Part shown: one piece after another, positions 1 to 64,000 of the stretch
Layout of the letters: each line of letters opens with the position of its first letter
Position numbering within the stretch: position 1 is the first letter of the stretch
Assembly (NCBI GenBank): GCA_951406725.2
Contig: OX597817.1
Span: forward strand, 138,074,001-138,138,000
Reading direction: 5' to 3'
Source: Octopus vulgaris
Taxonomy: Eukaryota
Length of the DNA: 64,000 bases
Translations under genes and position numbers: made by a program
The notes under the pieces: generated by a model
Told to the model about the DNA's origin: nothing
What the model saw: the letters and a program-made list of their open reading frames with translations, nothing else
Databases searched by the model: none

Positions 1-189
1 TATAGTGCATAGAGCTGTACTTTGTAGAGTACCTGGATACAGGGAGGGAGAAGAGAGACAAACAGTGATGCAGGCAGACAGAGAGATGAGTTTGTGCCGG
101 ACGGTAGCATTGAAATACCATATGAAGAGGAATCCTTCAAGGCTGTCCAAACGAAACAAATAGTTAAGGGACTCCTCTGATGTTACCCC

Positions 190-400
190 AAATTGGCGGG
201 CCTCTATGAAGTCGCTCTTCCAGCTAGAAATAGCAGACAGATCTCCCTGAAATAACACTCAACTTTCGTTAAGTAGGGAGGACACATTGACTGATGTATT
301 TCTGATTAAAAAAATAAGATGGTCAACGGTCGAAACATCTTTAATTAGTGGATCTGCTAATGAGGATTAATTTATGCGGTAATTACTCAACAACAACAAT
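190..400 (+). repeat. Degenerate dispersed repeat (family D, probable retroposon 3' part)
   Basis: CTAGAAATAGCAG...ATCTCCCTGAAATAACAC...AAGATGGTCA...CAACAACAAC. Related reverse copies at ~1955-2023, ~18660-18870 and ~49500-49570, and a forward copy at ~43260-43400. Confidence 0.5.
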
Positions 401-824
401 AAACAAACAAATACGTTGAGAGGTAAATAGAAATAATACCTCAGGTGACAGTAAGTTTGGTGACAATGAAATTAAATACAAACTGTACCACAGTTACGTA
501 ACTCTGAAGTTAAAAGAAGACTGAGCCAAACGCTGGTCCCTATAGTGACGTCATTCTAAAGTTATGGAAGACTACTTTCTACGTCATTCTCTACGGTTCT
601 GTCTACAACATTCACACCACGGAGGTTGGGGAGGAAAACTATACACTTGTCTAGAAATGCACTCAAACATTCGAATAGAGACACATGGCTGCATTCATAC
701 ACACATACATACTTCTACACCAACAGACACCGTTTTATCCTTTACACATACAACTATTGCACAATCATTTACATGGACACATAGACACACAACTCATTTG
801 CAAACATAGCTCCGCACGCGTAGA

Positions 825-929
825 CACACACACACACATACATATATATACATACACATATATGTATGTATATGTATATATATGATTATATATATATACA
901 TATTTGTGCATATATATAAGCATACACAG

Positions 930-984
<55 letters not shown>

Positions 985-1137
985 CATACATACATACCTC
1001 CACACACATATATACACACACGCACACATATATATATATTTATACATACATACATACATACATACATACATACATACATACATACATACATACATACATA
1101 CATACATACATACATGCATACATACATACATACATAT
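825..1137. repeat. Compound (CA)/(TA)/(TACA) microsatellite
   Basis: Direct reading; explains the overlapping YIYI/HTYI ORFs. Confidence 0.97.
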
Positions 1138-1504
1138 AGTTAATTAAGTTACGTAAGCCACATATGTTTCAAAAAAACAGAACTTGTGAAAATATAATTT
1201 ACTCGAACAACAAAAGGTTGTTTTTGTTTATGTTTTTTTTTTGTTTTTTTTTTTGTTATCCGAACGACGTGTGTTTCCACTTGTAGCTTCAAGTTTTATG
1301 TACGGCTATGTGATTAGATACCAAAGTATGTGTATGTATGTCTATATATCTGTATATTTTCATGTGCCATATCTGTAGATAGGTATGATGCGGTACGAGT
1401 GATGTGTGTACGCTTGTGAATTGAGATGCATATCTATTTGAAGACATATTGTGGTATTTGTGTGTATTTGTATGTATTTGCTCCTCTCTCTCTTTCTTTC
1501 TATC

Positions 1505-1563
<59 letters not shown>

Positions 1564-1684
1564 GCGTGGTATGGTGTTTGTTTGCTGTACACTATGTTTT
1601 TTGTGTATGCATATCTGCGTGTACGTACGCACGTCATTACACTTTGTGCCAGATGTAAGGCGATTTCGTCTGGTTTAGGTAATA

Positions 1685-1745
1685 CAGACAGACAGGCAGG
1701 CATGCAGACAGACAGACAGACAGACAAACAGATAGATAGATAGAC

Positions 1746-1804
<59 letters not shown>

Positions 1805-1806
1805 CA
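1685..1806. repeat. (CAGA)n/(TAGA)n microsatellite
   Basis: Direct reading. Confidence 0.97.
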
Positions 1807-2478
1807 AAAGCTGCAAGTACGATATAACAACGATGTATTATTATTATTATTTTTGCTTTGTTTTGTTTTGTTTGTTTGTTGTTTTTTTTTTGGGGGGGGG
1901 GGTGCAGGAGGAATAATCTTCAAAATTGTTTCCATTATATCACAGCTTATTTCCTGTTGTTTAGCCCCGACTCAACTCTGATTTCGTGTTCTATGATTAA
2001 AGCCGATCAGCAGTGACCATCCCTTATTAAGAAGTTTTGAACGTTGCATGTATATATTCGTGTGTGCTAGTGTCTATGTGTGTATGTGTGTATTATGTGT
2101 TAATGTATAAAGATAATAATTTAAATGAAGGAAGGGGACGCCAAATTAACTTTACAATTGTTTCGGCAAACAGACGATACCGTTTATTCCACATCTCATA
2201 CAATGTTATGTAATAAAGGCATAACATGTGGATATATGTAATACTATTCTTATAGTCCTTTCATTTCTTGAGATGACATGGTTTCAAGGCAGGATCGAAT
2301 ACATGAATGTTTTGGGATATGCTTATTTGGACGTGTTTACAATATGTAAATGGGGCGAACACTTAAAGCTTTCACGTGATATCACCTGTGAGATTTAAGA
2401 CAATTAATCATAATGAAATGTATAGAAATATATTACGATAAAGTCAAATTAAAGTCGGCCCGAAGTTATCATATAGAT

Positions 2479-2535
2479 CAGTGGTTCCCAATCTGGGACC
2501 TGGGGTCCGCAAACGTAGTACTGGGGGTCCGTGTA
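2479..2535 (+). mobile_element. hAT-type MITE terminal fragment
   Basis: Starts CAGTGGTTCCCAA followed by repeated GGGGTCCG subterminal motifs, typical of hAT/Charlie-like MITE ends. No partner end found. Confidence 0.45.
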
Positions 2536-2566
2536 CTTAATTCAAAATACATTTATATGTATGTGT

Positions 2567-2629
<63 letters not shown>

Positions 2630-2676
2630 CATATATATATATAAATATATACACATATATATATATATATATATAT

Positions 2677-3325
2677 ATACACAACTATGAGAGAGAATCC
2701 ACTATGTGGACGCTCTTACGTTAGATATAGATCCTCAAAGGGACTCAACCACTAAGAATTGTTCTCAAGGAATAATTCAACACACCAAGAATGTAAGCGA
2801 GCAGGACAAATGAAAAATAACGAAAATATAGATTAACCCATACAATTGTTTCACCGTTAATAAATTATGTAATTTTACTTACATAAATATCCTCGGATCA
2901 TCAGTGGAGTACGTCATAAAATATAATTTGAGGAACTGCACGCCATATATTTACACGAGGTCAGAGAGACGAACAGTTCGGCCGATTATATTCACAGTTA
3001 CATTCAAATGCTCTCGTTCTGGCGCGCTAAATTCCCGGAAATAAATACTGCATAAGTAATTTACTGCAGTAGTTTACGCCGGTTTGAGAACATATAAATT
3101 TATAATTAAAGTAAAAATGAGGGTGAAAAAATTGGATATTAATTTAATAACATCAATTTAAACACCAGTGGCCTAGCGTATAAAAGACTGAGATTCAGTA
3201 AATATTATTAATACACAACTATGAGAGAGAATCCACTATGTGGACGCTCTTACGCTAGATATAAATCCACAAAGGGACTCAACCACTAAGAATTGTTCGC
3301 AAGGAATAATTCAACTCACCAAGAA
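2677..3325 (-). mobile_element. Non-coding 1.2-mer element with 115-bp direct repeats (PLE pLTR / retrozyme-like)
   Basis: 2677-2791 repeats at 3211-3325 (period 534, 5 mismatches). Flanked by (TA)n. Contains a hammerhead motif on the - strand. Confidence 0.8.
2835..2910 (-). ncRNA. Minimal type I hammerhead ribozyme motif with extended stem II
   Basis: - strand: ACUCCA CUGAUGA UCCG...UUAUGUAA-GUAAAA-UUACAUAA...CGGU GAAAC AAUU GUA UGGGUU. Intact core, stem I (U)CCA/UGG(G), palindromic stem III ACAAUUGU, GUA triplet. Confidence 0.8.
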
Positions 3326-3428
3326 CTTTAATTATATATATATATGTGTGTGTGTGTGTGTGCGTGTATTTACAAATATACATACATATATGTGTGTGTG
3401 TGTGTGTGTGTATGTATATATATATATG

Positions 3429-3480
<52 letters not shown>

Positions 3481-3482
3481 GA

Positions 3483-3629
3483 TGCAGGAGTGGATGTGTG
3501 GTAAGTAGCTTGCTTACCAACTACATGGCTCCGGGTTCAGTCCCACTGCGTGGCACATTCTACTATAACCTCGGGCCGACCAAAGCCTTGTCAGTGGATT
3601 TGGTAGACAGAAACTGAAAGAAGCCCGGC

Positions 3630-3689
<60 letters not shown>

Positions 3690-3875
3690 GTATATATATA
3701 TATATAATGTATGTATGTATATATATATATATGCTTATGTTTGTGTGTGTGTCTGTGCCCCACCATTACTTGATAACTGATGTTGGTGTGGTTACGTCTC
3801 CGTAGCTTACCAGTGCGATAGAATAAGTAGTAGCCTTACAAAGAATAAGTCCTGGGATCGATTTGTTCCACTACA
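3483..3875 (+). mobile_element. tRNA-derived SINE family B with internal microsatellite
   Basis: A-box-like TGGATGTGTGG and B-box-like GGTTCAGTCCC. Body GGATTTTGGTAGACAGAAACTGAAAGAAGCCC and tail GAATAAGTCCTGGG recur at 29772-30062 and 11520-11680. Confidence 0.8.
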
Positions 3876-3918
3876 AACTGAAACAAGAAAAGAATAAAAG
3901 AATATGTATATGTATATG

Positions 3919-4001
<83 letters not shown>

Positions 4002-4004
4002 AAA

Positions 4005-5200
4005 AAGAGTGAAAAACTACTGAAGGCTTGTGTCATATGGTTAAAGAATATATTTAAGTCGTTATGTTAGAAATATGTTATAAAATTTTGTGTATAGTAA
4101 CATAGTTTTTGTAGAAATAACTGGTTTCGTATTTTCTTTTCAAATTTCTTAAATTTCTTTACCTACATCGTGTCATGTCTTCGTTATGTTGGGAAATATG
4201 GTGTTCCATGCAGGGGAAGGTAATCAGGGATTTCTTCCGGTATAAGGGAGATAATCGCTTTATATTTTATTTCAATGAGATGTGTTTCCTTGTTTAAAAA
4301 TGTTAGAAATGGTTCAGTTTTGGCTTATATTTTTCAATGAAGAATGTTCCAATATCACATTGATAGAATGGAAAGATTATAAATTGTGGTAGTAGTTGCT
4401 TTGCGCATTTCTCAATATGTTCACTAAAGGGTGTCATTCTGTATTCTGAGAATGCAATCTGTTGTCGATGCAGAGTGCATCTGCGTCTGAGCGATAATCC
4501 CGTGGATCCTATGTTGTTTTGGTGGCAACCTAATATATATGACATATATTAGGTTTTCTGAAGCACAAGTAAAATTAGATTTGATCTTGAATTTGTGTCC
4601 CTTTTTGAAGAGGAATTCTGATCCTTTTAGAAGGTTTGGACATGTTGCGCAGTTTGGTCTACCACATTTTTTTACTTTTGCATCCGTTATTTCAGAAAAC
4701 AATTTTGCCTTTGTGAGGATCTTTTTAGTGATTTAGGTTGTTTGTAGCTTTTAATGATTTTATGTATGTTTAAAATTTCCTTTAATTTGGGGTCCTTATG
4801 AAGCATTGGTAAATTCTGGGTGATGATGGGGAAGGCTTCTTTGTTTCTGGGGTTGTATGTGGATATGTACGGCAGTATTTTCGGGGAAGATGTGTTGCTG
4901 TGTTGAACTTTCCTTAAAGTTTCTATGTCGATTTCTGTTGCACGTCTGATTCCATGCTCTATGAGTTGAACTGCGTAGTGTCTGTTAATTAGGGTGTTTT
5001 TTGAGTTCTTGTAGTCTAAAGTTCCTGGTATTTTGTTCTGACACTATTGTGTATATCCTTCTTGCAAGGTTGAAAGGGACGTTTGTTTTAGTGTGTCTTG
5101 GGTGGCATGAATCAAAAAGTAGGTATTGTTTGGTGTCTGTGGTTTTGTAAAATATGTCTGTTTCTATTTTTAGGTTAATTTTTTAAATTAGTATATCTAA
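4005..5200 (-). mobile_element. Penelope-like retroelement, 3' half (RT thumb + GIY-YIG endonuclease), frameshifted
   Basis: - strand peptides IETDIFYKTTDTKQYLLFDSCHPRHTK, KKCGRPNCATC...FTCASENLIYVI and GCHQNNIGSTGLSLRRRCTLHRQQI...FSEHIEKC. Confidence 0.88.
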
Positions 5201-5418
5201 GAATGGAAGCTCCTTTTGGCTGTACTCTATTGTGAACTGTATGTTTGGGTTGACGCTGTTCAATAGGTTTTTGAAGAGAGGATGGAATCAAACGTGCAAC
5301 AGAAATCGACATAAAAGAGTTGTTCTGGGTATCCTTGAATCCTTCATCCTGACCAGATGACCACTCCATCTGAGCCTTTGCTCATATACATACATACATA
5401 CATACATACATACATACA

Positions 5419-5453
<35 letters not shown>

Positions 5454-5454
<1 letters not shown>

Positions 5455-6337
5455 GGGTGCGGTGAATAAACTGTCGTTTAAATTACGCAAAAATGAAAAT
5501 AAAAGACATCTCATTTTAAAAGATATATTTACCAAAATTACATAAAAATATCCTGAAATACTAAAGAGTAAATTTATTCATTAAATCGCCATTGGCTCCA
5601 ACCACAGCCTCTGGACAACTTCGGAATCTCTTGCAACTCTTCTTGGCTATCTCCTTGTTTAAGTTGGTGAATGCTACCATAATCCTTGCCTTCACCTCAT
5701 CTTTGGTGTTACAAGAAGTTTTGTTGGTCTCTCGCTCAGCTGCGTCGCACACATAATAATCAAAGGGGGTTGCGGTGTGTTGGCCAGATGTTAGGGGTGA
5801 TGTGGTTGCAGAAAGTATCAGACAGCCATGACTGAGTTCTCCTGCTTGTGTGGAATGGTGCTGAATTCTGTTGCCAGATATAAGGTCTTCCTGCAGCCAC
5901 CCTCTTGACTCAGGGCAGAACTATCTCTTCTAGACATGTGATGAAGGCCTCCGTGTTGAATCTGAAGCCGTGTAGGAAAATGAATGGAGACATAACTTCA
6001 CCATCACTTGTGATCACTTCAAACGCCATGATGTTAACTAAATGTTTGATTTTTATCACTCTTGGTACATGTCCTCAGACTGTACTGTCCTTCGACTGAC
6101 ACTCAAACACTCTGAAATTTTCGTATCAGAGCTTCCAGTGCGAATGCCAAGTAGTATAGCATGTCGTTTCCAAATTTCTGGCAGATTAAATTGCGTCATG
6201 GCGGTGTATTTCTCACAGACGGTGCCCAACTGACCCTACTATACTGTATATAGTAGGGTCAGTAGGGTCATAAACAAACAATGCACATGCGAGAAAATAA
6301 AAAAATATAAAACGCTGACAATTTACCCATCGCACCG
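5454..6337 (-). mobile_element. Tc1/mariner-superfamily transposon, internally deleted
   Basis: Imperfect TIRs GGTGCGGTGAATAAACTGTC (from 5456) and GACAATTTACCCATCGCACC (6317-6336). Decayed transposase QQNSAPFHTS...IWPTHRNP(fs)DYYVCDAAERETN, a WPPxSPDxNPxD-like motif. Confidence 0.8.
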
Positions 6338-6348
6338 ATTTTTCTCTG

Positions 6349-6353
<5 letters not shown>

Positions 6354-6398
<45 letters not shown>

Positions 6399-6472
6399 CA
6401 CACATCCATCCATCCATCCATCCATCCATCCATACATACATACATACATACATACATACATACATACATACA

Positions 6473-6503
<31 letters not shown>

Positions 6504-6570
6504 GCATATATATACATATATAAATATGCGTGTGTGTATGTGCATGTATTTGTGTATGTGTGTGTGTTGT
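6354..6570. repeat. (TA)/(CATC)/(TACA) compound microsatellite
   Basis: Direct reading. Confidence 0.95.
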
Positions 6571-7184
6571 GAGTAGTAGTGGTGAAGACTGTTAAAGATG
6601 TATTAGCTTAGGTTTATAGTTGTGGTTATGCCGGTTGGTATGTTGGTTACGTTGATGGCGGTTAAGACGGTAATTTTATTAATGAGACGTCTTGTCTGTG
6701 GTGGTGGGCAGGAGGTGTGCCAGATTAACACCTAATTTCCAAATTTCACGCCCGGCGACCAACGTCAGTGGATTAATGACCACCGCTCAGATGAATTTTG
6801 CACGAAATCCTTTGACACCTTCACAACATCTTCACAATCCATACAAACATTATGGCCAGCACGATAAGCAAACAGTCGTTCATGTCTGTGATTATTTTAT
6901 GATTTTTCTTTTACTTAAGCGAACAACCCAGAATGTCGTTGCTGTTGTTGATGATGATAATGATGATGATGATGATGATGATTGTTGTGATTATTTTCAA
7001 AGGAATCACGTTTATCAAACATGTCGGCTAGGGAAGCCAACTTTTCAGACTCGTTCAGTAAACAAACACACGTGCAAGCTTACGCCCAAATAGATAATGA
7101 CACACACTAGCACACAACACACTCGCTTACAAATGCACACACGCACACACAAACACACACACACGTCTGAGTGTGTGTGTGTAT

Positions 7185-7282
<98 letters not shown>

Positions 7283-7519
7283 AACAGCAACTCCCGAAAC
7301 TAGAAACTTTAAGTATTCCCCGAGGCCAGAATTAGAATCACTATGAAGGACAATCACGCAATACCCATCTTCTATGTCATACAATATGCAAGAAGACCAC
7401 CGTTAAGCAAGAAACCAAGACCACGTAAACAGATTAAGCGCTGCCAGAATGAAAGACTGCGAAGAAAAAGAGAACACGGAATATAAAAAGTTTACAAACA
7501 ACAAGCACATCAAACATAT

Positions 7520-8830
7520 ACTTCCATCATCGACTGCTCATGTTGGAAATGTGGTGACGCTAGATGGGCTTCCATATGGAGTACATGACCCCAGTTGCCA
7601 GACCACATCCGTGGTTGATCTCCGGGGTCAGGTTTCCATTGCTGATGACTGTGGAGCCCAGGAAGATGAAGGAGCTGACAAACCCAACGACGTCGAAGCC
7701 AATATGGAGAGGGGGAGAGTTCGGATCTTCTCCAACATGTATCAGTCTCCTCTTCGCCCGACTCACCTGAAAGCATAGATTTACCGATTCTTCTCTGTAA
7801 ATGGTTAGTGCGTCCCTGAGCTGATTGATCGAGTTGTTGAATAGAGTGGTATTGGCCGTATACTCCAGGAAGGTAAGGTAGTAGTCCCCTAAGGTAACAC
7901 CAGAGATCACTCACAGATCTTGGTCATCCGATAATCGAGGGTACAGCCGAAGAGGTCAGGGGTGGCCATGCAGCCGTATCTGGCCCTGTTGTTGATGAAG
8001 AACCAGTCAGATTCCTTCCCGTTCACCCGCATGCAGCTCTCGGCACTGCTCTAGAGCCGTTGGAACAGGGTGCTCTTGGGAAGTGCACCGACAAGCTTGA
8101 AAACTTTCCTGGGGGCTGCGTAGACACCGTGTCAAAACCGCCTTAGGTCGACAAAGGCAAGAAAGAGGTGGCTATCTTTTCGGAACTCCTGTGATGTTTC
8201 AATAATGAGACGGAAAGCAAGAATATTGTCGGCGGCAGATCAATTTAGCATGAATCTAATGGCAGGAAAAGCAGAGTTGTGAAGGGTCCTGGTGAAGAAC
8301 TTGCCCTGTGGTTACGGCAGATGAAATTGTCGCCCCTCCGTTTCCAGAAGAGGAGGATAATGCCCCGGGCCCAGTCATTTGGGAGTCGCTCTGACACCCA
8401 TACGTGGCTGATGATGCAAGTGTGCCACAACAACGACATCTCAGTTGTTGACCTGGAGAAGTTCTGGCTGGAAGAAGCCGAGAGCCTGGTGCCAGCGGCG
8501 ACGAATAACATCAACCAGGTACTCCACATGCTTCGCAGAGATTGTGCCGGTCCCCACTTCAAGACAGCCTTCGTGAAGGATACGTTCCGAGTTCAAATTC
8601 CGCCGAGGTGGACTTTGCCTTTCATCCTTTCGGGGTCGATAAATTAAGTACCAGTTACGCACTGTGGTCGATGTAACCGACTTAATCCGTTTGTCTGTCC
8701 TTGTTTGTCCTCTCTGTGTTTAGCCCCTTGTGGGTAGTAAAGAAATAGGTTAGTTGTCACCAAGGAAACCATCTGCTTCAAACGCTAGAAGGAGCCCTTC
8801 AGCCTTCTTCATTATCACCCACCTAATCCA
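7520..8830 (-). mobile_element. RTE-clade LINE reverse-transcriptase remnant, interrupted by a SINE
   Basis: - strand peptides PNDWARGIILLFWKRRGDNFICRNHR, LEYTANTTLF (decayed YADD region) and VSSFIFLGSTVISNGNLTPEI. Many stops and frameshifts. Confidence 0.8.
8578..8750 (+). mobile_element. SINE family A, 5'-truncated, tail type 1
   Basis: GTTCAAATTCCGCCGAGGTGGACTTTGCCTTTCATCCTTTCGGGGTCGATAAATTAAGTACCAG...AGCCCCTTGTGGGTAGTAAAGAAA; near-identical to the 3' part of 60202-60432. Confidence 0.9.
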
Positions 8831-9002
8831 TCATCATGTAGGATATAAAATATACTATTTATAAATATTTTCCGTACAAGTGTGAGCGTAAGCGTGTGTA
8901 TGTGTACTTATATGTCTGGCTAGAGACTCAGATATGATAGGCATGTACAAGCGTGTTTGTAAATGTGCATCACTACATAATAACCTTATCTACCGTAGGT
9001 AC

Positions 9003-9198
9003 ATGGCAAGGAATTGTTGGGAAGGTAAACAATCGATTACATCGACCCCAAAGCTCAAATGGTGCTTATTTTAACGATCCCGAAAGAATGAAAAGCAAAG
9101 TCGACCTCGGCGGAATTTGAACTCAGAACGTAAAGACGGACAAAATGCCGCTAAGTATTTTGTCCAGTACGGAAGTGATTCAGCCAGAGTGTCGCTTT
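9003..9198 (-). mobile_element. SINE family A, diverged copy
   Basis: Contains AAAGTCGACCTCGGCGGAATTTGAACTCAGAACG, the reverse complement of the family core. Confidence 0.85.
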
Positions 9199-9216
9199 CT
9201 CCCACTTTATAATTAA

Positions 9217-9611
9217 CTAGCAGTATCGCCCGGCGTTGCTCGGGTTTGTAAGGGAAATAACTATATAAGCATTTTTAGAGAGTTATAGCCAAAAAATAGC
9301 AAAAAATGCATTAAAAATGGAAAAAAAATGATGACAAATTTTTTTTTAAATCGTTGACTCATCGTAGACATTTTTAGAGAGTTACTTCCCTTATATAATA
9401 GCGAAAAATGCATTAAAATTGAAAAAATGATGGTAAATTGTTTTTAAAATCGTAGACTCGTCGTAGACGCGCGCTAATACCCAGAAAGGCTCGATATGAA
9501 TCACGACTATAAGATACCCGGTTTTGGTTAAACTGCACCTCAAAATGTGGGAGTAGTTAGGAATCTAAATCGTAGGAAACAGACACACAACTTCACTTTT
9601 ATATATAAAGA
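9217..9611 (-). mobile_element. Non-autonomous Helitron
   Basis: - strand begins TC(TTTATATAT) and ends with hairpin CCCGAGCAACGCCGGG plus CTAG. Inserted between A and T. Second copy at 27885-28274. Confidence 0.88.
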
Positions 9612-9814
9612 TGAGCGAAAGAGACGCTGCTTAGTTCGTTGGTTGTTTGATTAATTATCTCCCTTGTCGTTCTTTACAAGAAACGTCATTAACACTCATG
9701 AATTTTGTTCTCTTTACCGTCGCAGTTTCAGTTGGCTAAATATTATTCTACACTGAATACATTAGGTTTATTTACCAGCGTTTCAATATATAAATATACG
9801 CAAAACCAACCTAC

Positions 9815-10400
<586 letters not shown>

Positions 10401-10736
10401 TATCGCGTGTAATTGTATAGGACTTTAGTTCTTTGCACAGAATATATTTATAATTATTTTCCATTCTTAATACCGAACAATTTCAAACAACAACATTTTT
10501 ATGTTTATTTAGATTCAAACACCAGAATACATTTTTCCCCAATCAAAGTCTTCTGTTTGTTCTTTGTAGTAACGAAACACAGTGTTGCTTTGAAACCGTT
10601 CGAACTGATGAATTTGACAGTAGCTGCTTGAATATCTCGTCTAGGTACGCATCTATCTGTCTGTCTGCCTCTCTCTCTCTCTCTCCGTCTCTCTCTCTCT
10701 CCGTCTCTCTCTCCCTTTCTCTCTTTCTCACTGTAT

Positions 10737-10877
<141 letters not shown>

Positions 10878-11274
10878 ATATATATATATATATATATATA
10901 TTTACTCATATCAAAGGGAAATGGAAATTAATTAAAATTTCCATTTCCAGTGGTCTAACGTGTAAAAATTTAGTCTAAAAGACTATATATTAGTCATACG
11001 ATATAGAGTATACTTAAACACATGAGGAATCCACTCATAGGAATTCAACACGCTAGAAAGAACAGCTAGGTTCTATAACCACAAAATTTGGGATAAAATT
11101 CGACAGGAACGAAATGAAAAATAAAAACATTTTACCATCTAGTTTCCTGGACCAATTGGTTTCTGATTTTAGTTTAGCGAATATATCTGCAATGATCGCG
11201 TTGATATGTTCAACAACAACCTGTTTTTTTTTTTCTTTAAACAAATTATAATTCTATCTTTCACTCTCTCCCCT

Positions 11275-11317
<43 letters not shown>

Positions 11318-11519
11318 CTTCTCTCTCAACAACAACAGCCTGTCATTATAGTGAAAGTTCTTTTTAAAGTCTGTGTTGCGTTATCTACATGTTGAAAGAT
11401 ATAGAGTAACACGCACACAGGCAAACACGGTGACAACACTACCTACCCATCTATCTTTTTTATCTTTCACTCTCTCACTCTCTCAGTCTCTCTCCTCTAT
11501 CGTTCACTGTATTTCTCTC

Positions 11520-11680
11520 TCAAATAGATGTTGTGACGGAGAGACAGACGAAATTCTCTTTAATAATATAAGTACCAGGCTTTAAGAAAAATAACAAGGA
11601 ATGGGGTCGATTTGTTCGACTAAAATTCTTCAAGGCGGTTCCCCAGTATAGCCGCCGTCTTATGACTAAAACAAGTCAAT
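11520..11680 (+). mobile_element. SINE family B 3' fragment
   Basis: ATAAGTACCAGGCTT...GGGGTCGATTTGTTCGACTAA...GGCGGTTCCCCAGTATAGCCGC...TGACTAAAAC. Confidence 0.7.
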
Positions 11681-11703
11681 GATAAACGATATATGTATAA
11701 TCT

Positions 11704-12018
<315 letters not shown>

Positions 12019-12777
12019 TTTGCGACAAGTAAGCACAATTAAGAAAGAAAAACTTGGCAACAATTTGAAGAGATTTGCTGATTGTTATTGCCACTTTCAC
12101 ACAAATACGAAGAAAATGTTTTAATTAATCTTCCCCGTCTCAGATAATTTTCAATAAAATATCAGCAGATCTTTAAGGATTCAAATAGTACAAGTGAATT
12201 GCCTGGCTTCTTTGTGTGTTTTCTTTTGTAAGTCTTTTCTTAAAACATGAATTGTTGCTCAGGTTTTGAAATATTACAATTGTTCCGCTGTTGTTTTCGC
12301 TTTCAATTCGATGTTGTTAAAATTTGCATGGAGCATTGTGTAGAATTGATTCTCATCAAATGAATTCGTATACTCCCATTTTGATGAATCCATCTTGAAA
12401 AATTTAAGCGGCAGAATCATGAATATCGACAATAACATTGTGTAACCACCACAAAAAGAAAAAAATATATAATTACTACAAACAAAATTAATTTGATTTT
12501 ACTGAAATCATATAATGTAAATGACCATGTTTCAAATATTATTTTTTTTTGAAAAGCAAAATGTCTTCGATGCTGATAAAATTACTCTTACAGCATTTCT
12601 TACTTTTTTTTCGTGTGACTGATGGTTGTTCTCTACCTAATGGACCTTCTCAACAAAATGGCAATTTAATTCTACTACCGAACTGTAGACGTAAGATTAT
12701 TGACTCTCTTCTTATTCAGACTTTCCTAAATTCGATTAGATGAAGAATCGTTATTAAATAATGCAGAACAAACTGCA

Positions 12778-12815
<38 letters not shown>

Positions 12816-13734
12816 AATCTACCTTTGATCAATATCGCCAGGCCTAACCGAGGAAGTAAAAATTCGCAGCGCAGTAAAGTTTTCTCCTTAATTCTTTCTT
12901 TCTGGAAGTCAAATCGTTGTCGAACAACGAAGTCTTCTGCGCCACTATTTTTGTTTGTTTACTTTTCTTTCTTACCCTTTTATTTTCTTTATTTTCTACA
13001 TACTTTTACTCGATATCTGATTAACCATTTGTCTTCGAGTAGACCCTGGAGATCCATATATCGTCACAGACTTCTACACATGTATTATAAATGAATCGCT
13101 TACATAATTTTCTTGTATATCGATTTGTTAACAACCGGCACCACCTGGTCTAACGATTCTCTATAAGAAGGAAAGAAGGAAGTTGGTCTCAGCTCTCCCA
13201 GCAAATAGCGCCATTCTCTTTCTGGCATACACTGAGGTACATGTGTGCGTATGTGATATGTTTCCTTTCACGTGTATATGCATGTATGAAGTTATGTATG
13301 CATGCATGCCTGTAATACTGAGTTTTTAATAACGCAGAAATGGAAAAAAATAAGATTATTCAATACAAATGAAAGTCCTGTAAAATGTACAGAGTCTGAA
13401 ATATATTGCCCAGATGTATATGTGTGCGTGGTCGAGGGGATAAGGTGGATAGGCTCTCACAATCGCTTGAGCACGACACTTCGTTTCAAATTGCTCTGAA
13501 AATGGGACAGAGACAGAACCTGCAGGCATGCCTTACAGTATATCTTCCAGTTCTCTGCATTCTGTGTTCAAAACCCACCTGGTCTACCTAACGGCTGTAG
13601 AGGAGGGCACGGGCCTTTCTAGGTTGTATAGAGGGTAGTGGGGAAGGTTCACATGCATAAGACTTGCCCAAGGACAGACTGCCACTGGACTAGTCCATGT
13701 GTGTGTGTGTGTGAAGATGCATAGATAGATAGAT

Positions 13735-13825
<91 letters not shown>

Positions 13826-14425
13826 ATATGTGTGTGCATGTGTGTGTGGTGTGTGCTTGTGTGTATGTTTTCGTGTAAAATATGGTGTATCACGCGCAAC
13901 TCTCAGGTGTGCGACAAACCTTTTCGATACTTTATGGTAGAAACGAATATTAATGATTTATTTATTAGTGATACTGAATTTGTCAGTTCTTAAATGGTTA
14001 AAAGAATGCATCCACGGTGTAACTAAGTCCAGTCAGTAACAACGTTGCATTTTATCCGCCAGTAATACCAGTAATATACTGGGGTCCCTTCAAACCACTA
14101 TAGCCCTCCTCTTTTACAAACTGATTTTAATTCCTAGTTAAAGTTCCTTTCCCTAATTTTCTTGAGAAAAACATAAACATCCTCTTACCCCCACTAGGTG
14201 TTATAATGGTTTAATCGGGCAAATTGATAGAAACTATTAAATACCAGTAATTATATTGCGGAGTACCCTGTACTAAATGACATGCACTGCTTATTACTTT
14301 CCTTCGGCATTCCGAGTTTAATTCCCCCGTGGTTGACTCTACTTAACACTACCCCCGGGGAGTCCCAAAAAATCTAGGGTTTCAGAAATGTACTACACTG
14401 ATTCAATCGCCTTAACTCTATATCA

Positions 14426-14487
<62 letters not shown>

Positions 14488-15063
14488 ACCTCCCTCCCTC
14501 TTTCTCTCCCTTCCCCACTCAAAGACACACAAAATGATCGACCTTCAAGTTAACTAGTTCATAATTTTGGAAGTGTGTCAACAAGCAAGGAATATTCACG
14601 GATATAACAAAAAGAACAAATCAAAAAATATTTTTTCTTGTTTATTTCCTTTATAATAACATAATGATTTTAAAAAATGACTGATAAACAATAAACATTT
14701 GATTGGCTAAAATAACACACGTGACAGTAACATATATCTGGATAAGTTTGCTCTCTAACTTTTGATTGTAATGTGTAGCCTTTTCATATTCTTTTCACAG
14801 ATTCTCATTTACCCAGCAATAAATTTGAGGCAATGTATGTTTATATGAAAACAAACTTGTTATTTCATTGTCAAAAATATAGTTATCAGTTCTAATATGT
14901 TACATACCATGTGGCTTTCATAAGAACTCGCTTGAAAGTTCGACGTAAAATATTTTCTCTCTCAAACGATTCAATTTCGTCGATGTAATAGTTTTCAGGG
15001 GAGTTTTATTGAAAATTGTATCGTTTGTTCTTTTTATATGTTTATATACATATATACATGTGT

Positions 15064-15127
<64 letters not shown>

Positions 15128-16059
15128 GCCATGCTTTTAACTCTGCCATGAGCATATTCATAACATTAATATTGACATGTCAACTAGAATAAGAAAATAC
15201 GAAAAATATTCCTTCAGAATATTTTAGGAATTTATTTAACGCTTCCAGTTTGTGTAAACCTTTTATCAATTTAGCATCAGTTAGAAATGTAAGGCTATTA
15301 AAGTAGATGTGTAAAGTATATTTCGTTGAATGGGTTTGTGCGTTGTGTGTGTGTGCACGCGCATGTGTGTAGCCCGAGTAATTGAGTAAAGGTGACTACG
15401 TGTATGTGTTCGAATGAAAGTTGGGTTTTGTATTTGCTTGAGTAAGTATGTTGGTAGGATTGTGTGCATTCTTATGCAAGGAAACTGTGAAAGTAAGAAG
15501 ACAAAGCAAAGAAAAGCGATGAATATATTTGACTTTCTCGCATCAATGTAAGAATGTGAACTTATAATACAGTGTCTTTTCGAAAAGTGAAATAAATATT
15601 TGGTATCAGAGAAATTGGTAGAAACAAACAAATCAAAGCGAAAACTCGGTGTCCACGTGATCAAATTCGTTCTATTCAGTTGTGTGGCAACTTCCGTATG
15701 CTTCATAATTCTACTGTTTGAAAAGGTCACCTTAGCAGCAGCTTTTTATAGAACTGTAACAATTCGATGTAGTGTAGCAGAATGCGTTGAAAAACTTTCG
15801 GTTTTTATAATAAGCTTCTTCTTTCCAGTAGAGGAATTTGTTGTTTTGAAAGGTCATATGAGAAATGTGTTATGTTGATTGCTAACACTGTTGTCAGGAC
15901 GAATATAGGGCGGTGCTTTCACTTGAATTATTATATTTAAATAAAGTAAAATAAAAGTTTTAAAAAGCATCATTCATTACAATACAGTCATTTTGTAATG
16001 TTGCACCTTGTTGTAGCTTTTTGGTTAATATCCCTGATACGCGGTGTTGATATGTAGGG

Positions 16060-16380
16060 GGAAATATGGCCGAATGTTTGGGAAAGTCACTTTGCAACCT
16101 TATGGCTGGGGTTCGAGCCCAAGAAATGGCAGCTTAGGCAGATGTTAGGGTAACCGGAAGCTATACAGAAGTTTCTCGAATGCATTGCATCCGTAGATCA
16201 AAGTTATTACTTTGCCATATACTGTATCACCCTGATTCTACCCGGGAATTGCCTTAACAATACACGTGTCTATGGAATATTCAGCCGCTTACACGTTGAT
16301 CAGAGGCAAGTAATTCACTTGATTGAAGATCCACCACAACTAGATACGGTGTTGCGGGTTGAACAGGTTCGATTCTTTAC
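16060..16380 (+). mobile_element. Highly diverged tRNA-headed SINE (tail resembles family C)
   Basis: TGGCCGAATG...GGGTTCGAGCCC head. TACACGTGTCTATGGAATATTCAGCCGCTTACACGTT matches the reverse complement of 27237-27272. Confidence 0.55.
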
Positions 16381-16860
16381 AGTGACTGAGCAGTTCCCTT
16401 TTGATAAAAGGTTCCTTTTAAAATGAATGATAATCAAATGTTGTCTGTATCTATCATCTCTCTATTTCTCTCTCTCTCTCCCTCCCTCTATTTCTCTCTT
16501 TCTCTCTCTCTAAAATGACTTGTACAAAAAATAATATGGAAACCACTCGTTTAACAAACAAGCAAAATGGCAGACACACATAGGTACAAGAAGCACATAT
16601 ACACATACACACACAAGTGAATGCAAGTGTGTGTGTGTGTGTGTGTGTAGGTGTGTTTCTCGGTGTGTGCGTGTTTGTGTGTGTTTGTGCTTGAGTGGGG
16701 GGGGCAGTGTCTCTGTTGTGTGTGGGTGTGTTTCTAAGTCTGTGCGTGTGTTTCTGTGTGTGTGTGTTTTGTGTGTGCGTGTTTGTGCTTGTGTGTGTGT
16801 AGGTGTGTTTCTATGTGTGTGTGTGCGTGTGTTTCTCTTTGTGTGCGTGTTTGTGCTTGT

Positions 16861-16898
<38 letters not shown>

Positions 16899-17397
16899 TT
16901 AATACTTTTCTGAATTGAAAGGCTTCGTAGAATTTCAGCTTATCTCCAGTTTCGTAACATTAAGCCGGATAAGAGAAAACCAGATTATTGCAAACAATTT
17001 TTGCTGCTTGAGGGAATTTAGTTTTACGAATGAAATAATCAAGTGTCACTTCGACATGTCATCGCTATTTACATCTGTGAACGTGGCCTTCATTTTAGCA
17101 CTGCATTCACTCGTCCAGTGGTCAGTTTTATGCGTTGACCACATTCGATCTGCACACATCACGTGAGTCTCGTGTGGTTCGTCAGAGACAGGCGGAGTGC
17201 GACCACTTGCTTCACACCACACTGAATTAAGGCACAGGTGCGTCAGAGGGTATCCACCTGTGTCCGTATGTGGGCGCGGCTGGAAGTGTTTTTGTGTGTG
17301 TGTGCAAGTGTGTCTCTGTATGTGTGCATGTTTGTGTGTAACGACGACAATAAGAATAACAACAATCCACAGTTAGTTCAGAAAGCGAGAGAAAGAG

Positions 17398-17480
<83 letters not shown>

Positions 17481-18101
17481 GTGTGAGTGTATGCATACAA
17501 CAGCCAATGCAAGTGATTTTAAAATATTTTCTTTGAAGAAATAAGAACAGATTCTGGGTGTTTAGGAAGCCAAACCGTAGCGATGGAGCCAACCGTTTCG
17601 CTTGACAGTGTTCCTGTCTCTTTGATCCAGATCTTCTACAATAGACGGGACAGGTTCACTCGAGGCTGATAACCAAATAAGTCTACCTCGAAATTATGGA
17701 GAACGGGTTTGGAGCAATAATTATTGTCTTCGGGGCAGGTTCTTTATTGGAATCACATCTATTTCACAGATGGAATATATAAAATGTGAATTCCTTCATT
17801 GTTAGGGGTACTGCCCCGCCCTCCCACGGTATCTTCTAACAAATCCTCAATGTGTCTGGTGTCAAGGCTACATTTTGTCTTTCTTTTATTTTTAATTCTT
17901 TCGGTCATTGGAGCATCGTCTTGAGGAGAATGTTCAGCCGAGCAAATTGACCCCTGGACATGTTTAAGCTTGTAACTTCTTCGATAGGCCTTTTTAGTTG
18001 AACTGCTAAGTTCGGGGGACCTAAACAAACATAGATACATACATGCATACACACACACATGCACACACATATACATATACCTACATGCATACATACATAC
18101 A

Positions 18102-18132
<31 letters not shown>

Positions 18133-18134
18133 GC

Positions 18135-18297
18135 TAGAGGCTTCCTCACAATTTCCTTCAACTATTTCATTCGCAAGATATTGGTTAGTCCGAGACTATA
18201 ATAAAAAACACTTTCCCAATGTGCCGTACAGAGAGAGTGAACCCGAAACCACTTGTTTGCAAAGTGAGCTTCTTAACCACATAACAAGGCGAACGCC
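18135..18297 (-). mobile_element. SINE family B 5' fragment
   Basis: Reverse complement of a tRNA-like head (GTGGTTAAGAAGCTCACTTTGCAAAC...GGGTTCACTC) followed by GGCACATTGGGAAAGTG. Confidence 0.6.
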
Positions 18298-18298
18298 T

Positions 18299-18508
18299 AA
18301 TCCGTATTTCATCATCCATATTTCATAACCCATATTTCATAACCCGTATTTCATAATCCAGATTTCATAATCCAGATTTTATATTCCACATTTCATAACC
18401 CATATTTCATAATCCATATTTCATAATCCATATTTCACAATCCATATTTCATAATCCACATTTCATAACCCATATATCATATTCCATATTTTATAACCCA
18501 TATTTCAT
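18299..18508. repeat. 14-bp minisatellite (CCATATTTCATAAY) x ~15
   Basis: Direct reading of tandem CCATATTTCATAAC/T units. Confidence 0.95.
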
Positions 18509-19348
18509 GTCTTTCACTACGAAAGAAATGACGCAGGGACACGGCGTTTATTTCTTTAAACGGTCAACAAAACATAAATGATTGATTTCATATCCACTGG
18601 CAGTGATGGACTTGAATAGTCCAAGGATTTCCTGACGTGATATTCTCCTGTATACCAATATGCGACGATGTTATATGTCTTCTCCCCAGACCAACGCTCA
18701 TTATAGATTTATAATCAAAGATAGCCAAACCATGACCATCTTGTCTTATGTTTTACTGTCATCTGCTATCGAATATTATGTAGTATTAGATACCAACACT
18801 TTAAAATAGTAAACTGTGATTTAAGGGAAATTTGGCTGTTATTTCCAGAACATCGAATCACTTGTTAGAGCTCTGTTGTTGACGCGTTAAAAACAGAATT
18901 ATTCGCTTCTGAATGATTCAATGGTTTGTGGAATTGACCAATATTTGTTAATCTGTATGTGACGAGATGTTATCAATTAGGAACCAAACATACTTTCCAC
19001 AACTCACCGTTTAAATATACAAAAGTTTTGTTGTCTGGAAACTTGTCCTTGTCTTACACTGTTTCCGAGACTCCATCAAAAGAATAGATTTTTGACGAAA
19101 TGTCGATTCTTTTGTTCTTTATTGACATCTGGCTAAGAATTAAGAATTGGTAAATGAGAAAGTTAAATTCCAATTTTCTATAGATCAGAAATATCTTTTG
19201 TACCATTTTGTTTGTTCTGTTTCAAAGTAGAATAAAACTTCAAGAATACCAACATTGATTTCTTCGACAATTTCCACATATTGTACGCATAACATACGAG
19301 GTATTGATGTCTGTTGTTTAATGGTGTTTAATCTAATACACAAACACA

Positions 19349-19456
<108 letters not shown>

Positions 19457-19849
19457 CCACGTGAACACACATTCATTCACACACGTGCATACATACATAT
19501 ACACATACGATTGACTCTGCTAGAGAATGTCTAACGGATTCGAAAACCTTGTTTTCAAATGACGTAGTTGATCATTCGTTACACCCTTTACAAAGACCAT
19601 CTGTAAGTGAAACAGTAAAAATATACAAGATATTTTAAAAGTTCGATGTTCAAATAACGATTTTTGTTATCTAAATTTCAGTGACGGCATTCTGTTACTT
19701 TGTTAAAAACAAGATACTTCTTTGCAAAAAGAATTCAGTGATATACATACATGAATACTGCGAAGAATTTAAATACAACTCTAGGAAATTCATACATACA
19801 TACATACATACATACATACATACATACATACATACATACATACATACAT

Positions 19850-20372
19850 GGTGGCTGCCCCCTCGTTATCGAGTATGGTCATTGCGCGAAGCTTAATCAA
19901 TGTTGTTACCGTGTAATGCCTGTGCAAGAAGATTTTTTTTTAAGTGAGGAAAGGCTGTGCACTGAGTCAATCCAACTCACTAAGCAACAGCAGCCATAAT
20001 CCGAAAAGAAGAACAAGTCAACATCATCGGTAACCACTGCGCCGCAGGTTTTATGTCGGAGTTATCCCAGTTACCTGAATTACCTTCTCCTAGGATGCCC
20101 TAGCAGAGGCTAGGAGTCCTTCACTCCCAATGGCTTATCCGCGCGATCGGGTATTCAGTCCGATTATTTCTATGTCTCCGCGCATGATACAGCTTTAAGA
20201 CATTTATTGGATGGCCGTTCACTCTCAAGAGTTCCTCCGCCTTTTGACGGGTTTTGTTTTTGATCCCGCAGGGTGTCCAATAAACACCCTCCTCACCAAG
20301 CTAGCTTGGTGGGGTTGCCGGTTTCGTCGCCGACGACCCGACCATCCAACAGGTTGTACTGGGTTAGACAAG
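19850..20372 (-). mobile_element. GC-rich non-coding retroposon, probably derived from an RTE 5' UTR
   Basis: - strand GGCATCCTAGGAGAAGGTAA...AAACC resembles RTE 5'-UTR motifs. Hairpin CACCAAGCTAGCTTGGTG. Flanked by CATACA and abuts the truncated Tc1 element. Confidence 0.45.
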
Positions 20373-20374
20373 CA

Positions 20375-21412
20375 TACAGTTTCTAAAATGCACCATAAAT
20401 GTTCAATAATATTGAAATCTGGGGACTATGGTGGCAAGATAAGATGTTCAACTTCACTAGAATATTCCTCGTGCCATTCACTAACAACTTTAGCTGTATG
20501 AATTGGTGCATTATCATCCTGAAAAATTGCATTTCCCTCTGGAAACAGTCCCGCAACCATAGGATGAATTTGATCAGATAAAATGCTTAAATGGTCTTGA
20601 CTATTAATTCTGCTATGAAGGGAAACCTTTGGGCTGGCGAATTTCCAAGATATAGCCCCACCAGATCATCACAGATCCTCGTCCATGTTTAACAATTGGA
20701 AGAAGACAGTCTGGGTCAAATGCTTCTTCTGGCTATCTTCACACATATACTCGGTTGGTGTTCAGAAATAAGGTAAAGGATGACTCGTCCGAGAAGATTA
20801 CATTCTTCCACTCCTCTAGGGACCAATTCTGTAGGTTTTTACTCCACTCTAAACACTTTGCAGCGTTTGCTTTTGAAAGTGGTGGTTTTCCGATTGCAGC
20901 CCTCCCGTGATATACGGCTTTGTGCAGCTCCCGGCAAACAGTTTTTATGGAAACTGGATTCCCGAGGTGGTCATTAAGCTCTGCAGTAATTTTGGGAGCT
21001 GTACTTTTGTGATCCTTTCTAACAATTCGCATAAGAATCCGACGGTTCCTATCAGAAAGTTTTTGTTTTCTTCCGGATTTTTGTTTCGACGAAGAGTTTT
21101 TCCCCTCTTTCTCAACAGCACTTCTTGATACACCAAACATTTCGGCTGTTTTCGTTATGCTAGCACCTGCTATATGAGCACCAACAATTTGACCTCGTTG
21201 AAAGTCCAATAGATCTGTCATTTTAATGAATTTTAATTACCTTTTTCTGATAATATCTGAAAAGAAACAACAATTTTAGCAAAACATATTAAACAACACT
21301 AATAATAAATAAAAAAAAACATAAAAATAAACAAGCTTTTGACGGTTTTATAGATATTTCAAAATTATGATGCTGTGGTGCTAGGTGTTTCCATTATTTT
21401 GTCCAACCCTTG
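20375..21412 (-). mobile_element. Tc1-type transposon, 3'-truncated
   Basis: ORF 20739-21221: FQRGQIVGA...KSGRKQKLSDRNRR (HTH), WKNVIFSDES (first catalytic D). Terminus TA|CAAGGGTTGGACAAAATAATGGAAACACC at 21412. Confidence 0.92.
20739..21221 (-). pseudogene. Tc1 transposase N-terminal half (continues frameshifted to ~20380)
   Basis: 160-aa ORF with paired-like HTH and IFSDES motif. Confidence 0.9.
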
Positions 21413-22765
21413 TATGTATATGTGTGTGTGTGTGTGTGTGTGTGCGTGTGCATGTGTGTGTATGTATATATATTTATTTATTTACTTATTTATGAAAGCA
21501 TTTATGCGTATATGTATGTATGTGTGCACATATATACATATAGATGGATGGATAATTGTATTATGTATATATGTATGTATGTATGAATGTATGTGTGTGT
21601 ATGTGTGTGTATGTGTGTGGAAAGAGTAAACGAATAAACGGTGGACAGGACAACACACTGAACTTTTGACCTAAAAGCAAAATTTGTCATAATATATTCT
21701 GATAAATTCAAATATGTCTGCCGCTCGCGGAATATCACAGAATTTCCGTAACGAGGTGTGGCTGATGAAGAACAGGAGTGGAGTCATGTTTTAGAAATTC
21801 ATTCAAGATTTTCTGTCTGTGTGTCTTTGTGTCTGTGTGGTTGCCTTCGTTCCTATCGATGAAAGTCCGTATGTGAGCAGTTAAGCTGTGAGAAACAGCT
21901 TTACATATAATGTGTGTGCAATGCTTGTATTAATGAATGTTTGTTTCTTTCCGTCGGATCTTGCCTGATTTTCTGTGTGAGTATGCAACTTAGAACATGT
22001 GTATGCTTTGAGTCAGCCAAAATCAAACGTGTGAGAAGGTTTAAGAAGGTTTAAGAAGATTGGTGTTTCAATGTCTGTGGTTAGAATGATAATAAATTAC
22101 AATTTTGCGCTAAAAAAATTTCAAGATCATTAAAAGCAAACTAGTGTAATGGAATCGAATCACAATATTGTTATTTGAAGATCGATGTACTTATACTGAA
22201 CATTTGGTTTTAACAGAACTGAAAACAACGAAGCAATATGAACAGAGAAATAAATTGATAAAAAGCAGTAAATTGATAGAAAGGCAATAAAAAATATTGG
22301 CGAAGATTTCTTGTGTTGACACGAGGTCAATTTATTATGTTTGGTATCTATTTAGTCTGGCATCGAAGAACGGGAAATAAAACTGGGACAAGCACTAGAA
22401 TGGCACCAGCTCAAAACGTGTACAAGTGTAGAACTGTTTCTGTCATTAGATTTTTTCAGTAAATTATGAGAAAACGAGACAAGAATACAGCTGCCTAAGA
22501 AAGACAAATTAATTAAAAATGAATTGAAAGGTTCCCAATGAATAACGATCGATGAATAAAGCTTGATGAATAAAGCTAAGAAGTCCCTTGGTCTAGATTG
22601 TTTCTCAAATTCACATGTATTCTATCTGCATCAAAAACAATTATTTAGAGGTTTTACATATCTGACAGTGTTTTTGCATCCATTAACAAGCAAACTATAA
22701 GATTATGCTGAGAAGAAAATAAAGTAATATTAACCAATGACGAATAAAATATTGGTATCGCTTGA

Positions 22766-22998
22766 AGCGGCGAACCGGCGGAATCGTTACCGTGCCGGAG
22801 AAAGTGCTTAGCGACATTTCTTCCAACTTCAGGTTCTGAGTTGAAATGTCACCGAGGTCGACTTTGCGGACTTCACCTGTTTGAGGGTGGATAGAATAAA
22901 TACCAGTTGAACACTGGGGTGAGTCGATATAAACGACTTATCTCCTCCCTCGAAATTGCTGGCCTTGTGCCAGAATTTGAAACCAATAATAATAATAA
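22766..22998 (+). mobile_element. SINE family A, tail type 2 ending in (AAT)n
   Basis: GCGGCGAACCGGCGGAATCGTTA...GAGGTCGACTTTGC...CGAAATTGCTGGCCTTGTGCCAGAATTTGAAACC(AAT)n. Confidence 0.85.
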
Positions 22999-23086
22999 TC
23001 CTTCCTACTATAGTCACAACGCCTGAAATTTGGTGGGGAAGGGTTTAATCGATTCCAGGATGTAATTGATATTTATTTCATCGACC

Positions 23087-23159
<73 letters not shown>
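23087..23159. repeat. (AAT)n microsatellite
   Basis: Direct reading; abuts the 5' end of the R4/Dong-like element. Confidence 0.97.
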
Positions 23160-24212
23160 TGGTACAGTCCCTAGCAGGGATATAATTACCGAATGGAGAC
23201 TTAATTAAGCAAATTAAAACGGTAGGTTCCAAATACTTTGGTATTCAACAAAGAAATGGAAAAGGAAATGAAAGAGCAATTGAGGATGGAGTATTTCCGA
23301 AGACTGAGATTGGTGTTGCGCTCAACATTGACTGGATGGAATAAAATCCAAGCAGTTAATACATGGGCGATAGCATCACTTCGGTATGGAGCAGGAATTA
23401 TGCAATGGCAAAGGAGACAAGTAAAGAAAATGGATGCCAAGACCAGATAAATGTTGACAGTACACGGAGCCACCCTAAAAGTGACACCGATAGGCTGTAC
23501 TTATTCAGAAGAATGGGTGGGAAAGGTTTAATTAGTTGCCAGGAGTGTATCGAAGCAGAGGAAAACAGCTTAGGATGGTATGTAAAAAAATGCCGTGGAG
23601 CCACTGATGAAACACACGAAGAAGGCCGGCGTCATCAAAACTGAAAATTGTGTGACTGAAGAAAAATTTAAACAAGAAATGAAGGAAAATAGAAATAGCA
23701 TGGAAAGAAAAGAAAATGTACGGTCAGTTTGCAAGAGATATGAATCCCAAGACAGATACAGAGGACCGGTGGCTATGGATGAGGTGGAGTGACCTGATGA
23801 TGGAGACAGAAGCATTCATATGCGTAGCTCAGGAACAAGCGTTAAAGACCAACTATATGAAGTGCAGAATAGACACCTCTACCGACACCGACAAATGCAG
23901 AATGTGTGGCGAGAGGGGTGAAACGGTATGGCACATAGCAAAAGCCCGAAATTGGCACAACGCGAATACAAATGACGCCATGACAATGTGGCAGGAATGA
24001 TCCATTGGGAACTCTGTGGAAATCACAGATTACAATCAAAGAGAAAAGACGTGGTATGAACAAACTCCAGAAGGAGTCACCAAAAATGAGAACCGCAAAA
24101 TCCTGTGGGATGTAATGATTCAATACGATCACCCGACCAGACATCGGAAACCGGACATTGTTGTGGTGAATAAAAAAGAAAGAACATGTCTGATGATCGA
24201 CATAGCATACCT
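23160..24212 (+). mobile_element. R4/Dong-like non-LTR element (RT C-terminus, CCHC, REL endonuclease), decayed
   Basis: Peptides EYFRRLRLVL...NKIQAVNTWA, HPKSDTDRLYLFRRMGGKGL, ETEAFICVAQEQALKT...CRMCGERGETVWHI and ILWDVMIQYDH...KPDIVVVNKKERTCLMIDIA. Confidence 0.9.
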
Positions 24213-24606
24213 ATGTATCAAATTCGGGCCAACGACTTTATATAACACCACGCTTCCATAAATTTCATCATATATAAATATTACCATGGCCTTCAACATA
24301 TAAAAAGATTATATATATATATAAGCACAGAAGGTAAAAAATATATATGCCCATAAAAATATAAAATATATAGAACGTCCTGTCAAGAAAAGATATATAC
24401 AAATCGACTAAAATAGGTAATCAAAATGAATTACTAAAGCGTGTCAAGCGACTAAAACACTAAAAATATCAATCGACCCCCCCCCCCAAAAAAAAGGATT
24501 TTACTCCCCTCAATTAAAAATATATCAAAATAGTTCGTTTCTCAAAAACCATGGAAGGTTGAAATCCAAGGAGCGTAAGAGAGTTCCACAAAATCAAGTG
24601 AAAACA

Positions 24607-24690
24607 CATCTATGGCTATTTCGGGAGTTCAATGCCGAGGTCCGATTGCGAGTTAAAACGCATCTCGGCAATGACCCCCTCATCAGGATC
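24607..24690 (-). ncRNA. Minimal type I hammerhead motif with long stem II
   Basis: - strand: GAUC CUGAUGA GGGGGUCAUUGCCGAG...CUCGGCAUUGAACUCCC GAAAU AGCC AUA GAU. Core intact, ~15-bp stem II, stem I AUC/GAU. Confidence 0.7.
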
Positions 24691-24706
24691 AACGGGAAAT
24701 TCACAA

Positions 24707-25590
24707 TCAAGTTTTACCTTTAAAAAAATTTTGCAATCTTCGAAACAAATGGTAATCTAATGGTGCAAGATCAGGTCTATATGATGGATGTGACATCACT
24801 TCCCAACCAAACTCCAGTAATTTTTCACGAGTTAGCAAAGACGTGTGTAATCTAGCGTTGTCATGATGGAACACGATTCCTTTACAATTTCCCAATTGTG
24901 GCCAATTTTCTTTGATTACTCCCTTCAGTTTCATTAGCTGTTGGCAGTAAATATCTGAATTGATCGTTTAGTTTCTTGGAAGCAGCTAAAAAAATCCACA
25001 GCGCCTTTCTAATCCCACCAAATTGACAGCTTGACCTTTTTTCATACAATTCAGCTTTCAATGTGGTTTGTGTTCGTTCATTACACTTGGACCATGATCG
25101 TTTTCTATTGATGATTCGTTTCAAAAAAGGTCGATTTCACTGCATTTGAGATACATGTCGCAAATATTGATTCGTTGTGTTAAGTGAATCTCTTTCAATT
25201 CATGTGGAACCCAAATATCGACCTTCTTAACGACTCAAGACATTTTAAATGATTTGCAATTGTTGTGTGTGATACATTTAACCTCTCTGCAATCTCTCGC
25301 ACAGTTATATGACAATCAGATTCAATTGTGGTTTTGATTCGGTCATCATCAACCTCAGTAGGTCGACCAGAACGTTTGTTATCTTTGAGTGAAAAATTTC
25401 CAGAACAGAATATCTGAAAACCATTTCTGACATGTGAGTTCTATTAAGCAATCAACACCATAAACTTCACATATCTCTTTGTGAACCTCAGCAGCTTTCT
25501 TGCCTTAACGAAAATAAAAAAAAGCAAAACATGGCGAGAATGTTCGTTTTTGCACTCCATGTTAAAATTGACACTGAACTAACAAATGTA
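24707..25590 (-). mobile_element. mariner (DD34D) transposase remnant
   Basis: GIVFHHDNARLHTS...GWEVMSHPSYRPDLAPLDYHLF, plus an upstream decayed HTH region. Confidence 0.92.
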
Positions 25591-25624
25591 AACAAAATAT
25601 ATATATATATAAAGTTAATCTAAA

Positions 25625-25712
25625 CATGAAAACACAAAGAGAAAACACAACAATGCGAGGACGTGGAACAATTATAGTATTATTGTACGCTCAGGAAGGA
25701 AGGGAAGAAGGA
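25625..25712 (-). repeat. PLE-terminus-like fragment related to 33310-33400
   Basis: Reverse complement TTCCTGAGCGTACAATAATACT...TTGTTCC aligns with TTCCCGAGCGTCAAACTAATAC...TGTTCC. Confidence 0.45.
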
Positions 25713-25789
<77 letters not shown>

Positions 25790-26397
25790 GGCGTGTTGGC
25801 TTTTAATATACGGAATCATTCTATATGAAAATGCTAAAAGGGCAATAAATTTTATATTAATTTTATAAATAAAAAAGTAAATAAATATTACGTAAATGTT
25901 AAAGATATATTTTTACGTATTTAATATAGAAATGGTTAAACAGTGATGAAAAATTAATTTAAAAAATTTTAAATATGTCTTAAATAGCATGTTTGATATC
26001 GGGAAGAATATAAGAGGATATGATAGAAAATATGATAGAAAATATTGTTGTAGATTTAAATGGTGGAAGGAAATGACGACACTTTAAATGAAAACTCAAT
26101 TCATGAATGAAAGTATGTAAGATAAAGGAAATATTAACATGAAGGTAATATTGTTCGTATAAAAGTGGGAGTGTGGGAATAGGTTTAGGACTTAAAAAAA
26201 ACGAAATAAGTGGATGATTAAGCAAAAGGATAACTCAAATAAATAAAAGTAAATTAAATAATTCAAAATTTTAAAATGTTTTGAAAATTAAAAAGCTAAA
26301 AGGAAAACGCTGGAAATTAAGAAATTTATGAAATAAAGACTTAAAAATGAGGAGCTGAAATTGAAATTAAGGAATTTTAAAATATACCAAAATATAA

Positions 26398-26475
<78 letters not shown>

Positions 26476-26596
26476 ATGTATGTATGTATGTATGTATGTA
26501 TGTATGTATGTATGAACTTGAAGTGTAAAAATATTGGAGAATATTTGGGTTTATTACGAAGAATAAAAGAATAATAAAAACAAATATAAGAATAGA

Positions 26597-26733
26597 TCTT
26601 TTCTACTCTAGGCACAAGAGCCGAAATTTTGAGGGAGGGGGCCAGTCGATTAGATCGACCCCAGTAGGCAACTGGTACTTAATTTGTCGACGCCGAAAAG
26701 ATGAAAGGCAAAGTCGACCTCAGCGGATTTTGA
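26597..26733 (-). mobile_element. SINE family A fragment, tail type 3
   Basis: Core GATGAAAGGCAAAGTCGACCTC. The tail reads AAAATTTCGGCTCTTGTGCCTAGAGTAGAAAAGA on the - strand. Confidence 0.85.
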
Positions 26734-27162
26734 AGAATAAGAAATAATGAAAGAGTGAAGGGGAAAGAATATGTAAAGGTTAAAGGAGGCGGGGGAGGAG
26801 GAGATAAAGTGTTTTATTTTGCCTCTTATTTAGCCTCTTATGAAGGTGTTTTATGTGGTATAGGAGTATATAAAGGGCAAAACTTAATTTTTTAAAAGAC
26901 TGTCAACAGAATCCTAATCGAGAATAAATACAGTTCAAATATTGAAGTCATAATTATTAAGTTACATTCCTTTAGGATCCCGTTCAGAATAATAATCTGA
27001 TAGAAAAATGGGAGTATTAAGGTTATGGAGGGAAAACGTTCTGCCACAAAGGAAAATGGGGTCGTGGATAAATGGGGCCGAGAAGGGTTCAACAAAATGG
27101 AGAGGCACGACATGAAGTGTAAGATTTTAGTCCAATAAAGGCTGAGTAAGATAAAAAATTAT

Positions 27163-27543
27163 GGAAGCACTCCGTCGGTTACGACGACGAGGGTTCAGGT
27201 TGATCCGATCAACGGAACAGCCTGCTCGTGAAATTAACGTGTAAGTGGCTGAGCACTCCACAGACACGTGTACCCTTAACGCAGTTCTCGGGTATATTCA
27301 GCGTGACACAGAGAGTGACAAGGCCGGCCCTTTGAAATACAGGTACAACAGAAACAGGAAGTAAGAGAGAAAAGTTGTGCTGAAAGAGTACAGCAGGGAT
27401 CACCACCATCCCCTGCCAGAGCCTCGTGGAGCTTTAGGTGTTTTCGCTCAATAAACACTCACAACGCCCGGTCTGGGAATCGAAACCGCGATCCTACGAC
27501 CGCTAGTCCGCTGCCCTAACCACTGGGCCATTGCGCCTCCACT
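27163..27543 (-). mobile_element. tRNA-derived SINE family C, full length
   Basis: - strand head GGAGGCGCAATGGCCCAGTGGTTAGGGC...GGTTTCGATTCCC (A/B boxes). Near-perfect TSD GATAAAAA(A)TTAT at 27150-27162 and 27544-27555. Confidence 0.9.
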
Positions 27544-27884
27544 GATAAAAATTATAAACCACTACAGAATAGTTCCCGTTTTAAATCACGATCTGTGCGT
27601 GCGTACCTCTGTGTGTGTGCGCGCGCGCGCCTGTACTTGTGCGCGCATGTGCGCGTGTGCAGTGTGCCTATGTATGTGTGCGGGTGTGCGCGTGTTTGTG
27701 CGTATAAATGTGTGTTGTGTTGCGTTGCGTTGTGTGTGTCCATATCTACGTGTACGTCTGTAGCTATTTAAAAACTTGTTTTTCTTTATGCTATGTTCTA
27801 TTCGATCGCACAAAGCGCGGGTCCTACATATAGGGATCGATTGAATACGTACAACTACTGCATAAATATGCCTTATGGTCGATA

Positions 27885-28274
27885 TCTTTATATATAAAAG
27901 TGAAGTTGTGTATCTGTCTACTCCGATTTAGATTCCTAACTACTCCCACATTTTGCGATGCAGTTTAACTAAAACCGGGTATCTTATAGTCGTGATTCAT
28001 ATCGAGCCCTTCTGGGTATTAGCGCGCGTCTACGATGAGTCTACGATTTTAAAAATAATTTACCATAATTTTTTCCATTTTAACGCATATTTTTTAAATA
28101 AAGGGAAGTAACTCTCTAAAAATGTCTACGATGAGTCAACGATTTAAAAAAAATTTACCATAATTTTTTTTCCATTTTTAATGCATTTTTGGCTATTTTT
28201 GGGCTATAACTCTCAAAAAATGCTTTATAGTTATTTCCCTTACAAACCCGAGTAACGCCGGGTGATACTGCTAA
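27885..28274 (+). mobile_element. Non-autonomous Helitron (second copy)
   Basis: A|TCTTTATATAT...CCCGAGTAACGCCGGG...CTAA|T; reverse complement of 9217-9611. Confidence 0.88.
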
Positions 28275-28379
28275 TAACTGAAATAACCTTTGAAGGTATT
28301 GCTTCATCATGGCCACAGTTCAATGCCTGAAACCAGAAATTAAAGTACATACGTGTGTGCTTATGTATGTCTGAATGTA

Positions 28380-28820
28380 TCTCCTCTCAGACTCCTTCGT
28401 CCCATCTTCGACCCCTTACTTAAATTGTAACCACCATTTACCTCTTCCTGTATTACCACTGGAATTACTCTACATGGATTATCATCTTCTTGGATCTTAC
28501 AATGTGCTGTTCCTGATTTGTATCGTACCATTCCATCGCGAATTCTTCAAATCCACTGACTTTCCTTTCCTTTTTACCTTCTGTGTCTCATTCTACCAAG
28601 ATGCCTGATCTTAAGTTTTTTTTTCTCCTCCATCATGGTGTAGATGGAGGAGAAATGCCCAAAAACTTTACCTCACCAAATTTTCACCTTCGTCACACAT
28701 GCTTCAAAGCAGCTTGTCCCACTTCCGGTCATTTCAGCATAGAGTGATCGTCTAATAGTTTGTTCCTTTCTTTCTATTTTTCTCTCCTCATCTATCTAAC
28801 ACCGTAGATTTTCCTGAGTG
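28380..28820 (-). mobile_element. Possible very old LINE (RTE-like) fragment
   Basis: Only weak resemblance (WYD...GRG) to the RTE C-terminal region. Confidence 0.3.
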
Positions 28821-28954
28821 TTAAATTAATGCCTCTTGATTCTTTACTTTTTTAACTTCGCTTCCGTGTTTGTTTTCGGACCATATACATGACAGACAGA
28901 CAGACGGACAGAGAGACAGACAGACTGACAAACAGGCAGACAGACAGACAGATT

Positions 28955-29043
<89 letters not shown>

Positions 29044-29044
<1 letters not shown>

Positions 29045-29778
29045 GTTTCTTTATTGGCCACACAGGGCTGAACACAGAGGGGACAAAATACAAAGTAGAG
29101 CTTTTCTTTTTGGGAAGAAGAAGAGAAAGAAAAGTAGGTTGAATTTCGATCAAAAGGGATCGTGGAAAAAAAAGAAAAAGAAAGGTTGAGCAATAGGGAT
29201 CGTATATCACAGAAATGTCAATGTAAAAGGGGAAAACAGATTAGGTTTGCCCGTGGATAGAAAAGCCTACGGAAAAGACTACGGGAACCTTGGGCAATAG
29301 TGTCATGCAAAAAGACACATTACTGTAAGTGACTCTCTTTTCTTCCTTTCTTTTTTTTTTGGTTCATAAGATCATGCTCAAGCTGGTTCCCTCATTCACA
29401 CATGCCATCCTTGCTACATTCCCCCATCTTTTTTTTTTTAACATTCACGAGACAAAACTTGCCTCTCTAACTCTCACCTTCCTCTTCAAGTGATACTTGA
29501 AGAAGTTGATGAGAGATTGACCAGAGAGGAAAATGTTTGTCTCTAGACCTTTCAGACGCGTCCACCATGCACCATTTTTCTCCATAGCCACAAGTAAGAT
29601 GAAAATGGCTCTTCCTTCTAGTTTCAAGGAAGGAGGCGCAACAATATTCACGATAGACTCGCTTGATAAACCGACTCGTCCCACACGCGATAGCAGCCGC
29701 TCGACATAGGCCTACATGTCGGAAATGGTTTGACACTGTACGAGTGCGTGCAGAACGGTTTCGTCGCTCTGACCACAA
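29044..29778 (-). mobile_element. Tx1/L1-like LINE 3' end (CCHC finger, ORF2 C-terminus, 3' UTR)
   Basis: - strand CGQSDETVLHALVQC...WWTRLKGL...SGQSLINFFKYHLKRKVRV. The 3' UTR ends CCCTCTGTGTTCAGCCCTGTGTGGCCAATAAAGAAA next to (TCTA)n. Confidence 0.75.
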
Positions 29779-29844
29779 AGCCTTGTGAGTGGATTTGGTA
29801 GATGGAAACTGAAAGAAGCTCGTCATAAGTGTGTGTCTTTTCTT

Positions 29845-29875
<31 letters not shown>

Positions 29876-30062
29876 CCCCCCCCCCCCCATCATCGCTTGA
29901 CAACCGATGTTGGTGTGGTTACTTCCCCGTAACTTGGCGGTTCGGCAAAAGTAACTGATAGAATAAGTACCAGGCTTACAAAGAATAAGTCCTGGGGGTC
30001 GATTTGCTCGACTAAAGGCGGTGCTTCACCATGGCCGCAGTCAAAATGACTGAAACGAATAA
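29772..30062 (+). mobile_element. SINE family B, 5'-truncated
   Basis: AAAGCCTTGTGAGTGGATTTGGTAGATGGAAACTGAAAGAAGC-(TG)n-...GGCGGTGCTTCACCATGGCCGCAGTCAAAATGACTGAAAC. Confidence 0.85.
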
Positions 30063-30391
30063 AATAATAAAAGTATATATATTAATATAAACACAAATAT
30101 TGATATAAATATAACATAAAAATTATCGAACACGGATTAGATGTTTAGCCATAAATTTGGGAATAAACATGTGTTGGTGTGTTAATTGTGAAGAGTTGAA
30201 GTAAATATGTGTGAAACATGGAGAAACAGGCCAATAAATAGATTGAAGCATTAATGGAGGAAGATGGAAAGGGAGGGAAGTGGGGGGAAGGAGAAGAAGA
30301 AAAGAAAAGGTGAGGAGTGGGGTGCAGAAGATAAAAAAGGGAAAGGACAAGTGTGAATGAAGGCAACATCATGCATGCAATCATACGTGCA

Positions 30392-30870
30392 TACTCTATC
30401 CAGATTACCAACTTCAGGTTTATACCTGTAAGTACTGGGAGACTGGGATATGTAACACACATTGACTAAATGACAATCTTGAAAAGTTAGGCTTCTCAAA
30501 ACCACAAAGGGGAAAGCTAATTCGTAGACTACAGATTCAGTCTATCACTGGAACTGTAAAAATCTGTAAAACTTTCCAGAAGTTTATCATCTAAATATAT
30601 ATGTGCATGTCTAGATATACAATTGTATGCATGAGAATACATATATAAAACATGCAAATGTGCACATACATACGTATATACATCCATCCATCCATCCATC
30701 CATACATACATACATACATACATACATACATACATACATACATACACGCAAACAAAAATACCTTGTTGATGATGCTGAAATTCCAATGAAGGAACCTTGG
30801 GTCTAGGTTAGAAACTGGTTCTTTCTCTATTAGCAAGAAATCTTGAAATAAAGCTGAATAATGACATACA
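30392..30870 (+). mobile_element. REL-type (R4/NeSL-like) LINE 3' end, copy 1
   Basis: Encodes ...LQIQSITGTVKICKTFQKFII*, then internal (TACA)n, a conserved 3' UTR and an end in (TACA)n. Aligns with 31165-31645. Confidence 0.75.
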
Positions 30871-30970
30871 TACATTCACACATTCACGCATGCATATATA
30901 TATACAAACTTGCATACATACATACATACATACAAATATATATATATATGCATGCAGACATACATATATG

Positions 30971-31035
<65 letters not shown>

Positions 31036-31164
31036 CATAGATACATACAGACAGCAGACAGACAGACAGACAGACAGACAAATAGACAGACAGATCAGTG
31101 CAGACGGCCTTCGAATGCCGTATGGTATCACTCAGTCAGCACCTTCTAAACAACAGCAGCAAGA

Positions 31165-31645
31165 ATAAATTACTCTATCCAGATTACAAGTTCAGGTTTA
31201 TACCTGTAATTATTGGAACCCTGGGATATGTAATACGCTGCCTAAATAGCAATCTTGAGAAATTAGGCTTCTCAAAACCAGAAAGGAGTAAGCTAATTCA
31301 AAGGCTACAGATCCAATCAATCACTGGAACTGTAAAAATCTGTAAAACTTTCCAGAGGTTTATCATTTAAATATTTATGAGCATGTCGAGATATGCATGA
31401 GAATACATACATAAGATAAAACACACAAATCTGCACGTATATAAATACATACATAGATACATAAATACATACATACATACATACATACATACATACATAC
31501 ATACATACATACATACATACATACATACATACATACATACATACAAAAAATAACCTGTTGTTGATTGAAGGGGCCTTGGATCTAGGTTAGAAACCGGCTC
31601 TTTCTCTATTGGCAAGAAATCTTGAAATAAGACTAAACAATGACA
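31165..31645 (+). mobile_element. REL-type LINE 3' end, copy 2
   Basis: ORF end LLYPDYKFRFIPVIIGTLGYV...LQIQSITGTVKICKTFQRFII*, a typical REL C-terminal PVIIGxLG motif. Confidence 0.8.
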
Positions 31646-31953
31646 TACATATACGCATGCATACATACATACAGGTGTGCATGAATGAAAACATACATGC
31701 ATGCATACATACATACATATACACATTCATGCATACATGCAGGCGTATATAGATGCGAACATACGTACATATATGCATGCATGCCCACATACATACATAC
31801 ATACATACATACATAATGCATGCATACATACATACATACATACATACACACACACATACATACATACATACATACATACATACATACATACATACATACA
31901 TACATACATACATACATACATACATACATACACACACACATACATACATACAT

Positions 31954-31986
<33 letters not shown>

Positions 31987-32015
31987 TACATACACACATA
32001 CATACATACATACAT

Positions 32016-32046
<31 letters not shown>

Positions 32047-32156
32047 TACATACATACATACATACATACATACATACATACATACATACATACATACATA
32101 CATACATACATACATACATACATACATACATACATACATACATACATACATACATA
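31645..32156. repeat. Long (TACA)n/(CA)n microsatellite
   Basis: Direct reading. Confidence 0.97.
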
Positions 32157-32159
32157 ACG

Positions 32160-32400
32160 CTTCGAAAATGAAAGAGAAGGAGGATAACTACGAGCAACTG
32201 CTTCGAAACATTCGGCATTTATATCCAGATTGTAAATTCCCATTTATACCACTTCATCTTGAAAGTAAATGCCTAAGTGACCACGTGGATAAGTTAGGGT
32301 TTTCCGAACAAAGAAATCAGCCAACCAACTTCCACATTAAAAATACAATCCATAAGCGGAACAGTAAAAATGTGCAAGTTTTTTTCTGAAATTGAAAATG
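32160..32400 (+). mobile_element. REL-type LINE 3' end, diverged relative
   Basis: KEKEDNYEQLLRNIRHLYPDCKFPFIP...DKLGFSE, then (frameshifted) IQSISGTVKMCK. Confidence 0.7.
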
Positions 32401-32563
32401 TGTTTGATTTTGTTATTTAACATTCTAAATACGGAGCTTTCCAACTTTGCTGAAAACCAGCTCCCTTCCTTCCCCCAAGAGGAAGAAATATCATATAATT
32501 AGAAATAGAAGTGAATATAAATGCACACATACACACATATATATGCATATATATATATATATG

Positions 32564-32604
<41 letters not shown>

Positions 32605-32665
32605 GTGTTTGTGTGTGTGTGTGTATACATATACATACATATATACATACACACCCACACACACC

Positions 32666-32719
<54 letters not shown>

Positions 32720-33176
32720 CACACACATATATAGAGAGAGAGAGATATGCTTGTATATCAAACGCACCGACTATTTATGTGTACAGATAATACGGAGCAT
32801 TTGTTGTACAAAGTGTATCGATGTTTGATACATGTGTCTCTCCCACTGTGTGTACGTTTGTGTTCGTGTTCGTGTGTGTGTGTAAAGTATTTACAAATTA
32901 TTGTACTTTGATCTTCCCCAAATAGCCTCCCAAATAGATAAAAATAATTTAAAATCTCCATCGCAGTATGTTTACAAAACATTTCAATGGTTATTCTTCG
33001 TGGGTGTGTTGTATGTGAAAGCAGAGAAGGGGGAGAGAAAGACAGTGTGAAAGGGAAAGTATTGTGTGTGAGTGCGTGCACTGACATGATTGTGAGATGC
33101 TCAAATTTTTATACAAACGTGAATATGTCTTCTACTGTCTGCTGTAATTTCAAGATAGTTACTTACAGCACGCGCA

Positions 33177-33219
<43 letters not shown>

Positions 33220-33274
33220 GCATGCGCGCACATACACACACATACGGGTGTGTACTGTTTATTCCCTCTTATTA

Positions 33275-33310
33275 CTTTCTGTCAAAGAGCGTAGGTTCGA
33301 AACGTAAAAG
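33275..33310 (+). ncRNA. Degenerate minimal hammerhead motif at a PLE-like terminus
   Basis: CUUU CUGUCAA A GAGC GUAG GUUC GAAAC GUA AAAG: stems I and II pair; the core differs from CUGACGA at two positions. Confidence 0.5.
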
Positions 33311-33400
33311 ACTTTTCCATTTTTCCCGAGCGTCAAACTAATACACTCGTTTGCTGTTCCTACACCTGTCTTCGTCTTTTGTTTTTCTATAAATATGAAC

Positions 33401-33494
<94 letters not shown>

Positions 33495-33770
33495 AGATAA
33501 TGGTGTCATTGAGACCCAAAGGTGTCAGGTAATGCTGAATAAGTGCTTGCTATAGACAGACCATAGTTAAGTTCCAGATTCTGTAATATTGCGAATAAAG
33601 GGTTCAACGTTGTTTCTATGTCAGCGTGTATATATAAGAATTTTTTGCGTAATAAGATAAAAAAAAACAAAGGCTGTATAGATATCAGAGCATTTGTAGA
33701 TAGGTCTTACAGCTAAAATGGTCTAATGCCTTGGTTTTTTATCTTATTGCGCAAAGAATACTTTTGTGTA

Positions 33771-33841
<71 letters not shown>

Positions 33842-34488
33842 ATATATATATAAATCAAAGGTAAGAAACACAACAAACGGAAATCGTCACAACATAACAA
33901 GCAGGAAAAGGACGATGGCACAACAACAGGACAAAACAAGATAAACGGATCATTTGCAGCCATTTACTTCTTCAGTCGGAGTCCGGAATGTCCACGTAGT
34001 CTCACCCAATTCTCTCCGATAGTACTGGAAACCAGCTGGGCCAAAAGCTTAAGCTAAAGGTATTGAGCCCCCCGAGCAAGGCAAACGAATGTACATATAC
34101 AAACACAAGGAAATAACAAACAGAAAGAGTCTTTCGACTATCGGACGAACGTATGTGTTGACTTGTGTCAACGCACGAAACTCTCGGATTTGAGTTACTG
34201 TTCTGTTAAAAATTAACATAAATATGCATATACACATCCTCGCAGAAAGCTTTCCTCCTTGTTGTTGATGTCGTGTCACCGTCTTAGATAAGTCGTAGTT
34301 GAAAACTAAAATGCAAAGCGCTCAAAATATAGCCTTTATTTAAATGTGTGACTTATGGTGAGGAGGTTTGACTGCTACTTTTAACAAATCAGTAACAACT
34401 GAATTATTGCATGTGTTTGGGGCCTGTTCTAGTGTTAAGAAGACCGTTTGTTAAAACGACGTCGATTCTGTCAATATTTCGGTATAAG

Positions 34489-34696
34489 AAGGCGGTGAGC
34501 TGAGAGAATCGTTAACTCACCGGACAGAATGCTTATCGGCATTTCGTCTGTGTGAGTTCAAATCCTGCAGAGGTCAACTATTCCTTACATCCCTTCGCCT
34601 TCGATAAAATCAGTACCAGTCTAGCACAGGGAGCGATGTAATGCACTTACCCACTTACCCCGAAATTGCTGGCCTTGTACCAAAATTAGAACCCAA
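34489..34696 (+). mobile_element. SINE family A, tail type 2
   Basis: AGGCGGTGAGCTGAGAGAATCGTTA...GAGTTCAAATCC...CGAAATTGCTGGCCTTGTACCAAAATTAGAACC. Confidence 0.85.
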
Positions 34697-35421
34697 CTTT
34701 TCCTTATATGGACAAACAAACAAATTTGAAGCATGGAAAAGAAAGATATAGAATTATATAAAACACAACTTAGTTCAGCAATGAGTGCTAGTTCCATAAT
34801 TCTTTGCACATTTTGGTCCTTGACATAAAAGTAAAGACAAGAATGTGACAGTCTCATTCCTTGTTCTGTTAACAAAACGGGGTCATATGACGTTTCCATA
34901 TTTTGAAATTAAGAATCACTGGTTGAATGTCATCCCTCTGCAGGCAGAAATGAAGTTTTGCAGAGTTTTCTCTTACAAATAGAAGTGGTTCCATATTGTA
35001 GAGATCAGCTTTCAAGTAGATGTGAATGCCTCATCGAATTTATATTAAACTACCCGAAATTTTTAAGTATTTGTGCATTGGAAATAAATTCCCATTTATA
35101 GCCTTCACAGCATGCAGGGCGGCAATAAGGAAGCATTTGAAATGCTGTCGTTTCCCATGAAGAAACAAAAGATTTGTTTACTTTCTCCGGATCCAATCGA
35201 TTTGTAAAGTTTTGCTAAAACATTTCGAAGATTTTCTCTTGAAGAGACACTTCAACAAGCATTACATACAGAGTTACGCCATGACTTATATTCTCACATA
35301 TTTACACACATTACTCAAACGTTACATAAGCATCCTTCGAACGTGTATATATATATATATATATATATGGGTGTGTGTGTATGTATATATATATATATAT
35401 ATATTTAAACACACGCACAAA

Positions 35422-35477
<56 letters not shown>

Positions 35478-36119
35478 GTCTCACACTCACACATCTAAAA
35501 TGCCTGGAACTGACTTGATTCAAACAATAGCACCATGTGAAATTTCTAGCAAACCGAGTTTATTCTGTTTGGTAATTGATCAAAATTTCAATAAATTAAT
35601 TGCAATTAAAATAAATTTAAATAAATTAAATGAATTTCACATGCATGTAGGTATAAATAGTAAATGTTAGCTCTTGGGCTTGGAAAAATTCATTTATAAT
35701 AAATAAAATAACCAAAATAAAAGTTATTTCATACGTATGTTTGGAATTTTTTTCCTTGAATATTTCTTTTCCTTTTTGTTGATATTTATAATTAAATAAC
35801 TGTTGTTATGTTGTTATGTAGGTGTATATATATGTGCACACACAAGCACTAAGATATATATATAGACATATATATATAAATATGTATATATACATACATA
35901 CATATATATACATACATATGTGTTTGTGTGTGCGTGAGTGTGTTAGAAACAAAATAGAAAGTGTATTCATAAACTTTTTAGACAACTGCATAATTTATGA
36001 GCCAATTCTCCTGGTTCCATTTTTTTCTCTCTTGTTTTTCCTCTTTTTTTTTTCAACTTTACTTAGTTTTGAACTTTTAACCCACGGAGACCAGGAAAAG
36101 GAAACTTTCTGTATAACAA

Positions 36120-37850
36120 TACCCAGGAGATAAGCGGTATTAACTGGTAATATTCGTGCAATTTCAAATCAAATTACACTATATATCAGGTCGATGTCCA
36201 GGTCACGCAATGATTTCGATTCGGGGACTGGAGTCCCTCCTGGGCCAGTATATACTATCTGCTTTTCATTGAGCTTCCTGTGTTGGTAGCGCAGGGCTTG
36301 GAATTTTCCAGCATTAAACTGCATGTTATTTTCCTCACCCTACCTGTATATTGCGTCCAACTCACGTTGCAGATGCACAATGTCTCCAGAGACTTTTCTA
36401 TCGTCAGCATTGCTAGCAAGAGTAGCTACTTGAGCAACTGAAGGCATGTCAGAGAGGGCCACTATGAACAGCAGTGGCCCCAGGACAGTGCACTATAGAA
36501 CACCACTCATCATTTGTGTTTTCTTGAAGATGGCCCCATTAACCACCACTAACTGAGTTCTATCTTTTAGAAAATCATGTTGTCATTCTCCAAGTTTTCC
36601 AAATATGCCAAGATTTCGGAGCTGGTGACAAAATCATACCATGGTCGATTTTGTCAAAGGCTTTTGCAAAGTTGAGGTATATCGCGTCCACATTTGAGTT
36701 GTTGAGCAGCTGCTTTAGCACCCAGTCATAATGCTTCTACCTGGTCAAAAACTATGCTGGGTGTCTGTCAGCAAGTCATACGCTTCAGGGAATGCAATTA
36801 ATTTCCTTCCGGCGATTCGTTCCATGACTTTGCTGATGTTTTATGTCAGTGAGACCTCTCACAGAGCTTACCATTTGCGAGGAAGCTCTGAAAAAGAAGC
36901 TGCAATGGTTTTGCAAGGACTCATTTACATGACAAGAAGAGGATTGCTGGGAATCCATCAGGGCCAGCAGCTAAGATTGCATCTATATCATCTATTGCCA
37001 GTATTACATCTTTTTTTCGATGTTGATGTAATCAATTCTTACTGCCTCCCGTTCAGCCTCTGTAGCAGTAAAGAGTTCTACAGGTTTACTAATATACATG
37101 TGCCGTAGGTTTGGGGTGAAGACACCTTTGAACTGTTCATTCAGTGATTTACTTGTCCTCGTTGGGTTTCCCGTGAGGAAGCCATCTTTTTGGAGGAGTG
37201 ACTCTACCCTGCAATGCACAGAGGCAGTCTACTTGGCGTACCTTAAGAAGGATTTAGGATCGAGTTTATATTTCTTGTGACTCAGATATCTCTGTCTGCC
37301 CTTTCCTTCCCATGGGAGGGCTTCAGTTGTTTCTCAATCTCCAGCAGTCCTGTTTCCAGGTAGGGTGTCTCACTGCCATTTAGTTCTCTGTTGAAGCGGT
37401 TTGACAATCTTTGTACTTTGTCTCATAAGAACTTTTCTCTTTCCATGGAAATCTTGTTTTTATGTGCAGTGGCTCCTTCTCCGTATTGCATAACGCTTGC
37501 ATTACTGACATGAAAGTCTCTGAGACAATGAGACCAGTCCCGTTTGATGATCTCTTTCTCAATTGATTTCCAGTCTGATTTGTGGAAGTTCAGGTTGGAT
37601 AGATTTTTGGGTGCTTTTCGTAGGCTGCATGGCTGAAGGTTCCTTTGGTTCATACATGGTCAGCTTTATTATGTTGTTATCTGAGACTAGCATCGGTATC
37701 ACTTTCACATTATGGATGAGATCCACATTGTTTGTGAAGCAGAGATCAAGAATATTGCTTGCCCTGGTTGGTTGGAGTATTATTTGCTCCATATATAAAT
37801 TGTCGGTGAGGGATTCCACCTGACTGCTCACATCGCGTCATTCCTGTGAG
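36120..37850 (-). mobile_element. CR1/L2-group LINE remnant (APE C-terminus + RT)
   Basis: QPTRASNILDLCFTNN (APE end), NVDAIYLNFAKAFDKIDHGM, VLGPLLFIVALSDMP and ASNADD (decayed YADD). Confidence 0.88.
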
Positions 37851-37895
37851 GAAAAAGCCTTCGGGCCATTTCACATTGAAGTCACTGTATGTGTG

Positions 37896-37942
<47 letters not shown>

Positions 37943-38018
37943 TTATATGTAATATGTGTAGATATGTAAGTATATATATATATACACGTAACTATGTATA
38001 TATATATATATATGATAT

Positions 38019-38050
<32 letters not shown>

Positions 38051-38114
38051 GCATAGATAGATAGATAGATAGATAGATGCATATATGTATATATATATAT
38101 ATATATACACACAC

Positions 38115-38206
<92 letters not shown>

Positions 38207-40069
38207 GTTTAAGAGACAGAATCACCTCTGTCTCTGAGTAATTCATTTTAGTACCACTAAATTGAACTTCTCTCCTCTGTGGACTCGGAAATAACTTCCC
38301 TAATATTAATACATAAACATATATATATATATATATATGCTCACACATAGCACCTATGTTGCTATTGGCGGTGTCCACCGTGCTGCAAGCATCAATGCCA
38401 GATATCTAGGTTTAGTATAGCTCTCCTCTCACAACCTGGGAGGCTCTGTAAGGAGGCGCAGGCACAGTTTACTCTCGTGACTAAAAGCTAGAAAAATAAA
38501 ATTAAATTCATAATTTATTTGTTATAACAAATTCTGAACATGGACCCTTTTAGCAAAAACCTCATCCTCAAAAGAAGAAATATTGGAAAACCACTAATGT
38601 CAGCTAATTAATATTCAGATACGAAATATCTCAAGTTTTGTATGTAGCAGGTTAATTAAATTCAGTTATTTGTAATAAACTGCATTTTTTGGAACAACAG
38701 CCACTTCAATATCTAATTAAATATGCAAATAGTCTAATTTTATATTCGAGTCTCAAAATATGCAAACAAGGCACAATATAGGGGGTTACATTCGTTCATA
38801 AACGTATGTCTTACCATGTTTGAATAAAATTAATTCTGTACTTGTAACCATAGTAACCATCATTTTTCAATAAAATATACATAAATACACATATTTCAAA
38901 ATCGTCCCTTACTCTCATTAACTTTTTCTGACCATTCTTGTAGCTGCTATTCTTGTATAGAAAATCTAAATACACTTATAGAAAGGCTTGACTTTTAAGT
39001 TTTAAAAGAAATATCCAGCTTTGCAAATTGATCAAAAACAAAATGGCAAAGAATTTTTAATCAAAATAAATCGGATGTTTAGAGTTATTATAACTCTACT
39101 AAATGAAACTAATTTAAAAAATTGACCAGAAAACGGTGGATATAAGACAAAAAGTTATTCCACATGCGAAGAAGTGGTAAACCCATTGAGTCCTCAAAAC
39201 GATTCTATCATAAATGGATGAGTTTTCCAAAATTTAATGCAGCTGGTAAATAAGAATTCGAAATGCTCCTGGATTATGCAAACGATCCCCCAAAATAGAA
39301 AATCTACTTGATAAATATACAACACTAAGTCGTAGACCGTGAACAGCAATTAAAAACTGACGAAAATTTAACATTAAATACGAGCAAAATACTTCTGCGT
39401 TGATCAGTTCTCTTAAAAACGAGTTCAATGTCAAAGAATACACAATCTATGAATTGTTGAACGGAGTAAATTTCTTCTTGATTTTGCTTGCTAACAAACC
39501 ACATTTTAAGTACTCACACACACACGTACCAAATCCTGTGAACGTCGCTATGTTTCTCGTTCACGGCAGACTGTGCCTACTGCAAAACAGGGAACCATCT
39601 TACAAGAGATGTGTCCCCTAGATCTGCAACAAATGTTCTACGTTTAGGAGGTCGGTCACATCGAAAGATAAATCACCAATACAGAGTTGTGTTTGCTTTA
39701 TTCATTTTTACTTCTTTGCTTCACTTATGCCAGTTTAATAGCATAATCGAACCATCGGAAGGCTTTGATTCACTTTATGGTAAATATTCGGGTCGGGTCA
39801 CCAGCTTGCTGATAAAAGTGTCTCTCGGGTTTCCTCCGATTAAACTCTGCGGTGAGTTAAAACTTGTTTTTAGTGCAACTTAATGATTGATATCTGAAAA
39901 TGAAATTTCATTCTCACACTTAAAATTTTTCTTAACAATACCTTCCTTCATTTTGTTCTTGGTGTTTATATCATGGGGTTATCTCGCTGAGCAGAATGCT
40001 TAGCGGCCTAACGTCTGTTTTTACGTTCTGAGTTCAAATTCCGCTGAAGTGGACTTTTTGTCTGATTCC

Positions 40070-40740
40070 TGTCCTTGATTAGGGATAACAGAATTAGCAC
40101 AGACCCTTGCACTGGATTAGTGTTAACGGGATTGTCACAGATCCAGAGGTTTCCTTCAAACCCACAGCAGGAAGATAGACGGGTTCTTGATTCTGTTCTA
40201 CGAAAGACAGTTTGGCCACGAACTTTATAGCAAAAAGTTAAACGATTCCATTGATTATTCAGTTTATGTTCGATGTCAGGCTGTTGACATCATGGCTAGA
40301 AGAATCCTTTATTTTGTTTCTTTTTCATTCCGAGTTCAACGCAGAAAACTTGAAATGTCGATGACAGAACGATAAAACTGTTGGTCAACTGAAGAAGTAT
40401 CATTCCTGAAGAATGGAAATATTCAACTTTTCCTTAGTCAAAGCTAAATCCGCTACCATCACCTTGGTCATTCAGATATATCACAGATGTGGGAGCGGGG
40501 GATATTCTTTTTGTATGGAAGCTGTGGGTTGATAGGGTCCTATATCACTACTAGAATGTTGAAAAGGACCAATGTTTATGTCAGATTGTGGCAGATCGGG
40601 GCGGTGGAAATGTAATCCATGGTACGGTACAGATTTCAAGGTCGATTCACATTCTGGAGACTGGAATTTAGATTAATTTCTTTTTGAAACATTCTGTCAT
40701 TTCCATCACAGTTAAATAGCAATCATTGTAATGATTCTTA
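40070..40740 (-). mobile_element. Probable Chapaev-type (CMC) transposase remnant
   Basis: - strand STLKSVPYHGL...PLPHL...VADLALTKEK...GLKET resembles recalled Chapaev3 motifs (SAxRPVPH, PHL..LVRDLxLxK, LKETY). Heavily decayed. Confidence 0.45.
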
Positions 40741-41365
40741 ACTTTACACCTAACCATGGGAACATTAAGTGGTATCATATTTCTTTTCCCATTTACTACA
40801 GCTGTTAACATTATTTTATTACTATGTATGCAACAACAGATATCTGGTGCCCAACTCTTCTCTTCGTCTCCTACACACCAGCCAATTGCTGTATCTATTT
40901 TTTCTCTCTGATGTACACCTGTCTACTTCCGATATAACAAAATATATCATAGGGATTTACACACTGATGTTCACTTATTGATGCCACCCAAAACGATTGT
41001 GAGTGCAAATAAAGCAGTCATTGTACAAACGAAATGCAGAGTTAACTTTACAAAATTTGAATATATTAATGAATAATACAGTTAGCGGAGCGCCCTCTGT
41101 TTAGCCAGGCAGTATATCTCACTACTACATTGCTATACAATAGTAACCTCCCTTAGTTGACAGGAGACAATTCTTTGGATGCAATTACATAAAATCTCGA
41201 TGTGGTGGGCAATTTTAAACAACAATATTATCTGTGAATACTTCCAGTCATCTCAGTAACAACGTCTTTGTTGTAGAATTATCAAATGGCTGTCGGTTCT
41301 ACAACTGTGACAGTAAACGTCGAGAAACATAAACCGTCAACAAGAACGTAATTTCCTATCATGTT

Positions 41366-41721
41366 ACTTACTTGTACTTGTGGCGACATTCACCCTGGGC
41401 AGGTTGAGTCGGCTTCTTCCTTGGAAGAAGTTTCGTGAGAATATGTGGATTTCACAAGCGGTCCCCAACAATCCCGCATGTAGAGACATCCTGTTTGCCG
41501 CAGATTGTCCGCAGACGCAGGGACAGAACGGCCGAGGAGCCGCCGGTTGCCGAAACAGACACTCCGAGGATTTTCACCAGAGCCCCGTCTGCCGGGTTGT
41601 GGCCCTAATACCACTCGGTGTCAGACCAATCCGCCTCGGGTGGCCCTACCAGGTACCGAAGTTCCCGACGGCATAGCTTTGACACTACCCGTTGCCAGCG
41701 TCCCCACCATGGTGACGAGGG
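41366..41721 (-). mobile_element. 356-bp non-autonomous RTE-derived retroposon with TSD
   Basis: 16-bp TSD AATTTCCTATCRTGTT at 41350-41365 and 41722-41737. - strand head with AGCTATGCCG...AGGGCCACCC (RTE 5'-UTR-like); tail CAAGTACAAGTAAGTA. Confidence 0.8.
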
Positions 41722-41932
41722 AATTTCCTATCGTGTTCTCTTTTCTTTTCTTGCCGACATCTTCTCCCTATCATAAATAGGATTTTTCAGGCGCCGACAA
41801 GAGACACCTAACTTCCAGGTTAGGTTTATTCACAGTAATTAACAAAATGATCAGCGGCACGTCATGATTTAGGATGGAATTATTTTTTCTGGGAATGGTA
41901 ATCTCTGCAAATTACACAATTATTGAATGTAT

Positions 41933-41980
<48 letters not shown>

Positions 41981-41999
41981 TGGAGGAGAAACTATGGCA

Positions 42000-43250
42000 T
42001 TTTTTATGCTCCTTTAGTGATATTCGAGGCTCTGTGAGTCCGATTGTTTTCAAGTAGTTTTCCTTACCGTAGCAGGAACCGTCGCGGTTTGTGGTTTCCT
42101 GGAACAACAAACTGTTTCTCGCATGTCTAGATGATCTATCAATCTTATTACTTTTGTTTTGTAATGGTCAACGGCTGTGAATTTCCGGAAACCTGTGACG
42201 ATCAGAAATTCATTGTTTTTTCTTCTTTGTACTTGAGTATTTATGTTATAAAGAAGGAATTTGAGTCCCGGATTATTATAAACCATGATTGCTGTTATCT
42301 GTTGTTTGTACGCTGCTCGTGCTCTTTCTTGTTGACCAAGTTGGATACCTATGTTTAGATTGTTTTGGGTACCTATGTTTAGGTACCTATATTTAAGTAC
42401 CTATATTTAAGTACCTATGTTTAGGTTCTTTTGCCTTCATTATTATCTTTTCTAAATTTACTGTTGTCTGTTCTGTGCGAAGTTGCTAAATGTATTCTTT
42501 GATGTAGTGATGATGTTGTATGTGATGATGTGTCTGGTTTCCAAGGGAATGATGTAGAATCGGAATAGTTGTGCAGCTGTCGGAAGCATGTTTGAAAAGA
42601 TATGTAAGGCCATCCGTGTGTGAAATAGATTTCACAGAGGTGTAAGATGTTCGAGTAGGTGTACATTTAAAAGACGAGGTGAGAGACCAGGGTTTTGCAT
42701 AACTCCAATCGGGGAGAAGTAAAACTAACTCCAGTTTGCTATTTTTGTATATCTTAAAGGTTTTTTGTGATCTAGGACATGGCCTTGTAGCCAAAGTTTT
42801 GTGTTATTTCTTAAATAGGTTTTTGCGTATTTTATCTGAAAGTCAACAAATGAAGATTGAATGAGAAGATTTGCCGATGTGGATGAAGAAGATGCTGACT
42901 CGTGGGTTTCTTGTTATTGTTGTTGAAAATGCTGTGTAATGTTTGTGTAAAGTCGTTAAGAACAAGGTGGGGGATTAAGTGTAGAGATCTGACTCTATGT
43001 TGTGATTTTTCTGAAGATGATGTGTGGGTTATTGCATCAACCATGCATCGTTTTAGAATTCTTCAGGCTTTGTGTAAGAGGATGATGTAATTTTTACCAT
43101 TAACGTGTCTATTGAGTCTCAAAATAGTGATGACTTGAACTGGTTTCTCAATTCTGGCCATTTGTCAGTGTTGATAGGAATAAATATTGGTGAGTGAAAT
43201 TATTCCATGCCCGTTTGATGTGTTTTCAATGTTTCTTTGATGCTGTGAGA
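42000..43250 (-). mobile_element. Decayed Penelope-like element 3' region
   Basis: A/C-rich - strand with decayed GIY-YIG-region peptides (...FQTCFRQLHN..., FKHAS...). Internal 14-bp tandem GTACCTATRTTTAR at ~42345-42425. Confidence 0.5.
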
Positions 43251-44289
43251 TGCTGAAGTCTCTCAGATGGAAAACTTCCAAATTAACCTCAACTCGGTTG
43301 GTCAATCAGCTCAAATTAGCTGCTAGATCTACTGAAGTCCACAGTACCGTCTTGAAGACAGAATATACTAAATTCACTGTCCTGAATATAATGGTGAGAG
43401 GCCCATAGCGAGACGTAAGTACCAGTTACATACACGTGTCAATTCACAGAGCTATTCACTCTGACTTCAAATGTACTTTCTGTTTGCAAATATCGGTTTT
43501 TGATTGGCTGAATGAGGCATCATTGTGTTGGACCTGGAGTATATTTACGAAAAATCAAGAGTATGTTTATGAAAGACAAGAAGTCTTTTGAGGAAAGAAA
43601 TGGTTTGGTTCATGAAAGACTACGAGCATATAACTGGTACTTATTTTAGTGGATAAAAATTTTAGTTGAATGTGTCAAGATTTGAACTCATAACCTACAG
43701 AAACAAATCTAAATACTGCAAGACATCTGGTGCTAGTGTTCGCTTTAAAGAGAGAGATTAACCAGTACAAGGCCATTTAGTTCAATATCTTAGTATTTCT
43801 GGCAACTTGTATCTGCATTTGATCTTCTTCAAAGGAATCGATATTTCGTTAATCGATATGAATAACAGTTATCTAATTACAGATTGTGAACAATCTCGTT
43901 TTAATAACATTTACTCTCTGACCCCTTCATTCACAGCCGATAATTTAAAACAGTGCGCGATACACAGAAACCAATTTACTCAGCTACGTGGAACAACTAA
44001 TTACTGAGCGTCAATCAACTGACTCGTTTAGTTTTTATATATAAATACGAAGCGTGTTTATCTCAAAATCTTCAGTGAATTATACTGCAAGAAAATTAAC
44101 GAACCTATTAAGATAATGTGATGTTCGCCTGTGTTTATGTATGTGTCTCATTAGCGACAGAATGAAATGATATAACCAACAAAGGGAAGGTATTACAGAG
44201 TAACTTGGAAGGTCGAGGTTTCGAACTAGAGAATTTCTGTTCTTAACTCCAACTAGTAAGACATTCATAGAATCAGGTAAACAATCAAA

Positions 44290-46068
44290 ATTCATCCTGG
44301 TAAGATGAGAAATTGGAAGGCAGCTTGTCTGGAGATAGTGCAGGATTTTTTGTTCAAGGGTTTGACGAATTTACATCCAAAGCTACAAAAACCCCTGCAA
44401 GGAATTATACCAGAATGGATGGTCAAAGGAAGAACTCGGCTGGTTCTGAAGACCCATCCAAGGGTGCCAGAGACCGTAAGTATCGTCTCAATGCTTATTT
44501 ACCAATGTTATAGAAACTTCTAACTGGGAAATATATTGTACGACCATCTTGAAAGAAATGAACTGTTAGCAGATGATCAGAAAGGCTGCAGAAAGGGATC
44601 ACAAGGCGAAAAGGACCAGTTGATGATTGATCAGGCAATTTTGAGGAACTGTCGAAGTAGGTTTACAAACCTATCAATGGCTTGAATTGATTATAAGAAG
44701 GCATATGATATGGTTCATCACTCTGAAATGCCTAGAGATGGTCGAGGTAGCAAAAACTTTGTTTATCTGTTTATTCCAAAATAGTATGAGAAATTGGAAG
44801 ACAGTTTTGGTTGCAGGTGGAAGAGAGGTTGGACAAGTCGACATCAAGAGAGAAAACTTTCAAGGAGACGTGGTGTCACCCTTACTGTTTATTTCTTTCT
44901 TTATTGCCCACAAGAGGCTAAACATAGTGGGGACAAACAAGAACAGACAAAGGGATTAAGTCGATTATATCGACCCCAGTGCATAACTGGTACTTATTTA
45001 ATCGACCCCGAAAGGATGAAAGGCAAAGACCTTGGCGGAATTTGAACTCACAACGTAACGGCAGGCGAAATACCGCTAAGCATTTCGCCCAGCGCGCTAA
45101 CGTTTCTACCAGCTCGCCGCCTTTACTCTTTATTTTGTGTATGTTACTGCTCTCCATGCTTTTCAGAAAGATGAGAGCTAGTTACAAGCTATGGAAAAAT
45201 ATGTGACCAATCAATCATCTGGTTTTCAGGGATGATTTAAATCTTTACAGGGGCAGCAGTAGTCAATTGGATTCCTTTATTCAGTCTGTACGAATTTTCT
45301 CTCAAGACATCCAGATGGCATTTGGTATAGAGAAATACGCTGTTATTGAACTAAGGACAGGGCTCAAAATAGTATAACTTCTAGATGGTGAGCGGATGAG
45401 AGAAGTGAACGGAGAGAGTTACAAGTTTCTTTGTGTTATACAACTAGATCAGATGCTGAATGTGAAGATGAAGGAGAAAATTTCTCCTGAATATTCCAGA
45501 AGAGTTCGAAAGTTATGTAGGTCTAAATTAAACGCAAGGAACTTGATTAGAGGTATTAAACTTAAGCTGTAGATGTGAAGAACTTGTCAAAATGGATAGA
45601 AAAACTAAGAAAGCAATGGCTATGCATGGATGCCTTCATACAAGAAGTAGCAAAGCTTTATTTATGAAGGAAGGAGGGAGAAAAACGAAGGTTGGAATAG
45701 AAGATAGTGCTGTGAAGTAAATCAAGTCCTTACATGCCTATCTGAGGAATGGCGATGAAAGAGTGTAGCAGGTTGCTCTGAGTGAGAGAAGGTGATCAGT
45801 GACCATGGTGATACCCTCCCTTCCCCCCAGGAGTACAATATGAAGATTAATAGTGAAAAAAAATCATCAAGTGGAAAGAGAAAGTTTTACATTAAGAGTT
45901 TTTCCAACAAACAGTCGATGAAGCCGATGAAAAATCCTGGAGATGATTGAGACGGGGTTTTTTAAAGAAGGAAACAGAAGGACTGATTCTTACTTAATGT
46001 GTAGCATTGATAAGACAGCAGTATCACCTTTGTGTAGACTCTGTGGAAAATCATCTGAGGCAGTAATG
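44290..46068 (+). mobile_element. R4/Dong-like non-LTR element (RT to CCHC), decayed, split by a SINE
   Basis: PEWMVKGRTRLV, DQKGCRKGSQGEKDQLMID, IDYKKAYDMVHH, FQGDVVSPLLFI, NHLVFRDDLNLY, LKKETEGLI and CRLCG. Confidence 0.9.
44894..45121 (-). mobile_element. SINE family A, full length, inserted in an RT motif
   Basis: Full head to tail type 1. 13-bp TSD CTTACTGTTTATT (44881-44893) / TTTACTCTTTATT (45122-45134). Confidence 0.9.
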
Positions 46069-46070
46069 CA

Positions 46071-46220
46071 AACGAGGGTGAGTCAAAAAGTTTAGGACAA
46101 GTATAATTACCAACACAGGAACATGTATCATACATCAAAATGAAGCTGGTCCTCTCTGGATCACATCCCTACTTCTCAGCACAGTCACCGTTTCTCTCAA
46201 TATCAATGTTCCACCTTCAA
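46071..46220. mobile_element. mariner terminal fragment
   Basis: ACGAGGGTGAGTCAAAAAGTT resembles a mariner TIR, followed by the reverse complement of a transposase C-terminus (..NGDCAEK*). Confidence 0.5.
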
Positions 46221-46221
46221 A

Positions 46222-46368
46222 TGAAGAAGAAGAAGAAGAAGAAGAAGAAGAAGGAGGAGAAGAAGAAGAAGGAGGAGGAGGAGGAGGAGGAGGAGGAGGA
46301 GGAGAAGAAGAAGAAGAAGAAGAAGAAGAAGAAGAAGAAGAAGAAGAAGAAGAAGAAGAAGAAGAAGA
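46222..46368. repeat. (GAA)n/(GAG)n polypurine microsatellite
   Basis: Direct reading; source of the poly-K/E and poly-L ORFs. Confidence 0.97.
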
Positions 46369-46391
46369 GGTATGGCACTCGAAGTTTTATA

Positions 46392-46480
46392 GGACATACA
46401 CGTGTTCCATCAAAATGCCGAAATAATTACGTAACAGTACTAGAAATATGTAGCCATAAACTTTAACTCATCAGTGTTCC
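46392..46480 (-). ncRNA. Minimal type I hammerhead motif, core GAAA mutated to GGAA
   Basis: - strand: GGAACA CUGAUGA GUUAAAG...UUUUGAU GGAAC ACGU GUA UGUCC. Stem I GG(A)ACA/UGUCC; palindromic stem III ACACGUGU. Confidence 0.6.
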
Positions 46481-46986
46481 ACAATAAATACGTGTCGCAC
46501 TTTACTGTGGGTGTGTGTGTTTGTGGGGGGGCGTGTGTTTCTTCCGGATGTGACTTTGACAGGAAGTGATCCAGGCGCTAGGGTTTCAACGCCACATCCT
46601 CTGTGACCCAGGGTGAAGGACATAGACAGTAGCAGTCGTTGAAATGGCAACGGAGTGCCACTGCAGTTCCGTGGTACCACCTTACGCTGCTCCTCTGGTG
46701 TTGCCCTCCTCTTCCGGCACTTCCAATGTTATTATCTACAACCATTTGTCCTATTTTGGGACCGTTGTGAGTTCTCGGCCCTACTAGACTCCCAACGACA
46801 TCTCTCTTGATTTTACTCAATCATATTAGCCTAACCACAAGAACAAGGGATGTCGATATGAACAGAACATGGTGGAGTAAAAATAGGGCTCAATACAAAA
46901 AAATAGAGTTATTTAAAATATTTACTGATAGTTAAAAACTTCATACACTTTCAGCACCCAATAAATATACCCTCCAATAAACACAC

Positions 46987-47037
<51 letters not shown>

Positions 47038-47053
47038 GTCGTGTTGCATTTTC

Positions 47054-47153
47054 TTGAAAGCACGGGTTCTCGTCCGATCACCGAAGTGAAGCAAGGTCGA
47101 AACTAGTGAATACTTAGATGGGTGACCGCTTGGGAAACCTAGGTGCTGTAAGC
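47054..47153 (+). pseudogene. 5S rRNA-derived sequence (pseudogene or SINE3 head)
   Basis: TTGAAAGCACGGGTTCTCGTCCGATCACCGAAGTGAAGCAAGGTCGA...TACTTAGATGGGTGACCGCTTGGGAA...GGTGCTGTAAGC is colinear with metazoan 5S rRNA (A box, C box). The 5' ~18 nt is decayed and there is no T-run terminator. Confidence 0.9.
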
Positions 47154-47982
47154 GTCCCCAGCATCAAACTCCCCCATTGACCAAATGCCAGATATCAGAG
47201 GAGGTTCCAAATAATGGTGAAGCTCAGTCAACGGTGGAGCTCCAGTATGACCACAGCTTTGCAGCTGAAACATTTTAAAATAGTGAAATAGTGAATACGA
47301 AAAACCTGCTGTACCAATAATTGTAGATTTGTGAAGTCTGTGAGCGACAAAAACCAAATCTTTATGTCTTGCAGTCAGTTTTAAGCATGAAGAAATTAAT
47401 ATTTCAGCTTGAAAATAGCAAGAATATTCTGGAGACGTAGAATCTCGTATTTTGTAGTGGAATCGTCAAAGTGAGGTGTGTATGCTTGAGGGTGGAGGAG
47501 GCTTCTTGTATGCATCCGTATGCATGCGGTTGTGTATGTTTTTGTGTGTGCGAATTTGTTTGTCTGACGAAAGCGAAACTGGATGTGATTATGGAAGAGT
47601 TAACCACAAACGAAACAAACAGTTATACATTTATGTGTCGATGTACGAAAGCAAATATATATATAAACTGTTATCTTTGTGATGATCATAGCTATGGAAC
47701 AGGTTTAGAAGCTATGCACGTGTGTGTTTGTGAGTGTGTGTGTGTGCTGATGTGTATGTGAATGAGCTGCGATGTTAGTGTGTGTTGATATGCGTTTGTG
47801 TGTGTAAGTTTGTGAAAGCGCGCGTGTGTATGTGTGTGTATATATCATATATGTGTGCGCATGTGTGAACGAAAGCGAAAGAAAAATTACGAATTAAACT
47901 GAACGAGAAAGAGAGAGATAGAGAGAGTGACAGAAAAGAGAGATAAAAGAAGAGGAATTGAGAGAAAGTACGTGAAAGCATA

Positions 47983-48067
<85 letters not shown>

Positions 48068-48475
48068 AAGAGAGAGAAATAGTATAAATAGAAGGAAAGA
48101 GAGAAGGAGAGAAAGCATTACAAAATATGATAAAAAGAGTCTCCATGTTGCGTGTATAAATATTTTTTTACGCGTGACTAGCTGTGTTGCCATAGTTGCG
48201 TGCTTGTAAGTTAGTGGACTCTTTGAAGAATTGAAGAATTCGAAAAGGTTAGTCTCCGTTAAATTTTATTACCAACTTTGAAAATGGAAATGGTTAGGCA
48301 AGCGAACAGCATCAATGTCGCTGATAGCAACGATAAGCTTGAGAAAGAGTGAAGAGAGTTTATTAAACACGCATGAAGACTGCCGAGCGCTCCAAACTGA
48401 AGCGGAGACTTACGAAAAGACACAGATTATTCAGTACCAGACACATTCGGTTCCATATACAATTTGTACGCATGC

Positions 48476-48511
<36 letters not shown>

Positions 48512-48647
48512 GAGAGAGAGACAGAGAGACAGAAAGAGAGACAGACAGACAGACAGAAAGAGAATGAGAGAGTTTGTAAGTGTGCTTCTAAATATATATT
48601 TTATATCTATGCTTACAAATGCAAACATGTATATAAGTATGTATATG

Positions 48648-48679
<32 letters not shown>

Positions 48680-48844
48680 TGTATGTATGTATGTATGTAT
48701 GTATGTGTGCGTGTACTTGCGTATGTGTGTGTGTGTATATGTAAGAGAATTATGTGCATGCTTATAGATACAAAGATATGTGCATGCGTGCTTATAAATA
48801 TGCTTGTACATACAACCGCAGGTGTGTGTGTGTGTGTGTGTGCT

Positions 48845-48905
<61 letters not shown>

Positions 48906-49065
48906 AGAAACGAATGAGAACTCAGTGAAAGACGAATTCTAAGAAGTTGATCCATTCGCTTTCTCTTCGGCAGACTCTACTCTTACAGTTGTTCTGTTGC
49001 TGTTTCTGCTGCCGTTCCTTGTTGTTGTTGTTTATGATGTCGTTATTGTTGTTGCTGTTGCTGTT

Positions 49066-49440
49066 TGTCTGTTTGCTGAGCGAAGCAGTCTTCCTCCCAG
49101 TGTAGTGGGAGAAATCCGAAACGTAGTCCTTTGCTATTCGTAAGACCCGCAGAAGAGAAAGCAGGCCAACCCCCGACACCGAGAGCATCAACGGATGGAT
49201 GAATGCGCATCCAGGCTCAGCGGTTGCGTAGGAAGTCGGGGACAAGAAACAGGAAGAAAGGGTGAGAGAAAGTTGGAGCGAAAGAGTGCAACAGGGGTCG
49301 CCACCACCCCCTGTCGGAGCCTCGTGGAGCTTTAGGTGTTTTCGCTCAATAAACACACACAACGCCCGGTCTGGGAATCGAAACCGCGATCCTCCGACCG
49401 CGAGTCCGCTGCCCTAACCACTGGGCCATTACGCCTCCAC
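49066..49440 (-). mobile_element. SINE family C head with a different 3' tail
   Basis: 49247-49440 matches 27350-27541; the remaining ~180 bp is unrelated to the tail of the first copy. Confidence 0.88.
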
Positions 49441-49579
49441 TTGCTGTTGTTCCGTAGTCCCAATCAGTTTTCATCTGGCTATGATATCCAAGTAGTTTTT
49501 TGTCATGCAGCCTCAGAGGTCAGCCCTGATCGGTGTCGACAATCGATGTCGAAGCCCCTTTTTCTCTAGTTACACCAGA

Positions 49580-49790
49580 CCTCCGTTTTCCAGAGGAGGA
49601 CACACTATACACCAACATACAGTAGTCAAACAAGAGATGTTATGATGTACATACTGCACTCTCTCCACTCTCCAGTCCATTTCTGTACATCTTCAGTGGT
49701 GGCCACATCAGATGCGGAAACAGTAGACCCAGTCAAAGTGAAACGATCCATATTCCTCTTTAATGTCAGTTGGTGACGATGTACATCAAA
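49580..49790 (-). mobile_element. RTE-like RT fragment
   Basis: - strand MDRFTLTGSTVSASDVATTEDVQK resembles VDxFTYLGSxV. Confidence 0.45.
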
Positions 49791-49837
49791 ACAAAACGTT
49801 TACAACCAGGAATTATCATGTATAATTATTTGCCAAT

Positions 49838-49930
49838 TGGCGCTGGCGTGGCTGTGTGGTAAGAAGCTTGCTTCCCAACTACATGCTTCTGGGTTCAGTC
49901 CCACCGAGTGGTACCTTGAGCAACTGTCTT
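49838..49930 (+). mobile_element. SINE family B head
   Basis: GGCGCTGGCGTGGCTGTGTGGTAAGAAGCTTGCTTCCCAAC...GGGTTCAGTCCCAC. Confidence 0.85.
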
Positions 49931-51040
49931 CGGATCTTTTCACTTTGACCGGCAGATTTTTAAAATAATTTCTTTGTAACTAAACACTTTTAAACTTCGT
50001 ATACTGGTAGAATGTGTCACATAAAACATCTTTTTCTCTTGGCGTTCTTGAGAAAATTCTGTAGTTTGTAAGCTATCTGTTGTTAAATTTGTTGCATTTC
50101 GGCAATTTCAACCAATCAAGGATGTCTATTGAAGTGAATGCAATTACTGCTGTTGTTTGTCAACAAGTTCAACAAGAACTTCCGGCAGTGTATATTTCGT
50201 CTAAGAAACAGATTGAAATGTATCGTCTGCGTGAGGTTGTAGAAAATTGGGAGGATTAAAGGTCGACGTCTGACTCCATGTTGTGATTTACAAAAGGGAA
50301 TAAGTGGTGAAGTAATGTCTGAGAATGCAGATAAGGGAATAACGAGTCTGACTGTTACTTCCGTTGGACTTCATATTTTCAATTTGGTTCTAAATATGAC
50401 AGCGTTGGTATAAGCAGGTGTAAATTATGGTAAATGCGGTGATTCTTTCTGGTGTCTTTCGGATTGTGTTGTCTGGTGATGACACTGTTAAACTTTCAGA
50501 TTTCCCCGCTTCTTTTCCGATGTCTGACGAAAGAGAGTTTTCAAAATTGCGAGCAAAGTAGAAAGTATGTTTTGTGTTTCTGTCCACTTTGTGCGGGTTT
50601 TTGGAGGCTGACTTTCAAGAAATATTAAATAAGAAAATTTGCTTGGCTACAGAGCCTTCTTACTGCAATATGAAGAGTGTTGTGACCGTTGTTGTCATCG
50701 TCGCCATCCTTGCCGTGGTTTTTTTCTTTCTAATTACTCAATCCAGTGGTTTACTTCTAAGTTTTCTTGTTCATGGTGGATACAAAAATCTTACCAGTTT
50801 TGTTTGCTTCCAGATTGTTCTTTGGTTTAATTTTGTTCTTTATTTTGTTGTTTAATGTTTTATTTTGTTTCAGTTGTTTAAGGTTTTTGTGTTTAAGATT
50901 ATCTCCGAGTTTATGAGCTTCGTGATTTTTACTTTACAATTCTGGTTGTATCATTATGTTGCCTTGTGGGATATAATAAAGGCGTCTGTAATTATTTTCT
51001 TAGTTTTGTGGTAATACCGTTTCCTTGCCTCATATTAAAA
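49930..51040 (-). mobile_element. Decayed Penelope-like element 3' part
   Basis: Composition and decayed peptide traces (YCSKK..., KLSFVRHRK) resemble the PLE linker/GIY-YIG region and 3' terminus. Confidence 0.45.
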
Positions 51041-51357
51041 ACAGACGGCAATCATAGACAATGCAGGGAATGTATTTTTATACGAGATACTTATTATATT
51101 TCCCAAGAAACAGAGTTTCCTTGCAGTTATTAATAATAACCACATTAGATAGAGATGCAAATATCAGGAGGCCTTCGGTGAAATATTAATTTTGCTAAGT
51201 AAATTCTGAATGTGGATGAATATGGAATATATTACGGCATAAGAAAAATATACGCTGCCGAAATAAGAAATTTGCCTCACAAAATGGAAAGCTATGTGCA
51301 ACACACAAAACGTGAATGTTATCAATACAAATAGACAGACAGACAGACAGACTGATT

Positions 51358-51435
<78 letters not shown>

Positions 51436-51449
51436 GATTATTTGCTAAC

Positions 51450-54120
51450 AACTTGCTGGTACTAATGCTCCGACTACAGGACACTAGCAGGCTTATGGCG
51501 TCATCAGGAGAGTATGCGTGCCATTTCGAGGCCTTCCTCCGACGGTATTATTGTACACTCCCGTCCTCGATGAGATAAGGCCTCGCTTGCTAGATCAACT
51601 GGCTACTAGATTTCAACTCAATATTCTTCTAGCCATTACTCAGCGTCTCCTTTTCACCAAATCCAGTGGTTTTGCCATCTCTACTGTGTATCACTCGTTG
51701 GTGTATTTGCTTTACAGTGATTTCGGCCTAGCAGCTACAGTCGTCACACACTGTGTCCAATCGATCCTATACATCCAATTTCGATTGGAAAATACTCTGC
51801 TTTCCAACCTGTGGCTTGACATTTCTCGAGGAAGTGTTTATAACGATCGATGTTTCGAGTCCGCGCGGCATCCATGTTATCTTCATGAGGAACCGTTAAC
51901 TCGACCATATTTACTGCTTTCTTTTTCTCACACCATATAATAATATCAGGTTTCTTCGTAACTAGAATGGAGAAGAATTTCTGGCACCCTGGTAAATCTT
52001 CAGTCACCTCCCAATATCCGTTTCACTTTTCATTCTTCACAGAGAGTTTATTCTTCAAATGGAAAGTAATAACATCTTTGGCAGGTTTCTTCTGTGGTTT
52101 CTTGGCACTGTTGATTAGAGAAATTTGCCTCTGAGCAACATTGAAAAGGATCCTTGTGTCTCCATGCATCTCTCTGTCCAATGCCAGTGAACAGTCGGAA
52201 AGATAAGGTTTCAGCGTTGCTACTTGCCCGCATCTGCATTTATCACTTTTTGATACGTTCCATCTCACGAGATTTGTTGGCGACGGCAAAGCACCATAGG
52301 GTTAATGAAACAAAGTACTTAGACGTGATGTATTCCACTTCCAAATTGCATTCCGACTTATTTTTCTCTCAGTTACGTATTCCGTCCATCTTGTCGCCTG
52401 TCGTCCTTGTTAAGAGCATTGAATCAAATGACGATCTCTTCTTTCTGCCCCCACCCCCCGTCTTACCTTGACACCGTTACTAACAACAAATCTCCGTTTG
52501 TTCTGCATCATACTTGAAAACGGCCTGAATCAATGTGACCCAAATCCAAGCCCCTTCCGATCAACTGGCGCGGCACCCGCCATATCAGGGAAGAAGTTCA
52601 GTAAGATGAATTTTCAAAGACCATTTGTTGTATTGTCAAAAGAATGCGTACAAGTTGTCACAGTTGTTCAATTTGATAACTTAGAAAGAGATAAGCTAGT
52701 AAGATTCTCATTCCTCGAGAATTCAGAGGCGATGGTTAGCCTCACAACCCATCGGATTCCGTTGATATTATTTGCTGGAATTGACATCATGTAATGGTAA
52801 CACATTTTGATTTGATGTTCGGGTGCCGAGGAGACAGTTCTCAGTTGATTGGAGTATATAGACTTTGTTGATTATGCAAATGCAGTAGATTCTTCAGGTA
52901 AGATTTCTCGAAATTTAATAGCCTTCAGTTGCAGCAGAGAAAGTGCATCGTAAGTTTTCTGTTCGGCAACATTTCTGTTTGTTTCAGACTGTGGAATTTC
53001 TCAGTCCATCTAATTATGTATTTCATCCCTTCGCAATCGATAAGTCAAAAGTACTTGCTGAGGGCAATGGATTGTTACATCCTTGGACAAGGTGCTTCGC
53101 GATGTTTGTACGGGATGCTTGTGTTTTGATGGCAACGACGCTGGTGCCAAACAATATCAGTCGTTAAGAACAGCCTTTCCTTTGGATAACATTGGCGTGA
53201 CGTGAGGAGACTAGTATACATGGATAAGTGCTAATCTTCTACAAAAATTAACTTACCCAGACACAGATCCATGGTCAATCCTGACCACTGGAGACCCCAA
53301 AATATATACCTAAGTACAGAAAAGTCACTAGTGGTGTTCTATATGGCACTGCTTTGAAACCCTTTTTCTTTTCATGATTTACTTAAATAACAAGAGAAAT
53401 GTTGTCAGAAACAGTAAAATAAAAACGTTTGTAGATCGCTGTAAGCTTCAGAAAGTTACCAATAAAGTAAGTGATCGATGAAATTCCAATTTGATCTACA
53501 TGATGACATCGATGGATGAAACAATATGTTGGTAAGTTAAGAAAGATATTGAACTCAGCCGCTTTGAGGATAAATTTAACCAACTATGAGAGACTCCTCT
53601 GCGATCTTCCATCAAGAAGAGCTCTTAAAATATTTAACAATATCAGAGATCTGGAAGTGATTGCCGACATCTGGAGCACCGTATCAACAATGAAGTTGAT
53701 ATGGCACATAGAACGAGCTCTTGAATCTTCAAAAGATTCGCTCTACAGATCCAGAAAGCAACAATTTTCTCTTCTTACCGTTTTACGGTCTCGCCGAGAA
53801 CCCTTCTCCCAATGGTCTCCCTAAACCAAAGAGTATATTATAAACATTGAGACACTACGGAGGACAATAGGACAAGGAGATAATAAAATGGGATAGGAAT
53901 CCTTGATTGCGGACATTGTCTCTGAACATTCATGAACGCTACATCAGTTGTGCAATGCGGAAAATATTCCGTCAAAAGATGCCTGGACATATTTCTCCAA
54001 GAAATAGCAGTCAATCAATTAACGCTTAGATGTGCTTCGGATCAGGAACAACTTCCTCTTCAACTGAGATACGGAACTCCAAAATGTAATCTAAAAGACT
54101 TTACCAGGTAACGACGGTGT
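51450..54120 (-). mobile_element. HERO/R2-group non-LTR element with REL endonuclease, decayed
   Basis: PSPTNLVRWNVSKSDKCRCGQVATL...LSDCSLAL, KKPDIIIWCEKKKAVNMVELTVPHEDNMDAA...GWKAEYFPIEIGCIG. 3' end adjacent to (TCTA)n. Confidence 0.85.
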
Positions 54121-54281
54121 TGCAGTTAAATATATTCTGGACCAATACTAACCTAAACCTAAACAGGAATGTCGTTCATTTGAAGTCGTATATTTACAAT
54201 TCTTTCATTACTAATAGACATAAAGTGCTTTAGGCCATCGATAAAGAGAGATTGTTTATAGAACTCTGTTAGCATATCTGA

Positions 54282-54282
<1 letters not shown>

Positions 54283-54367
<85 letters not shown>

Positions 54368-54368
54368 G

Positions 54369-54436
<68 letters not shown>

Positions 54437-55038
54437 CATTTACTGTTTACTGTTTTTATTTTCTGCCCAATTAGTTTTCACGCTATCAATTACAAAAAAA
54501 TACGTTTACAAGATGAACGTAGGCTTGTATGTATGTGTGTATGTATATGTATATGTATTCGTGGATGTATGTGTGTATGTATCTGTGTATGTATGCGTGT
54601 ATGTATATGTGTATGTATATGTATATGTATTCGTGGATATATGCGTGTATGTGTGTATGTATTCGTGGAAGTATGTGTGTATGGATGTGCGTATGTATGC
54701 GTGGGTGTATATGTGTTTGGATGTGTGTATGTATATGTATATGTATTCGTGGATGTATGTGTGTATGTATGTGTGTATGTATGCGTGTATGTATATGTGT
54801 ATATATGCGTGTATGTGTGTATGTATTCGTGGAAGTATGTGTGTATGGATGTGCGTATGTATGCGTGGGTGTATATGTGTTTGGATGTGTGTATGTATGT
54901 ATGTATGTATTCGTGGATTATGTTTGTATGTGTCTATATGTATATGTGTATGCATGTATGTTTCTGAGTTTCTAATACTAGTACAACGTCACGAGCATCA
55001 TAACTGTAAAAAAATATATATATACGGCAAGCGTATAT

Positions 55039-55118
<80 letters not shown>
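54283..55118. repeat. (TA)n, complex TG/TA satellite with higher-order duplication, and (TG)n
   Basis: Recurrent TATTCGTGGA unit; block 54660-54730 repeats 164 bp later. Confidence 0.92.
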
Positions 55119-55120
<2 letters not shown>

Positions 55121-56559
55121 CTCATGCATTGGTTTTTGCTGGTATGGCGCCTGCTTCTCCTCCAAGCCTCTGTTTAGGTAGGCTAGTCCAACTTACCTTA
55201 TCCAATCCACCCTACCTTTGGCCAGTCCACCCTATTTTGGCCAGTCCACCTCCCATCTCAGTGATTTTCCACTAACATATAGAATACACTAGGAAGACCT
55301 TCATGAGAGTTCCGATATCTCAGTCTTCGCACGACCAATTCCAATATGAATCAGTGTAGATAGACATTAGTCAAAGACACTGGCGAACAGCCTAACCCTG
55401 GCGATTAGTTTTCTGTCCTCTCCTTAAATACAGATCAATAACATTTACTTTAGCACTTTATTATTTATATTAACAGTTCAATAACACTTATATTCGCAGT
55501 TCGATAACATTTATTTTAACAGTTTATCATTTATATAAACATTCTAATAAGATATATGCTAATAGTCTAATAACGTTCCTTCGTAATACAAATTGCTTTC
55601 AACAATTTGGTTATGACGATACTAACCTCTTAAGTTGTGCACGTGACAGACAGACATTAGTTCTACCAAAATCTACCACCTTCTCATTTATTTCAAAATC
55701 TGTGGAGAAATGGTCTGTGGTAATTGCAATGGGAGAGTGATGATTGTCTCCAGAGAATTTAGGCATCAAGTTTCGATGTAATTTACATTGTATACAACTA
55801 CTGGTTCTTGTATCTCCATTACAAGAGTTCAACATTTCAATTAGCAAATACCGAAATATATCAATAGGGAACCCCAGTTATTACAGGGATTAGGGAGACT
55901 TCATCCTTTTAACCTTAACTCAGCAGCTCATTTCCACCAATATATACACGCATGCTGAAAATCGCTCAATTTCCCAAACCAACGCCGGCAAAAACATAAC
56001 CTCCTTGGTGGGGGTAAAAAAAAAATAACACAGTCACTTTCACCACCACAACCAGTATAACCACTGCAATACCACCATCACACAACTAACACTATCATCA
56101 ACACCACTATTACTACCATCACCTCAGCATCACACATCACACCGCTGCGGTCGCCATCGTAACCACCAATACTATTTTATCCACCCCCCATACTTATCTC
56201 GACCATCGTCATCATCAACACTGTCTCTGCTTTCACCACAATCACCATCAAAACTATGATAACCACAATCAGTTATTTTACACAGTTGAAAATCCATTAT
56301 CCGATACTCATGGGACCGAGATTGTTGCAGATTTTTGATTTTTCTAATTTCGGAGAGCTTTATTTTTTAAAAAATTGCATCTACAAAACGGAACAGTTTG
56401 AGGATAGAAACCAGGTCTAAACACAATAGCTTATAGACATACTCTGAATGTAGTTCTATATAAATCTTTAATAATTTTTTTTATACTTAAGACCATCAGA
56501 AATGTTAAGATATCAGCCTCTACCCACATTGTCATGCTTTGATTAAAAGGTTACAGCAT

Positions 56560-57010
56560 AGATTAGATTACTTAGATAAGTCTCGGCCGAAGTTGACTCA
56601 GGCCATGTTTAATTTAATAGTACCATCTGGAAGAGATACACAGTCAGCTCTGGGGAACCGCAGCCCATTCAAGCAGAGGGTTATTGTTTTCAGAGACATA
56701 TCTGGGTGTGGGTGGTTTATGTGGTATTTGTTGGGGGTAATCATCTAGGGATCGTTTGAATGCCGTGAAGTCACTTTCCTTCTTTATGTGTGTCTGGCAC
56801 GATGTTGAAGAGAGCAGGACCAATTGAGGTGAAATAGTTCTGTCCTAGTGTTGTGATACGACACGAACATTTCTGTAGTGGACGGATGGAACGGGGGCCA
56901 AGCCACGGACGAATTTTAAAGATGGGCAATGTTGATGGAATATTTTCCACATCACATCGGCGGTAGAGGTAGCAAAGCCTGAGCTTTTTTGAGTCGATCC
57001 CAATAGTCAA
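56560..57010 (-). mobile_element. CR1-like LINE 3' end
   Basis: RPWLGPRSIRP...QNYFTSIGPALFNIVP. 3' hairpin GGCCTGAGTCAACTTCGGCC and TAATC-type tail. Confidence 0.7.
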
Positions 57011-57199
57011 GTCTTGTCATGTCATCCTCTGCAGACCACCGCCAAGCAGCTCATTTTTAAGATAGATATGCGAGTAAAATTACTAATAGAGAAACGAAAA
57101 TAAACTTTGGAAACAGCGACGACACCATAGGTTATGTGCAAACGATGAACGTATTTTCAAGGGAGATAATCAAAAAATGTAACGTAATACTTGATGTAA

Positions 57200-57413
57200 A
57201 GTAAATATAACAAATGAAAAATCCTTCAAGAATCCATAGAAATTCCCAGATCACTACCAAAATTTCATCATCTGTTTCTTGTGTCATTACCAACTTTTTC
57301 TGCAAGTTTCATCAAATACCGTTTACAAGATTTTGAGTTATTTTGCACACAGACGGACAGACGGACAAACCAACGCCGAGGAAAACAAAACCTCCTTCTT
57401 TGGCGGAGGTAAT
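57200..57413 (+). mobile_element. Helentron/HINE-like element 3' part
   Basis: AAGTTTCATCAAAT...CAGACGGACAGACGGACAAACCAACG...ACCTCC-TTCTTTGGC-GGAGGT hairpin before AATAA. A related end lies at 55975-56017. Confidence 0.6.
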
Positions 57414-57607
57414 AATATTTATTCTCCGATTTGAAGCGATATTTTTTTTGTTAATACAAACAAATGACTGAAAAAATTGTCGCTTCAAATTGGAGAATAT
57501 ATATTATTATGATATATTATTATACTATGAGTCTTCCATAGTAGCCTTTTCTCCGTAGCTTACAAAGACTTTCTGGTTTGTTTATAAAAATTAATATGGA
57601 AGATATA

Positions 57608-57640
<33 letters not shown>

Positions 57641-57835
57641 TTCAGTGATATCGTAAATTATATATTAGACGATATGTTGTATTTAAAAATTAATTAATTA
57701 AAATAATAGTTGTAACATGGAATTCAGAGGCAGTTCGGAGGACCCAAATTTTGAGATTAGACTGTTCGAAAAACCATTATTATCACCAATCCTCATTTCT
57801 AGATGGTAAATGCTCTGGCAACGGTTATCTAAAAC

Positions 57836-57849
57836 GCGCCACCTGGTGG
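57836..57849 (-). promoter_or_regulatory. CTCF consensus core match
   Basis: - strand CCACCAGGTGGCGC in non-repetitive DNA; motif match only. Confidence 0.35.
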
Positions 57850-59109
57850 AAAACAAGTGAAGGAATGCATTAGCTTTATAGTTTTTATGCTGTCCTCTTT
57901 CATCTTCAATTTGAAAATGAATCAATGAAAGTTGGTGATGCTAGAGAAATATCGACTTCAATTATATTTATTGTCATGTTTTAAGATTCAGTCACGTGGA
58001 ATTCACTGCAATATGGCGGTTACAGGATCGGAACAAAGCACAAGTGTGTATACCTCCATTGTCGCTCAGACGAAGAGGACGAGTCGTATTCATTACTGAA
58101 TGATTCATTAACGAAGCAGTCATCTAGATGTTTTATCGCTTTTGTAGTACATCTTTAGATGTAACTGAAATAACCCTGTATAAATTAATCTACCTCGACA
58201 GTAGCTCGCTTTGCTGTGCTTTCTGAATGCCTACTCAGAAACTACTTATGTTGAACTGCATAATCAACACTAGAAGAAAAGTTTGGTTATCTTTTAAATG
58301 ATTATTTAGCAATCGTTATAATTTTTTCTTGTCCCTTGAGCTTTTCAAACAGATTACACGAAGATAGATCTACAGACAAAGATCATCGCGACAAAATCAT
58401 ATAAATAGATGACAGATCTGTCACTGCCTGTATGTTGACTTATCTACATCTATGTTTCTAGCTATATACAAGTGATAGTGTGTGTGTGAATGTTCGTGTG
58501 TGCTATAGATAGATATATATACGTATACACACACACACAAGCACACATAAACATACATATATATATATATATATATATTATCGCTTATTTTCCTAACTCT
58601 ACCACTAAATTACATTCAACAATAATGTCTCTTGTATTTTTCCTGTTTATCTCAGCTACATTTCCTAGATTTAATTACTTTCATTACACTTAAAAATAAA
58701 TTAAATTTCACAATAACTTAAAAAGTGCGAATTAGCACGTTTGTCTTGTAAACATAAGTTTTTTCAATTGCTGTCATTAATACTAATTGGATGAGAAAAA
58801 AATATATATTAAAACGTTTTCCTGGTTTACATTGATATTTTCTTGTTTCTCGATGTCAGCAAAACAGAAAATGTGTCATTATGCGCAGATATCGGCCAAT
58901 GAAATCAATAAATTCACTTCTTTCATCATCTTAAATTCTTATAACATTCACTAACATTTTTCTTCTCCAATTTCACACGTCTCACTATAGTACAACGAGG
59001 TTTGTTTTAGGATGGGTGGAGACCACTTCGCAGTGGCGATCGTGTGGAGTGAAGGAATTTTATTAACTACGAATATTTTTTCATACCCTTATAACTTATG
59101 TTTGCGTAT

Positions 59110-59204
<95 letters not shown>

Positions 59205-59207
59205 TGC

Positions 59208-59238
<31 letters not shown>

Positions 59239-59271
59239 CATATATATATATGTATATATGTATATATATAT

Positions 59272-59340
<69 letters not shown>

Positions 59341-59422
59341 TGCATATATATATATATACATACATATATATATACATACATATATATCCATATATATATA
59401 TGTATATATGTATGTATGTATG

Positions 59423-59453
<31 letters not shown>

Positions 59454-59496
59454 ATATGAATTTGAACATATATATATATATATATATATGTAAGGA

Positions 59497-59695
59497 AGAG
59501 AAAGAGGAAATTTAAGATTGCTATTGCAGATTGTGTTACTGTTGGTCAAGGTGGGTCACATGGTGCGTTTAATATTGATATTGAAATAATGGCATATCGC
59601 TGATATTTTAGATCCAATATCAACATACCATGTGACCCGTCTTGATCAATATCAGCCCAATCTCCAATCGCCATCTTGAACTTCTTCCGTCTCTC
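59497..59695. repeat. Degenerate ~90-bp-arm inverted repeat
   Basis: GGTCAAGGTGGGTCACATGGTGCG...AATATTG pairs with CAATATCAACATACCATGTGACCCGTCTTGATC, with outer arms extending further. Confidence 0.85.
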
Positions 59696-60201
59696 CAGGT
59701 TTTCCTGCAGGTTTTAGTTAATTTTGTACGGCGTTCCTTATAATTGCCTTATAAGTAGGTTACTAATGTTGTAACTTTACGCCTCAGTCGGATCCCGAAA
59801 GAGTACCTGCGATTATTTAGACGAACTTTAAAGGGGTCTGTGTTTCTCCAATATCTTTTTGCGTTACTGTTGTTGGACACCAACACCACTACTTTGTAGA
59901 CCTAGTTCTCAATGTTGCATTCACTGGGAACTCACTGCTGACCCTACATGTTCATCTAGACGCTGATCAGCGACTTTAGGGCGTTTACTAACATATTTAA
60001 CAATGGACCTGGATTGAGGAATATGCAGTATCGAAGAATCACGTGGTTTCCAACGGTTGTTCGTGAACGGTGACGGGCGGGACTGATAAATTAAACAAAC
60101 TCGGTAAACCATGGGAAATTAATAAAAGGAAAGGACAGTGATGGAGTCGGGTGTGATATTAAAAAATGGATATGTATCCTGTATATGGTAACTCACCTAA
60201 A

Positions 60202-60432
60202 GGCGGCAAGCTGGCAGAAACGTTAGCACGCCGGGCGAAATGCTTTGTGGTATTTCGTCCGCCGCTGCGTTCTGAGTTCAAATTCCGCCGAGGTCGACTT
60301 TGCCTTTTATCCTTTCGGGGTCGATAAATTAAGTACCCGTTACGCACTGGAGTCGATGTAATCGACTTAATCCGTTCGTCTGTTCTTGTTTTTCCCCTCT
60401 GTGTTTAGCCCCTTGTGGGTAGTAAAGAAATA
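60202..60432 (+). mobile_element. SINE family A, full length, young
   Basis: Perfect 15-bp TSD GGTAACTCACCTAAA (60187-60201 and 60433-60447). A-box-like TGGCAGAAACG and B-box GAGTTCAAATTCC. Confidence 0.95.
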
Positions 60433-60556
60433 GGTAACTCACCTAAAATGCAATCAAGAAGAGATCCGTGTAAGCAATAACTGTCGTGTTATTACATCAG
60501 AAATGCTAATGAAGTAATTGTTCACTCCTGTAGAAACTCTAGGAATTGATTAGAGT

Positions 60557-60606
<50 letters not shown>

Positions 60607-60611
<5 letters not shown>

Positions 60612-60627
60612 GGTCATCTTCTAGTTA

Positions 60628-60703
<76 letters not shown>

Positions 60704-60728
60704 GAGATAACTAGAAGATGACCGTATA
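60607..60728. repeat. Perfect 26-bp inverted repeat around (CT)n(AT)n
   Basis: TATACGGTCATCTTCTAGTTATCTCT / AGAGATAACTAGAAGATGACCGTATA. Confidence 0.95.
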
Positions 60729-61305
60729 ATTGAAAATTAAGAGGCTGAAAATTGTTATATGTAAAGAAGAAGTCAGTGTACGTACTGAAATAGATTGGTG
60801 AGGTTTAAGTTGAATTAAGTTGGTATGAAATAATCCGAACAAACTCTCATAAGATAAACGAGAAAAAATATCATAAAAGATTAGAAAATTACTATCAATA
60901 AATCTCTCAACGAGAGATATTCAGCAACAGAATTTTGAGTAAAGAATATTTACCAACATAACATGGCAGTCGTGGTTTAGGACGAATGTTGCTGGGGCTA
61001 AATATCATGAAAGATGTTATCCGAAAAGTTAAGCAGACCATAGAAAAAGGAAAACTGCGGGAATTGCAATAAACCGAGAAGGAATAATGGGAAGGAAACT
61101 GACTTAAGTGATAGCAGGGAATATGATAAAGACATGAAAATGTAATTTAGCCATTGAAAAAAGCGATTATCAAAAACATTTTATATTTTTGAGTCTTCAA
61201 GTAATCTTACCGGTTTCCCACGTTTTAATTTTATCTTGATTTCTCAAGCTCGCATCTACTACGTTCTGAAAACCTTTTCGTGGTATTCAATGGAAACCAT
61301 TTGTT

Positions 61306-61422
<117 letters not shown>

Positions 61423-62005
61423 AGATAATCTTTATTACTAAATTCACGTTGCAACGTTTACGCTGTTGTGCAAATCGGAAAAGCCTGGTTAATTGGAGAT
61501 GGTGACATGACGTCATGGCAGGATACTCTCCTGTTATTGGCGGGAACAACAAGGAAAAATATTCCATCCAATAAGAGATAAATGTATAAGTAAGATTTAA
61601 ATGTGATTTACTATAAGTTACATGATCAGATAATACAATGCACGGACAAGGTTGAATAGCGTGACATATATTATATTCCAATATGTGTCAGTGAGCGCGT
61701 GCGCACGTGTGGATGTGAGTGTGTCATTGTGTGCGTGTGTGTGTGTGCGGATGTGCGTTTGCGAGTGTTTGTCAGTCTGTCTGTGTCGGATAAACTTAAC
61801 CCAAAGCTGAGTTGTGCATTTGTTAGTAAATTCACTGTTGCAAACCATCACGATGTTGTGTGTGTGCGTATGTATGTGTGTGTGTGTGTGAGTTTGTGCG
61901 TGTGTGTGATCGTGTGTTCGTATGTGTGTGAAAACCATGGTTGATTGGAGACGATGACATGACGTCAGGGTAGACGGAAATAATGCAAAAATAATTAGGC
62001 GTTTT

Positions 62006-63805
<1,800 letters not shown>

Positions 63806-64000
63806 GAGATCAAAATAAGAGGAAAGTTATATTTGACTTTATATCGAAATTGAAAATCCACTCGGAATTAACTGCTTTAACGCTTGATGAATGATTGAGT
63901 GACTAACAACTTGTAGCTGTTGGTTGTTTGAAATGGTTGGCTTCAGTTACTGGACAAATTACGGATGGCATTGGACTTTAATGATCTCAAAACCACCGCC

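Follow-up and report, generated by a model that had tools for sequence, protein, structure and literature searches.

A 534-nt hammerhead-bearing repeat in Octopus vulgaris as a likely non-autonomous Penelope-type element

Hammerhead-bearing Penelope-like elements (PLEs) and the non-LTR retrozymes of metazoans are the described systems closest to the locus reported here. PLEs of the Hydra clade mostly prefer (TA)n and carry the hammerhead in sense orientation near the 3′ end, and 14 of the 26 rows in File S2 of the same study have a U after CUGANGA and a U before GAAA (PMC8557442). PLEs have been described as forming partial tandems, insertions with inverted pieces at the 5′ side and non-autonomous elements joined head to tail (PMC8557442, section 6). 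The purified protein of PAc, a PLE of an anole, cleaves AT-rich DNA and initiates reverse transcription at an internal position within a stem-loop; PAc hammerhead mutants insert normally, and cleavage was seen only when the protein was present (PMC11167929). Hammerhead repeats of 51 to 972 bp, frequently monomers and akin to the pseudo-LTRs of PLEs, were reported in a preprint that by its text samples no mollusc (bioRxiv 10.64898/2026.07.22.740005). Circles have been demonstrated in coral, mussel and axolotl (PMC7229834), and reverse transcription of circles over more than one unit was proposed in 2014 (PMC4209133). The family described here bears on how animal hammerhead repeats are mobilised and on what purpose the PLE hammerhead serves.

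The window, a 64-kb stretch of O. vulgaris DNA, contains an insertion that shares features with both systems. Like metazoan non-LTR retrozymes, its unit is short, low in G+C (34%), non-coding and present in many copies, has one type I hammerhead and pairs strongly with itself (PMC7229834); the proposed dependence on PLEs is a further likeness, and the length of 534 nt lies within the range of the hammerhead repeats in the preprint (bioRxiv 10.64898/2026.07.22.740005). Unlike active retrozyme arrays, it consists of 1.2 units with one hammerhead and is a monomer in the terms of that preprint. With Hydra/Neptune-type PLEs it shares the partial tandem and a hammerhead in sense orientation, here 164 nt away from the 3′ end (PMC8557442, PMC4209133, PMC11167929), as well as a (TA)n target, no readable target-site duplication, an inverted 5′ piece and more than one start register. 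It differs from endonuclease-bearing PLEs in having no reverse transcriptase (RT)-endonuclease reading frame between its repeats. Non-autonomous Chlamys PLEs such as MRC1 are likewise non-coding, with pseudo-LTRs and head-to-tail insertions, but their 3′ parts resemble a known autonomous family, and a hammerhead, which the octopus unit has, is absent from most Chlamys (PMC8557442).

As the locus has one hammerhead and not two hammerhead-bearing units in tandem, it was not classed as a retrozyme proper but as what is likely a non-autonomous, retrozyme-like element of the Penelope type. Our preferred reading, to which we assign a probability of about 60%, is that of a protein-less retroposon derived from an RNA longer than one unit that was reverse transcribed from an internal start. 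The kind of element is already described in animals, and the locus adds an example whose cleavage is a prediction. A search for published descriptions of Penelope-like, hammerhead or retrozyme elements in octopus and cephalopods, which did not cover Repbase and Dfam, found none of this family, which may bear another name. Three short motifs of the element had no occurrence in the supplement of PMC8557442, where line breaks could hide them.

Anatomy of the insertion

The coordinates of the features are collected in Table 1. The 115-nt direct repeat with a period of 534 and five mismatches that had been annotated initially was recovered with its coordinates, the mismatches lying at 2721, 2730, 2735, 2765 and 2782. 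If the two repeats were once identical, they have diverged by ~2% per copy since insertion. No further copy of the repeat was found in the window by blastn. The 419 nt between the repeats are non-coding, in line with the earlier claim that there is no credible reading frame: when the unit was read as a circle, the longest ATG-started frame comprised 22 amino acids on the plus strand and 12 on the minus strand. No frame for RT plus GIY-YIG was found between the repeats, and tblastn with four PLE proteins gave matches only at 4300-5275, within a neighbouring element described below.

Table 1. Features of the hammerhead-bearing insertion and its flanks (window coordinates)
Feature	Position	Strand	Remarks
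Whole insertion	2677..3325	-	one 534-nt unit plus 115-nt partial copy (1.2-mer, partial tandem)
3′ terminal copy of 115-nt repeat	2677..2791	-	abuts (TA)n at 2676/2677
5′ partial repeat copy, pseudo-LTR-like	3211..3325	-	ends 49 nt before second cleavage site
(TA)n-rich microsatellite, left flank, insertion target	2566..2676	.	
(TA)n right flank, then (TG)n	3333..3345	.	
12-nt inverted copy of 3101-3112 at 5′ junction, continuing into (TA)n	3325..3336	+	exact reverse complement
Type I hammerhead	2837..2908	-	stem I 2908-2905:2837-2840; core CUGAUGA 2904-2898 and GAAA 2852-2849; stem III 2849-2842
Stem II	2853..2897	-	U.U 2897/2853; 3 bp 2896-2894:2854-2856; internal loop; 8-bp AU hairpin 2886-2879:2865-2872
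Predicted helices across head-to-tail junction 3211/3210	3167..3287	-	3287-3282:3167-3172; 3258-3251:3173-3180
Small predicted stem-loop, junction in loop	3219-3215:3204-3208	-	

The element had been described as inserted in (TA)n. This holds for the left flank; on the right, (TA)n is preceded by the inverted copy of an internal segment. Inverted pieces of at least 11 nt arose in 12 of 5,000 shuffled units, and pieces of 8 nt in 360 of 5,000. We do not propose a fold-back origin for the inverted piece, since the helix suggesting it (3320-3315:3116-3121) gives way to other pairs in the predicted fold of the whole unit. No target-site duplication was readable within the microsatellite, and microsatellites dominate the repeat listing for the window as a whole.

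The edge at 2676/2677 is likely the position where cDNA synthesis began. This start, which corresponds to 3211 in the other repeat, falls in the loop of the small predicted stem-loop. In four contigs of one sequencing run (X4, see below) (TA)n stands directly before 3108, so that a second start register seems to lie at ~3104-3108, at a distance of ~105 nt from that at 2677; the registers of the Penelope tail lie 30-40 nt apart. At 10 of the 14 joints listed the strand changes, which fits the inverted 5′ pieces of PLEs, though weakly, given the likeness threshold of 82% and the internal hairpins.

Hammerhead and predicted RNA fold

The intact hammerhead core noted earlier on the minus strand was confirmed as part of the only type I descriptor match in the 64-kb window, and the minus strand was taken as sense from this motif itself. 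Stem I comprises 4 bp and stem III 2 bp closing an AAUU loop, the 8-mer being palindromic; the cleavage triplet is GUA, and the cut, predicted at 2841/2840, would lie 164 nt away from the left (TA)n end. The stem I, palindromic stem III and AU-rich stem II hairpin of the initial annotation are thus all present, but stem II starts with a U.U mismatch, three base pairs and an internal loop before the hairpin is reached. Minimal type I hammerheads had been cited as background for the locus; the motif is not of that form, as it has a helix III, and the G10.1-C11.1 pair found in minimal PLE hammerheads is absent from it (PMC4209133). The U.U at the base of helix II and the 2-bp helix III are shared with HHR_Amex2 of axolotl (PMC7229834), and the form CUGAUGA-U...U-GAAA is that of the 14 Hydra-clade rows mentioned above (PMC8557442). 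The long AU hairpin in loop II sets the unit apart from the described metazoan retrozymes.

The descriptor was matched by 5 of 3,000 dinucleotide shuffles of the element and by 9 of 60 shuffles of the whole window. Because of the latter number the motif alone is modest evidence at the scale of the window; its weight comes from its position inside a repeat-bounded unit. A search against Rfam gave 93 matches for 1-8000, of which not one reached the gathering score or belonged to a hammerhead family, and one chance match, not to a hammerhead, for 2670-3335. The active hammerhead fold was predicted at -9.6 against a local minimum of -12.7, a cost of ~3 kcal/mol. It would make up ~1% or less of the ensemble, with pair probabilities of ~0.01 or less for stems I and III, and the duplex of two palindromes was calculated at -6.4 kcal/mol. 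A lone monomer is therefore predicted to be a poor cleaver, and a locus with one hammerhead cannot itself release a monomer of unit length.

Variants among the other copies of the unit, which are described in the next section, were compared with this structure. The pair 2895:2855 in stem II is C-G at the locus, but the majority letters of the family in X1, X4 and X5 give U-A. The alternative letters at 2895 and 2855 account for 89% and 92% of the depth in X1, 55% and 83% in X4, and 70% and 87% in X5. The letters thus indicate a two-sided change in stem II, the two changes not being phased on one molecule. Among the 40 variants listed (86 further), one alone falls in the core, at the free position N7 (2900). 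GAAAC is kept by all four loose ends listed for the 3′ part of the core, two of them with a GUC triplet; on the 5′ side two of four keep CUGAAGA and two have an altered U4, so that decayed copies exist.

Compared with shuffled sequences, the unit is predicted to fold with z scores of -4.1 to -5.0, the circle having a z of -5.0. The strongest-folding domain is the 226-nt segment spanning the head-to-tail junction (3325-3100; predicted z of -6.8). Its helix 3258-3251:3173-3180 is also present when the fold is predicted for the circle, and its pairing survives the variants at 3252, 3258 and 3179. We then counted variants that break predicted pairs, using 31 of the 40 listed; of the nine left out, eight make up a tenth of the depth in no run but X9, and the ninth is already in the folded copy. 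At a pair probability of 0.5 three were observed against 7.2 expected (P 0.025), and at 0.8 two against 4.1 (P 0.19), a weak depletion with respect to the modelled pairs. Given a fold across the junction, the working RNA would hold the junction internally, as a tandem transcript or a circle.

A dispersed family in sequencing-run contigs

Part of the stretch is contained in 20 of the 24 sequencing runs listed, which come from nine studies and bear four organism labels. The contigs of four runs were aligned to it at 82% likeness: X1, X4 and X5 are DNA-type runs with organism labels A, B and C, and X9 is RNA by guess, no run being on record as RNA and the contigs telling neither strand, ends nor level. 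The best DNA run may itself be the source of the window. Matches were found in 1,135 contigs of X1, 550 of X4, 1,218 of X5 and 28 of X9. The pieces from other copies tile the unit in collinear order, with overlaps between 2694 and 3268, and continuation into unlike sequence makes up 0.01-0.04 of the aligned total in X1, X4 and X5. In X1 the summed depth over 2672-3269 runs from about 3,900 to 152,000, compared with 20-78 for long contigs; it is no copy number and is read only as many copies. These data indicate that the 534-nt unit is a many-copy, dispersed family common to several related organisms.

Among the 32 pieces listed (2,946 further), X1 record 8 and X9 record 32 extend across the head-to-tail junction at 3210/3211 by at least 31 letters to either side, and shorter overlaps cross it also in X4 and X5. 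X1 record 8 differs from the locus at 15 of 131 nt and thus represents another copy; X9 record 32 has four other letters. Among the pieces listed neither a complete second copy nor a two-hammerhead array was seen, the contigs being short and none of those listed spanning the unit.

X5 record 17 and X9 record 25 are ~85% identical to the unit over its 3′ 165 nt (2672/2694-2836) and continue into 501 and 211 unlike letters, respectively. In X9 record 25 the 3′ half of the hammerhead is preserved, with a GUC triplet, and no contig listed for X9 is deeper (137 versus 3-13). The two may be sister families or the ends of an autonomous partner. A sharp peak of summed depth at 3109-3165 was seen in X4 and X5 (labels B and C) and is far weaker in X1; it may reflect either a derived family of short length or a second site at which starts are favoured. 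Metagenome contigs gave no match to a 20-nt end motif. A hammerhead-like pattern in viral contigs was followed at 120 loci, of which 8 pass a loose descriptor and none is similar to the unit by blastn, and was taken as chance. Alignment of six PLE proteins gave one degenerate metagenome locus (L121), which has no hammerhead match, and none in viral contigs.

Template, mobilisation and neighbouring elements

From the anatomy, family, junction and variant pattern observed, we infer the following steps of movement. A master locus would give a minus-strand transcript exceeding one unit, and the endonuclease of a Penelope-type RT, supplied in trans, would nick a (TA)n tract. The RT would then begin internally at the small stem-loop at 2677/3211, copy one unit, pass the head-to-tail junction and halt 115 nt into the next unit, and the 5′ side would be resolved with the short inverted piece. 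The template would most likely be an uncut linear tandem transcript. The hammerhead would probably trim transcripts only as a dimer or with the help of protein and would not be required at insertion, and the copy at this locus, with its one hammerhead, is likely a dead end.

Reverse transcription past the start of a circular or tandem RNA had been proposed for the locus before. An RNA longer than one unit is retained in our reading, but a circle is not needed for a 1.2-mer, because an internal start on such an RNA leaves the same footprint (PMC11167929). We put the linear template first, followed by the circle, then the terminus of an autonomous element and last a local duplication in DNA, because internal initiation as in PAc would by analogy yield a 1.2-mer without a circle. 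It counts against this analogy that the start loop of PAc is AC-rich, whereas the minus-strand loop of the unit is GU/AU-rich. A true non-LTR retrozyme, in which two-hammerhead arrays cleave themselves, a 534-nt circle is ligated and a Penelope-type RT copies round past its start, is in our view unlikely. The helices spanning the junction, the predicted fold of the circle and the two (TA)n-adjacent registers at 2677 and about 3104-3108 would all suit an endless template, and HHR_Amex2, with the same 2-bp helix III and tetraloop and the U.U, cleaves as a dimer and forms circles (PMC7229834). A linear tandem RNA yields the same features, however, and neither a two-hammerhead array nor a circle was found among the contigs, which are short and cannot show RNA ends. 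Moreover, only one of nine frog dimers cleaved in vitro (bioRxiv 10.64898/2026.07.22.740005), no PAc read stops at the cleavage position and PAc mutants in cleavage still insert as usual (PMC11167929), and the unit exceeds the 170-400 nt of the invertebrate circles (PMC7229834). A join at 2841/2840 in RNA-seq data, suggested earlier as a check, cannot decide for a circle, because the religated junction is identical to the uncut genomic strand. A bolder and doubtful proposal is that the family spreads as a hammerhead-cut circular RNA of 534 nt whose folded junction domain is the landing site of the Penelope-type RT. If it were true, the registers at 2677 and about 3105 would be footprints of rolling-circle reverse transcription in trans, a step proposed by retrozyme models. 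The dispersed family with its defined unit, covarying stems and two registers is material with which a circular can be told from a linear tandem template.

Two further explanations were considered. That the unit is the terminal region (3′ UTR plus pseudo-LTR) of an abundant autonomous PLE, with the 534-nt period being a rare gutted by-product or two joined truncated copies, seems improbable. Summed depth over the 3′ third exceeds that over 2900-3100, as 5′ truncation would give, and X5 record 17 and X9 record 25, which share only the 3′ segment, could be the ends of a longer relative. Against this, the junction recurs in diverged copies, the depth just inside it (3178-3200) is no lower than in the interior, no loose end at 3210 was present among the best 24 of 396, and the predicted junction helix keeps its pairs through three variants. 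Less probable still is that slippage or unequal exchange next to the microsatellites duplicated, in DNA and on the spot, the 115-nt end of an old repeat or of a solo pseudo-LTR; the surroundings are unstable and rich in microsatellites, and the window has this one locus, but the same junction occurs in other copies that differ at up to 15 of 131 nt, and the predicted RNA helices cross it.

A 5′-truncated, frameshifted PLE that ends in (TA)n lies ~670 bp off on the same strand (3995-5310, minus). It retains the RT thumb, a C-X4-C-X2-C linker as in Neptune and Nematis, and a GIY-YIG region; its relatives carry RVT_1 and GIY-YIG domains, and the closest protein (P0002) is 89% identical over a query of 68 amino acids. 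The element shows that an enzyme of this kind once acted on (TA)n here. The initial annotation had taken the insertion to be a non-autonomous, PLE-dependent element; its non-coding, many-copy and Penelope-type nature is supported, as is structural constraint on its hammerhead, but the neighbouring PLE is dissimilar to it. The 3′ part of this PLE had no descriptor match to a hammerhead and no DNA similarity to the 534-nt unit (76 to 157 of 200 shuffles scored equally). The idea that the unit is its displaced 3′ pseudo-LTR was rejected, as there is no similarity and the PLE has its own (TA)n end.

Between the two elements lie short non-microsatellite stretches (3480-3630 and 3750-3890), which we take to resemble pieces of cephalopod SINEs. 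Elsewhere in the window, broken frames at 7400-8650 on the minus strand resemble by eye a LINE-type RT region, for which a Pfam scan of two frames gave no match. A remnant of a Tc1/mariner transposase (PF01498, E 6e-14) was found at 20739-21236 on the minus strand. An inverted pair of 209 nt (9404-9612 and 27884-28092) is 93% complementary and probably represents two copies of a dispersed repeat.
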